A stretch of DNA of 63,262 nucleotides, filler included, from Guillardia theta CCMP2712 (Eukaryota > Protista > Cryptophyta): assembly GCF_000315625.1 (NCBI RefSeq). It is 5 parts of 5 records of this genome, joined end to end, with 100 filler letters (N's around TTAATTAATTAA, not from the genome) between each part and the next. Parts side by side here need not be neighbours in the genome. Positions count along the whole stretch, not along the records: positions 30,337 to 44,017 come from NW_005434312.1; 4 more parts are not named here. One strand, given 5' to 3'. Under the pieces are notes generated by a model that was given only the letters and a program-made list of their open reading frames with translations, did no database searches and was not told where the DNA came from. Position numbers and translations under genes: made by a program. Shown piece after piece: positions 1 through 63,262 of the stretch; positions within the stretch are counted from its first letter, which is position 1, and the number at the start of each line of letters is the position of its first letter.

Positions 1-162
1 CCAGGAGCAGCAGCAGGGCCAGGAGCAGCAGCAGCAGCAGCAGCGAAAGGGACGGAGCAAGTGGGGCAAGACGGAAATAGGGAGGAGGAAGAGGGGAGGT
101 AGGAGTACAAGCAGGAGCAGGAGCAGGAGCAGGAGGAGGGGTGTGAATTGATGGATTGTCAG

Positions 163-1649
163 GATTTGTGTTCGGGTGTCCCCTGTGAAAACAGGATGTG
201 AAGTTTCTCAACAAGACTTCACGGAGTTGTAAGTCTGCAAACACAACTTGACATCATAGATATGAAAGCAGTTTTTGTCTTGTCTTCTATGATAACTGCT
301 TTCATGTTTTGTTTTTCCCTCATCAATAACTTACACTATTCCCTTCATTGCTTCTCTTTTTCTCTCATCAACGAATATCGTTCTTCGCTCTCTCAATTCT
401 TCATCTCGCCTTCCATTCTGATCTTCTTTTCACCTATCATCCATTGTTTTGCTTCTGCTCATCAAATCTGCACCTGCTAATCTCTCATCAACAGTGTTTG
501 ACTTGTTCTTTCATTCTACTTGTTCTTTCGTTCTTTCAGATGTTTCATCGCACATGTTCCGAGGTGTTTGCATTCGATTCAATCCGGACAACACCTACAG
601 GAGGTAAGATGTTTCAGCAGTCACCCAACAACATGTACAGAGGACCTCTAAGTTGTAGATATCAGTGATCATGTAGATATCATTGAGTATGTAGATATCA
701 GTGATCATGCAAATATTTTGACCTATGTGGAATCTTGACTTGTACATCAGATCGCAGCCTTGTATGGAACTTCTTGGTTGGATCTCTTCAGTTTGAATCC
801 AGCGATAAGGTGAGAGAACTGTCCTTTCCCTCTCTCCCTCCCTCCCTCCCTCCCTCCCTCCCTCCCTCTCCCTCTCCCTCTCCCTCCCTCTCTCCCTCTC
901 CCTCTCCCTCTCTCCTCATCTCTCCGCCTTGCATTCTGTTGACATGTTATCTTCCTCCTTCCCTTCACCTCGAACGCTCTCCTCCTCCTCTTGTGACAAC
1001 TTTCAGCACACCAGACAAGATTGTAGATTCTCAACAAGTGATCAACATCGGTATCATCTGCAGATGTAGTCATCGGGAGTGAACATGATATCTCTTTGAA
1101 CCAGGACACTTGTATACTGTGATCCCCGGTGATACCTTCTCCCGCATTGCTTCGAGATTTCAGACTACGGTAAGGATCATAAACATCTCCGTGAAAGACT
1201 GCGATCATCACTACTACATCTCTACCTTCTGCTCTGATGCCTGCACTGCTGTCGACTCTAGATGTTTGTTGTGTCGTGATATCTTCATTCTTGTTGATAT
1301 CATCATGTTTGTCACGTTCCATTGATGTGAAGTTAGGAGATGATATATCGTGGTTGAGAGATGATATTTCGTGAATGATTGATGGCATGTCTTGGTTTCT
1401 TGTACCTTGACACGTCTCTTTACAAACTTGATATCTCATACACCGCTTCTCGCATATCTTCACAACTTTCCCTGACATCTCAACCCTTCCAGGTTCTTCA
1501 CCTCCTCTCCCTCAACGCAGATGTAGCCATGATGGATCCAACGGGCGATCAACTCCAGGTGGTTGTTCCTCACACCTCTTCAACACCTTGACATGTCATG
1601 CAAGGCTGGTCAGGAACTCTGCATCATATCTTCATGTGCAAACGTCTGA
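163..1649 (+). CDS. 3' portion of a spliced gene ending in two tandem LysM domains
   Basis: Exons 163-228, 540-603, 751-809, 1007-1050, 1105-1169, 1493-1558 and 1605-1649 have GT-AG borders and join in frame: ...CFIAHVPRCLHSIQSGQHLQEIAALYGTSWLDLFSLNPAISTPDKIVDSQQVINIGHLYTVIPGDTFSRIASRFQTTVLHLLSLNADVAMMDPTGDQLQAGQELCIISSCANV*. YTVxPGDTxSxIAxRF...LxxLN...LxxGQxL is the LysM consensus. The start lies upstream of the window. Confidence 0.85.
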
Positions 1650-2306
1650 CAAGTCAAGAACATGACCCAAACACAAACACCTCTCGACAAAAAATTTCCG
1701 GGCTCATTCAACATGTGAACATGTTCGAGGTGTGATGGTAGCGTGAAGAACCAGGATGAGAAAGTTGTTTGCTCTTCTTAATTGTTACTACCAACCAACA
1801 CGATCTGCGCGACCAAATGCACCTGCTCTCTTACATGTTCTCTCTCCTCTGCTTCCTCTCCTCCCCTCCCCTCCCCTCTCCTCCCCTCCACTTCTCCTCC
1901 TCCTCCTCCTCTCCTCTCTGCCCCTCCTCTCCTCCTCACGATCGGATCTCCACGGTCTGATCAACCGCCGGAGCTTTGCTTCCCATTCCCTTTCCCATGT
2001 TGAACTGACGCAAAGTATCTTCACTTGCCCTGCATGCTCAGTAAGAACAATCAACAAGAACAACATGTGATTCCAACAACATCTCACTCACAAAATTTCT
2101 CTAAATCAACATCTCATTCCAGCAACATGTCACTCTAACTTGATCTCACTCTCAACTTAATCTCGTTCCCACAACCTCTCACTCGAACATGCTGACAGTG
2201 ACATCTCAGTCAGTGACATCTCAGTCAGTGATATCTCAGTCTAATTAAACCTCACTCTAACTGTATCTCACTCTTACATCTCACTCTGACTACATGTCAT
2301 TCTCAC

Positions 2307-3561
2307 CTCTCCATCAGCTGCTTGACACATTCGTGATGGCCACCCATGAATGCCATGTGCAACCTGCAAAAGTGTGAGCAGAAATGAGAATCGATTTGGG
2401 GACGACGATCAAAACAACAACAACAACAACAACAACGTCATCATCGTCGTCGTCGTCATCATCATCATCAACCAACCAACCAACCAACAACAACAACTAA
2501 AACATGATCAAAACAAACGAACAACAGCATGAACATCGTCCATAACAATAAAATCATGAATGGACGGCAACATGGACAACAGAAACAAGCAATGAGAGAT
2601 CAGAGCAAACCAATGATCTTGAAGAACCACAAAGAAACCGCATGTCTCATCATTATATCAACATTCTCCATGAGCTTGTGATACATGAAAGTGTAACAAC
2701 GTGATGTTCTAGTTTGCACGCTCATGCACAACACAACAACATCCAACGACATCTTCCAACTTCTTAACCGAACAGCTAACCTCTACATCTGACAACATCA
2801 TCGGACAACATCATCTGACAACATCATCTGACAACATCATCTCACGGGGTCAGCTTGTGGTCGTTCATCAGGTTCACGTCTCCTCCCGATCCCATGAGCG
2901 TCTGAGTCACTTTCAAATGCCCTTCCAGTGCTGCGTGATGCAGCGGAGTGTTCCCTTCCAACCCCCTCACGTTCACGTTAGCCGATCGCTCCAGCAGCAG
3001 CTCAACAAACTCATAGTGTCCTCCCCTAGACGCGTTGTGTAGCGCCGTCCAGTACGTGTCCTTTGCATCAATCTCCGCCCCGCTCTCCAGCAGCAGCTTC
3101 CCCATGCTGGTGTAGCCTCCCAGGGACGCAGCATGGAGGGGCATGATGCCGACGTTGTTCCTTGCCATGAGCTCGGAGCCTGCCTTGATCAAGACCTCAC
3201 CTGCTCCCGTGTGGCCGAAGATCGAGGCGAGATGCAGTGGGGTGTTCTTTGCGTTGGTTTTCGCGTTCACGTCAGCCTTGCATGACACTAGCATGTTAAC
3301 AAGAGCCGTGTGCCCGTTCCTGGTCGCGTTGTGCAGGGCCGTGTAGTCCTTCTCCCCCTTGGCGTTCACCGACACTCCGCTGCTGATGAGCGTCTGCACG
3401 GTTGACGTGTCGCCTGCCAGGGAGGCGGAGAGCAGCAGGTTCTCGGGAGTGATCTCCTTTTTGGGCATGTCCTCAACCTCCTCTGGCTGCGCATCGTCGT
3501 CCACAGCCTCTAGCTTGACTTTTCCTCCTGCCTTCCCCGACTTTGTCTGGCAGCAGCCCAT
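2307..3561 (-). CDS. Ankyrin-repeat protein with N-terminal MGCC acylation motif
   Basis: Exon 1 (3561-2846) has about 6 ankyrin repeats (TALHxA/TPLHxA...G). The apparent stop lies inside a GTGAG donor. Exon 2363-2307 continues in phase (PLHMAFMGGHHECVKQLME). Further exons near 2029-1940 and ~1820 are possible but unresolved. Confidence 0.9.
2787..2842. repeat. 13-nt intronic tandem repeat (CATCTGACAACAT)x~4
   Basis: Directly visible. Confidence 0.8.
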
Positions 3562-4515
3562 GACGCCAACGACTTGAGTGCACTGCAGAGGAGACGACGG
3601 CTACACAACGATCTGATCAACATGGCGATTAGCAACATGTGAGGAGGAATGCTGTCTTCCCTCCTAAGTCCTCATCCACTGTCTTCTATCAGCTGTACTT
3701 CCTTATCGTCTTCATCCTCATTATGTACATGATTGGTTCCTCCTTCGCCCGCCCACTTCAATCTTTTCTCTCGTCCTTGTTATGCTGCTGTCTATCCTTC
3801 TGCTCTTCCTCTTCCTCTCCCTGATCCTCCTCCTGATCCTCCTTCTGTCCCACTCCGTCTACTTCTTCCTACTCCTACTCCTCCTCCTCCTCTTCATCAT
3901 CATCCTCCTCCTCGTCCTCCTCCTCCTCGTCGTCGTCGTCGTCCTCCTCCTCCTCTTCCTCCTCCATGAGTTCATTTCATAGGTCGCTGACTCACTCCAC
4001 CCTTACCACCCATTGGTCCTACCCTCCAACTTTATTACCCCACCCCCTATACTTAGCACCATTGACTTCATACCAGATATTGTACCCCATATTGTACAGG
4101 TAAAAGTACCCCCTCTTCGACAAGATTGTATGGTCCACCCCCTGTAATTGTTGGACCCACCCTAGAAAACTAATCCATTTCGATCTGTAGAAATTTACCC
4201 CTTGCTATAGAATGTGATCACATTCCCCCCAATTACATAGCTATAATTTGAAAATTTAAAAAGAAATTTAAATACAAATCATCATTTGAAAAATACCCCA
4301 CCCTTCCGATCCCCTTCTTCCATGGGGTACTCCCATCCGACCCTTCGATCCATACTCGTAACGGTCAGTGTTATGAATCCGTTACGGATACTAACACTCG
4401 ATCTTCCGGACCAGGCAACGCCAAGCCTACATCTAGCTGCAGCCACTAGACTCAGTAATGGAGCTGGTAATGGAGTCCGAGTCACAGTAGTGACTGGGAC
4501 GAGTGACTAGGAAAT

Positions 4516-4516
<1 letters not shown>

Positions 4517-4563
<47 letters not shown>

Positions 4564-4564
4564 A

Positions 4565-4599
<35 letters not shown>

Positions 4600-4600
4600 A

Positions 4601-4638
<38 letters not shown>
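4517..4638. repeat. (CAGGAG)n hexanucleotide microsatellite running into an assembly gap
   Basis: Directly visible. Confidence 0.95.
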
Positions 4639-5317
4639 NNNNNNNNNNNNNNNNNNNNNNNNNNNNNNNNNNNNNNNNNNNNNNNNNNNNNNNNNNNNNN
4701 NNNNNNNNNNNNNNNNNNNNNNNNNNNNNNNNNNNNNNNNNNNNNNNNNNNNNNNNNNNNNNNNNNNNNNNNNNNNNNNNNNNNNNNNNNNNNNNNNNNN
4801 NNNNNNNNNNNNNNNNNNNNNNNNNNNNNNNNNNNNNNNNNNNNNNNNNNNNNNNNNNNNNNNNNNNNNNNNNNNNNNNNNNNNNNNNNNNNNNNNNNNN
4901 NNNNNNNNNNNNNNNNNNNNNNNNNNNNNNNNNNNNNNNNNNNNNNNNNNNNNNNNNNNNNNNNNNNNNNNNNNNNNNNNNNNNNNNNNNNNNNNNNNNN
5001 NNNNNNNNNNNNNNNNNNNNNNNNNNNNNNNNNNNNNNNNNNNNNNNNNNNNNNNNNNNNNNNNNNNNNNNNNNNNNNNNNNNNNNNNNNNNNNNNNNNN
5101 NNNNNNNNNNNNNNNNNNNNNNNNNNNNNNNNNNNNNNNNNNNNNNNNNNNNNNNNNNNNNNNNNNNNNNNNNNNNNNNNNNNNNNNGAGGAGGGAGGAG
5201 GGAGGAGGGAGGAGGGAGGAGGGAGGAAGGGGAGGAGGGAGGAGGGAGGAGGGAGAACAAAGTTCAGAGCCGCAGGAACACCATGATCTTTGCGAACGAC
5301 AAGTCATGCGAGTCAAA

Positions 5318-8150
5318 CTAGTCAAACCTGTTGTATCTCGAATTCCTGCAGGAGTTGAGGACCATGCACCCTACACACAGCAGGACAACCATTGCAGTCC
5401 CTGCCGTTATCATCGACCAGTTGATAACGACTGGGATCAGCAAACTGAAGGTTCAGGTATCAGAGTTGGCCAAGTCCAACACAGCACAACTCTACCCGTT
5501 GCTCTCGGCCCCTGCTGCCCCCTCTGATCTCCCAGCGGGTCGACTTTCCCCTCTGGCCTCATGCTGCTGCTCTGCTGGCCCCGGCTCCGACGCGAGAGGG
5601 TTGGAGAAAGCTAGGAGGGTCAAGGTGAGGAGGAGGAGGAGGAGGAGGAGGAGGAGGAAGCGAAGGATGAAGATGAGGACGAGGACGAGGACGAGGACAA
5701 GAAGGAGGACGAGGAGGACGAGGACGAGGACGAACTGGTCAAATCACCGAAGCTAAATTCCTCCTTCTTGTTTGTGGGGCTCTCTCGACTGCCTTGTGCC
5801 GGGCTGGCAAACGGCTTGAACCAGTCCGGCTGAAGCTTCTTCGACGGCTGTGCAAGAATGATCGGAACAGCGTCATGAGCAAGCAGCAGGGGTACCGTCT
5901 CGAGCAGAGGAGCAGGAGGCTCTCCGATATGATCCGGCCACTCCACCTGTTGCACGCAAGTTAGCATGAAGGCACGGTCACTGCCTTACCTACCTCTTTG
6001 GACGGCTCCTGTCCCGGCCAGACGATCTTCTTCTTGGAGGAATCTTTGTCCATACCAGGGAACAAGTAACCTTGATCGGCAGGCACATCAGACTCTAGCT
6101 TGCTCGTTCCCTAGCACATCTACCTGGTTTGGGCCAGGCATAGTCAACCTTCTTTTGACCTGCTGCTTCAACCGTCATGACGACGTCGGAACAAGAGCAC
6201 GTCAGGGTACCGGCATCAGCCTCTGCAGCAGGATGAGAGGACTCAGGCGTTGGCCGAGGAGCTTCAAAGGCATCGAAGAAACCTTTTTTCTCCGGCCCTT
6301 TCTGGTTCTACGACAAACAATTACGGTTGTGAAGTTGCAGCATCTTTCCCCCCCAACATACCCAGTCAATCTCGTCCTGCTGGGAAGAAGAATTGCTCTG
6401 GAGCTCCTCTGCCTTTGCTGGACTTTTGACAGACATCTTGGCTGATCTGCTCGGGGCAGAAACTGCACGTACCGGCAACTTCATGACCACCTGTTGCAGT
6501 GTCGAATCAGTTGAAAATAAATCAGTCAAAGAGCAATCGTCAAAGACCGTTTGCCCCGGAACCATTCCATGAGGGACCTGCGGTCAAGGTCAGGATTGAA
6601 CTGCTGGATTGTTCAAAAAATCTCAACCTTTACAAGAATGGGACCATGTCCTTGTACCATCGTCTGGAAAATTCCGTTCTGAACGTTGTTAGGAATCACG
6701 ACTCGGAACCATTCCAGCGCAGGTTTGCTCCCTGAATAGATGGTAAGAGCGTGAAATCCCGATCGTTGTAGTCAAGGTGGTGGTCAGATCACTCAGAAGA
6801 ATTCATGATGATTGTCTGAATCTTTCATTTATGAGTCTCACCGGTCAAACTCTTCGACGCAACCAGCGTCTCCAGCGCATGCTGTTTGAGCGCCGCCTTC
6901 TTCGGGACTGCTGATCTCGCCTCTGCCTCCTTGTCGTTTAGATCTACTTTGAGCCATTTAGCCTTAGAGCTCCCTGGTGTTGTGTGTGTGACAAACATGC
7001 CCCTGTTGCAAACCGTCAACGGAGGAGAAAAACAATTCTCCAATGCTCCTCCCTCCCTCCCTCCCTCCCTCCGTCCCTCCGTCCCTCCGTCCCTCCCTCC
7101 CTGCTGAAAGAGGCGCTGAAGCAAGACCTCAACACGCAGATGGGAGGGGCATCAGCAGAGGGTCCAGGGTGGCCCCAGCCTGTAGAAAGATCATGCTCTT
7201 TGGTCTTCTGTGGCATCCCAGGGTTCCGGCAAGACTACAGTTGGCGGACAGATTGAGGCACACCGGATGGGTTATCATCTCGCAGGACACGCTTGGAAGC
7301 CGCGAGCATGCATTGATGCAGCAGCAGCAACCCCTTGGGGATAAGAGNNNNNNNNNNNNNNNNNNNNNNNNNNNNNNNNNNNNNNNNNNNNNNNNNNNNN
7401 NNNNNNNNNNNNNNNNNNNNNNNNNNNNNNNNNNNNNNNNNNNNNNNTTGAAGATACAAACCCTCCCTCCCTCGATTTTGTTCTTCTTCCATCTCTGTCA
7501 TCTTTCCTTCTTTCTCTATTGCATGCTTGCACTCACCTGCCCGGCACTTCAAATGCGAACAATCCTCCAGCTTGCCTTTGCTTGGGTATCTTGACGAGAA
7601 CTTGATTCTTGCTCAATACTCTGGCAATCGGGATTTTGGAATGCACTTGCTTTGTAGCGCTGACAGCTTTCTTGACAACTTCGGCAACTTTCACTCTGAG
7701 TTTGGTCGAACTCTGAGATTTCGCAGCTGGTTTTGTCGATGCTGTCTTGACATCTTCCTTCTTCGCTTCTTCCTTCTTCACTTCATTCGATAGGTGCTCA
7801 ACATCACTCAGCACATGCTGTATGGTACTCTGCACAGCTGCCAGCTTCTTCTCAACGACACCAGGGGCGTTGCTGCTTCCCTCCGGTGCCTTGGAAGCTT
7901 TGGGTGTGGACTTGGAAACTTCCTCCAGCAAGGTTTTCTTCGCCGCCTTCTCTCCTCCTTCCGCTCCAGCCCTCGCACTCGTTTCAACATGTTTATAGAC
8001 TGCCGACGGGCTCGGGTTCTGCGGCCATTTCGGCTCTGAATTCTTCAACTGCGGCCAGGCGAAGGAAGGTTTCTGCTCGCTAAGAAGGTCGCAGGAGACC
8101 AGGGAGGCAAGGGAGAGGAGAAAAAGAGAGGCTCTGACAGGGTTCAGCAT
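5318..8150 (-). CDS. Predicted type I membrane/surface protein (signal peptide, repeated VxIP/VPxG motifs, C-terminal TM helix)
   Basis: ATG 8150 MLNPVRASLFLLSLASLVSC (signal peptide). Exon 1 ends 7537 and exon 2 is 7002-6842. Later exons give LEWFRVVIPNNVQNGIFQTMVQGHGPILVK-VPHGMVPGQT-VVMKLP. The last exon reads LLIPVVINWSMITAGTAMVVLLCVGCMVLNSCRNSRYNRFD* (stop 5318-5320). Some middle junctions are tentative. Confidence 0.7.
7190..7347 (+). pseudogene. Frameshifted P-loop kinase (AAA_33 / polynucleotide-kinase-like) fragment inside an intron, abutting a gap
   Basis: Allowing 1-nt indels it reads LVFCGIPG-SGKTT-LADRLRHTGWVIISQDTLGSRE-CIDAAAA (Walker A plus the ISQDxLGSR motif). Confidence 0.5.
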
Positions 8151-9006
8151 CGTGTTTGATGTGCCAGCAACTACGCGATTGAACGAAGAATTCCAGGTGA
8201 GAGTGTCAGAAACTGAAAGAAGTAGAGGAGATGGGTAGGGGAGAGGAGAGAAGGAGAGAAGAGAGGAGGAGAGAAGAGAGGAGGAGAAGAGGAGAGGAGA
8301 AGAGGAGCCAAGTAGAGGATGAGAGGTAGAGAAGCGAAATAGGGGATGAGAAGAGGAGAGGAGAGGAGAGGAGAGGAGAGGGGAGGAGAGGGGAGGGGAG
8401 GGGAGGAGAGGAAACAAGTAGAAGATGAGGATGACTCTGAGTCTTCACCTCTTCACTGAGATCTTCTTCCGCTTCTCCTCCCTCCACTCACTCCACCACC
8501 ATTGACGCAAGGTCTCGCCGCCTTGGGGTCTATTTCGGGTCCCATCAACCTAAAAAACGTCAAACAAGAACACGGGCCCGCCTCACCACTTAAAAACCCT
8601 GCCAGAGACTCATGATGAACTCAGTCGGAACAGTTCCGGCCCGCGATCCGATGATCCGGCCGGGCCGCCGCCGGCGGGCCCGGGGAGGCTCTTGTGCGGT
8701 CCGACTGTACTCTTGTCAAGTTCAGAAGTTCCTACTCGCCAACCTGTCCGACGGTCTGATCAAGTGTCGTCACTGTTCTAAGACGGGGCGCCGAGACGGG
8801 GCGCTGAGTCATCCCGGCCTCTTGACTCGGAGTTCGGAATAGAAAGGGGCCGAGCAGCGACTCCTGGGGCCTAAAAGAGCAGAAAGGAGAAGAAAGAAGG
8901 AGGAGCAAGAGAAAGAGCTGAAGGCAGGTCGCTTCTCAGGTTGTATTATTCACAGTGACTTCACTGTCTCCTGACTTCAAATTCAATCCTTGAGCAACAA
9001 GAATCA

Positions 9007-10226
9007 GATCGACTCTGGCTCTTTCAAGCTCGTCTACAAGGTTCAATGGCAGCAGCTACGGTATAGCTGGCGTGACGTGAACAATAGGACGACAAGGAGG
9101 TGAAAATCTTCCAGCAGCTGGGCCGTAGCCCGACCACGCTCCAGCTCCTTGTTATTACAGTCAAGCCAGACTGTGGGGACTTGTGTCTGGTGACGGAGTT
9201 TGCGTCCATGGGTTCCCTGGATGATGGGATCGTGGCTGACGGCGAGCCGATCGGTCTGCTGGTGCAGCTGCAGGCGGCAAGGCAGAACTGCGACGGGATA
9301 CTTCAGCTGTTGCTGCATCAAGTCGTTCATCGCTACCTCGCAGACAGGAACGTGCTCGCCTTCAACCTCCATGCTCAAGACCACCATGGCCGATAGCGGG
9401 TACGGACAGAGCCGAGGAAGAGGAAGAGGAGGAGAAGAAAGAGGAGGAGGAGGAGGAGGAGAAAGAGGAGGAGGAGGAGAGGAGGAAGCGAAGAGGAGGA
9501 GGAGGAGGAGGAAGCGGAAAAGGAGGAGGAGGANNNNNNNNNNNNNNNNNNNNNNNNNNNNNNNNNNNNNNNNNNNNNNNNNNNNNNNNNNNNNNNNNNN
9601 NNNNNNNNNNNNNNNNNNNNNNNNNNNNNNNNNCCATCATCATCATCACCACCACCATCATAATCATAATCATAATCATGGAAAAATGTGCTACTGCTAC
9701 ATGTTGTCTTCTTCCGTCTACTGTGCGTCTGTACTGTGGGACTCCTTCGATATCTCCGCTGAGAACACTGAGTTGAGATTGGAAACCTCGCTCCCTATAC
9801 GATCCACGTGCTTGGCAAGCTCGCTGATCTTAGTCTCCTTCTCATGGAACCACTCGCTCAGCGACTTCATCTTTTCAACGGCAGTGACGTCAACTGATCC
9901 ATCCATGAACCCAAAGTCTACGTCTGGCCCTGGTTGGATCTCCAGCGGAAAGGAGGAGGAGGAGAAAGAGGAGGAGGAGGAGAAGGAGGAGAAGGAGGAA
10001 GAGGAAAAGGAGGAGGAGAAGAAAGAGGAGGAGAAGGAGGAGGAGGGAGCTTGAGTACTGCAGGATCTACAGTACAGCCAGTGCGTTGGATGGCGCCGGA
10101 GATTATCAGGAGGAGGCAGCACTCAGAGAAGAGCGACGTGAGGCAGTACTCAGAGAAGAGCGACGTGTGGGCGTTCGGGGTGACCATTTAGGAGGTCTGG
10201 ACGTGAGCTGAGATTCCGTTCGGAGG
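9007..10226 (+). pseudogene. Degenerate tyrosine-kinase-type protein kinase
   Basis: QIDSGSFKLVYKVQW (Gly loop), LVTEFASMGSL, HRYLADRNVL (cf. HRDLAARNVL), PVRWMAPE, SDVWAFGVTI*EVWT*AEIPF. Carries frameshifts, in-frame stops and a 27-nt tandem duplication (10114-10140/10141-10167). Interrupted by GGA repeats, a gap and unrelated sequence. Confidence 0.8.
9718..9947 (-). other. Orphan coding-like fragment (C-terminal coiled-coil segment of another gene) within the kinase pseudogene
   Basis: LEIQPGPDVDFGFMDGSVDVTAVEKMKSLSEWFHEKETKISELAKHVDRIGSEVSNLNSVFSAEISKESHSTDAQ*, bounded by a GAG microsatellite and a gap-adjacent CAT repeat. Confidence 0.35.
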
Positions 10227-10452
10227 TTCCTATCGGTACTCATGACTTACATCCGCTCAGTGTTTGAAGGACGTTGGAGAGGGATTGCAAAACTCCAACT
10301 TGTATCAGACTCTCTTGGCTGATCTACTCTCAGTCAAGAGTCAAGCAAGTAGCACTGTACGACTATCGCACGGTTGTATAAATACACACAAGGCAAGGGA
10401 TTAGAGGGATACGATATTCCTACCTAAGAAGGCGGACGTCGGTTGATCCTAA

Positions 10453-10716
10453 TTACAATCGGAGGATGTCTCCCGATGCCGATACTATCTCCGGTCGCTC
10501 AGGCCTGGTCAAGAGCTCAATGCAGTACAGCAGTGAGCGAAGTTGCTTCTCCTTCGAAGGCCCCATCTCCTCGCTTTCATTTAGCGCGGTTTTCCTTGAG
10601 CGAGAGAGCGGGGAGAGGTCGTGAAGGTGTGGGCTGTCTGTCGAGCTGTCGTCGTCTGGTAGATCTTGCTCGCTCAGGCTGAGAGCTTCGAAGTCCCGCT
10701 GGTCTTGTGCTTGCAT
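10453..10716 (-). CDS. Small hypothetical protein
   Basis: 87-aa ORF MQAQDQRDFEAL...GDILRL* with protein-like composition, downstream of a GC-rich island; no recognisable domain. Confidence 0.3.
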   Translation of the reverse strand: MQAQDQRDFEALSLSEQDLPDDDSSTDSPHLHDLSPLSRSRKTALNESEEMGPSKEKQLRSLLYCIELLTRPERPEIVSASGDILRL

Positions 10717-11401
10717 GGAGGATCGATGAAGACGACGAAGAAGTAGGAGTGAATCTTTCAAGTTGGGATGTAAGATGTATCAGGAGAAGATGAATGTGTT
10801 TTGGAGGAGGATGTATCAGAAGAGGGAGTAGAGGATCCAAGGAAAGATGTATCAGCCGGAGAGGAAGGTATCGTGGAGGATGACGTATCAAAGGAGGATG
10901 AAGCAGGCAAAGGTATATTGTGGAGGTGAGCAGGGAAAAATGCGGACGACACGTAGTGGGTGACAGGCAACGTAGAAGGAAAATCAGCAGGTCAGGGGGT
11001 TAAGACTTCTTCCGAATGTTCTAGAGTGAGTCCGTGGCCTGGTCGGTAACGTGACCGGTAGCGTGACCTGCATAAAAAGCGATGAAGAGTTTCTATCACC
11101 AGGGCCTGGCGCCCTAAAATGAGCTCCTTTCAGTTCAGTTTCGTCTGCTGCCGTCTGGCCCGCCGACTCTTTCGCGCACCGTTTGGCGTGACTGTCAGCC
11201 TCGGAGTCAGCAGGTCAGAGTCACGACAGTCTGCCACGGACTCATCAGCGTATAGAGTAACGTGACTCAGTGACTTGTCACGTGACTGATCCTGACCGGG
11301 ACGGTCCTTGTTGCACTGGCCACCGTACTCCGTAGCACTGGCTACCGTACTACTGAGGCTTTGAGTAAAGACTGAGGCTACTACTACTAGGTGCCCGCAA
11401 A

Positions 11402-11449
11402 CTTTACTCAAAGTTAAGTTAAAGATCAGTACGAGGACAATCAGGAGAG
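11402..11449 (+). repeat. Dispersed 48-bp intergenic element, copy 1
   Basis: CTTTACTCAAAGTTAAGTTAAAGATCAGTACGAGGACAATCAGGAGAG; 47/48 identical to 26539-26586. Confidence 0.85.
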
Positions 11450-11816
11450 TGCCCGCCCGCGGCTGCTTACTGAAGAGCTCTCTTTACTCAAACTTATTAT
11501 TTAAATAAATATTTCTTTTACTCAAATATTAACTAAAGAATTAAAAATTATCACGGTGGCTATACAGAGGACGGGCCCGGTCCGGTCGGTTGCCGAATGT
11601 TGAAAGGGTGTCACCGCCCGCGCGCCGGCCGGGCTCGGCGATCATCGGATCACTGATATGGCACCGTGACTGCCAGTCGGACTCGGACCGTGAGAGAGGG
11701 GAGGCGGGCTTGGCAAGAGTCGCAGTTTCCGTGTGTATGAGGGGGATGAGTGCTTTCACAGCGAAAAATGTGGGAGGATCATCCCGTTGAGATGCGACCG
11801 CTCCCCTCCTGACCCA

Positions 11817-12015
11817 CCTGCTCTCCTGCTGTTACTGCCCCTCCTGCTCTCCTGCTCTCCTGCTGTTACTGCCCCTCCTGCCCTCCTGCCCTCCCGCTGT
11901 TACTGCCCCTCCTGCTCTCCTGCTCTCCTGCTGTTACTGCCCCTCCTGCTCTCCTGCTCTCCTGCTGTTACTGCCCCTCCTGCCCTCCTGCCCCTCCTGC
12001 CCTCCTGCTCTCCTG
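11817..12015. repeat. Minisatellite of CCTGCTCT / CCTGCTGTTACTGCCCCT units
   Basis: Directly visible. Confidence 0.85.
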
Positions 12016-12267
12016 CACCGTCTCACCTCCCTGCCTCCTTCTTCCTTGTCTTGCTCTTGCTCCTGACCTGCCCGATTGCTGCTCATATTCATTCCCCTGG
12101 GGTCTCCCGCCCTGATTTGCTCCTTCCCCTCCCTCCCTCCGCTCTTCTAATCCTCCTCCCCTCCACTCTGTTTCTACCATCCTCCCCTGCATACCCGCCA
12201 CTTGCCTCTGTTTCACCTCTCCCCTGCAAACTCGTTCTAACACCTCCCCTGCGATCTCTCCTATAAC

Positions 12268-14157
12268 ATGCGCCTTGTCCACGTCCTCTTTCTCATCCTC
12301 CTCCTCCTCCCCTCCCTCCTGTCTGATCAGCCTGCTCCAACGCAATCGCGTTCTCGCCCAAAGCAGCTACCCAGCAAGTTCAGCCGTGAACGAGCAGGAG
12401 AGGCAGAGATCAACTTGGGTCCTCGACTCTCAACAGAGGAGGAGAAGAAGGAGAAGAAGAGGGGGAAAGAGAGGACGAAGAAGAAGAATCACAAGGCGAT
12501 CTATCGCCCCACAGAGGTTCTGCGACCGAGCCCTTATGTTCTGAGCGAGGATCCGAACCATCCTAACATGCGGACATACTATCCCCGCGGCCAAGAGCAT
12601 ACGGCCAACTTGATGCCCGAGAATACTTTCTTCAAAGATCACGACTCCGAGGTGTTGCTCGCTTTGCTGCTCGATCAGAGTATAAGTGTCTTGGGTGATG
12701 ACTGTGTTGTTTGCTGTGAATGTGTGTGTGTGAGCCTGATCATGAAATCTGTTCATGTCACTGAAATATGCTTGTCTCACTCAAGTATGTTTGACGGGCT
12801 GAAGTATGTTTTTCTCACTTGAACTATGTTTGTCTCATGCCGAGGACTCGTCGTTTCTTGACGTGCTGCAATCTTTGTGGGTTTGGATTTCCCCATTTGA
12901 CGAGATTTTGTAGAAAGATGAATCGGACCCATGGAAAGAGTTCAACAGGGTGGCAGATATGGACAGCAAGGAGCACGAGCAGGAGATCTGGAACAAGTTG
13001 GAAGAGAAGTAAGGAAATCCCATCACATCATTTGAACAACGTTTTTCATCTACACATCACAGTTGTTCCTTCAAACGGCTCTCATCCACATTACTCCTCT
13101 CTCTTCCAAACCTTGTCTCTCACTGCTTCACTCCTCTCTTCTTCCAAACCTTTCCTTGCATTGAACGCTTCTTCTTGTCCGGCAGCGGGGCGGACATCAG
13201 GAGATGGCTGGATGATGGCGAATACCACAAGACTATCGACAAGTACGGCCTTCAAGACATCACCAAGTTCAAGCACCTCTGCCCTCCCATGTGGTTCGAA
13301 CTACCTGGGTCCTCCGACGACGAGGAGCAGTTGGACAGGGCGGTGAGTCCCCAGCTGGAGCTAGGCTGGATAGCCCGTCCGAGCTGAGAACGTCCGACGT
13401 CCCTGACTGACTTCCCAGCTCTGCATGCCGAGCGACGACGAGGTTCAGCCGCCGACGGTGGACGAGCCGTTCTGCATGAAGTGCCAGAGCTTGCTGGGCA
13501 TGCGCGACATCAACTTGGGGCTCGAAGAGGACGTAAGGCGCACACGTAGCAGGAGACGGTGGCTGACGAGTTTTCCCAGCCGACGGATCCGAAGTGTAGA
13601 AGCTGCGGGTACCTCAACCCGGCCGGGCCGGACGGGATGCTGCTCAACGGCGCGAGAAGTACCTTCTTGCACTTTGGGGCGTCGCAGAAGCTGCAGGGGC
13701 TGCAGGAGGATCAGATTGATGAGATGCTGAAAGAGGATTCCGATGTTGCGGATCAGGTGCTGTCGGCTGCAGTCGCTCCTGCCTCCCCCGCACAGTCTCT
13801 CGCTCCACCTGCCTCCTCCTCCTCCTCCTCCTCCTCCTCCTCCTCTTCCGACACCTTCTCGTTGTCATCCTTTCTCTCCGCCCTTATCCTCCCCTTCCCG
13901 TTCCCCTTCCTTCTCCTCTCCACCCCCTTCGTTGCCCTCCTCCTCCACTTCTTGCTCCTCCTCTTCCTTCTCTCCCCCTAACATTCTTGGATCAGCTGCA
14001 CAACTTTGAAGAGCACCGCCCTCAGATGGAAGAGAAGTGCGACGAGTGCGGCTACACCAAGGCCTACTACTGGTCCGCTCAAGTTCGCAGCATGGACGAG
14101 GGGCAGACGACTTTCTTCGAGTGTGTTCGGTGTGGACATGTGTGGAGTATCAAGTAG
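12268..14157 (+). CDS. RPA12: RNA polymerase I subunit RPA12-like protein (two zinc ribbons) with long N-terminal extension and signal peptide
   Basis: In-frame exons 12268-12651, 12914-13008, 13186-13342, 13419-13532, 13580-13756 and 13996-14157. N-ribbon FCMKCQSLL...CRSCGY. C-terminal TFIIS-type ribbon CDECGYTKAYYWSAQVRSMDEGQTTFFECVRCGHVW. DEGQT is typical of RPA12, whereas RPC11/TFIIS have DEPMT. Confidence 0.8.
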
Positions 14158-14372
14158 GCCTGTGATGGTCGTGAGAAGGTAGTATGCAAGGGAGAGTTTG
14201 TTCGTGGTAGTTGTGTGGAGCGGGAGGGAAGGGAAGGTGGAGGGGCAGATGTGCTGTAGGTGATGGGTACGAGCTTGTGGTATGGAAGACTTGCGCTTTA
14301 TTACTTTAAGAACAAACATCTTATTCATCAATTATCGTACATTTGAGTGTCGTGCCTGGATACTTTGGGTAT

Positions 14373-17300
14373 TCATCTATCTGCGGACAACATCTGCAGA
14401 TCAAGTCAGTGGAGTGTAAGAGACAAGTGGGGGAGTTTGAAGATAAGTATGGCGATGATAACAGCTCAAGATGCCTTCAAGTGTCTTCACCTGCAGTGGA
14501 ATACCAAGACGCTGCTGAATCTCCTCGACTTGTGCCTGGTGAAAGAGATGAGGGGAGAGAAGATGGAGAGGGTCATGGTGTTGTCAAGGCAAGGAAACAG
14601 AGCGAGAGAGATGAAGAGAATGGAGAGGAGGAAGGAAAACGGAAGGAAGAAAGAGATGCTGAGGGAGGGCAGCAGAGAGATAGAACAAGGAAAGGGAGGG
14701 AGGGAGGGAAGTTACCTTGACAACATCCTTCATCTTCATGATCCTGTCAATCTCTTCGGATGAGGATCGCACTTGTTGAGATTCTGGTGTGGACGAGAAA
14801 GCTGCTCCTCCTGCTTCTCCTCCCCATCCTCCTCCTCCTCCACCACGAATACTTCATGTGCAGAATATTACTGAGAGGGAAAAACCCTTCGTTAGGCTGC
14901 GAGTCTGCTCTTATATAGGTTTTTTCTAGATCCTGCCCTGAGCNNNNNNNNNNNNNNNNNNNNNNNNNNNNNNNNNNNNNNNNNNNNNNNNNNNNNNNNN
15001 NNNNNNNNNNNNNNNNNNNNNNNNNNNNNNNNNNNNNNNNNNNTCTCCTCCCACCTCCTCCTCCTCCTCCTCCTCCTCCTCCTCCTCCTCCTCCTCCTCC
15101 TCCTCTTGCTGCTCCTGCTGATGGGGGTGGTGCTGGCTCCTCCTCCTTACGAGTAGGGGTCTTGTGGGCATGGGAGGAAGAGCTCTCTCTCTCGCTCTTC
15201 TTACTCGAAGCTCCGGCGCGAAGGTTGGGATACTCTACCATCACCTCCAGCCGCACTCGCTCCTCGATGAAGCGCATCAGGCTGTCTCGGATCTGCATCG
15301 CGTCAAGAGGAGGCGACAGCGTCATCTCTAGGATCTTCTCCCCGTCCTGCAGTCGTCTGCTCCCTCCAGCCAGGCTGCCGGCGTGAGGGACGTCCGTTCC
15401 CCGCGGGAACTGGTACTGGAGCTTGGCCAGGAGAGTCTCTACCTGAGCGAGGAGGAGGCTGCCTAGGGATCTCAGGGACGACTCGAGGGTCTTGGCAACG
15501 CCGTTTGCGGTCTCGATGTCAGCCATCTTGTTCAGGACGAGCTTCTGGAGTTTTGCGTCCTTGGCCTCAAGCTGCTTGACGTTCTCCTGCAGAGATTCGC
15601 ATTCTGCTGTGATCGCATCGACCCGCAACTTCGCCGCCTTTGCGCTCTCTTCCTTCCTTTCCACGTCCCCGCGAAGTTTCCGGATGCTCTCCCTCAGGGT
15701 TGCCACCTGCTCCTCCTTCTCCTGCAGCTCGGAGACTTGCTGGTTGAGCTTGTCGATCTTGAGTCGCAGCTCCTTGATAATCCCTTCCTTCCTCAGCAGA
15801 TCTGCGTTCAGCGACTTGACCTTCTCCTGCAGCCGCTGAACCTCCTGCGCTACATCCTCCCTCTCCTCGATCGACGAGAGTTTCTCTCGGAGGTTCTTGA
15901 TGGTCTGCTCCTTCGCCTTCAAGTCCTTCGTCAGCCTCTTCAGCTTCTCGTCCAGGTTGTCCCGTTCCTGCTGCATCGACTTGAGAGCCAGGTCTTGCTC
16001 GGCGCGATCAGCCTTGCACGCGCTCAGCATCTGCGACTTCTTCGCCATCTCTGCGCTGACGCTCTTGACATGCTCGCGCTCCCGCTTCAGATCGTCCTTG
16101 AGAGAGGCCCACTCGTCGGGCGAGTGCCAGCCCTCCATCGCGATCAGCTGTTGGTGCATGGCCTCCATCTCGTTCGCCGCCACCGTCATGTCTTCCTTGA
16201 TCTGCTTCCTCATCTTCTCCTTGTCGCTCTCGAGCTCCACCACCCTCTCCCTCACGAAGGAAAGTTCTCGCTGAAGGCTGGCCGCCCGCTCTTCCGCTCT
16301 ACTTCTTTCCTCCTGGTTGCAACGTCAGCAAGAGTGGAAGGAGAATGTCTGCGGCAGAGGCATCAGAGGCAGCAGAATCACCTCGGCGCGGGTACAAGCC
16401 TTGTTCTTCGCCTTCAGCTCTTCCTTAGCACCCTCGAGCTCTTCGCTCATCGCATCCAACTTAGCGGTGGTTGCCTGGAGCTCGTCATGGCCTGTGGAAT
16501 CAAACGTGCATGTAGAACCTTGCTGATATCTTTGTGTTCTTTCAACTCCTTCTTGAACACCTCCAACAGCGAGTACAACTCTGAGGTGTCCTCGGGGCCT
16601 TCCTGCTGCGAGGTCGCCTGTAGGGCTGCCACCCTTGCTCGCAGCGAAGCAATCAGCTCGTCTTGCGCTTTAAGCTCGTCGACGTGCCTGTACTCACGTC
16701 AATCGAGTAGAACCTGTCATGGGGAGCTGGAGGGCAAGGAGAACTTGTCATGGGGAGCTGGACAGCTGGGAAGGCACAAGAGTTGAGTCAAGGCCGTTCA
16801 CCGGGCATTTGGAGAGTCGTAAAACCCTTGGCCCTCTGAGACTGGGGAGTCAGGAGGAGGTAGGACCCGTGAACGGCTGGGGGATGAAGTTCAGCGAGGT
16901 AAAGGACAATCTTCAAGCAGAAAGTAGGACACCTGCCGTGACTCCTGTCACTGCCCTTGACCTGATCTCCGTATTCTTCTCTGACGCTCCATTGCTGCGC
17001 CTCTAGGGCAAGCACTTTGGCGTTGGATTTCTCAGCTTCACTGGACTTTTCCTCCAACTTTCTGCATTGCACTTGAGGGTCAGGGACAGTGGAAAGGTTG
17101 TGAAGTCCAGCTGTACCGTCGGAGCGAAGCAATCTCTCCGTTCAGAGAGCTCATAAGGTTTTCAGCGTCAGCCAACTTCTTCCTTTGGTTGTCAATCTGT
17201 GCCTGAGACGAGTAAGGAGCAGCAACAAGGGGACTCTACTCGTACCACATATTCTTGCTCCAAGGCTTCTTGCTCCCTGCAACCCACCTCGTCAGCCTGA

Positions 17301-20300
17301 CGCAAAATATTCGGGGACGAATCGCACGTCTTGTAATGGTTCAGCTCCTCCTGCCAAGATGACATCAGTTCTGTAGGATCAAGTGATATTTGAGCACCTG
17401 GAATCGCAGCATCTGTGCGCTCGACTCGGCCGTCTTCTTGTCCAGTTGCTGGTTGAGCGCATCGCACCTCCTGTAAAGTTCTTCTCTCTCAGCTCTCAAA
17501 CTCTTCACAAGTTCCTCCGTCTCTCTCATCCTGCAGTCGAAGGGGATGAGATTGAACCAGCAGTCAGTCATACTTCAACCTTTTGTTCGAGTCCTTTCTC
17601 CACACCTCCTCCAACTCCACGATCCGTCGTTGCATGCTTTCGATCTAGATGGCGACATTTAAGGACACCAACACCAAAGTCCCACTCTGCTCACCTGCGA
17701 ATTCTTGTCGTGGATGACCTCTTTATGGAACAAGAATTGTTTCTCCACCACAGTTGTCACGCTTCCAACTTCCCTTATCACTTGGGAAATTTCTCGTTGA
17801 ATCTTCGACAGCAAGTCAGGATATTCGGTCTCCACGAGAATAAGTGCACATACCTGCGAAGCAAAATTCGAAAAGTTGTTCCTATCCTGGATGAATTTGA
17901 GGTGTTTGGTTTCTGCAGAACAAGCTCGCGATTCTTGATTCTTGAGGTCCTAAAAAGTGCTGATTATCAGCGTGTGAATGACCGGCAAGGGCTCACCTTC
18001 TTGCACTCGCTGAGTTGGTTGACGACGTCATCGAGCTTTTGTTTAAGGAGGGAGTTCTCCTTCAGAGTAGAGTCAGACTGGACAAGAGTGAAGGAGAGAC
18101 TATTTGACCTTTGTTTGCTCTCGGACCTGAATGTTGAGCGCCTCGTTTGCCTTCTGCTCCTCTATAAGATTTCAAGCAATTCGGAGGAGCAAACCTCACA
18201 TTCAACTTTGACAGGGACTCTTTCAGCTTGACCTCGGTGTCCATTTCTTTCAAACACCTGGAAGATCTCTCTTGTCAATACAAGACAGAGCACCTGAAGG
18301 GAATAAATCAGAACCTTGAAGCTAACTCTAGCTCGGCATCATGTGTGGGTACACGACTTTGACTGGATTCCTTGGCCTGACCGCTCTCCGACGTCTTCAC
18401 ATCCGATAGCTCATGCTCCAACTCCCTTATCCTCTTCTTATATGATTCTTCCTTCAGCCTGAAGCCATAGATCTCCTAGAAAGCATTGGTCACAGGTGTG
18501 CAGGAAAGCAATCTGATTCATCATGCAGTATCACGAGTTCTTCCTACCTGATGAAGAACCAGAACTTCATTCGTTTTTGGATCGTGTGATGAGACATTAG
18601 ATTCGTTGCCCTTGACAGGTGTAGATTCTTCTTCAATGGCTGGTAATCGACTGTTGGCCTCGTCCTGTATCTCTTCTCTGGCTCTCTGAAACTGAACAAA
18701 GTCGTTGATATGGATCCGCACCAATCTCAGCTGAACTGCATACTCTTGAACGACCGCTGCCAACTCATGTTGAAGGATTTCAGTTTGCTGCTTGACTTGC
18801 TCAGCCAGCAACGATTTCTGTCGATCATCGGCTTCCACTTCCTTGTACTCGACCTCTCTCTGTTCGAGGTTCAAGCAATCAATCTTTATCCTCGCATCTG
18901 CTAGCTGCCTCTTGAGTCTGTCGACCTCCAAGGCATGTTTCGAAGTTGCCTCGAGCATCTTCTGCTTCAAGGAATTCATCTCCTTTTCGTATCGCTCCTT
19001 CACTGGCTCCTTGATCTTGACCGTTCTCTTGGGGTTTGTGACATTGAGTTCTTTCAGGGTTTCATTGGACCCTCGAGCCGGCACCTGATTTCCTCCATGT
19101 AAGATGATTGCTTGCATGTCTTTTTCAGCTCGAGACAAATTATTCATCTGATGTTGAACTCTGTTCGATAAGGTCGCGCAGATGGAAGAGAACTGAGTGC
19201 TTTCAGCATTCTTGTCAAGTTCAGCGATGAAAGATTTCAAGGAGGCTTTTTGAGCGATCTCCTCGACTAGTTGTGATTTCACCCTTGAAAGAATGTTGGA
19301 AGGAATCTCGTGATGCTCATTCAAGTCCCACAGTGCCTGTATGAAGACTTGTTCGGACGAGCTCTGCTTATCCAGAATGTTGTCCAACACGTACAACCAA
19401 TCAAGAAGATCTTGTGGGGATTTTCCTGCAGACTTTGTTCCCTGAATTGTTCGACGTTTCGTGCTGGTACTGTCCTGACTTGCAGCAACCTCATGAAGGT
19501 TCTTGTTTGTTTGCTCGTTCATCGAGAAGAAGAGATTTTGAGTCTGTTGCAGTTGCTGGATCGTCCCATCCTTCTGTGCAATCACAATTCTCAATTCTTG
19601 TTCAGTTTGTAGCGCACGCTTCAGCTTTCTGTTTGCATCAGTCTCGGCCACCTTCGCTGCTATCACTTGTTTCGAAAGTGCCGTAGCAGACGCCTGGTTC
19701 TTGCTCCCATCCTTCGATGCTACTTGAGCCAACGTCTTCTCTAACGAAGCCAGAATTTCGTCCTTCCGCATCAGCTCCTCTTGGAGGGAGAAAGTTTCGC
19801 CCTTTAATCCGTTGATTTCTGCCGAGAGCCTGAAAGCCTCCTCATCGTGTACAAGATCATTCTCTTTCGAATTGACCACATCCTTGACAAGATCCAGATC
19901 CGTCTGTGTGTATCTTTCAATCACATTCCTGGACTGTCTCAAGAGTTCGATCTTTTCAAGCTCTTCCCACTTCTTCTGGATTCTTTCGAGCTCCATTTCG
20001 TTCTGTCTTTCAAAAATCTCCTTATTTCTTTGAAATTCCACGACAATATCACTCTTTTGAGCCAGAAATTCCTTTTCTAACTTGTCTAGCTGACTCCTGT
20101 TCATCAAACCAGAATAAGTAAGGTGAAATCAGAGATGTTGAGCAAATGATATGTGAGATTGTCACCTGAACGAGAGGGCTGTCTCAGATTTCCATCTCTC
20201 TGAATCTTCGTACAAGGCTTTGAACTTTGATGCTTCCTCGTGCGATTTCTCTGCATTGGTATGTGCAATTTGAAGTTCTGCCTTCAAAGTGAACAAATCT

Positions 20301-23300
20301 GCAACAAATTTTGTATCAAACAGAGCGATTCAACTTGATTTGATGTATTCACCGGCTTCCGCTTTGCTCCACATCTCGTAAAGATCTTCAGGTCGGCAGG
20401 GCAAGTCAATTTGTGGAGTCTTGCTCTTGAGAGACTTCAACTCGTGCTGCTCGTTTGATCAAGAGAATAGATGAAACAAGGTCAACTTGTACCTGCATAT
20501 CCACCATTCTCTCTTCCAGTCGCTGGTTTTCGTCACTGAAGATCGTGTTCCGCCTGTGACAGGATGAGTCTGGAACAAACATAGAGGTTCTAATGGAGGA
20601 AACACTGACTTTCGAAGGTCATCGAGACGTCGTTGTGCATGACTGAGCTCTTCTTTCAGGAGTTCTTGTGCAGCTTTCTGGGAGCTGAGTTCATCGGCAA
20701 GGCGAACAATCTACGGATCTCATCACGGACAGTCCGGGAGGATTCAAACGAAACAACCGGATCTGAAAAACTCTCGTCTGTGATGTACTTGAGAATTTCA
20801 TTCCGAAAGTACTCGAGGAGTGACTTCCGTAACTCCTGCCAGGGATTTCACAATCCAACAGCACAAGGCGAGAAGCAAACAACCTCGACTTTGGAGCTTG
20901 ACATCTTCTCAGCCTGCAAAGTTGCGTTGGCTAACGCCTGCATCCATGGTCACGACGCTCTCATCATTGGAAATTCTGGAGACCATCGAATGCTCAGAAG
21001 CCAAAATTTCTTGACGGCGTTTCAAAGACTCGTGAGCCTGCGAGATAAGATCAAAGGAGACCAGGAAACACAGCGATCTACCTGAGAGAGAGAGTCTCTG
21101 TCCGCACACGCCTGAGCTAAGGATGAGGAGTACTCAACAGCCCTCTTGTTTGCCAAGTCCAACTGCATGAAATGTGAGAGGAAGAAGATTCGAAAGAGTT
21201 TCTATTCACCTGAGAGATCAGGATCTGTATCTTGGATTCAAGAACTGCAACGCGAGTCCATGCCTTGTTGTGCTCTGATGAAAAACTTTCTCTCCATCGT
21301 TGCAGCACATCGGCGACACTGTTTGACAGTTTGAGAGGAGGACATCAAGTCAATGAACAGGGATTCTTGCACACCGATTCTCTTCGAGGATCTGCGACCT
21401 CAAGCTCATGTCGAGCGACGATGACAAGATCTTGTTCTTGTTCTCTTGTAGTGTCAAATTCCATTCTAACAAGAACTTGGCTTGGATCAGTTGTTCAACC
21501 TGAAGGTGGAGTCAAATGAATCGATGCATCGAGATGAAATGAAATGTACCATGAGAGTCGCATCCGAGATCATGTTCTCTTGAAAATCCTCAAGCATCTG
21601 CTGGGTCAAAACTTCATGGGCTTCAACTTCACGCCTGTATTGCTCTGCCCTTTGAAATAGCGTGCCAAGAATTTGATCTCTCAAGGATGCCGCCTTGATT
21701 TCAAAATATTAGTCAAATCTCTCAAAAGTGTGATGAACCTGGAATGGACTCTCGAACATCTGTGCTTTGGCTATGAGATATTGAGAGTCTTGATAGACTT
21801 CTTCTAGCCTTTGTTGTAACTCTGCTTTGTGCCTCCTCGTCTCATCGTCTAAACTGAGTTTATATGCATGTATTTCAGACTCGAGCTCATTGTGATACAT
21901 GGCTTGGCGGTCCAACATTTGATTGGCCGCAGCGAGTTCATTGTCTTTGGAAGTCATCTCTGCTCGCAAGGCACCGATCTCCCGGGTTTGCAACTCTTCG
22001 TTGTCTTTCGAAGCTTGCAATCTTTCACTTTGGAATGAACACTTTTCCTGTAACTTGCCATTCTCTGCTTCCAGCTGGTTGATTCTCCACACCCGATCTT
22101 CCAACAGGTGATGCAGCTCAGAGTTTGAAATCTGCAGCTGAAGTTCATTCGCCTTGCAGGAAGAGATGCTGGCGGTCAACACAGCAATCTGTCTGTCAAG
22201 AGGGGATGTTCCTTGGAGTGCTTCAATCGTTTCCAGCAGGACAGTGAGCTGTGCACTTGCATTTGTCAGGTTCAGCTGCAATCTCTCGTTTTCTCTCTGA
22301 GCATACTCTCGAGCTTGTTTGACCTTAGAATCTGCTTCCCGGAGAGAAAGTCGAAGCTCCTCGTTCTCCCTCTCTAGCGCTTCGACGCTCTTCTTGTACA
22401 TGAAGGTCTGGTTTTCTGCCTCTTGGAGGGAAAATTGTCTCTGTTCCCGCTCCAATTTCAACTGGTCCTTCTCCCGTGTCACCTCAATGAGACGTTGCTG
22501 CATTGCAGACAATTCCTTCTGAAAGTTCACAGTAGACACGTGAATTCTCTCAGGTACTCCCACCTTTGAGGAGAAATATTCTTCTTGTTGATCCAATAGC
22601 TCCCTCTTCAACGATTCCACGTATCGTTCAACTAAGGCTTTCGACAATCTCTCGTTCTTCAATTGCTGAGCGCTGACAAGAAAATCTTTCCTGCAAGCAC
22701 TTACATCGTTCTCAACTGCTGTGAGATTTCTCTCCAGTCTGGCAATGAACTTCTCAGATTCTCCCACAAAAGCATGCAATTCAGCTTCCTTCTTCTTGTG
22801 CAACTTGCTGCTCGTGTCAATCTCAGAAGATTGACGGTCGTGCTCCTCCTTGGCTAATTTCAGGAGGCCTTCGAGTCTTTTGAGTTCTTCTTCTTGGATC
22901 TCCAGCTGGTGTGACATGGTGTTGATGAGCAAATCGTCGCTGCCTGAATGCTGTTTTGATAGGATAACTTTCTTTTCCAACTTGGCTATGCGCTCCACAA
23001 AGGATTTGTTTTCTTTTGAGAAATTCTCTGCCTGCTGTTTGGAGAAATCCAAGTCCATCTGCAGTCGCTGCTCAGAAGCCCTTAGCGCTGAGATTTCTTG
23101 CATCAAATTAGCAACTTTCTTATGTAAATCAGACTTGGAACTCAAGATCTTCACATTGCGTTCCATGTCTTGAATCTTCAGGTGACCACTCTCTCGCTGT
23201 ATTCTGAGCTCATGATTCAGATTCGAGATGATTTCTTTCTGTCCCCTCAGCTTCTGGTCCCATTCCTCTTGCAAAGAGATCTTGTCATGCTCTACTTGCA

Positions 23301-26139
23301 TCAGATTGCTCCTCAGCGATTCAAGCGCCTTAGACTGCATAGCTATGGTGCGTTCAAGATGCTTTTTCTCTGAGGCCAATTGGTTTTCGATCTCATTCGT
23401 CGTCTTCGAAACTAAAATGCCTTTGATCCGTGAATGGTCAGAACGGACAATTTTCTCGTTCTGCTGCACAAGACTATCATCCTTGCCAGCGAATGCAACA
23501 ATCCGATCATGATAAAGTCGCAGGGTCTGCTTGCACGTCACTAGCTCTGCTTCCAGCTCCTTCAGCAGGTCTGCATATTCTCGATTCTGGATTGAAAGTG
23601 CCTCTGCTCTTGACTTCATTGACTTAGCTTCCTTCGACAGACCTTCTGCTCGTCCTCGCCATTCATTCAACTCAAGGCTGAGCTTCGAAGTAATCCCTTC
23701 CATGTTCTCGTTCGATTTGTCGATGAGCCCAGCAGCGCGATTGAGCTGTTCTTCTTGCGCCAAGGCTGTTCCTTGGGCAGTCTGTTGAATTCTTTCGAGC
23801 TTCGAAACCTGCGCGTTCAGTCTCTGGATCTTGGCTTCTGCATCTTTGAGCTTCCCTTCAAGCACCTGTTCACGATTCGAACCATTTTTGACATCAGACT
23901 GAAAGTTTCCTTTAAATTCTGTCCCTTGCTTTGCACGGGTTGAAGGTTCATAGCATCCAGCGCTATCTCCATCAGATTCAACCAAGGTAATCGTGCCCAG
24001 TGAGTCAGGGCTCTTGGAACCTTCAAGCATGTTCTCATTCAGCTGCGCAAAGGGCTGCTGCCATGAGTGCAGATTATGACTTGGGATCTTAAACTTGCGG
24101 CAGAACGTGACGAATTGAGACTGTAGAGTTTTGAGATCCGGCGAATCTGAGATCAGTTGCTCATCATATGCCAAAGTCCACGTTCTTGTCAGGAAGTCTA
24201 TGATTGCTTCCATTCGAAATGCCTGGCAAGTAGCACTTCAGACAAGGCACACAAACAACTGTTGCATTGACCTTGTTGCTCATATCCAACGAAGTGCTCG
24301 AAGGGACAGATAAACCTGCATGAGTGTCAAAGACTAAGGCATGGACTGAAGTGCATTACCATTCTGAATCTCCTGCAATACATGATTCTGCTGCAAATAG
24401 AAGAAACGGTTCAAAGTACGATTTCGTTCAATCTGCAAATTCTTGTCTCTTGATACCTGCATAGCCTCATCACTGAAATAAAACATCACAGTCTTAAGCG
24501 AGCATACTTTGGTTGAAGATGAATCAATCGCATTGCTCTTTGCAGCTGGAAAATTTCTTTCCTCCATTCCTCCACGAGCGTACTGGAGAAGCGATCATCA
24601 CAACAAGAAGCAGCAGTGGCAAGAAAGGCAGTCCGACTCACCTCTCGCCCAATAGACAGCTCTGCAACTAATGCATCAAGTTGACTACTTTGTGCCTTAA
24701 TTTCTCGTTGAAGCTCTGCAATCTGCATGTCCTTGGATTCTAAAATTTTGGCCTTTTCCCGTAGATCGATCAGCTCGTCTTCGTTCTCTGCTCTCTCCCT
24801 AAGCAGCTCGTCCAGTTGAATCTCCATTTTCGATTTAGATTTGATACTATCCTGCATTTGTTTCTAAAGCGAATCAACATCAGACAGAAATAACAAGGAA
24901 CGACAAAGAAACCTTGAGAGCAGTTTGCTCGACGAGTTTTCCTTGAAATTCCTCCAACCTTGCCTTCAACCCCAAACATTCTTGATTCACTTCTACATTA
25001 CTCATCATGGCGATGCCGACTTTCTCATCACGATCTTTCTGCAAATTTTCCAATTCTTTTTCACATTCTCTCAGCAAGGATTCTGCTCTTGATCGTTTGC
25101 TTTCAGATTCTTCTTTGGCATCAGAAAGTCTTTGTAGTTCGCATTGAAGGTTCTCGATCTTGGATAAATGTATCAGGTATCACAACTCACTGTCACATGC
25201 AATCTTACCTTCTGATCTTTGGCTTTCAAGATCCTCAGCACCTTTCTGTCGCGCTCTTCCAATTCTTCATCGGCTTTCTTTTGAATCATGTTGTGATCAA
25301 CCTTTCCCTCCAATAGCTGCGCTTGCATCTCTCGAACGTACTCAACCTGCTTTTGCAACACGCTTTCACCCTCCTCCAGTTCTTCCCTTTTCCTATCCGA
25401 AATTTCAGCATGCATTCCTTCAACCTCAATTGCAATCTCACCTCTCCCAATCTTTACACCTTTCATCCAGCTCATCGCATTTGCGCCTCAATTGCTCACA
25501 TTCTCTGGCAACGCCCTGAAGTTGAGAAAGTTCTGACAAGTAGTTTTCAAGCCTAGCCTTCAAGTTCTCATTCGACAGATCTCTCGTTCTGATCTCTTTC
25601 TCAAAGTCTGCCTTCAATTCTGAGATATACTCCTCATACTGTCTGCGAAGGTTCATGATTCCAGAGTCCTTGCCAGGCTCCATGGCATCTCTCATCGAAT
25701 CGTGATGTTGAGCGCTCTCTCTGCATGGATTTGGAATCACGAAAGCCGCAGCAGCCTTCGACTCGTGCGCAGGTCTTCCTGCCAACGGCAACGATGGCAC
25801 AGCGATCTTACTGTTGGGATCAGCTGGTTGAAACGAGACCATGAACTTCTTCTCGAAGTACTCAGACTTGAGGAAGAATGTCTCCTTGTACGGCGATCCA
25901 TTCTTCTTCCTGGCCACGGCCTTGTTCAGCTTTAACCGGATCTGTACTGTCCTCGTCTCCCCGGGCCCCAGAGTGAGCAGGGAGGGCTCCACAGAGAACC
26001 GATCGCTGTTACCTACACGGATCCTGAAGCTCACAGAAGTTGTCAGGATGTTCTTGATCTCCAGGTTCTGGATGTAGGTTTGATTCGGCCGGACATCCGC
26101 GAAGTTCACTTCCTCCGGATACAGCACGAGCGACTCCAT
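14373..26139 (-). CDS. Very large multi-exon coiled-coil protein with N-terminal Ig-like (ASH/MSP/PapD-like) domain; probably centrosomal or basal-body (centlein-like)
   Basis: ATG 26139 MESLVLYPEEVNFADVRPNQTYIQNLEIKN...FSVEPSLLTLGPGETRTVQIRL (ASH/MSP-like). Collinear minus-strand coiled-coil ORFs follow (25438-26157, 21709-24213, 18521-20107, 14747-16255), separated by short introns. ERDRKVLRILKAKDQK resembles the centlein N-terminal motif. Putative last exon MLSADR* ends 14373. Could be more than one gene. Confidence 0.7.
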
Positions 26140-26538
26140 CGCTGCAAACCCCTCCACGCCTCTACCTCCCTCAGCTATGGACGCGCAGCGCCTGTTACAC
26201 GACGATCCATGCCCTCGGCCTCGCCATCTTCTCCATCCTCGTCCACTGATCGACTGCTACTCCTTCTCCTCCTCCTCCTCTCCTCCTCTCCCTTCGCCTC
26301 CCTCACACCCTCCCTTCCACCATTTTCGGCGGGAAAGCATCAAATCGAAGACCCTCATCCCCCTCATACCCAGTAAGTACTCATCCCCCTCAGATCCCGG
26401 GCCTCACTCACTGGGCCGGGCCCGGCCGCGGTCACGGGCGGGCCGCACCGGCTGAATCACTGCCGGGGGAATTTCCGAGTGCTCGCCCGAGTCTGATGTT
26501 GTTTACTCTGTGAAAGTGCCAAACGGCGAGAAGACGAT

Positions 26539-26586
26539 CTTTACTCAAAGTTAAGTTAAAAATCAGTACGAGGACAATCAGGAGAG
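26539..26586 (+). repeat. Dispersed 48-bp intergenic element, copy 2
   Basis: 47/48 identical to 11402-11449. Confidence 0.85.
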
Positions 26587-27906
26587 CCGCAGTGTCGCAC
26601 AGGCCAAACTTGAAACGGCGAGAAGAGAAAAGACAGCGAGAACCAAACCCAATCCTGCCGACTGCTGTCCCCCAAACTTAACTGATACCTTCACTTAACT
26701 GCGAGAAGACGATGTCGCTGTGGCCGCCGCCCTCAGCAATGAGTCCCGGCAGACCGTGAATGCCAGTGACCGTGACCTCCGGAACTGACTCGCGAGTTCG
26801 CCGGACTCCGCCGGGCCCGGTCCAATCTCAGTGACCGCCGGAGTCCGCCACGGTCAGGACAAGACTCGTAACTGCCATGTAACGGCGCTGATGAGAATGA
26901 TTGACCAACCGTTCAACGGAAGCCGCAGTGCCATGACGGGTGAAGGTAAGAGGAGAGGACGGAGAGAGAAGCTGCTGGCGGGGGGAGGAGAGGAAGAGGA
27001 GAGGACGGAGAGAGAAGCTGGCGGGGGGAGGAGAGGAAGGGAGGGAGATGAAGGGAAAAGAAGATGATGAGGTTGAGACGAGGGACTGGAACATCATCTC
27101 GGGAGAGACAGACCTTGCTTGTGCCTGTTTTCGTCATGCAGTGTACCGGTCTTGAGTCAATGTAATGCTGTGCTGAACAGGCGGTGTGGGGCTTGACGGT
27201 GGTAAAGAGGTGAGTTTCAATGCGTTGGATGTAGACTGAGGCTGACTGTTGTCGTTCCACTCGAAAATTCATCTTGGATTCTGCAGATTCAAGAGGAAAG
27301 CGGTGATCACCATCTAGATTAAAAGTACGAGCTGCTTGACGGTTTTCCTTCTGCTGCAGATTTGAAGGACCTGCTAGCCCATGAGAACCAAGTCCGACCT
27401 GTAACAGGAGCCGCGCTGCCGGTTCTTGAGGAGGAGGAGGCGGAGCAACACTCGATCTCATGAGCCTCTACAGGTGGAGCATGAGGAGCTATCCCAGGAA
27501 GCTCTGCCCGTCGAACCTGAGTTGAGTCCGGTGAAGGACAGAGTCGGCAGAGTTCGACCGGATGGCGATGGAGCTGTACATGTGGGAGACGCGGGGGATG
27601 TGGAGGAAGTAGCAGGCAGCGAAGCAACACAGGTTGAGGATGGAGGAAGCATACAAATATTCCATGTTGGAGGACATGCTGAGGGTCAGGTGGAGGTGGA
27701 GGAGGGGAAACAGGGAGAGGGGCAACAGCAGGCTGTTGTTGAAGCCAAGACCGACGATGCTCACCAAGAACCACGACTGCAGACTTGGTACGAGGACGCG
27801 CAAACCTCTGACGATGCCGACTCTCACGCGAATCAGGGAAGTCCCTGAAGAGGGAGGAGGAGGAAGAGGAGGAGAAGAAGGAAGTCGCCGCTGAGCAGCC
27901 ATTCAG

Positions 27907-29705
27907 CAGAGCATTCACTCACGTAGAGGAGAAGACAGTGTTTAGGAAGCGTGTAATGTCGCTGGATAGGACTATGAGTTGCCCTACTGGGACGGTCGAT
28001 GAAGTCAGCTACAAGGAAACTCAGGGTAGGCTGATGGATGCTTCCGTTGAGCAGCGGACCATGGGGTTTGCTCTAGCATGGAACAGATCGCGCATGTACA
28101 GGCGGCTGTCGCAGAGTCTGGACGGGTCGATGAGAGGAGCTCTGGTACACAAGGACTTCAACCCTCCGACAGTAGGAGAGGTGGAGGAAATGATCAAGAG
28201 CCTGTCGTCTCCCGTGACTCCCTCGAGAAGGAGCTCGGTCGGCAACAGCGGGAAGGAGTCGTTGACGAAGGAGGAGGATGGGACGTCCGTGCTGCCCTTC
28301 TGGAAGGTCTCGGACGAACTGGATGAGATCATCCGGTCGAACCAGGCGAGGAGCCTGATCGACGAGGACGGGAAGTTTTCAGCTCTGATCAAGAGTAGGA
28401 AGAGGAGGGAGATGATTCGCAATTCCTCTGCCATTGTGATACAGCGAGCAGTCAGGAGGTACCTCCATGCTATCCACGAGAGGCCTTGGATCGAACACCG
28501 CAAGGTGAAGGACAACGTCGGGAAATGGATCCATGCTCTTATTCCCCATGGGACGGCGGACGGGATGAAGGTGTTCAGGGACGAAGTACTGCTGTGCTCG
28601 TGGTGGAGGGAGAAGGTCCCTGAGCAGAGCAAGGAGGTGTTCGACCTGTCCAGAGCGAAGATCCTGACGCAGCCTCGATGCCAGGGCAGGAGCATGCAGG
28701 GCAGGATCAGCCTGCATGAGGTACACGCCGAGACGTCAGCGAGGAGCAGAGAGCTTAACATCATGCTGGACCGGTACGCTGACGAGCAGATCGAGCGGTG
28801 GAGGCAGAAGCTTGACCCGATGTTCTCCACTACCTACGGGGAGGAGGAGGAGGGCAAGGGAGGAGAAACTCTCTCTACCGTCCTCTTCACTCCCCGCAAC
28901 GAGAAGCGGTTGAGAGTCTACAGGAGCGGAGCAGAGCGCTCCAGAGTCTCTCCCCTCCACCTCTCCCGCGGGCTGGCAGCAGCTGACGCTCCTCCTCCTC
29001 CCCGCGTGAAGATCCTCGGAGTTCAGCAGCCTGCCATCCGATCGTACTTCCAGAGGAAGCTCCATCATCTGCCCGGTCCAGTCCTGCGGCAGGAGGGCGG
29101 CGACAGCACTGAGCCGGCCCACGAGGAGGGGATGAGCAGGAAGCAGGAATGGAGAGAGTTCAAGCCTCGTCCTCCTCCCAAGACAGGAAGGGACACCAGG
29201 AGGCTGCCAAGGCTCAAGCACAGAAGGAAAGTTGAAGGAGGAGCAGGAGCAGGAGCAGGAGAGGCAGAAGGAGCCGGAGCAGGGGCAGGAGCAGGAGCGG
29301 GAGAAGGAGCAGGAGGGAGGAAGAACGTGTACGATCGATTGATCAGTGTTCTCCGGAAGATCGCGGAATCTCTCAGGCTGGAATCTTCAGCTGAGGGTCT
29401 GCTGTTTAAGAAGGAGCTCATCTTCGAGATCGAATCTGTCAGTCAGGTCCTCTCCTCTCCTCTCCCTCTCCTCTCCTCTCCTCCTCTCCTCTCCTCTCCT
29501 CTCCCCTCTCCTCTCCTCTCCCCTCTCCTCTCCTCTCCTCCCCCTCTCTCCCCTCCTCTCCTCCCTCTCTCTGCTCTCCTCTCAACGTCTCTTCAGGACC
29601 TCTGGGAGGTTGGGGATGAAGCAACTGTCGGTCTGCTACAGAAGTCCAAGGAGGACATTCAAGAAGCGCTGTACCTGGAAGTCCTGGCGGCGCTGCAACA
29701 AGGAG
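27907..29705 (+). CDS. Hypothetical protein with one IQ calmodulin-binding motif (partial model)
   Basis: Long open frame with GC3 bias; SAIVIQRAVRRYL at ~28427-28465; CT-rich in-frame intron ~29447-29597. Upstream exons (~26890-27850) and the 3' end beyond the gap are unresolved. Confidence 0.65.
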
Positions 29706-30280
29706 GTGTGAATTTTTTGGTGATGATGATGGAGATGATGATGATGATGATGATGATGATGAAGGTGATTGTGATGGAGATGATGATGATGGTGACGACG
29801 ACAACGACGACAACGATGATGATGATGATGATGATGATGAAGATGAAGATGATAGTGATGATGAAGATGAAGATGATAGTGCATTTTACATTCATAAGAA
29901 TGATATTGACGATGACACAGACGAGGGATGATCGGCTCTTTTCAATTCTCACGATTTTTTTCTTCTCACATTGACGTTTCATCACCATGTAGACATCGTT
30001 TTTTATTCTTTTCTCTTCTTTTGTAAATACTGACAAGCAACCCAAAAACACTCCACAACTTGTTTGTGTTCTATTCTATTCTCCCATGAACATCTAGTAT
30101 ATCAATACACCTTCGACTTTGCATCCTATTTCATCTTGCCGTTTCCTCTCTCCTATCGCTTATTCGTCGCTTTCGTCCTCTCTTTTTTCCTTCCTCCTGG
30201 TTTCATCCAAGGATCTGCAACGCCTTCACTGTCTCCNNNNNNNNNNNNNNNNNNNNNNNNNNNNNNNNNNNNNNNNNNNN

Positions 30281-30292
30281 TTAATTAATTAA
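30281..30292. other. Artificial gap linker TTAATTAATTAA (also 44062-44073, 49908-49919, 61403-61414)
   Basis: Identical stop-rich 12-mer centred in N runs. Confidence 0.95.
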
Positions 30293-30639
30293 NNNNNNNN
30301 NNNNNNNNNNNNNNNNNNNNNNNNNNNNNNNNNNNNTAGAAGCAGCAGCTGCTGCCGCAGCAGTGACAAGGGCATCATCAACAATATCAGTAGGAGAAAA
30401 AGGATGCGAAGTAGGAGAGAGGATGGGTTGATAGGAGGATGGCAACTCAGGTGAAAAAGAACCAGAGGATGGGAGACAGATAAGCTGCAATTCACGGAGA
30501 AGAGGCAAGATACTAAAATAAAAAGGAAATGGAGCAGAGGCAAAGGCAGAGGCAAGGCAGCAAGAGCAAGAACAGGAGCATGAGAATGAAGGTCAATCAT
30601 ATTGTTCTTGACTCTTACGGGTACGGTTGTGGTGTTCAG

Positions 30640-31849
30640 GCGATGTTTTCTCTTATCGGCTCACCTTCCTCGCACAAAGATTTCAACTATGTCACTGAGT
30701 TTTTTCGAAACGGTTCTTTGCTGGACGAAAGGCGGATTCAAACATGGGACAAGACAATGCTGCCGGTACAGATCGGCTCAATTTGATACCTCGGTCTGAT
30801 GCTATCTCGTCTTCCAACTCAGATGTTGCTGGGCACCACCGATCTCCTCGATCTGCGTGCAAAGCATGAAGAAGAAAGATTAGACGCGATGCATCTCCTG
30901 ATTCACAGCCTTGCCAATGAGTCTCTGCTGACTGTGGGAGATGTTCACTTGTGCCAATCACAGCATTGACACTTCCACCCTCAGATGCCTAAAATAGATA
31001 TGGATTCCTTCTCCTCTCACGACCCTCTCCTCTCCCTCCAAAGCGCCGTCGATGTCCAGGTTATTCCATGACGATCTTGTCTATGTATTCTCTGATGTGA
31101 GATGATGGGAAGGTTGAAGGAAAAGTCTATGCCATCGCACTCAAACCCATTGGGCTGATCTTTCGCGCTTTGCTCATTCTCCTAGCAACTCACAGGTCCA
31201 GCTTGTTGATTTGATATGCCTGAAGCAAACATGAGTTTTTCCTTCAAGATTGAACGGGGGGCAATTTCATTGTACATTCTGGCATTACCACACACTGAAG
31301 GCTTGCGTATTGTTGTGTTGTTTTGAACTTGATTTCGACAAGCTTCCAATCGCTGTTCCCAGGTTGACATTTGACACAATCAATGTTTAAATCATCTTGC
31401 TTCTTGCACCTCAAAACCTTTTTTCTGCTCTTCTCTCACTCTTGCCTTTCTTTTAGCTTTGCTACAGTCCAAGTTGTGCACCTCTTCCAGAATGTTGTCC
31501 ATGAAGTACTTTACCTGGCTGAGCTTCTTGATATCGCACACCTATTTCCGGAACCAAGCAAAATATTCAGTGCAAGGTTGAATCATGATGTGTTCTGCAG
31601 GTGGTGGTTGTGGTTGTGGTTGTGGTGGTGGTGGATGAGATGATGAACATTGAAGATTGAAACTGTGTTGACCATCATACTTCAGACTGTTTCTACATCT
31701 TGTTTCTCAAGACCAGTCGAGCAGCGGATATCTTGACAGCCTGCTGAAGCAAATACAGCATGATGAGATTGATGTGTTTTTCGATGCCGTGTCAAACATC
31801 TTCAAAGAAGACTTCCAATTCTCCAACGATATCCACATGATTGAAACAG
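30640..31849 (+). CDS. Series of short coding exons, either the helicase N-terminus or the end of the IQ gene
   Basis: AG/GT-bounded segments such as AMFSLIGSPSSHKDFNYVTEFFRNGSLLDERRIQTWDKTMLP, FATVQVVHLFQNVVHEVLYLAELLDIAHLF and LFLHLVSQDQSSSGYLDSLLKQIQHDEIDVFFDAVSNIF. Confidence 0.45.
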
Positions 31850-31920
31850 GTAACTTCATGATTTTATGTTCAGATAGATAGATACTGCATGTCAATATCT
31901 TTGTTTTCTTCTTCGTTATT

Positions 31921-34900
31921 TTGAACTTGTTGGATCAATCTTGTCTCAATTCTGACGATTCTGCCTCTAATGGACGAAATGATTTGAATTTCAAAACAGC
32001 AACTACCAACGACATCTTTGACGAAGACAGTCAGGAAGAAATGTACGACAGCAACACAACTCATCTCAATATGGAGCAGCAGCCTGCAGACACATCTCTT
32101 CCTATCTTGCAGTTCAAAGAAAAGATTCTTCAGGAGATCAACAGCAACACAGTCACATGCATCCAAGGAGAAACAGGATGTGGCAAGAGCTCGATGGTCC
32201 CTCAATTCATCCTCGATGATGCCAGGGCAAGACGACAGAGGGTCAACGTTATTGTATCACAACCACGAAGGCTTGCGGCTGTGGCGCTTGCGAGAAGGGT
32301 TGCGAGTCAAAACAACGAGAAGATTGGAAAAACTATTGGCTATCGTATTGGTCAAGGAGATCACGTTGTGTCCATGGAGACTCAGGTCACTTTCGTGACG
32401 ATAGGATACTTGCTTCACAAGCTCTACCATAACCCTAAAACCTTCTTCAAGAGTTCCCATGTCGTCTTAGATGAGGTGCATGAACGAGGAATGGACTCTG
32501 ATCTCCTGAACCTGCTGATCAAGAAGCTGATGGAGAACAGTAAGTCAAGCACAAAGCTGATCATCATGTCTGCAACCCTACAAGCCAACCTCTTCAGCCA
32601 GTTTTTCACCCCTGTTGGCGAGAAGGTCAGGGATACAATCTTCGTTGGAGCGAAGAGATACCACGTTGATGTTTATTTCCTGGACGAGTGGAAGAATTTT
32701 CACAGATCCTTTATGAATGACAAGAATCTCAATAATCTCTTGGGACAGTTCAAGATTCAAAACAAAGAAAATCAGGGAAACAAGCTGAAACCTGAGGTGA
32801 GAAAGATTGTGATGAAAGCTGCACCCTTTTCTTCCTTATCTCCTTATATTTGTTTTTGATGCAGTTGAACAAAGACTCCTGCACCCTCATAATCAATCTG
32901 CTTGCAAAGATTGTCAAGCCCGACATCTGCATTCTGGTCTTCCTTCCCGGCATCGGCGATATTGAATCCTTGCAGGAAGATATCAGAAGTAGCTCCTTGA
33001 GCTCCCCTCTCCAGATCCTCGTCCTACACTCGTTGGTCTCCCGCGAACAACAGGAAGCAGCGATTCTTCCAGCAACGGCTGGACACTGCAAGCTGATCCT
33101 CTCAACCAACATCGCTGAGAGCTCCATCACCATCCCCGATGTCCTCTACGTCATTGACTCATGCCTGAGCAAGTAGTCATATTGTCCCATATTATCTGAT
33201 CATCATATTGATTCCTCTTTCCTCTTTCTCCTCCTCCTCCTCCACCACCTCCTCCTCATCATCATCATCATCATCGTCATCATCTTCCTCGTCATCGTCA
33301 TCGTCATCGTCATCATCAAACGATCCATCATCAACGTCCCTGTTCTGCTGTTGCTGCTTTTCATGCTTCATGCTTTGCTGTAGTCTTGCGTATCCTGTTG
33401 TTCTGCTTTCCCTATCCTCAGTCTCAGTCATGGTCATACCCTTCTCCCTTTCATCAAATTTTTGTGTTCTTGCTCGTTCTACTCTTTACTCCTCCTCTCA
33501 GGGAAATCCACTTCGACGAGAAAAGGAACATGCCGGCACTGCTCGGGGCATGGTGCTCGCAGTCTTCTGCTAAGCAGCGACAGGGGAGAGCAGGAAGAGT
33601 TGCGCCCGGCTTCGTCTTCCATCTCGTTCCCCGGCACTTTCACGACAATGTCATGCTCCCGTTTGCAGAAGCAGAGATTTCTCGCCTTCCGCTCGAGAAA
33701 ACCATCCTCAAGGTCAAGATCCTCCTCAAGAAGTTTGGCAGGCCTTCAGCTCTGCTTCAGCAGTCCCTTACTCCTCCTCCTCCAGCTCGCTTTGAGCTCG
33801 CAATCAAAGAGCTCTTCAAGGTTGGCGCTTTAATCCGCGAAGAAGAGACTTCACCTGTTACCCAGCTGGGAGTACTTGCCTCTGAACTCCCTGTTGATCT
33901 TGTGCTTGTTAAGCTGCTCGTGCTGGGCATAACCTGCTCCTGCCTCCCCGAAGCCATCGTGATGGCCTCTGCGCTCTCAGTCCAGGACATTTTTGCCATG
34001 CCCTCCTCTCTCTTTGTGAAGGACAAAGCATGCTTCCTCAAGGAGCTTGCTCGCAATTTTAGGAGTCGAGCTGAGCTGGACATGGGGAAGCTGTCCGAGC
34101 CGATCATGTACCTGGAGGCCTACAAGAGGTGGATAATCTCAAAGCGAGGCTCAAATGATGCCTCCAAGCTGGGGCTGAGCTTGACGAGGCTGAGGCAGAT
34201 GGAAACTCTTGCGCTGGATCTTTGTCGGAGGTTCGAGGATCACTTTGCGCAACTGGAGGGGCTGAGGGACGACTCGCTCGACAAGCTCCACCTGCTGCGC
34301 GGCGCAATCATGTCGAGGAAGCGTTGTCAGCCGTCCACCCTGAGCTCCCTCTTTCAGGCAACGGATGATACTCTAAGGTTTGTCCTGGTGGGCAGCTGCT
34401 CGCAGTTGTTCATCAAGGGGTTGAAAATGGACAAGAAAAACTCTGAGATTGCCAGGTCAGGTTTTGACAACGAATGTTCTGTAATGCTCTACAAAGTTCC
34501 ACCTGAGCTGAACAACAGCGATTGCATCGAATCCCTGCTGAAGGTGCTTGACATCAAGGTTGTCAACCATTGGAGTGTTGGGGTGAGCAATGCTGTCATA
34601 CAGCTGAGCAACGACCAAGATCTCCTTTCTGCGCCATCCTCCTCTCAAAGCATCCCAGCTCAACTTGTACAGGACATGAGCTACGAAGTCAAGCTACTGT
34701 GGCAGGTTTACTTTGGCTCTCGCCGCAAGCTCGTGCTTCCCAACCCTCAGCAAGTGACGGCAACAAGGGAGTCGCAGACAGCCACCCTTGGAGGATTGAG
34801 CTCGGACTCGACGATCAGGTGGTTCCTGGAGAAGGAGAAAAAGGTGCTGGTGGAAGACGTCGATGTCGAGAAGGACAATAATGTCTTGAACAAGGCGGAG

Positions 34901-37900
34901 GAGAAGTTCCTTGTCCGGCCCAACTGGCGCTCTCCCCTGTCTGTGGTCGCCGATTTCAACAGAGAGCATGTAGAGCATAAAGCTGTGGCTATGTCCCTCT
35001 TGGGAACGATGAATGAGCAGAATGTGACAGCGACAGGGATGACCTTGCTTCCTAACAACCCCTTCGGAAAGTTGCTCCAGCTGGTGTTCAGCCCGAGGGC
35101 AGACAGGATGTCAATGATAGCCAGCAGCGACGGATCTCAGATGTTCTATTTCAAGATTGGGACAGGAACAATCGACCTCCTTCCGTACTTTATCACCACG
35201 GAAGATTTCGATGCGATCAACTGCATCCGACGATGCATCAGCAGAGCCATCCTGCGCCATCCGGAGAAAACAAGACAAGATATGAAAAAGCTGCTTGTAT
35301 CCTTTCTCACTCACCAGCCTTCAAAATTCGAAGGAAAGAAGAAACCAAAATCTGCTGAATTCCATCTCACTATAGAAGAGACGCAGGAGTACCTTCCACA
35401 GCTCAAGAGGGGAAACAAAATCGACAAGCTAATTTCTACTGACGGGGATATCATCAAAGACAGCGGCCATGTGGGCCCTGGGAACGAGAAGGGGCAGGCC
35501 CAGCACCCCAACGAGGACGTCGACGCGCACGAGGACGCAGGAGCCGCACCATCACAAACTACAGATAAGAAGGAGGACACGGCTGACGTCGACGATGAGA
35601 GTATCGTCAAAGACAGCGGCCATGTGGGCCCTGGGAGCGAGAAGGGACAGGCCCAGCATCCGAACGAGGACGTCGACGCGAACAAGGACGCAGGAGCCGC
35701 ACCATCGTGGACGAAGAAGCTCGCTGCATCGCTTGTTGAGGGGAAGGATGCGATCGTTAGGTTTTGCTGCAAGGAGGAAGGCACGAAGAAGTTAATGGTG
35801 GGCTGTAAACGTGAGCTTCTAAGACTCATCAGACAGGCTGGAGGGATGAGCACAGGGATCAGGGACAACAGCACTGGGGGAGAGGAAGAGAAGGCCCAGC
35901 ACCCCGACGAGGACGTCGACGCGCACGAGGACGCAGGAGCCGCACCATCACAAACTACAGATAAGAAGGAGGACACGGCTGACGTCGACGATAACAGTAT
36001 CGTCAAAGACAGCGGCCATGTGGGCCCTGGGAGCGAGGAAGGGCAGGCCCAGCACCCCGACGAGGACGTCGACGCGCACGAGGACGCAGGAGCCGCACCA
36101 TCGCGGACGGCGGAGGAGACGGGGGAGTACCTTTCTCACGCCAAGGCCACGGCTGACGTCGACAGGACGGTATCTGCCGTCGACCTCGTGGTCAAGCTCC
36201 TGTGCGACGACAGCTTTGACCTACACGCCGACTCGCAGGAGCTGTCGATCCGCCGCGTCTCCTCTGTGTCCGCCGCCTCCTTCACCGTCCACGTGCTCTC
36301 CATAGGGCCTTGCTCGGGCTCGAGCATGAGCCTGTCAGACGCTGTGGAGCAGACGGTGAGGTGGTACACGCGAGCAGCAGGAAGGCGATCTACAAGAGTG
36401 CTGGAGTTTACGTCCCTGCAGACTAAGGAAGAAAAGAAGCTCGTTGCATCGCTTGTTGAGGGGAAGGCTGCGATTGATAGCTTTCGCTGCAAGGAGGAAG
36501 GCACATACAAGTTAATGGTGGGCCATAAACGTGAGCTTCTAAAACTCATCAGAAAGGCTGGAGGGATGAGCACATGGATCAGGGACAACAGCACTGGGGG
36601 CGAGAAGGGGCAGGCCCAGCACCCCGACGAGGACGTCGACGCGCACGAGGACGCAGGAGCCGCGCCATCGCGGACGGCGGAGGAGACAGGGGAGTGCCTT
36701 TCTCACTCCAAGGCCACGGCTGACGTCGACAGGACGGTATCTGCCGTCGACCTCGTGGTCAAGCTCCTGTGCGACGACAGCTTTGACCTACACGCCGACT
36801 CGCAGGAGCTGTCGATCCGCCGCGTCTCCTCTGTGTCCGCCGCCTCCTTCACCGTCCACGTGCTCTCCATAGGGCCTTGCTCGGGCTCGAGCATGAGCCT
36901 GTCAGACGCTGTGGAGCAGACGGTGAGGTGGTACACGCGAGCAGCAGGAGAGGGATCCAAGAGCGTGCTGGAGTTTACGTCCCTGCAGACTAAGCCAGAG
37001 AGGAGACGTGTGCGAAAGCACGGCAAGGGTATCGTGACAGTTGCTAGCTTTCGCTGCAAGGAGCAGGACTCGACGAAGATGATGATCGGGGTACAACCTG
37101 AGTTTGTGAAGCTGGTCAGGATAGCTGGAGGGATCAGCAGGTACGTCAATGTCCGTGTACTCAAGGGCGTCGAAAAGGAACCATTGAAGCGTACAGAGGA
37201 CAAAACTCAGAACAAGCACCAATCCGCAGGAGCCGCGCCATCGCGGACGGCGGAGGAGACAGGGGAGTGCCTTTCTCACGCCAAGGCCACGGCTGACGTC
37301 GACAGGACGGTATCTGCCGTCGACCTCGTGGTCAAGCTCCTGTGCGACGACAGCTTTGACCTACACGCCGACTCGCAGGAGCTGTCGATCCGCCGCGTCT
37401 CCTCTGTGTCCGCCGCCTCCTTCACCGTCCACGTGCTCTCCATAGGGCCTTGCTCGGGCTCGAGCATGAGCCTGTCAGACGCTGTGGAGCAGACGGTGAG
37501 GTGGTACACGCGAGCAGCAGGAAGGCGATCTACAAGAGTGCTGGAGTTTACGTCCCTGCAGACTAAGGAAGAAAAGAAGCTCGTTGCATCGCTTGTTGAG
37601 GGGAAGGCTGCGATTGATAGCTTTCGCTGCAAGGAGGAAGGCACATACAAGTTAATGGTGGGCCATAAACGTGAGCTTCTAAGACTCATCAGAAAGGCTG
37701 GAGGGATGAGCACATGGATCAGGGACAACAGCACTGGGGGCGAGGAAGGGCAGGCCCAGCACCCCGACGAGGACGTCGACGCGCACGAGGACGCAGGAGC
37801 CGCGCCATCGCGGACGGCGGAGGAGACGGGGGAGTACCTTTCTCACGCCAAGGCCACGGCTGACGTCGACAGGACGGTATCTGCCGTCGACCTCGTGGTC

Positions 37901-40900
37901 AAGCTCCTGTGCGACGACAGCTTTGACCTACACGCCGACTCGCAGGAGCTGTCGATCCGCCGCGTCTCCTCTGTGTCCGCCGCCTCCTTCACCGTCCACG
38001 TGCTCTCCATAGGGCCTTGCTCGGGCTCGAGCATGAGCCTGTCAGACGCTGTGGAGCAGACGGTGAGGTGGTACACGCGAGCAGCAGGAGAGGGATCCAA
38101 GAGCGTGCTGGAGTTTACGTCCCTGCAGGCGACGAAGCAGAGGAACCTCGTCTATACGCACTGCATGGGGCGCGTTTGGATGCAGTACTACCGCTGCAAA
38201 GAGGAAGGCACGAAGACTATGATGATCGGCCCGACCCCCTCCTTTGTGACGCTGGTCAGGATAGCTGGAGGGATCAGCAGGTACGTCGCTGATGGTGGGC
38301 ATGGGGGCCCTGGGAGCGAGGAAGGGCAGGCCCAGCACCCCGACGAGGACGTCGACGCGCACGAGGACGCAGAGCCGCACCATCGCGGACGGCGGAGAGA
38401 CGGGGGAGTACCTTTCTCACGCCAAGGCCACGGCTGACGTCGACAGGACGGTATCTGCCGTCGACCTCGTGGTCAAGCTCCTGTGCGACGACAGCTTTGA
38501 CCTACACGCCGACTCGCAGGAGCTATCGATCCGCCGCGTCTCCTCTGTGTCCGCCGCCTCCTTCACCGTCCACGTGCTCTCCATAGGGCCTTGCTCGGGC
38601 TCGAGCATGAGCCTGTCAGACGCTGTGGAGCAGACGGTGAGGTGGTACACGCGAGCAGCAGGAGAGGGATCCAAGAGCGTGCTGGAGTTTACGTCCCTGC
38701 AGGCGACGAAGCAGAGGAACCTCGTCTATACGCACTGCATGGGGCGCGTTTGGATGCAGTACTACCGCTGCAAAGAGGAAGGCACGAAGACTATGATGAT
38801 CGGCCCGACCCCCTCCTTTGTGACGCTGGTCAGGATAGCTGGAGGGATCAGCAGGTACGTCGCGGACGGTGGGCATGGGGGCCCTGGGAGCGAGGAAGGG
38901 CAGGCCCAGCACCCCGACGAGGACGTCGACGCGCACGAGGACGCAGAGCCGCGCCATCGCGGACGGCGGAGGAGACGGGGGAGTACCTTTCTCACGCCAA
39001 GGCCACGGCTGACGTCGACAGGACGGTATCTGCCGTCGACCTCGTGGTCAAGCTCCTGTGCGACGACAGCTTTGACCTACACGCCGACTCGCAGGAGCTA
39101 TCGATCCGCCGCGTCTCCTCTGTGTCCGCCGCCTCCTTCACCGTCCACGTGCTCTCCATAGGGCCTTGCTCGGGCTCGAGCATGAGCCTGTCAGACGCTG
39201 TGGAGCAGACGGTGAGGTGGTACACGCGAGCAGCAGGAGAGGGATCCAAGAGCGTGCTGGAGTTTACGTCCCTGCAGGCGACGAAGCAGAGGAACCTCGT
39301 CTATACGCACTGCATGGGGCGCGTTTGGATGCAGTACTACCGCTGCAAAGAGGAAGGCACGAAGACTATGATGATCGGCCGGATCCTCTCCTTTGTGAAG
39401 CTGGTCAGGATAGCTGGAGGGATCAGCAGGTACGTCGCGGACGGTGGGCATGGGGGCCCTGGGAGCGAGGAAGGGCAGGCCCAGCACCCCGACGAGGACG
39501 TCGACGCGCACGAGGACGCAGGAGCCGCACCATCGCGGACGGCGGAGGAGACGGGGGAGTGCCTTTCTCACGCCAAGGCTACGGCTGACGTCGACAGGAC
39601 GGTATCTGCCGTCGACCTCGTGGTCAAGCTCCTGTGCGACGACAGCTTTGACCTACACGCCGACTCGCAGGAGCTGTCGATCCGCCGCGTCTCCTCTGTG
39701 TCCGCCGCCTGCTTCACCGTCCACGAGCTCTCCATAGGGCCTTGCTCGGGCTCGAGCATGAGCCTGTCAGACGCTGTGGAGCAGACGGTGAGGTGGTACA
39801 CGCGAGCAGCAGGAGAGGGATCCAAGAGCGTGCTGGAGTTTACGTCCCTGCAGGCGACGAAGCAAGAGTGCTGGAGTTTACGTCCCTGCAGACTAAGGAA
39901 GAAAAGAAGCTCGTTGCATCGCTTGTTGAGGGGAAGGCTGCGATTGATAGCTTTCGCTGCAAGGAGGAAGGCACATACAAGTTAATGGTGGGCCATAAAC
40001 GTGANNNNNNNNNNNNNNNNNNNNNNNNNNNNNNNNNNNNNNNNNNNNNNNNNNNNNNNNNNNNNNNNNNNNNNNNNNNNNNNNNNNNNNNNNNNNNNNN
40101 NNNNNNNNNNNNNNNNNNNNNNNNNNNNNNNNNNNNNNNNNNNNNNNNNNNNNNNNNNNNNNNNNNNNNNNNNNNNNNNNNNNNNNNNNNNNNNNNNNNN
40201 NNNNNNNNNNNNNNNNNNNNNNNNNNNNNNNAGCTCCTGTGCGACGACAGCTTTGACCTACACGCCGACTCGCAGGAGCTGTCGATCCGCCGCGTCTCCT
40301 CTGTGTCCGCCGCCTCCTTCACCGTCCACGTGCTCTCCATAGGGCCTTGCTCGGGCTCGAGCATGAGCCTGTCAGACGCTGTGGAGCAGACGGTGAGGTG
40401 GTACACGCGAGCAGCAGGAGAGGGATCCAAGAGCGTGCTGGAGTTTACGTCCCTGCAGGCGACGAAGCAGAGGAACCTCGTCTATACGCACTGCATGGGG
40501 CGCGTTTGGATGCAGTACTACCGCTGCAAAGAGGAAGGCACGAAGACTATGATGATCGGCCGGATCCTCTCCTTTGTGAAGCTGGTCAGGATAGCTGGAG
40601 GGATCAGCAGGTACGTCGCGGACGGTGGGCATGGGGGCCCTGGGAGCGAGGAAGGGCAGGCCCAGCACCCCGACGAGGACGTCGACGCGCACGAGGACGC
40701 AGGAGCCGCACCATCGCGGACGGCGGAGGAGACGGGGGAGTACCTTTCTCACGCCAAGGCCACGGCTGACGTCGACAGGACGGTATCTGCCGTCGACCTC
40801 GTGGTCAAGCTCCTGTGCGACGACAGCTTTGACCTACACGCCGACTCGCAGGAGCTATCGATCCGCCGCGTCTCCTCTGTGTCCGCCGCCTCCTTCACCG

Positions 40901-41946
40901 TCCACGAGCTCTCCATAGGGCCTTGCTCGGGCTCGAGCATGAGCCTGTCAGACGCTGTGGAGCAGACGGTGAGGTGGTACACGCGAGCAGCAGGAGAGGG
41001 ATCCAAGAGCGTGCTGGAGTTTACGTCCCTGCAGGCGACGAAGCAGAGGAACCTCGTCTATACGCACTGCATGGGGCGCGTTTGGATGCAGTACTACCGC
41101 TGCAAAGAGGAAGGCACGAAGACTATGATGATCGGCCCGACCCCCTCCTTTGTGACGCTGGTCAGGATAGCTGGAGGGATCAGCAGGTACGTCGCGGACG
41201 GTGGGCATGGGGGCCCTGGGAGCGAGGAAGGGCAGGCCCAGCACCCCGACGAGGACGTCGACGCGCACGAGGACGCAGGAGCCGCACCATCGCGGACGGC
41301 GGAGGAGACGGGGGAGTGCCTTTCTCACGCCAAGGCTACGGCTGACGTCGACAGGACGGTATCTGCCGTCGACCTCGTGGTCAAGCTCCTGTGCGACGAC
41401 AGCTTTGACCTACACGCCGACTCGCAGGAGCTGTCGATCCGCCGCGTCTCCTCTGTGTCCGCCGCCTGCTTCACCGTCCACGAGCTCTCCATAGGGCCTT
41501 GCTCGGGCTCGAGCATGAGCCTGTCAGACGCTGTGGAGCAGACGGTGAGGTGGTACACGCGAGCAGCAGGAGAGGGATCCAAGAGCGTGCTGGAGTTTAC
41601 GTCCCTGCAGGCGACGAAGCAGAGGAACCTCGTCTATACGCACTGCATGGGGCGCGTTTGGATGCAGTACTACCGCTGCAAAGAGGAAGGCACGAAGACT
41701 ATGATGATCGGCCGGATCCTCTCCTTTGTGACGCTGGTCAGGATAGCTGGAGGGATCAGCAGGTACGTCGCGGACGGTGGGCATGGGGGCCCTGGGAGCG
41801 AGAAGGGGCAGGCCCAGCACCCCGACGAGGACGTCGACGCGCACGAGGACGCAGGAGCCGCGCCATCGCGGACGGCGGAGGAGACGGGGGAGTACCTTTC
41901 TCAGGCCAAGGCCACGGTGTCACATCCCGAGGCTTTACAGGATTGA
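31921..41946 (+). CDS. TDRD9: DEAH/RHA RNA helicase of TDRD9/Spindle-E type with a C-terminal tandem array of ~190-aa modules
   Basis: Motifs I GETGCGKS, Ia QPRRLAA, II DEVH, III SAT, IV FLPG, V TNIAESSITI and VI QRQGRAGR. Introns 32797-32864 and 33173-33501 join in frame. HA2 region: TILKVK...LGVLASELPVD...LVLG...CLPEAIVMASALSVQDIFAMP. The frame runs directly into the repeat array. Three 1-nt deletions (near 38372, 38397 and 38946), a chimeric junction at ~39865 and a gap (40005-40231) interrupt the assembled frame. Confidence 0.85.
35455..41917 (+). repeat. Coding tandem array of 567-576-nt units (at least 10) preceded by partial units
   Basis: Unit starts (GGAGCCGC) at ~36089, 36656, 37229, 37796, 38372, 38946, 39521, [gap], 40702, 41278 and 41854 (truncated); a 153-nt sub-repeat and a partial cassette occupy 35455-36088. 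Confidence 0.97.
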
Positions 41947-42498
41947 TCTTCAACGGAGCTCAACAAGAACTTGCTTTGGAATTTCTCTGCTAAGCGAAAA
42001 GCAGTGTGACAGGAGGAGATCTATCTCTCTTTATTCTCACACAACAAACAAAACAAACCAACACACACTGATGTGGCACAAACGCGCGAGGAAGGAGACA
42101 GGAGTACCCGTCTCTTGGCTGAGGAAAGTAGGGGTGATCTCTCCTTGGAAGTTGACAAGCTTTCCTCCTTAGATGTTGAAAATCCCGTCAGCCCCTCGAG
42201 CGGCAACCTTGCTCTCTCGCAGGGAAGAGAACCCCGTCCTCGCATGCCAGCAGGCTGCTTCCAACGGGTTGTACTCCACAAGACTCATCCGTCATCTTCA
42301 GCTGGTAGGCCACCACGGGTAGACGGTTCCTGCAACGACGACCTCCAGAGGGGTCCTTTACAGCAGATTCACACTCTGCTTGTTGCCAAGAATCACGGTC
42401 AGGAGAGAGCAGCGCTTGACGCCAAGTACAAGGATCGTGTCGATCAGGCGCCATAGTAACTGCAGTAGCTACTGCTGATAGATGCCTGACTCCTGCAG

Positions 42499-42615
42499 GC
42501 GTTCCACTTCGGCGTGCCCGTCGGCGACTCCGCCCTGCGCAGCCGCACGGTCAGGGACTTCCTGGAGCGGAACGTCCCGCGCTGGTCGTCGATGCGCTGC
42601 TCGACCGACGCGGAG
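42499..42615 (+). other. Isolated GC3-rich exon-like segment
   Basis: CTGAC..CTGCAG acceptor, 117 nt reading AFHFGVPVGDSALRSRTVRDFLERNVPRWSSMRCSTDAE, then a GTGCGG donor; no partner exons seen. Confidence 0.4.
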
Positions 42616-42849
42616 GTGCGGCGGGGGCACGGCAGCGAGTGCTTCTTCCTTCAACGCTGAGCTTCCGTCACTCCACTGACGAGACCTAATTACCGAACTC
42701 GGAAACTTAGCACTGTAACGGCCGCCCAGCCCGACTGCCACCTGGGCAGCGCCGAACCTGTCAGTCCCATCCGGTCACTCTGTGCTACTTTTGCTTCATG
42801 AAACCACTGACTGATCGGAACCTCTTGAACTGCTCCCTCAGCAACTTTG

Positions 42850-43747
42850 CTATTCCTTGTCGCATGAGGGGTATGTCCTTCTGTCCAAAGTTGTCGATGC
42901 CCTCTCCAGCAGCAACTTTCTTCCTGCATTGGCACCTGCTGATATACCATGAGCGATGCACCTGCTCATATACAACATCAGCGTACCTGTCCTTGTCTCA
43001 TAACTTGCTTGTCGTATGTCCTCCCTAACGTATCCTCTGCCTGCCATTTGCCGCGTAGGTACTTCCAGAAGCATGTATGCCCCACACAGGGCAACCCGGT
43101 CGTAAGCCATGTACTTTTCCGTTGGTTGTCAGGTTCCACATACCTTCTATTCTGGTTCAAAACGCCGATACCGGTCATTCCGTTGGGGTCATACAATCTG
43201 CATCCCCAAATGGTCGTCACTCGTGGTTGGTGTACAAGTAATTCGTCTCTCTCCCATGTAGGCAATTAACAAACACCAGTGTCCGGGTTTAAACGCGGGA
43301 ATAAAACATGTACCCCTCTCTGCGCATGCGTTTCCAATAACGCAAAAGCTCTTCATATCCTCCTGTCGCAGTCACGGTGTCCAATGCCGCGCCACTGGTA
43401 TGTAGCAACTCCAGATTGGGATAGAAATAAGTAGAGACAAAGTCAATGTTCCGAGGCTTCATGTGCCTGGTACAACCAGTGTCCCGGATGCAGTCAGATC
43501 TCCACTTAACCAGATGCAGCCAACTCTCCACCACGTCGCAGCTGATACATTTAGAAATATCACTTACATCCTGAATGATCGCTTCGGACAGGTTAGGGAT
43601 AGCATGGATGATAATCTTTCCCCCTGTGAAAGTCATAGCGTTTCCCAGAAACACATCACGCATATACTTGCATTGATATACCATCATTATTTCCTCCCTT
43701 GTCAAACAATTCGATATCCATATTCTTCTTGCTGCGCTTCTTCGCAA
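42850..43747 (-). pseudogene. Degenerate Ulp1/SENP (peptidase C48) domain, possibly from a DNA transposon
   Basis: Motifs in the expected order across frameshifts: CISCDVVESWLHLV, IDFVSTYFYPNL, GGYEELLRYWKR, CFIPAFKPGHWCLLIAY (HW at ~43276-43281), RLYDPNG, RQ...GTLMLYMSRCIAHG. Confidence 0.6.
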
Positions 43748-46630
43748 TCGTCATGACTTCGCGTTGCAGTCTTCTTTGCTTTCCTTTCCTTGGGCACCTC
43801 GACACGTTTTCTTGCGATTCCCACAGATAGTGTAAAGCTCACTGTCATCGAGATCTTCCGGACCCGGATCATCCTCCCCGGGTGTGGCAGGAGGAGGAGA
43901 CAAAGGGTCTGTAGGGTTTGAACCAAACTCGCGTGAGAAAGGAACATGCCCCGGTATCATGTGCGTGCATCATCAGGCTTCATCCCTGTACGCAGCGCTG
44001 TGACCTCCGGCTGCGGANNNNNNNNNNNNNNNNNNNNNNNNNNNNNNNNNNNNNNNNNNNNTTAATTAATTAANNNNNNNNNNNNNNNNNNNNNNNNNNN
44101 NNNNNNNNNNNNNNNNNGGAACACCACGGGAGACGACTCGCGCAGCGGAGAGAGCATAGGAAGCTGCAGTTCCGAAGCCTTCTTGATCGCCTTGACACAG
44201 TTTGTTACAGACTGTGCAAGAACAAAACACGCAGAAGATAACAATCATCTCGATTTTACCTCATGAGGAGCAAGCTTCTTGTTGAACAGCACTGTGTGAA
44301 TATTCGCCCATAGCTCCAGCAAAGTTCCCCGACGAGGCCGCCTGTTGTGCCCATGAGCGATGAGTTGCAAGGGCTACAACAGCACGAACTTGTTCTTGAA
44401 AGAATCGGCTTTCTTCGTCTCATCGTAGGGCAGCCCTTCGTCAAAGTCCTTCACCTTTCAACAACTTTCAGTTTGCCGTGCTCACGGGAAGTATATCACA
44501 CCTCCCCGTTCCTCCGCAATGAGCCGAATCCCGGTGTCAGAGGAGCATGAGGCAGGAACGACGGATACTTTCCTTCAACGCTCCTCTGCCCGATCAAGGG
44601 AGGAGCAAATAATCACATCAACAAGCAAGTACAAGCATCGACTCACCATGAGGTGGTTCGGTTCGAAGATAGAAATGGATGCTGGTTTCTGATACAACTG
44701 TCACCAGAAACACCAAAAGAACACAAGTCTCAAGTCACCAACCTCTGGATGCTTTGCACTCATCTCTGTCATTTCTCAGCAACGCTCAAGGTCCTCCAAC
44801 AATTCTGCCGTCAAACCCTTACAAGCTCCCGTTCCGATCCATCCCACTGTCCTGGATTGCACAGTCAGAAGGGGATTGCTGGCGTCCACAGGGCGCCAGA
44901 TGAAGCTAGCAAGCGCGCATCTCTCTCAAAATAACAAAATCAATCTTATCGCATTCTTGGTATGAAAAGAACACAGTTCATCCCATTGTTAATACAGGCA
45001 AAGGGTACGAATCGAACAGAGCTACGAGAACCAAGAACAAGTTGAAAGCATGCTGAAATATGAAGCAGATGCCCTGTATCCAATCTTGGTCTATCGAGTG
45101 CAGTTTGTCTCTCTACCCTATTCTAGAACTGCTCCACTCATGACTCCTTTCCCGCAAGATGGTACTTTCATTCCTACAACAACTTGGGTCCAAGTTGACA
45201 GGGGTTGATTAATATGTTCCACGCGGACGAGGCGTGTGCAATATAAGTTGCCACTGACTCCATGTATCAATTTCATCATCTTACATTGCAACTGCAGCTT
45301 GCTGCCCATCCTAAAGCTCCCTCACCCACTTACAACCCTTCCCTCGTTTCTCCTTGACTCCCCTCCCAACCATGCACAGTATCTCCACTGCCCATCAACT
45401 CTCCGTCTCCACTATCGCCTGATGCAGCATCTGTTCTGCATGTTGCCTCCTGCTGCTGTATCCCTCCCATAGCATGCGCCCGCCTCTCCTCGCCTCCTGT
45501 ATCGTTGCTCCTCCCCTGCGGCCACAGTATTGCCATGGAAAGAAAGCCCAGAGGGGGCGGGGGTGGAAGGTACCACTGGGTGGGTCCTTCAAATGGCAAT
45601 ACGGGGGTGGGTCACCCTATGTTGTGATGAAATACCCCTCCACAATTCTGTAAAAACACCGGTACATGTTACAGTATTCTGGGCACCACCTACCTCTTGT
45701 ACCACCACCCTCCAAGTAGAGGTCCACCCACCACCCACCACCCTGTAAAATCTTTGGGGTCGACTCGCACATGAACCAGCACTCCTTACCCCAGGTTGAC
45801 TCGCAAATTGTGGTACTTTAATATTACTCAAAAAATACATGGTACTAGATCTTTTGTAGAGGAAACAACCCAAGAACGGCGCACCCCTTACTTCACAACA
45901 CCCACCCACCCACCCACCTGCCCACCCACCCATTCATCCCATTAGCTGAAGGGGGGGCCAATAGGGGTAAAGATAGGAAATTACCGAGGGACTACCCACC
46001 ATTCGACAGTACCCCACCCTATCGGCTCTCATCCGTGGTCACAAGCCCAGGCCCCCAATCCTCTCCTCGCCAAATAAGTAAAAATATCTGTAGTCACTGA
46101 AGCCTCAGTCACTGGCCCGGGCCCGACGGGCCCGAGCTCCGAAGTACCGTACTGTCAAGCCTCCTCGACTCTCCTTATTGTCATCATACCAGAAACATTA
46201 CTCAAAGGGCTCCGGTACTTCTTTACTAGCTTTGAGTTACTCAAAGTTAATAATAAGTCGATCAATCTGACTGTTGGGCTCCGCTCAGTTATTATTATAG
46301 TCAACTTCTTGGTACTGTCTATCAACTTTTAGAGGTGTGCGCGTGAGGCGATTAAGTTATTTGTTTGTACCACTGCCAGCCAGCGGTAGTACTCCCGGTA
46401 CACACAAAATCCGACGGTACGTTGGGTACTTTACTTATACACAAAGCGATGCAAAACCTCAACCCTATGCGTACTTCCACCAACGTTTAAAACTATTTCT
46501 TTCTTTCCCCCCTCCGCTTGCTGCGGCGTAATTGGACGGTCGCAGGGGAGTCGTGGGGCCCACCTACCTTCACTGACAGCAGCGCCATGGCGTGTATGAG
46601 CATCCTCGATCATGTTACAAGATAGCGATC

Positions 46631-47823
46631 ATGATGCTCTCATCCGCACAATCCCAGAGCTCTCCTGCTCCCTCCAACACTGACAGCCTCCCTGATGAGT
46701 CTTCGGCAGAATGCTCCGCAGGATTTCTCCGCTGCCCATCCCTTGACGAGGATTGCCCTGTTTTCCTCCAGCTTGCTTCCCACCATGATATGCTACACGC
46801 CGTCGAGATCAAAAGATGTCAAACGTTTGCCATCCGTCGATCCTCCCTCACCCTCGGCGACCTCCTTGGCGAGGGATCATCTGGCGAGGTCAGGAGCGCC
46901 CTCTACAATGGAAACGAGGTCGCCGTCAAGACCCTGTGCTCGAAGCTCGACGCCCGGTCCGAGGAGGGCAAGGATCTGCTCAAGGAGATCAGCATGATGA
47001 GCTATGCGTTCCGGCACAAGAACGTGGTGGAGTTCTACGGCATCTACGAGCACGACGGGCTGCCGTGGCTGGTGATGGAGCTGATGCCGGGGGGAGCCTG
47101 GAGCAGTACTACGAGGCCAAGAAGAAGTCGCGACGGGACGGGCGCTGGCGGCCCAAGACGAGGAGGGCAGTGTCGTGGGTGGAGGACATCCTGAGCGCGC
47201 TGGCGTACCTGCACGCGCAGAAGCCGCCGGTGATCCACCGAGACATCAAGCCGGCCAACATGCTGCTGACGGGGGACGGGAGGACGGTGAAGATCGGGGA
47301 CTTCGGGCTCAGCAGAAGGTGTCCTCATGCAGCTGCAGCATCAGGAAATTCGTCACCTCCGAGACCAGGCGGAAGTCCACAAGGAGACGCTGGTGGGATA
47401 GAAATTAGCCTTGACCTTACTGCGACAACGGGGACGTACCGGTACATGGCGCCGGAGATCTTCCGGGGAGAGGGTCAGTACACGGCGGCGGTGGACGTGT
47501 ACTCTTTCTCGCTGGTGATGTGGTACATCTTCGCCGGGGAGCATCCCTTCTGCAACATCGACGGACACTCGGTGGCCAGCATGGCAGCAAAGTACGACTT
47601 CCGTCCTTCGGTTTTGAGCGAGCGAATGATGCCGAGGGAGCTACAAGAGATGATGGGGCGATCATGGGCGGGGATGGCAGAGGACAGACCGAGGGCGGCG
47701 GAGCTTCTTGAGGAGATCGAGGCATGGCGGGGCAGAAAGGCCGCCTGCAGTCTTAGTGGCTATTTGTCATGGAGAAGTAGTCCAAGTCCCGGGCCTGGAC
47801 TATCAAGATCAGAGACCTGGTAA
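46631..47823 (+). CDS. Intronless TKL/Raf-like protein kinase with a single frameshift in a G-run
   Basis: LGEGSSGEV, VAVK, HKNVVEFYG, HRDIKPANML, IGDFGLS, GTYRYMAPE, DVYSFS. One extra G at ~47089-47095 joins ORFs 46592-47194 and 46816-47823. Confidence 0.88.
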
Positions 47824-47829
47824 TCTGGT

Positions 47830-48545
47830 GTGACTTAATCATGTCACACTGGTTGCTGCCGGGCCGCTTGGCACAGGCTGCGGCTCCGCCGGGCCCAAGT
47901 TTCAAGGCCCTGAGGGCCCGGCGTCACGGTGCGGTACCGTTAGTTTAAGTCCACCGTGACTTCGTTCTACTGCCATCTCGAAATAAATCCGCCGAGCGGC
48001 GATGATGCCTGATTCGGATGATCTCTGAGCCAAGCTTGAAAGCGCGGCCTGAGCCTAGTACTATCATTCTCAGTGCCAGGGTACTCGCCGCTCAGCGGCC
48101 GCCGCTGCTGACTCAGTGAGCCACCGGGGTGGCCGGCGCCGGGTCCGGCGAATCGGACCAGCGGCCGGCCGCTGAGCCTGCGGCCTGAGCCCACTCAGCG
48201 GCGCGAGCCGGGCCCCGGCGGCGTCCGATCTCGGGCCCGGGCCGACCGTCGGACGGTGCGGTGCGGCGGGCCGGGGGGGCGCCCGCCGGGGCCACCCGTG
48301 ACCGTCCGTGGGCCGATACGGTCCGTCGCCGTGACTCGGGACGGTCCCGGAGGCCCACACTGCCGCACGGTTGGACACTCGCGGCCTGATTGCCGCAGCC
48401 TCCGAGGCTCCCCGCGGCCGCCGGGTGACCGCCCGGGGCTCGGGAGTCGGATTTACTCAGGTTGCCCCCGTCCTCAGTCCGGTTACGTGCCGGGCCCGGG
48501 GTGCACTGCGGCGGGCCGGGCCCGCTCAGCGGCGGCCGCCGTGCG
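47830..48545. promoter_or_regulatory. Very GC-rich intergenic island rich in CCGG/GGCC and TGACTC/GAGTC motifs
   Basis: Composition; similar islands at ~8600-8870, 11100-11720, 26390-26870, 46090-46150 and 55990-56290, mostly near gene 5' ends. Confidence 0.4.
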
Positions 48546-49421
48546 ACTCAATAACCTTCTGAACCTACGACACCTTTGTTGGGGGATGAGGGGACGCATT
48601 GACCCTGACGGGGTCAACGCGCAATCCTTTTTTGCAGTTTAATTTTGAGAAACACGTCAATATTCTTATCTGATTTTGAAATTATCAGGAACATTATTTG
48701 AAAATATTGCTTGAAACTTTTGGAACCCCATGCAGGGAAGGGGTTCAACAGTAGTAGCATTGGCGGCGGCCGCCATGCAAACGTGCGGACGAGGATGGCG
48801 AACGTGAAAGGGGGGTGAGGGCGATAGCGGGAACGAGGATGGCAGGGACATTCATGCAATCATGAGAGGAGGAGACTTGTGTGGAAGGGCATGACGAGGA
48901 GGGAGTGAGAGGAAGGGAAGGGAAGGAGCAAGTAGCGCAATGAAGAAAGCGTATGGGATGCACGAGAGGAATACACTCGAGAAGATGAGGGAAGTGAGTA
49001 AGAAGGACCATCAGTTGATTAGATGAAAGATTAGATGAGATGGTTCGGATGATGAGACCTTGCAATGCGATCTTCGTGAACCCGCCAATGTGATTGAAGG
49101 AAAGGGATGTATCAAGGGCGAGTTGGAAAATGTGACGATTAGCAGCGGAGAAAGGAACTTAGAGAGCATGCAGTGTAATGGACATAGAATTCAGGTAACA
49201 CGTGCACAAGACACGAGAGAGAGGAGAAGAAGGAGGTGAAGAGTTGCTCGATGAGTAGATTTGGGATCAGTGCAAACATAGCTTTCATCAAGCAATAGAA
49301 CTAGGTGGCAAGTCGGAAATTGTATGTTCTTTGATGCCGAACGATTCATTGAGATCAATTATGACCATTCATCCATATGATTGCTACATCTCCATGAGTT
49401 CTCTCCAGCAGGTCTACTCCA

Positions 49422-49512
49422 ATGATCCAGCAGGTCGTTTACCTCCAGGTCGCTCTGCTGATATGGCAGGCGACGCCTGTCGCCTCCTTCTCCTTCCCCC
49501 TTGCAGGAGCAG
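49422..49512 (+). CDS. First exon encoding a putative bipartite plastid-targeting leader; rest of gene lost in or after the gap
   Basis: MIQQVVYLQVALLIWQATPVAS|FSFPLAGA followed by a GTGAGC donor; the AS-F motif matches the cryptophyte/stramenopile signal-cleavage + Phe rule. Confidence 0.45.
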
Positions 49513-49566
49513 GTGAGCCCTTGTTGCCTTCTTCTCTGGCTCGGGAAAGAGAGCAGACAGAAGGAG

Positions 49567-49800
49567 GAGAGGAGGAGGAGAGAATGAGGGAGAGGAGGAG
49601 AGAATGCGGGAGAGGAGGAGAGAATGAGGGAGAGGAGGAGAGAATGAGGGAGAGGAGGAGAGAATGAGGGAGAGGAGGAGAGAATGAGGGAGACGAGGAG
49701 AGAATGAGGGAGAGGAGGAGAGAATGAGGGAGAGGAGGAAAGAGTGAGGGAGAGGAGGAGAGAATGAGCGAGAGGAGGAGAGAATGAGGGAGAAGAGGAG
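49567..49800. repeat. 20-nt minisatellite (GGAGAGAATGAGGGAGAGGA)x~11
   Basis: Directly visible. Confidence 0.9.
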
Positions 49801-50679
49801 AGGATGATGGAGTATGGCCAAACGAGGGAAGAATGGAGGAGGTGGAGGCAATGGGATGAGGTANNNNNNNNNNNNNNNNNNNNNNNNNNNNNNNNNNNNN
49901 NNNNNNNTTAATTAATTAANNNNNNNNNNNNNNNNNNNNNNNNNNNNNNNNNNNNNNNNNNNNGGCAGGTTGTCAAACCTCTCGGGTCATCGGCTGGTGG
50001 TCGACAAGCTCGTCAAAGACGGGAACTTGCAGCCCAGCTTTCTTCTCCCAGTGCATTGAAGTCTGCGATCAAATGGAGGATCAGAACAGACGATAAAGTC
50101 GTCGTCATCATCATAATCATCATCTTGATCATCATAAAAAGCATGATCGTCATCGTCATCGTCATCGTCGTTATCATCATCATCACCCTCAGCTCCAACT
50201 TCGGCTTTGTCGCATTGACGAAAGTCTGATTCAAGTCCCTTGGAAGAGGATGTTAACATCTCCTATCCTCCTCTTCGTCGTCTCACTTCTTCTCTGGCAC
50301 GATATCTCCGCTCTCTGACACAGCAAGGATGCTTGACTAGAGTAGACAAGACGTCAGGGCCATGTAAGCACTTATTCCTCCTCACCTTCTCTCGTATCCG
50401 AGCTGCCGCTACGTTGAAACCTTCGGATGGTGAAAGTGTCATTGCCCTCTTCGTCACATTCACAAACCTCCTCTCCCTTTTCCGCCATGTCCTCCGTCTC
50501 CCAAGTTCTTCTGCACCTCCGCCTCCTCTACACTTCTCCTCTTCCCCACCTCTCCTCCTGCTCCCCCGCTGTATGTTCTTGCTCGGATGTGGATGTGCCA
50601 AAATCTCTTCGACCCTCTGCTCTCTCGTTCGCTCCCCTTCTCTTTCTCCTCCTCTCTCCCTGTCCCATCTCATCATTAC

Positions 50680-51417
50680 CTTCAACTTCAGGGTCGTCAA
50701 GAGCGATGTACCACCCCACAATGTGCGACCAGCCGTTATGAAACCAAGTCAACTGCCTCCTTGCAGCCCTGCCGAATCCATTGAGCACAAGAGCAACAGA
50801 CAAGTTCGCGATCAGAATTCATCTTCATCTTCACACCACCATCGCAAAACCAAATTTGTCCATGACAGTCTCTATTCTCCGCTTCCCTCCCCCTCGTTCT
50901 CCCCTTCCCTCTCCTTCTGATCACCACCACCACCACCACCATCGCTACACATCTTACATCCAGAGGTCTGATTGGATCGTAGTGAACTTCCTCTGGCCAG
51001 GCCATCCGAAAAATCCTGAGGACGCAACGTCAGGAAGAGTTAGGGAGAGTTTTCAATGATGAGACCTGTGACGACGAGGAAGTTAAGGATGGTTGTCATG
51101 GACAGCAAACTGCCGAACAAGAACACCAACAGTACATTGTTGCTGCCGCCACGTCAAACCGCATGTCTCCTCAGGAGACGGCTCAACGCACCTGATGGAG
51201 AAGAGCAGCCGGTACAAGAAGGATCGCCGGACATCTTTCACTTTCCCCTTGGAGAGTTGCTGCAAGACAACGTAAGTTCACGAGCAAGTACATTCCGACC
51301 TGACCAGAGGCAATTGAGCGCTAGGGCGTCTCTTGTACACAGTACACTTGAGGATCAATCCCACGAGCGACAGGAGGCTGATCAGAGAGAGCGGAAGTAG
51401 GAGACCAAGGAGGAAGC
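50680..51417 (-). CDS. Multi-pass membrane protein exons (weak DUF2985-like similarity); partial model
   Basis: Exons GFLLGLLLPLSLISLLSLVGLILKC, QLSKGKVKDVRRSFLYRLLFSI, NNVLLVFLFGSLLSMTTILNFLVVT, GFFGWPGQRKFTTIQSDLW and ILIANLSVALVLNGFGRAARRQLTW; one junction could not be resolved. Confidence 0.45.
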
Positions 51418-53210
51418 CTGAAGAACGAGACGTGAGCGGGAACTAGCCCCTTCAGTCACATGATTTCATGACCTTGCACCAGCAGCAGCCAATTATCTGG
51501 CCACCAGTTCCTGCAAGGCATGTGTTTGAGCGAACATGTCGAGAGTGTTGTCTTGGTTTTTTACCATGCCATCACGATGCTTTTTCCATACCCACAGTCA
51601 CCTCATATCAGCACTTCGATACATTCCTTGGCAGCGAATGATAGTTCACGGTCGAGAAAGTTTCAAACTTTTGGGCGCCAAAGCTCGAAACCAAGTTTAC
51701 CAGAGAGCAAACAAGACTGCATGCTCTGCCGTCTTCGTTCCTGCTGCGAAGACAGGTATCAATAACCGGATAGTTCCGGCAGCGGATCCATGGCGAAATT
51801 CGTGATGATTGTACAGCTTTTGTCTTAATTTCTCCTTGTTATTTCAACCTTTCCTGGATGCGATCTAATCGTCTTCTGCCCATCTCTCAATCTCCCCACC
51901 TCTGTCTGCTCATCTGGACAAAACAAGACACCTACCTGTCCTCTCCACGATCCTCTCTTTCCCTCCATTCGCTGATTCCCCGTGTCGTCAACGTCAGGAT
52001 CTTCAACGACATCACTCCTTGCCTTGCTCACTGCTCCCTCAACCCTGAGACTTTCTCCTTCCTCTCTGCTCCTTTCCGACCTCCTGATCCTCCCTCACCC
52101 ACATCCCCAAATCCAATGATGAATGGAGTCTTGCCCAGCCTCCAAACCTCTGCCTTTCAGTCTTACTGCTTGAAATGTACATCGTGAAGAGCTTTCTCTC
52201 CTTTCCCAGCATGCACACCTTACCCGTCTCTAAAGATCATCTCATTCCTGCTCCTCCTTCATGCCCTCTCCATCCCATCCCATGCCATCTTCTATCATCA
52301 TGATCCCTCGTACCTTCGTCCTTGTTCTGCTCTCCTCTCTCCTCTCCTCTCTCCTCTCTCCTCTCCTCTCCTCTCTCCTCTCCTCTCTCCTCTCTCCTCT
52401 CCTCTCTCCTCTCTCATCTTATCTCAGCTCCTCTCCTCTCCTCTCCTCTCCCATCCATCCCTCGCTCTCCCCGTCTCGAATCTCCACCATGGAGACGAGC
52501 TGCGAGTTCGTAGAGGAAGATCCGCTGGTAGGTAGGGGTATACAATCACCGGTGCTATTCAGGTAGAAATCGTTGGAAAGGTAGGGGTAGTAAAAGTCAA
52601 GCGATGGGTAGGACCCATCATTTGTCAGATTCGTTTGGGGATGAGGGTCACACATCAGATGTCAATATGTGTTTTAATATTATAACAGCTTTCATATCTT
52701 TTGTACCATTAATTTTATATATACAATATTTATAAAAATAGTTGAGGGAGGCGTGGCACTGGCACTGGCACTCATACCATCATGAGTGCGGTAGTGATCC
52801 GTTTTAGGGGGTGAGGGGTAGTGTTGAAGGTAGCTCATCGTATAAGGGTGGGATATGGAGTATATTTTATTATTGTTCGATACAGTAAATATTCATAATA
52901 TAGGGGGCAAGTATGACTCAAGAAAAAAGAGGGGTAGTGGAAATCGAGGGGGTGGGGTGAGGGGGTGGGGTGGTTTCAATCCGATAGATTCATGCCCACC
53001 AGCAGTCTGGAGGTAAGCACGATGGGGCGACGAGGCCCGGAGCAGGAGTAACAGGAGCAGGAGGAAGAGAAGTAGTAGCTGAAGTAGGAGGAGGGAGGAG
53101 GGATGGAAGAGGGTGGAAGAAAGGTGAGAAGGGAAAGAAAGAGGGGAAGATAAGTGTACTTTAGAAACTGTCGGGATGACCGGAAGGTATACAAGATCAG
53201 AAGTTTTCAA

Positions 53211-55785
53211 GATGAGCTTTGCGATCCAGATCATGAAGAATGGTGGAGATGAGATAGGTGAAAGAAAGTGAGTGCAACCGAGAAGATGGATAAGTTTCAT
53301 GAGGACAAAGCTGAGCTCATGGGTAAGACGCAGAAAGGATGTCCTGCTGTGCAAGTGCACAAGATGTTCATATCGACTGGTCACGACATGTCAGTGATTC
53401 GAGTAGTCACCTGCATTAGATCAAAACATCTCACATCATCATACTGGTGCGCAACTTGAGAGTTGCTCAGGTTCGCTAGGATGCGGATATACCATCGCCT
53501 CACGGCCGTGGGGCCGCCTTCGTGCTGCTCCTCAACTTGGCGATCTGTGGGGTCCTGGAGGAAGCAGGTGAGAGCATTTGTTCTCTTCCTCTGAACCTCA
53601 TCGTGCACTTTCATCCTCTGACGATCTTGTTTGCAGTGCATGAGGTATGAAGATTGTCACCCCAGAACTGCCACTGACCTTGGGATGTGCTACCCCGCGA
53701 CCAGTCGTCTGCGATCGAGTTCCTTCACGAGAAGAATCAAACTGTGCTCGTGCTGGGAAGTGGCGGACTAGTTGGACAGTGAGTTCCTAGCTGTGTGTGA
53801 GCGGACCATTATCCTTGACTTTTACCGGCCAGGGAGGTCGTCCGTTGGCTGAGACAGAATGTGCTGATTTGTGAATGATGACATTCGTACAGACTGATGA
53901 TGTTGCGATAGGGATACAATATCGCACATGTAAGGAACAGACTGCACATAGACCTTCGCGAGCATGGTTTCATTGATCGCAAACGCAGAAAGTATGAGTT
54001 AACAGGTTACTTAGGCGCGCTGGGTGTATTCAACGGCACTAAGATAGATCACTGCATGTTCTTGGCTTGTGAGGTGAGTTGTGTGAGAAGTCGCTGCTGA
54101 GACTGGAAGCTCATGTTTGTTATGTGCAGGTGGGTGGAAGCAAATTCATTGAAAGCTCCGCTCAGAACTTACAAGTGAGCTTTGCACCCTTATCTTCATG
54201 TTCATTTCAACAAGTGACGGTTGTGAAAGCTTGGAATCATCGAGAGCAATCTCAGGATATATCAGGTGTCACAGATTAAGTTCGTTGAGAACAGTCGGAC
54301 AGAGCTGATCGTCTGTCCTTCTAGAACGTCCTACCGTGGCTCGCTGACCGCAAGATACCTTTCACTTTCACCTCCTCCTATTTGCAGGTTACAGATACCC
54401 TCCATGATACATACTATCTTTCCGTTGATGTCCTCCATCTGACATCTGTTGATGTCCTCTACGATGCATCACATCTCATCTGTCGATTCTTTACGATACA
54501 GCCCATGTCTTCATTTGACATCTCATGAGCAGGGAACGGAAAACTCCTACGGGGTCGTCAAGAGGCTGGGCGAGCAATGGATCCGAAACTTGGACGGGCT
54601 AGGTATGCCTCGGCACTGGGAAATGAGCAGCTGACGGCAGGGATAGGAAAAACTTTGAGGCTATGGAACGTGTATGGGGCAGAGGCTATAGGGCTCAAGA
54701 GGTAAGAGAGTTACTCCTCCCCACCACCTCCCTCCCTTCCCTCCCTCCCTCCCTCCCTCCCTCCCACTCTTGCTTCTCCTCCCTTCAATCTCCCCACCCT
54801 CTTCTCCCTCCCTCTCTTCCCTTCTCATGACGATCTTGTAGTCATGTCTTGTCGGACTGGGCCCAGCAATGTGTCCAGCAGGTAGAGGGGATGAAGTTCC
54901 AGTGGTGGAAGCAGTGATAGTGGTGTTAGGGGTCAGCGACGTCGCGAACGGATGGTCTAGAGGAGCGACAGGTAACGCAGGAGCAGGGGAAGCGAGCGTG
55001 ACGATGGGCTCAGTTCGTGCATGTCTCGGACGTGGCGGACGCCCTTGGCGTCGCCATGCTGCATCATCAAGGTGGGCGGGTTGCGAACTTGTTGTCTTGC
55101 TCAACATGGTTGGCAGCACTTCCGTCGGAGACCGACATTTCCACCGGGGAGTGGATAAACATGAGGACGGCAGCTAATGGTGCCTGCCTGACCGTTTCCT
55201 CTGTTCACCTCGCACTGACTGTCCTGCCCGTCAAGAGCTGGAGATGGCTGCGAGGCAGAAGTCGCTGGACTGCCATGTCTCCTTCAGGTGGACTTTGGTG
55301 AATCGCCCGGCCCAGACTCGCTAACTTGCTTCGTCTGTAGCGAAACCCCAGCGACCCATAGGGAGAGATTATCTCCGGTGAAGGATACCCATGTCGCGCT
55401 CCTCCCGTCTCACACTTGTCGTCATGCAGAAGTTTAACAGCATGTTGCATGAGATCTGGCAACCTCAAGTGAGTCTCCGAGATGGCTGCAGGTGCGTGTC
55501 TATCGCCCCCCTCCTGCCTTCCTCCTCCCCTTCATTCTAAGATCCTCCCGATCCCGTTGAGCCTTGCTGTGTATCCTCTGACTCCACTTCTTTTCTTCTC
55601 TCATGTTGGTATCTCATCGCTGTGTTTCACATTCATTCTCCTTGCTATCGCATACCACCTCCATCTCTCCTCTCCCTCCTCCGATACCTGTTGCTCAAAC
55701 TCGCTGACTTCGTATGGGCAGGAGGGTGCTCGAGAGCTACTTAGATGCTGCAGATTGCAAGAAAGAAGAAATCCCTTCAGGTTAG
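53211..55785 (+). CDS. NAD-dependent nucleotide-sugar epimerase/dehydratase (extended SDR), many small exons
   Basis: Spliced sequence: TVLVLGSGGLVG (GxxGxxG), HCMFLACE-VGGSKFI, IIESNLRIYQ, IPFTFTSS, SYGVVKRLGE (YxxxK), LRLWNVYG, KSHVLSDW, DGLEERQ-FVHVSDVADAL, WQPQVSLRDG; stop 55783-55785. Start uncertain. Confidence 0.85.
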
Positions 55786-57385
55786 GAGCAGCTTCGACAA
55801 ATCGCAACTAGTGATAAACTGCAGTGCTATTTCCCTCCCTTTCATCCCCCCAAGTTGACCTCGTATGCTCGTTCAGGGCCTCCCCTCCTCCCAGGAGTTC
55901 TTCTTTCAGCCATTATTCTTCATCTTCGCTCTAATTTCAAGTTTGCGCCCCCTCCTCCCTCCTCTGACTCAGTACTTCAAGTTCCGTCAAACTGGCCGCG
56001 CCGAATCAGTCCGTGATCATTAGTCCTATCAGTCGCCGGCATGATCCGGGGCGATCGGACCGCCTCCGGGAGTCCTCACAGTCAGGCAAGTCCGGGCCTC
56101 CAACTGGCCGGGCCGCACGAGCCGCCGCCGGGTCGTCCGAGGCTACCCGGGCCAGTGATCTCAGTCAGTAACACTAACGACATGATCGGACTCTCCCCGA
56201 CTCCCCGGCGGCCCGGCCCGGACTCCCGAGGCCGCTTTGAACCTTCGGACGGCGCACCCGGCCGGGCTGGCTGCCAGAGTTGTGGCATCAAGATGGAATC
56301 TCTGTCCAAAATTTGATAATTGTAGAGTTTCATTTTGAAATTTCGGAGATTTGGGGAAGTTAAAATCCCTGGAGGGGAAACGAGAACGAAAAAAGCATTT
56401 GTACCCATCTGTACCGTGTTTGACTTTTAAAAGATATTCATATGTTTAATACAATAATTTTAACTCTAAATTAGTAGATGACATTGTAATAAAAAAGAAA
56501 TCATTAACTCCTTGTACAAATTAAAACTTAATCCAAAACTGTTGCGACATCGTTCACAGTGCTCTAGCACGCGGTGATGCTGCTGGGGAGGACATGGCGG
56601 GAGGGAGGAAGGGAAAGAGATGAGGAAGAGAGAGGAGGAGGAGGGAGAAGGAGAGAGGAGGAGGGAGAAGGAGAGGGTAGGAGAGAGGAGGAGGATGTGA
56701 GGACGATGATGATCTCGATAGAGGAGGAGGAGAGAGATGCAGTGCAGAAGAGAGAGGAAAACCAAGGGGTACAGTGTATGGTTGAAGAACAGCGGATTGA
56801 AGGGACTTGGAAGACAGGATGCGAGGAAAGTAGGGAAAAGTCAGGAGGAGAGGGGAGGTGGTGAGTACATCAAAAGAATAGAAAAGCAAAGCTGAGAGGG
56901 AGTAGCGAGAAGGTTAGAAAGGGTGGTATTGAGAGCATGAGGGTTTGAGAAGTGAGGAATACAAACGAGCGACGAAGAGATCATGGATAGGAAGGATGAA
57001 ACGACAGGAGGAGGACCAGGACCAGGACCAGGACCAGGACCAGGACCAGGACGGTGAAGAGATTGAGGAGCAGCTAGAGAAGGAACAGGAGGGGTCATTC
57101 GTCAGGAATGAGACGGGAGATTGAATTGTGATGGACAAGTAAATCGTAAGGGCGATAGCTGAGGGGAATCACAAAGAGTCGGGCAAGACGCGGGCAGGAG
57201 GATGAAGATAGGGTCATGCAGATGGTGAATGATAAAGGAAGAAGGGCACTGTGTGATGAATGCGAGTGATGTTGGTGGGTTGCTGAATCGTTTGTTTGAA
57301 GATATTTCTGCCCTTGCCAAGGGAGATGAGTGCAATTCAGTCTTGACGCGAAAAGATTCCTGCTCGCTCTTTCCCTTCCTCCAAG

Positions 57386-58572
57386 ATGGCGTCGACAAGC
57401 TTCATCCTTTTCCTGGTGGTGAGCCACATGACCGTGTCGTCGACCATGTTGGTCTTGAACAAGGTCAGTGTTCACATGCCATCCAAACTCTCTGTGAGGG
57501 CTTCACAGGCTGTGTTGAAGCTGATTCCAGCGGCGACAACTGTTCTTCTCTTCCAAGTGACTCGCAGCCCTGTCCCCTCACGACCTCACCGCACCTTGCA
57601 CTCCAGGTTGGATCTTCCGCCATTCTCTTGTATGGCCTCGGCAAGATGAACGTGATCAGGGTGTGTACATCCTTGTCTTACCGGGCAGACGATGCTGATG
57701 TGATCTTCAGGTTGATCCCTTCGAGCTGACGACAGCCAGAGCATTCTTCTGGAATGCCGTCGCTTTCATGATCCTCCTCTTCACCAACGCAAAGGTAACA
57801 AGCAGCTCCCGTCCTGCTGGCGCGTCCGCCTCACCGCTGCTGGCCCAGGCGCTGGAGGCTGCCAACGTCGAGGCCGTCATTGTGTTCCGAACTCTCTCGA
57901 TCTTCGTCACGGCCTATGGAGACTTCCGCCTGCTGCAGGTGCGAGACGTGGAGTAGCAGATGTAGCAGTAGGAGGAGGGGGGTGGAAGGGTTGGGGGTGG
58001 GGGGGGAAGGGAGTTTGCTTCTCTGCCCTTACCCTTTCGGTCAGGCACGAGCGCTGAGCATGGAGGCAATCGGAGCGCTATGTTTGGTCGTGTTGGGAGC
58101 CATCGGGTGAAGACTGAGCTTGCTGGGATGTTGGGTTTGATTGCTTACGACGCTTCTTTGCGACAGGTTTGTGCTGAGTGACAAGGGTTTCGTGATCAGC
58201 AACATGTTTTGGGTGTTCATCTATGGATGTGCAAACGCTGCTTATCCGCTCGTCACCAAAGTGAGAGGAGCCTGGATTGACTTCGCATCGCTGACTTCTC
58301 CCTCCGCCCCCCCTTCCCGTTGCCTCGTCAGATGGTGATCAGATCGAATGACATGACTTCGTGGGGAAGAACTTACTACAACAACTTGATGTAAGCGCAC
58401 ACTTCCCCCCCGCTTCTCCTCTCTCCTCTCCCTTGGTGTCCTCCCTCCCTCCCTCCCTCCCTCCCTCCCTCCCTCCCTCCCTCCCTCCCTCCCTCCCCCT
58501 TCGCAGCAGCCTGCTCATCCATGTTCAGGACGTTCCTCGTGTTTCTTCCTGGAGTATTTGTCCTGGGGGAGC
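57386..58572 (+). CDS. Nucleotide-sugar transporter (DMT/TPT family, GONST3/4 GDP-sugar transporter-like), truncated by gap
   Basis: Spliced: MASTSFILFLVVSHMTVSSTMLVLNK-AVLKLIPAATTVLLFQ-...MILLFTNAK-ALEAANVEAVIVFRTLSIFVTAYGD...WGRTYYNNLM-TFLVFLPGVFVLGE. Confidence 0.85.
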
Positions 58573-59001
58573 NNNNNNNNNNNNNNNNNNNNNNNNNNNN
58601 NNNNNNNNNNNNNNNNNNNNNNNNNNNNNNNNNNNNNNNNNNNNNNNNNNNNNNNNNNNNNNNNNNNNNNNNNNNNNNNNNNNNNNNNNNNNNNNNNNNN
58701 NNNNNNNNNNNNNNNNNNNNNNNNNNNNNNNNNNNNNNNNNNNNNNNNNNNNNNNNNNNNNNNNNNNNNNNNNNNNNNNNNNNNNNNNNNNNNNNNNNNN
58801 NNNNNNNNNNNNNNNNNNNNNNNNNNNNNNNNNNNNNNNNNNNNNNNNNNNNNNNNNNNNNNNNNNNNNNNNNNNNNNNNNNNNNNNNNNNNNNNNNNNN
58901 NNNNNNNNNNNNNNNNNNNNNNNNNNNNNNNNNNNNNNNNNNNNNNNNNNNNNNNNNNNNNNNNNNNNNNNNNNNNNNNNNNNNNNNNNNNNNNNNNNNN
59001 N

Positions 59002-59233
59002 CGGCAAGATGAACGTGATCAGGGTGTGTACATCCTTGTCTTACCGGGCAGACGATGCTGATGTGATCTTCAGGTTGATCCCTTCGAGCTGACGACAGCC
59101 AGAGCATTCTTCTGGAATGCCGTCGCTTTCATGATCCTCCTCTTCACCAACGCAAAGGTAACAAGCAGCTCCCGTCCTGCTGGCGCGTCCGCCTCACCGC
59201 TGCTGGCCCAGGCGCTGGAGGCTGCCAACGTCG
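59002..59233 (+). repeat. Exact 232-nt duplicate of 57639-57870 between two gaps (likely assembly artefact)
   Basis: Identical including the introns; flanked by N on both sides. Confidence 0.85.
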
Positions 59234-59719
59234 NNNNNNNNNNNNNNNNNNNNNNNNNNNNNNNNNNNNNNNNNNNNNNNNNNNNNNNNNNNNNNNNNNN
59301 NNNNNNNNNNNNNNNNNNNNNNNNNNNNNNNNNNNNNNNNNNNNNNNNNNNNNNNNNNNNNNNNNNNNNNNNNNNNNNNNNNNNNNNNNNNNNNNNNNNN
59401 NNNNNNNNNNNNNNNNNNNNNNNNNNNNNNNNNNNNNNNNNNNNNNNNNNNNNNNNNNNNNNNNNNNNNNNNNNNNNNNNNNNNNNNNNNNNNNNNNNNN
59501 NNNNNNNNNNNNNNNNNNNNNNNNNNNNNNNNNNNNNNNNNNNNNNNNNNNNNNNNNNNNNNNNNNNNNNNNNNNNNNNNNNNNNNNNNNNNNNNACTTC
59601 CTCCTCCTCCTCCTCCTCCTCCTCCTCCTCCTCCTCCTCCTCCTCCTCCTCCTCCTCCTCCTCCTCCTCCTCCTCCTCCTCCTCCTCCTCCTCCTCCTCC
59701 TCCTCCTCCTCCTCTCCAT

Positions 59720-61355
59720 TGACCCCATTTTCGTCCCCGTCCTCCTCCGATCTGTCCTCGCCGCCGTCCCCGTCCTCCCCGTCCGCCACCCTCCTCGTCA
59801 CCTCGTTGTCGCTTCCTTGTTTGTCTTCCTGCCCGGTCCCGCCCTCGTCCCTCTGCTCCTCTGCCTCCGTCGCCTCCCTGGCCCAATCTGATCACCTCAA
59901 CAACAGCTGCCGCGTCTCTTGCAACCGTCGTGTCCTTTTGATGCTGTGCTGCCGTTGCTCCTCCTCCTGCCCCTGTTCCTCCTTCTTTTCCTCCTCCTCC
60001 TCCTCCTCCTCTTCATCTTCATCATCATCATCATCATCATCATCCTGTTTCTGCTCCTGTCATATCCTGTGCGTGCATCATCTTCCTGGCACTCTGCTGC
60101 CTGCTCCCACTTCCTCCGCACGAGTCGACAGCTTCAGCCTCTTCAAGAGCTCCTGTAGGAAAGACAAAATAAGATTGCGATGAGAGGAGGAGGAAGATTG
60201 GGGGGAAAGGGAGATGGGGAATGGGAGAGAGGAGGAGGAGGAGGAGGAGGAGGACGAGGACGAGGACGAGGACGAGGAGAAGGAGGAGGAAGAAGGAGGA
60301 GAAGGGCAATGACCTGTGCTGTTCTTCTCGTGCTCACCGCCTCCTGCACGTCATTTGCTCGTTGCTTGAGCAGATCCTCCAGCCCCTGAGGGGCAAAACG
60401 AGACTTGAGACTTGAAGAGAGAGGGAGGGAGGGAGGGAGGGAGGGAGGGAGGGGAGGCGGGGGAAGGGGGGGGAGGGGAGGGAGGGAGGGAGGGAGGGAG
60501 GGAGGGAGGGAGGGAGGGAGGGAGGGAGAAGCATAGCGGAGAGGATGGCAAGGAGTTCTAAGCTGCAAATGCAGGAGGAGATCCAGGAGCTGCTCGAGGA
60601 GTCACTGCAGAACTTTCTGCTGGCGTATGGTCAGTTCTCGGACATGTACTCTCCCTCCCACCTAGAGGCCATCAAGTGCGTGACCATGCTCGGCCTCGTC
60701 CACCGCAAGCTCAACCGGCTNNNNNNNNNNNNNNNNNNNNNNNNNNNNNNNNNNNNNNNNNNNNNNNNNNNNNNNNNNNNNNNNNNNNNNNNNNNNNNNN
60801 NNNNNNNNNNNNNNNNNNNNAGGGAGGGAGGGAGGGGAGCGGGGGTGGGAGGGGGCGGGAGGGGAGTTGGAAGTGAGGACGGGATGGAGTAAGAGCAGAA
60901 AGGATGAAGGGTTGACTGTACCTCCACCGGGAGAAGATCGACTTTTTTGTAGATGGAAGCGATGGCGTTAATTGCAGTCTGCGAAGAAGCAATGAAATGA
61001 ACGAGAGAGAGAACTCTCTGATACGGTGAACAGACAGAACATGAAACAAACAGAAGATGAGATGAAGATGAACACAAGATGAAACTGGTACAGGATGGGA
61101 AGTACAGCAGATGGCATGTACAGAAGAACACAGATCAAAGATCAATGACAAGAATTTAGTTTGATCGACCTTGCGCACGATGTCGTTGCGGTCTTCCCTC
61201 AAGGCCTCCATGAAGATGACGACGGTGAAAGCGTCTGTAGGATCTAAAAATGATTCAAAGTTCATTTCCCTCCCATCCTCCTCCTCCTCCTCCTCCTCCT
61301 GCCCGTCGTGGTACTCTTTGCCCTCTGCCCCAACCGCCTCTTCCTCCTCCTTCAT
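59720..61355 (-). CDS. Fragmentary hypothetical acidic/coiled-coil gene
   Basis: Exon-like pieces MNFESFLDPTDAFTVVIFMEALREDRNDIVRK, TAINAIASIYKKVDLLPVE and GLEDLLKQRANDVQEAVSTRRTAQ among microsatellites and gaps. Confidence 0.4.
60545..60720 (+). other. Orphan TPR-like coding fragment between a (GGGA)n tract and a gap
   Basis: LEESLQNFLLAYGQFSDMYSPSHLEAIKCVTMLGLVHRKLNR resembles kinesin-light-chain-type TPR; antisense to the surrounding exons. Confidence 0.4.
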
Positions 61356-61510
61356 AATNNNNNNNNNNNNNNNNNNNNNNNNNNNNNNNNNNNNNNNNNN
61401 NNTTAATTAATTAANNNNNNNNNNNNNNNNNNNNNNNNNNNNNNNNNNNNNNNNNNNNCCCTTTGGTGTAGTATAACATCTCAAGACGTCCAGCAGCATT
61501 CTCCTCCTCC

Positions 61511-62688
61511 TCACGAGCAGATGTTCTTGGTCTCCTGGGACTTGGACACTGAATGATGAATGATTGGAATCGAGCCCATGAACGCCTCCATCCATCTCCC
61601 GGCCTCCGCAGGCGCAAACCCGATCCTCCGGAAGACATTGTGGAAGGAGTTGGAGGAGAGGAAGCTGTCGGGGCAGCTCTGGCTCCTCTCCCTGATCTGC
61701 TCAAAGTCCTCCTGGGTCCACTCCGCCTGCTGCAGCAGGAGCTCGAGCCCCTTGAGAAACTTGTTGGCTTGCGCTGGGAGGATCTGGAAACCAACCCATC
61801 CCACGAACGACTTGCTGTCTCGTCCTCCAACGGCCTCGAACCTCCTCTCGTTGGAAACATCCTCGCAGTCCGAGTCGGTCTCGAGAAAGTCCAGGGGCAC
61901 GATGAGCTGTTCCTTGGCGGACATCTGAAAATAGAGGAGGAGCGCTTCCTTCTGCTTCTTCAGCTTCATCGCCTTGCAGTAGCTGATCTGCTTGTCGAAG
62001 GTGGGGTTGGCGGAAACCACCTGCAGCTTGGCCCAGCGCTCCTTGAGCTTCTTGAGCTTCTCCGCCCATCGCTTCTGACCCCGACGGGCGATCTCCTGCA
62101 TCGTGCTTGTTTGCTCCTCCGTCGACTCTTGGCTCACGTCCGACAGGTCCTGATCGTGCGTGTTGGGGTTCAGGGGCGGCCTCTTGGATTTCTTTTGGGG
62201 GGCATGCGGGCCGTTAAGGCGTTTGCGCTTGTAGCCTCTGCTTTGAGATGGACGCTCCTGAAGGAGAGAAGAGAGTCAGATTCAACCAGAGACAACCACA
62301 TTTGAATGTTCACCGGAAGGAATCTTGAATTCTCCGCCAGCTTCGGCTTCATGCTGTCCAGTATGGACTTCACAGTGCTGAGGATCTCCACGCACTCCTG
62401 TCGGCAGCACTTTTGAGCCATGCTTCGCAGCTTCGAGAGCCAGGGCTTCAGCGCTTCGCTCACATTGCTCTGCTCCAGCACCTCTCGCTGAAACACAAAA
62501 TCTTCGAAGAGAGCAGTGAGTTGCTCCCACACCTGGTAGTCGACTTCTCCTGCCCTTAACAGAGCGAGGCAGTATGCAACCCCGACCTCCTCGTTCCCGC
62601 AGTTCATATAGTCTATCTTCAGGCGTTGTATGTCCGACGGGATGCTGTCGTCGTCCGGAAATTCAAGCTCGTATCGTTGATAAGACAT
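61511..62688 (-). CDS. Hypothetical nuclear protein, two exons (~370 aa)
   Basis: A 56-nt GT-AG intron (62313-62258) joins ORFs 62170-62688 and 61511-62137 in frame via RFLP|ERPSQSRGYKRKRLNGPHAPQKKSKRPPLNP (NLS-like). Confidence 0.75.
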
Positions 62689-63262
62689 GCTCTCTCGTTC
62701 GGTTCTGTTACGGGTGTATGTATTCTACTTGAGCGGATCTGGAAGCGAAGGGTCAGTAAACGAGGCGACAACATTTTCACAACATCTCAAAGCAGAATTG
62801 AAAATGTGGGATTGTAAGGAAAATAAGTTATGATGGGGAGAAAATGTATAAACTCAATGTTGGAAAATGGGACCGTGCTTCGAAGCAAAAGTGCGCAATA
62901 GAATCCTAGACAGCAACAAAATTTTGAACAGGATCTCATGACAAAATGGTCAAAAAGAGGAGAGAGGAATTCAAAGGAATAGCAAACAGAGCAGAATAGA
63001 GAGATAGAAAATGTGAAAAATGTGCTCCAGATAATTGTCAACTCGGTGGCAGGGAAGCAGGGAGGTGATGTTGTTGATGATGATGTTGTTGTTGTTGTTC
63101 TTGTTGATGGTGATGATGATGGGAGAGTTTGGTAGGAAAAGAGAGAGAAGGCAGGTCTGAAGTCAGAGGACAAGTGTCAGAGGATACAAATGATAGGAAG
63201 CGAGGGAGGGGGGGGGGGTTGCGGGAAGAAGCGGAGACGAAAAGGCGAAGCGACGTAAGTAC

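What the first reader, a model, noticed from the sequence alone, without database searches (positions are those of the whole stretch)
35455..41946. RNA-silencing-type helicase fused to a tandem array of constant + variable modules
Seen: the helicase frame runs into at least 10 units of 567-576 nt. In each unit the first ~95 aa (GAAPSRTAEETGEYLSHAKATADVDRTVSAVDLVVKLLCDDSF...DAVEQTVRWYTRAAG) is almost invariant at DNA level. The segment after VLEFTSLQ is one of three strongly diverged but alignable versions: A (TKEEKKLVASLVEGKAAIDSFRCKEEGTYKLMVG), B (TKPERRRVRKHGKGIVTVASFRCKEQDSTKMMIG) and C (ATKQRNLVYTHCMGRVWMQYYRCKEEGTKTMMIG). The order is partial A', A, B, A, C, C, C, C/A hybrid, gap, C, C, C. 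Inference: a homogenised scaffold carrying exchangeable specificity cassettes on an RNA helicase suggests a recombination-diversified RNA-recognition array, e.g. for transposon or virus defence. I know of no described helicase with this architecture.
Basis: partly seen in the sequence, partly recalled or inferred. Interest (0 to 1): 0.9.

Follow-up and report, generated by a model that had tools for sequence, protein, structure and literature searches.

The report
Helicase tail domain amplified in tandem
In the alga Guillardia theta, an RNA helicase of the Spindle-E/TDRD9 type carries at least ten tandem copies of its own, otherwise single, tail domain; half of each copy is kept almost identical and the other half exists in three old versions, an unannotated but probably real curiosity whose far end is marred by frame breaks and an assembly gap.

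Summary
The piece is a 13,681-nt scaffold of Guillardia theta CCMP2712. It holds a DEAH/RHA helicase gene whose last exon stays open from 33502 into an array of 567-576-nt units.

Between cassette types the first 108 codons differ at dS 0.02-0.04. The next 53 codons differ at dS 0.7-1.1, with dN/dS 0.4-0.6.

The unit is not a foreign module. Two cryptophyte homologues (one from Hanusia phi) carry one such domain, and in one of them it follows directly on the same helicase C-terminus. So this is a tandem amplification of the helicase's own tail domain, with concerted evolution confined to its first half.

The helicase core is closest to Spindle-E/TDRD9 but has no Tudor domain. The variable half may be a divergent R3H-like fold; that lead is weak.

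Caveats:
- Three 1-nt deletions and a 38-nt duplication break the frame after unit 4.
- The gap keeps register.
- K-mer depth supports about 8-15 copies.
- RNA evidence is thin.

A "recombination-diversified RNA-recognition/defence array" is not supported: there are only three old cassettes, and they are under purifying selection.

The parts
32071..32808 (+). Helicase exon 1 (RecA1; motif I GETGCGKS, motif II DEVH)
   Evidence: Pfam DEAD, E 3e-11. Matches the annotated partial model GUITHDRAFT_83326 = P0050. Boundaries read.
32865..33172 (+). Helicase exon 2 (RecA2)
   Evidence: Pfam Helicase_C, E 5e-10. The junctions KI|LNK and LSK|EIH are given by P0050. Introns lie at 32809-32864 and 33173-33501.
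33502..35451 (+). Start of the last exon: motif VI (QRQGRAGR), HA2, and about 430 aa of lineage-specific C-terminal region. It ends in EETQEYLPQLK (about 35375-35407), a remnant of the start of an ancestral unit.
   Evidence: Pfam HA2_C, E 2e-7. TDRD9 is the best hit at 35% identity. The region aligns to P0041 residues 1-190. Contigs of runs X1, X3 and X4 are colinear from 34100 to 35453-35540.
35452..36075 (+). Degenerate head of the array: four 153-nt short units (linker plus the first ~25 aa of a unit) and a partial A-type cassette, A' (35702-35870). All are in frame with the helicase.
   Evidence: Repeat families D7, D9 and D10; translation. A' against A gives Sd 3, Nd 14. A contig of run X4 lacks 35454-35606, one short unit.
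36076..38356 (+). Units u1 (A), u2 (B), u3 (A) and u4 (C), in frame with the helicase. The open frame ends at 38437.
38357..39507 (+). Units u5 and u6 (both C). 1-nt deletions at 38371/72, 38396/97 and 38945/46 put u5 out of frame and bring u6 back in.
39508..40004 (+). Unit u7: the constant half and a C-type start, then a 38-nt duplication (39830-39867) rejoining into an A-type cassette. It is cut by the gap.
40005..40231 (.). Assembly gap of 227 N. This equals the minimal missing sequence (A tail plus 119 nt of constant head), so register and frame are kept.
40232..41840 (+). Units u8 (5'-truncated by the gap), u9 and u10, all C type.
41841..41946 (+). Partial unit u11 running into a unique tail (VSHPEALQD) and the TGA stop at 41944-41946.
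   Evidence: RNA-seq reads of X24 and contigs of X1 and X3 carry the u11-specific letter and the tail sequence TGTCACATCCCGAGGCTTT....

Best explanation
**What it is.** The array is a lineage-specific tandem amplification of the helicase's own C-terminal accessory domain. That domain is about 160 aa plus an acidic linker of about 30 aa. The gene is a Spindle-E/TDRD9-like DEAH helicase of Guillardia theta.

**How it arose (inferred).**
- Unequal crossing-over multiplied the unit to roughly 10-15 copies.
- Continuing exchange or gene conversion keeps the first ~108 codons and most linkers nearly identical.
- The last ~53 codons fell into three old sequence classes (A, B, C). These are too diverged to be homogenised across classes, and they are still held under protein-level constraint.
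- The C class has expanded most recently.

**What the product would be (inferred).** A helicase with a long, beads-on-a-string C-terminal tail of repeated folded domains separated by acidic disordered linkers. That would be a multivalent binding platform, analogous in logic to the Tudor domain of TDRD9 and to multi-Tudor scaffolds.

**The variable half (weak lead).** It may be a divergent R3H-like beta-alpha-beta-beta-alpha-beta module, a fold used for nucleic-acid binding or oligomerisation. Its putative binding helix is the most variable stretch.

**Shown:** the repeat anatomy, its fusion to the helicase frame, homology to a single-copy tail domain in relatives, the mosaic divergence, and exchange between units.

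**Inferred:** translation of the whole array, multivalent binding, and the R3H-like fold.
For: **Anatomy and order:**

**Same exon and frame as the helicase:**. The exon structure is confirmed by the annotated partial model P0050.

**Homologues:** only two real ones were found among 1.84 billion representatives.
- P0041 has the helicase C-terminus, one unit and a stop on contig L001.
- P0042, from Hanusia phi, has one unit.
- The helicase end in the window still carries the unit's opening motif EETQEYLPQLK.

**Divergence:**
- Constant half: dS 0.024-0.036 between types.
- Variable half: dS 0.70-1.08, dN/dS 0.41-0.57.
- Unit against L001: dN/dS 0.40 (constant half) and 0.17-0.67 (variable half), so it is a constrained protein domain.
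- Cassette types are as far from each other (34-53% identity) as from P0041/P0042 (36-45%).

**Exchange between units:** all four site combinations occur at columns 56/221 and 171/221; B and C share identical tracts; u10 is a recombinant C subtype.

**Copy number from k-mer depth:**
- Run X4 (probably DNA): helicase 59.6 against constant half 474.9 (8x), C cassette 397, A cassette 134.
- Run X3: 579 against 8939 (15x), C 4972, A 1903, B 1142.

**Transcription:** X24 RNA reads, all in one orientation, carry the u10 linker variant and the u11-to-tail junction.

**Helicase type:** Spindle-E 9nhs_G scores 143.8 bits against 122 for the next chain. TDRD9 scores 276 bits against 240-244 for DHX29/DHX57-like proteins.

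**R3H lead:**
- Pfam PF01424 is the only family hit for P0041:260-345 (E 0.01).
- ESM feature neighbours include R3H clusters at 0.79.
- P0041 has R-K-F-V-H at the start of the cassette.
- The low-confidence AF2 model shows beta-alpha-beta-beta-alpha-beta for residues 103-164.
Against: - The frame is broken after u4 by three 1-nt deletions and a 38-nt duplication. I could not show whether these are sequencing errors or real.
- The scaffold is small (13.7 kb) and has a gap inside the array.
- RNA support is 50 short reads, apparently 3'-biased. They do not link the helicase and the array in one molecule. Runs X1 and X3 are only guessed to be RNA.
- P0041 and P0042 are only 35-46% identical to the unit, although Hanusia is a close relative of Guillardia. 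They may therefore be paralogues rather than orthologues, and 'single copy in relatives' is not a strict ancestral-state inference.
- The fold is unknown: AF2 pLDDT is 41-43 and Foldseek found nothing.
- R3H is below Pfam's threshold (16.3 against 26.8 bits) and was found for one homologue only. PDB profile searches found no R3H chain. The window's own cassettes lack the R-x-x-x-H pair.
Confidence: 0.55

Rival explanations
1. The array is a recombination-diversified recognition device: a homogenised scaffold carries exchangeable specificity cassettes that give the silencing-type helicase a repertoire of RNA targets, for transposon or virus defence.
For: - The helicase is nearest to Spindle-E/TDRD9.
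- There is a sharp constant/variable boundary.
- There is evidence of exchange between units, and a C/A chimera.
- The most variable 20 codons coincide with the putative R3H helix and evolve almost neutrally (pN/pS 0.64-0.90).
- Within the C type, the PTP/RIL subtypes differ by three adjacent non-synonymous changes and no synonymous one.
- Runs differ in the short-unit count and perhaps in the presence of B.
Against: - There are only three cassette classes, each internally 97-100% identical.
- The classes are old (dS 0.7-1.1), with dN/dS below 1.
- No reservoir of silent cassettes is seen in the piece.
- RNA binding is untested, and the R-x-x-x-H pair is absent from A, B and C.
- The chimera sits next to an assembly gap and breaks the frame, as a mis-join would.
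Confidence: 0.12
2. The frame breaks are real. The protein ends at 38437 after A' and four full units. u5-u11 are a recently duplicated, untranslated or decaying extension that sits in the 3' UTR.
For: - Three 1-nt deletions and a 38-nt duplication are present in the assembly.
- No read or contig was shown to correct them (tables 3-4).
- RNA reads at the far end are compatible with a long 3' UTR.
Against: - Every distal unit keeps an intact unit-length open frame and is 98-100% identical to proximal units.
- The three deletions are all GG to G, lie within 575 nt of each other and sum to -3.
- The duplication abuts the gap. Both patterns look like consensus or assembly errors in a collapsed repeat.
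- The natural-looking end (partial unit, unique 9-aa tail, stop) is at 41946.
Confidence: 0.2
3. Assembly artefact. The array is over-expanded or mis-joined from reads of one to three units, or from allelic or paralogous copies elsewhere.
For: A small unplaced scaffold, a gap inside the array, a chimeric unit at the gap edge, frame-breaking single-base errors.
Against: - Independent runs give a k-mer depth of the constant half 6-15 times that of the adjoining single-copy helicase. The cassette depths add up to that figure: X4 gives A 2.3 + C 6.7 against 8.0; X3 gives A 3.3 + B 2.0 + C 8.6 against 15.4.
- Units carry distinct combinations of variants.
- If anything, the assembly under-counts units.
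Confidence: 0.05

Closest known systems
Spindle-E / TDRD9 (DEAH helicase of the piRNA pathway)
   Same: It is the best-scoring characterised relative of both the RecA1 part (PDB 9nhs_G, 143.8 bits) and the motif VI-HA2 part (TDRD9, 35% identity, E 1e-32). It also has an accessory binding domain C-terminal to the helicase/HA2 region.
   Different: No Tudor domain is detectable. In its place stands an undescribed domain, repeated 10 or more times. Orthology is not established: the margin over DHX36/DHX29/DHX57 is modest, and for the HA2 part alone DHX36 scores equally.
YTHDC2 and other helicases carrying an R3H domain
   Same: A DEAH helicase, similar to DHX30, DHX9 and TDRD9, that is decorated with an R3H domain. 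[quoted passage not shown] The variable half of the unit gives a weak R3H signal.
   Different: In YTHDC2 the R3H is single and N-terminal; here the candidate module is C-terminal and repeated. That paper found no YTHDC2 architecture in Cryptophyta. The R3H match is below threshold, and the window's cassettes lack the R-x-x-x-H pair.
Multi-Tudor scaffold proteins (from general knowledge; not tested here)
   Same: The logic of multivalency: many copies of one binding domain, strung on linkers, in the small-RNA/helicase context.
   Different: A different domain. Those copies are old and diverged, not 98-100% identical at DNA level, and they are not fused to a helicase in such numbers.
Tandem-repeat coding arrays under concerted evolution (general class)
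   Same: Near-identity of repeats at DNA level, copy-number differences between samples, mosaic variant patterns, and conversion tracts that stop where divergence is high.
   Different: Here the repeat is a whole folded domain of about 190 aa on an enzyme, and homogenisation covers only part of the unit. That leaves three deep cassette lineages inside one array.

Membership tests
DEAH/RHA (DExH) helicases | RecA1 and RecA2 domains with motifs I (GxxGxGKS/T), II (DExH) and VI (QRxGRAGR) | tested here: met
   Pfam DEAD E 3e-11 and Helicase_C E 5e-10. GETGCGKS, DEVH and QRQGRAGR were read.
DEAH/RHA (DExH) helicases | HA2 (winged-helix plus ratchet) after the core | tested here: met
   HA2_C E 1.9e-7, above threshold; HA2_N weak.
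DEAH/RHA (DExH) helicases | OB-fold (OB_NTP_bind) after HA2 | tested here: not met
   No PF07717 hit at E <= 10 in 33521-35455. The region may be too diverged to detect; TDRD9 hits P0001 and P0002 also lack that Pfam call.
Spindle-E / TDRD9 | Helicase core closer to SpnE/TDRD9 than to other DEAH subfamilies | tested here: inconclusive
   Best PDB hit for RecA1 is Spindle-E, 143.8 against 122 bits. TDRD9 is best among the fetched proteins, 276 against 244 bits. For the HA2 part, DHX36 scores 78.4 and SpnE 77.4. No phylogeny was made.
Spindle-E / TDRD9 | C-terminal (extended) Tudor domain | tested here: not met
   No PF00567 in any part. hhalign of the unit profile against TDRD9 gives probability 0.2%.
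R3H domain (PF01424) | Score above the family threshold | tested here: not met
   Only P0041:260-345 matches, at E 0.01 and 16.3 bits against a cut-off of 26.8. The A, B and C cassettes and P0042 give no hit. No R3H chain appeared in the PDB searches.
R3H domain (PF01424) | Conserved Arg-x-x-x-His pair | tested here: not met
   P0041 has R-K-F-V-H. At the same columns C has R-N-L-V-Y, B has R-R-R-V-R, A has K-K-L-V-A and P0042 has N-D-L-V-S.
R3H domain (PF01424) | beta-alpha-beta-beta-alpha-beta fold | tested here: inconclusive
   The AF2 model shows that order for residues 103-164, but at pLDDT 40-55. The second model differs. Foldseek found nothing.
Tandem array under partial concerted evolution | Paralogous repeats far more alike than their age implies, in one part only | tested here: met
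   dS 0.024-0.036 (constant half) against 0.70-1.08 (variable half) between types.
Tandem array under partial concerted evolution | Evidence of exchange between units | tested here: met
   Four-gamete combinations at columns 56/221 and 171/221; B/C identical tracts; a recombinant C subtype in u10. Recurrent mutation is not excluded.
Diversifying / hypervariable cassette systems | Many variants, with an excess of non-synonymous change in the variable part | tested here: not met
   Three classes only. dN/dS 0.41-0.57 overall, and pN/pS 0.64-0.90 in the most variable 20 codons.

The most novel reading that the evidence does not exclude
The whole array is translated. It gives a Spindle-E-like helicase a tail of 10-15 nucleic-acid-binding (R3H-like) modules. 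Three anciently diverged binding-helix variants are kept distinct by selection, while the rest of each unit is continually homogenised. This would be a combinatorial, copy-number-variable RNA-recognition platform acting in small-RNA or transposon control in a cryptophyte, an architecture not described for any helicase.
Probability: 0.12. Interest if true: 0.8.

Novelty: new variant of a known kind. Interest (0 to 1): 0.45.

Why it matters
If the array is translated, it would be an unusual way of decorating a DEAH helicase: ten or more near-identical copies of a lineage-specific tail domain, in the position where TDRD9 has its Tudor domain.

It is also a clean natural example of concerted evolution that stops in the middle of a protein domain. 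That makes it useful for studying conversion-tract limits and GC-biased conversion. GC3 is 0.80 in the constant half and 0.83 in the abundant C cassette, against 0.55 in the rarer A cassette.

Practically, it shows that the public gene model GUITHDRAFT_83326 is cut short. More than 2,500 codons of likely coding sequence are unannotated.

It does not yet open a long-standing question. The function of the domain is unknown, and the distal half of the array needs re-sequencing.

Tried and rejected
- **TRF** missed the array because its longest period is 500.
- **Structure prediction** of the unit, with 3-row and 5-row alignments, gave pLDDT 43 and 41. I ran no further fold searches because the models are too poor.
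- **Weak repeat-driven matches** were read and rejected as short-motif coincidences summed over repeats, with no single stretch significant: a 6,973-aa bacterial Ig-repeat protein, Sel1-repeat proteins and the designed 'Pizza' propellers. The same applies to Pfam Par3_HAL_N, Ig_7 and DUF3435.
- **Divergent Tudor domain:** rejected for now.
- **An intron at the donor-like AGGTACGT in B and C units:** rejected. The codons (R)YV are conserved with P0042's KKYV, and every tested acceptor (49, 55 and 92 nt) would break the frame (own reading).
- **Metagenome scans** for the unit, by protein pattern and by an exact 24-mer, found nothing.
- **ESM Atlas** search with the window's unit gave no usable hit.
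- **Paper searches** found nothing on this gene or architecture.
- **Downstream ORFs** at 42073-43747 have no Pfam match.
- **Complex prediction** was not used: no binding claim is made.
Full report
**What the piece is**

A protein search with the helicase C-terminal region returned, at 100% identity, 'hypothetical protein GUITHDRAFT_83326, partial [Guillardia theta CCMP2712]' (P0050, 513 aa). It sits on a contig of 13,681 nt, exactly the length of the piece 30337-44017.

P0050 fixes the exon structure:
- exon 1: 32071-32808
- intron: 32809-32864
- exon 2: 32865-33172
- intron: 33173-33501
- a last exon from 33502

The public model is cut off inside HA2. Everything from about 33980 onward, including the whole array, is unannotated.

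**The helicase**

Pfam finds DEAD (E 3e-11), Helicase_C (E 5e-10) and HA2_C (E 2e-7). Motifs GETGCGKS, DEVH and QRQGRAGR are visible in the translations.

- Among solved structures, the RecA1 part matches Spindle-E best: 9nhs_G scores 143.8 bits, and the next chain, RNA helicase A, scores 122.
- The motif VI-HA2 part matches DHX36 and Spindle-E equally, at 78 and 77 bits.
- Among named proteins, TDRD9 is best: E 9e-22 in the large search, 35% identity over 249 aa. By BLAST it scores 276 bits against 240-244 for DHX29 and DHX57-like proteins.

'RNA-silencing-type helicase' is thus a fair description of the nearest relatives, but orthology is not shown. The defining Tudor domain is absent.

**The array**

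The repeat search finds 10 in-register copies with spacings of 567-576 nt.

| Element | Type or content | Note |
|---|---|---|
| four 153-nt short units, around A' | linker plus first ~25 aa of a unit | all within 35452-36094 |
| A' (35702-35870) | partial A cassette | between the short units |
| u1 | A | |
| u2 | B | |
| u3 | A | |
| u4-u6 | C | |
| u7 | C/A chimera | cut by the gap |
| gap | 227 N | |
| u8-u10 | C | |
| u11 | partial unit, unique tail VSHPEALQD | TGA at 41944-41946 |

All of 33502-38437 is one open frame, so the helicase C-terminus, the degenerate head of the array and u1-u4 are colinear.

**Frame and gap**

- Three single-base losses, each GG to G, lie at 38371/72, 38396/97 and 38945/46. 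They put u5 into another frame and return u6 to the original one.
- A 38-nt duplication at 39830-39867 shifts the frame again, immediately before the gap. In it a C-type cassette start is rejoined to the A-type sequence through the microhomology CA(A)GAG.
- As asked, I tested the gap first. The left flank ends at offset 459 of an A unit and the right flank begins at offset 119 of a unit. The minimal fill is 227 nt, identical to the N run. Register and frame are kept as written, and the frame 39742-41946 reads through. What lies in the gap is unknown.
- Each distal unit is intact within its own frame and 98-100% identical to proximal ones.
- The three deletions cluster and sum to -3. I therefore think consensus errors are more likely than real lesions, but I could not show this.

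**What the unit is**

It has no Pfam family. A profile of the A, B and C units was scored against 1.84 billion representative proteins. It found only two real relatives.

- P0041 (355 aa) lies on a JGI transcript-like contig, L001. Its first 170 residues align with the window's helicase C-terminus. One unit and a stop follow directly.
- P0042 (199 aa) is a Hanusia phi protein from EukProt, with one unit.
- More distant fragments, P0048 and P0049, keep the opening motifs (E..S.DYLPQ ... LLC..F) after the same helicase region.

The window's helicase end still carries EETQEYLPQLK, the opening motif of a unit, just before the array starts.

So the unit is the helicase's own C-terminal accessory domain, multiplied here. 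One caveat: P0041 and P0042 are only 46% and 35% identical to the unit, although Hanusia is close to Guillardia. They may be paralogues.

**Constant against variable**

Nei-Gojobori estimates:

| Comparison | Codons | dS | dN/dS |
|---|---|---|---|
| Between types, first half | 108 | 0.024-0.036 | |
| Between types, second half | 53 | 0.70-1.08 | 0.41-0.57 |
| Unit against L001, first half | 106 | | 0.40 |
| Unit against L001, second half | 53 | | 0.17-0.67 |

- The unit is therefore a constrained protein domain.
- Cassette types are as far from each other (34-53% identity) as from P0041 and P0042 (36-45%). A small tree does not resolve them as one clade.
- The most variable 20 codons have pN/pS 0.64-0.90, which is relaxed rather than positive selection.
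- Exchange between units is indicated in three ways: all four site combinations occur at alignment columns 56/221 and 171/221; B and C share identical tracts inside the variable half; and the C subtype of u10 is a recombinant.
- GC3 is 0.80 in the constant half and 0.83 in the abundant C cassette, against 0.55 in A and 0.54-0.69 in the helicase. This is compatible with GC-biased conversion, but it is only suggestive.

**Independent data**

- Contigs of three runs are colinear with the window from 34100 across the helicase/array junction, to 35540 (X1), 35488 (X3) and 35453 (X4).
- In X4, which by size looks like DNA:

| Segment | Depth | Relative to helicase |
|---|---|---|
| helicase | 59.6 | 1x |
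| constant half | 474.9 | 8.0x |
| C cassette | 397 | 6.7x |
| A cassette | 134 | 2.3x |

- In X3:

| Segment | Depth | Relative to helicase |
|---|---|---|
| helicase | 579 | 1x |
| constant half | 8939 | 15.4x |
| C cassette | 4972 | 8.6x |
| A cassette | 1903 | 3.3x |
| B cassette | 1142 | 2.0x |

- In both runs the cassette depths add up to about the constant-half depth. The array is therefore not an over-expansion of 1-3 units, and the gap may hide more units.
- X4's contig skips 35454-35606, one in-frame short unit.
- X1 and X4 show no depth on the B cassette. The tool warns that holes prove nothing.
- The one certain RNA run, X24 (about 6% sampled), laid 50 short reads, all with the first mate on the + strand.
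  - They sit on the linker and unit-start segments.
  - They carry the u10 linker variant (38895 and 38897) and the u11-specific letter (36139 C>G).
  - Their loose ends read TGTCACATCCCGAGGCTTT, the unique tail.
  - So the 3' end of the array is transcribed in one orientation. This run does not show linkage to the helicase in one RNA.

**Fold and function**

- AF2 models were poor, at pLDDT 43 and 41, and Foldseek found nothing.
- Two weak, partly independent leads point to R3H for the variable half.
  - Pfam PF01424 is the only family hit for P0041:260-345, at E 0.01 and 16.3 bits, below the 26.8 cut-off.
  - R3H clusters are among the nearest ESM feature neighbours, at 0.79, below the 0.9 level.
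- P0041 has R-K-F-V-H at the start of the cassette. At the same columns C has R...Y, B has R...R and A has K...A.
- The first AF2 model shows beta-alpha-beta-beta-alpha-beta for that part.
- PDB profile searches did not find R3H chains.
- I file this as inconclusive.

**Verdict**

The most likely account is a recent tandem amplification of the helicase's own tail domain by unequal crossing-over. Concerted evolution is confined to the first half of the unit, and three old cassette lineages persist under purifying selection. If fully translated, the product would be a helicase with a multivalent, beads-on-a-string tail.

It is weakened by the small number, the age and the constraint of the cassettes.

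The distal half of the array needs re-sequencing before any claim about the full protein.

Noticed in passing
window 32071-33980 versus 33980-41946: The public gene model GUITHDRAFT_83326 (P0050, 513 aa, 'partial') stops inside HA2. The open frame continues for more than 1,400 codons to 38437, and with the distal units to 41946. All of this is unannotated.
   Followed up: partly
P0041 residues 154-171 versus P0042 residues 1-18: The two homologues are identical over MKQLLCSLIEREPLKMED and then drop abruptly to about 60-68% identity through the unit. This looks like two unit versions attached to the same upstream sequence: paralogues, alternative 3' exons, or a two-unit array in a Hanusia-like organism.
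   Followed up: no
window 35454-35606: A contig of run X4 joins 35453 to 35607, skipping exactly one 153-nt (51-aa) short unit in frame. This is a copy-number difference between the sample and the assembly.
   Followed up: no
window 36960-37215 (B cassette): Runs X1 and X4 (label 'organism A') show no contig depth on the only B cassette, whereas X3 ('organism B') shows about 2x the helicase depth. This could be a culture or strain difference, or a filtering hole.
   Followed up: no
window 38846-38857, 39421-39432 and equivalents (alignment A1 columns 490-508): C-type units come in two subtypes, PTPSFVT and RILSFVK. They differ by second-position changes in three adjacent codons, all non-synonymous (Sd 0, Nd 4). 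u10 (RILSFVT) is a recombinant of the two.
   Followed up: partly
window 33256-33318 and 31600-31632: A (TCA)21 microsatellite lies inside the second helicase intron. A (GGT/TGT) hexamer/dodecamer repeat lies upstream of exon 1. X4's contig appears to end at the former.
   Followed up: no
L001 1410-4034: On the contig that carries the homologue P0041, a second gene follows on the same strand only about 340 nt after the stop. It is 874 aa, with Pfam BIR, C2 and TM_HPP. This is odd for a single transcript, so the contig may be genomic or chimeric.
   Followed up: no
window 40005-40231: The N run (227) equals to the base the sequence needed to complete the A tail and the next constant head. The gap length therefore looks derived from the repeat register rather than being an arbitrary estimate.
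   Followed up: yes
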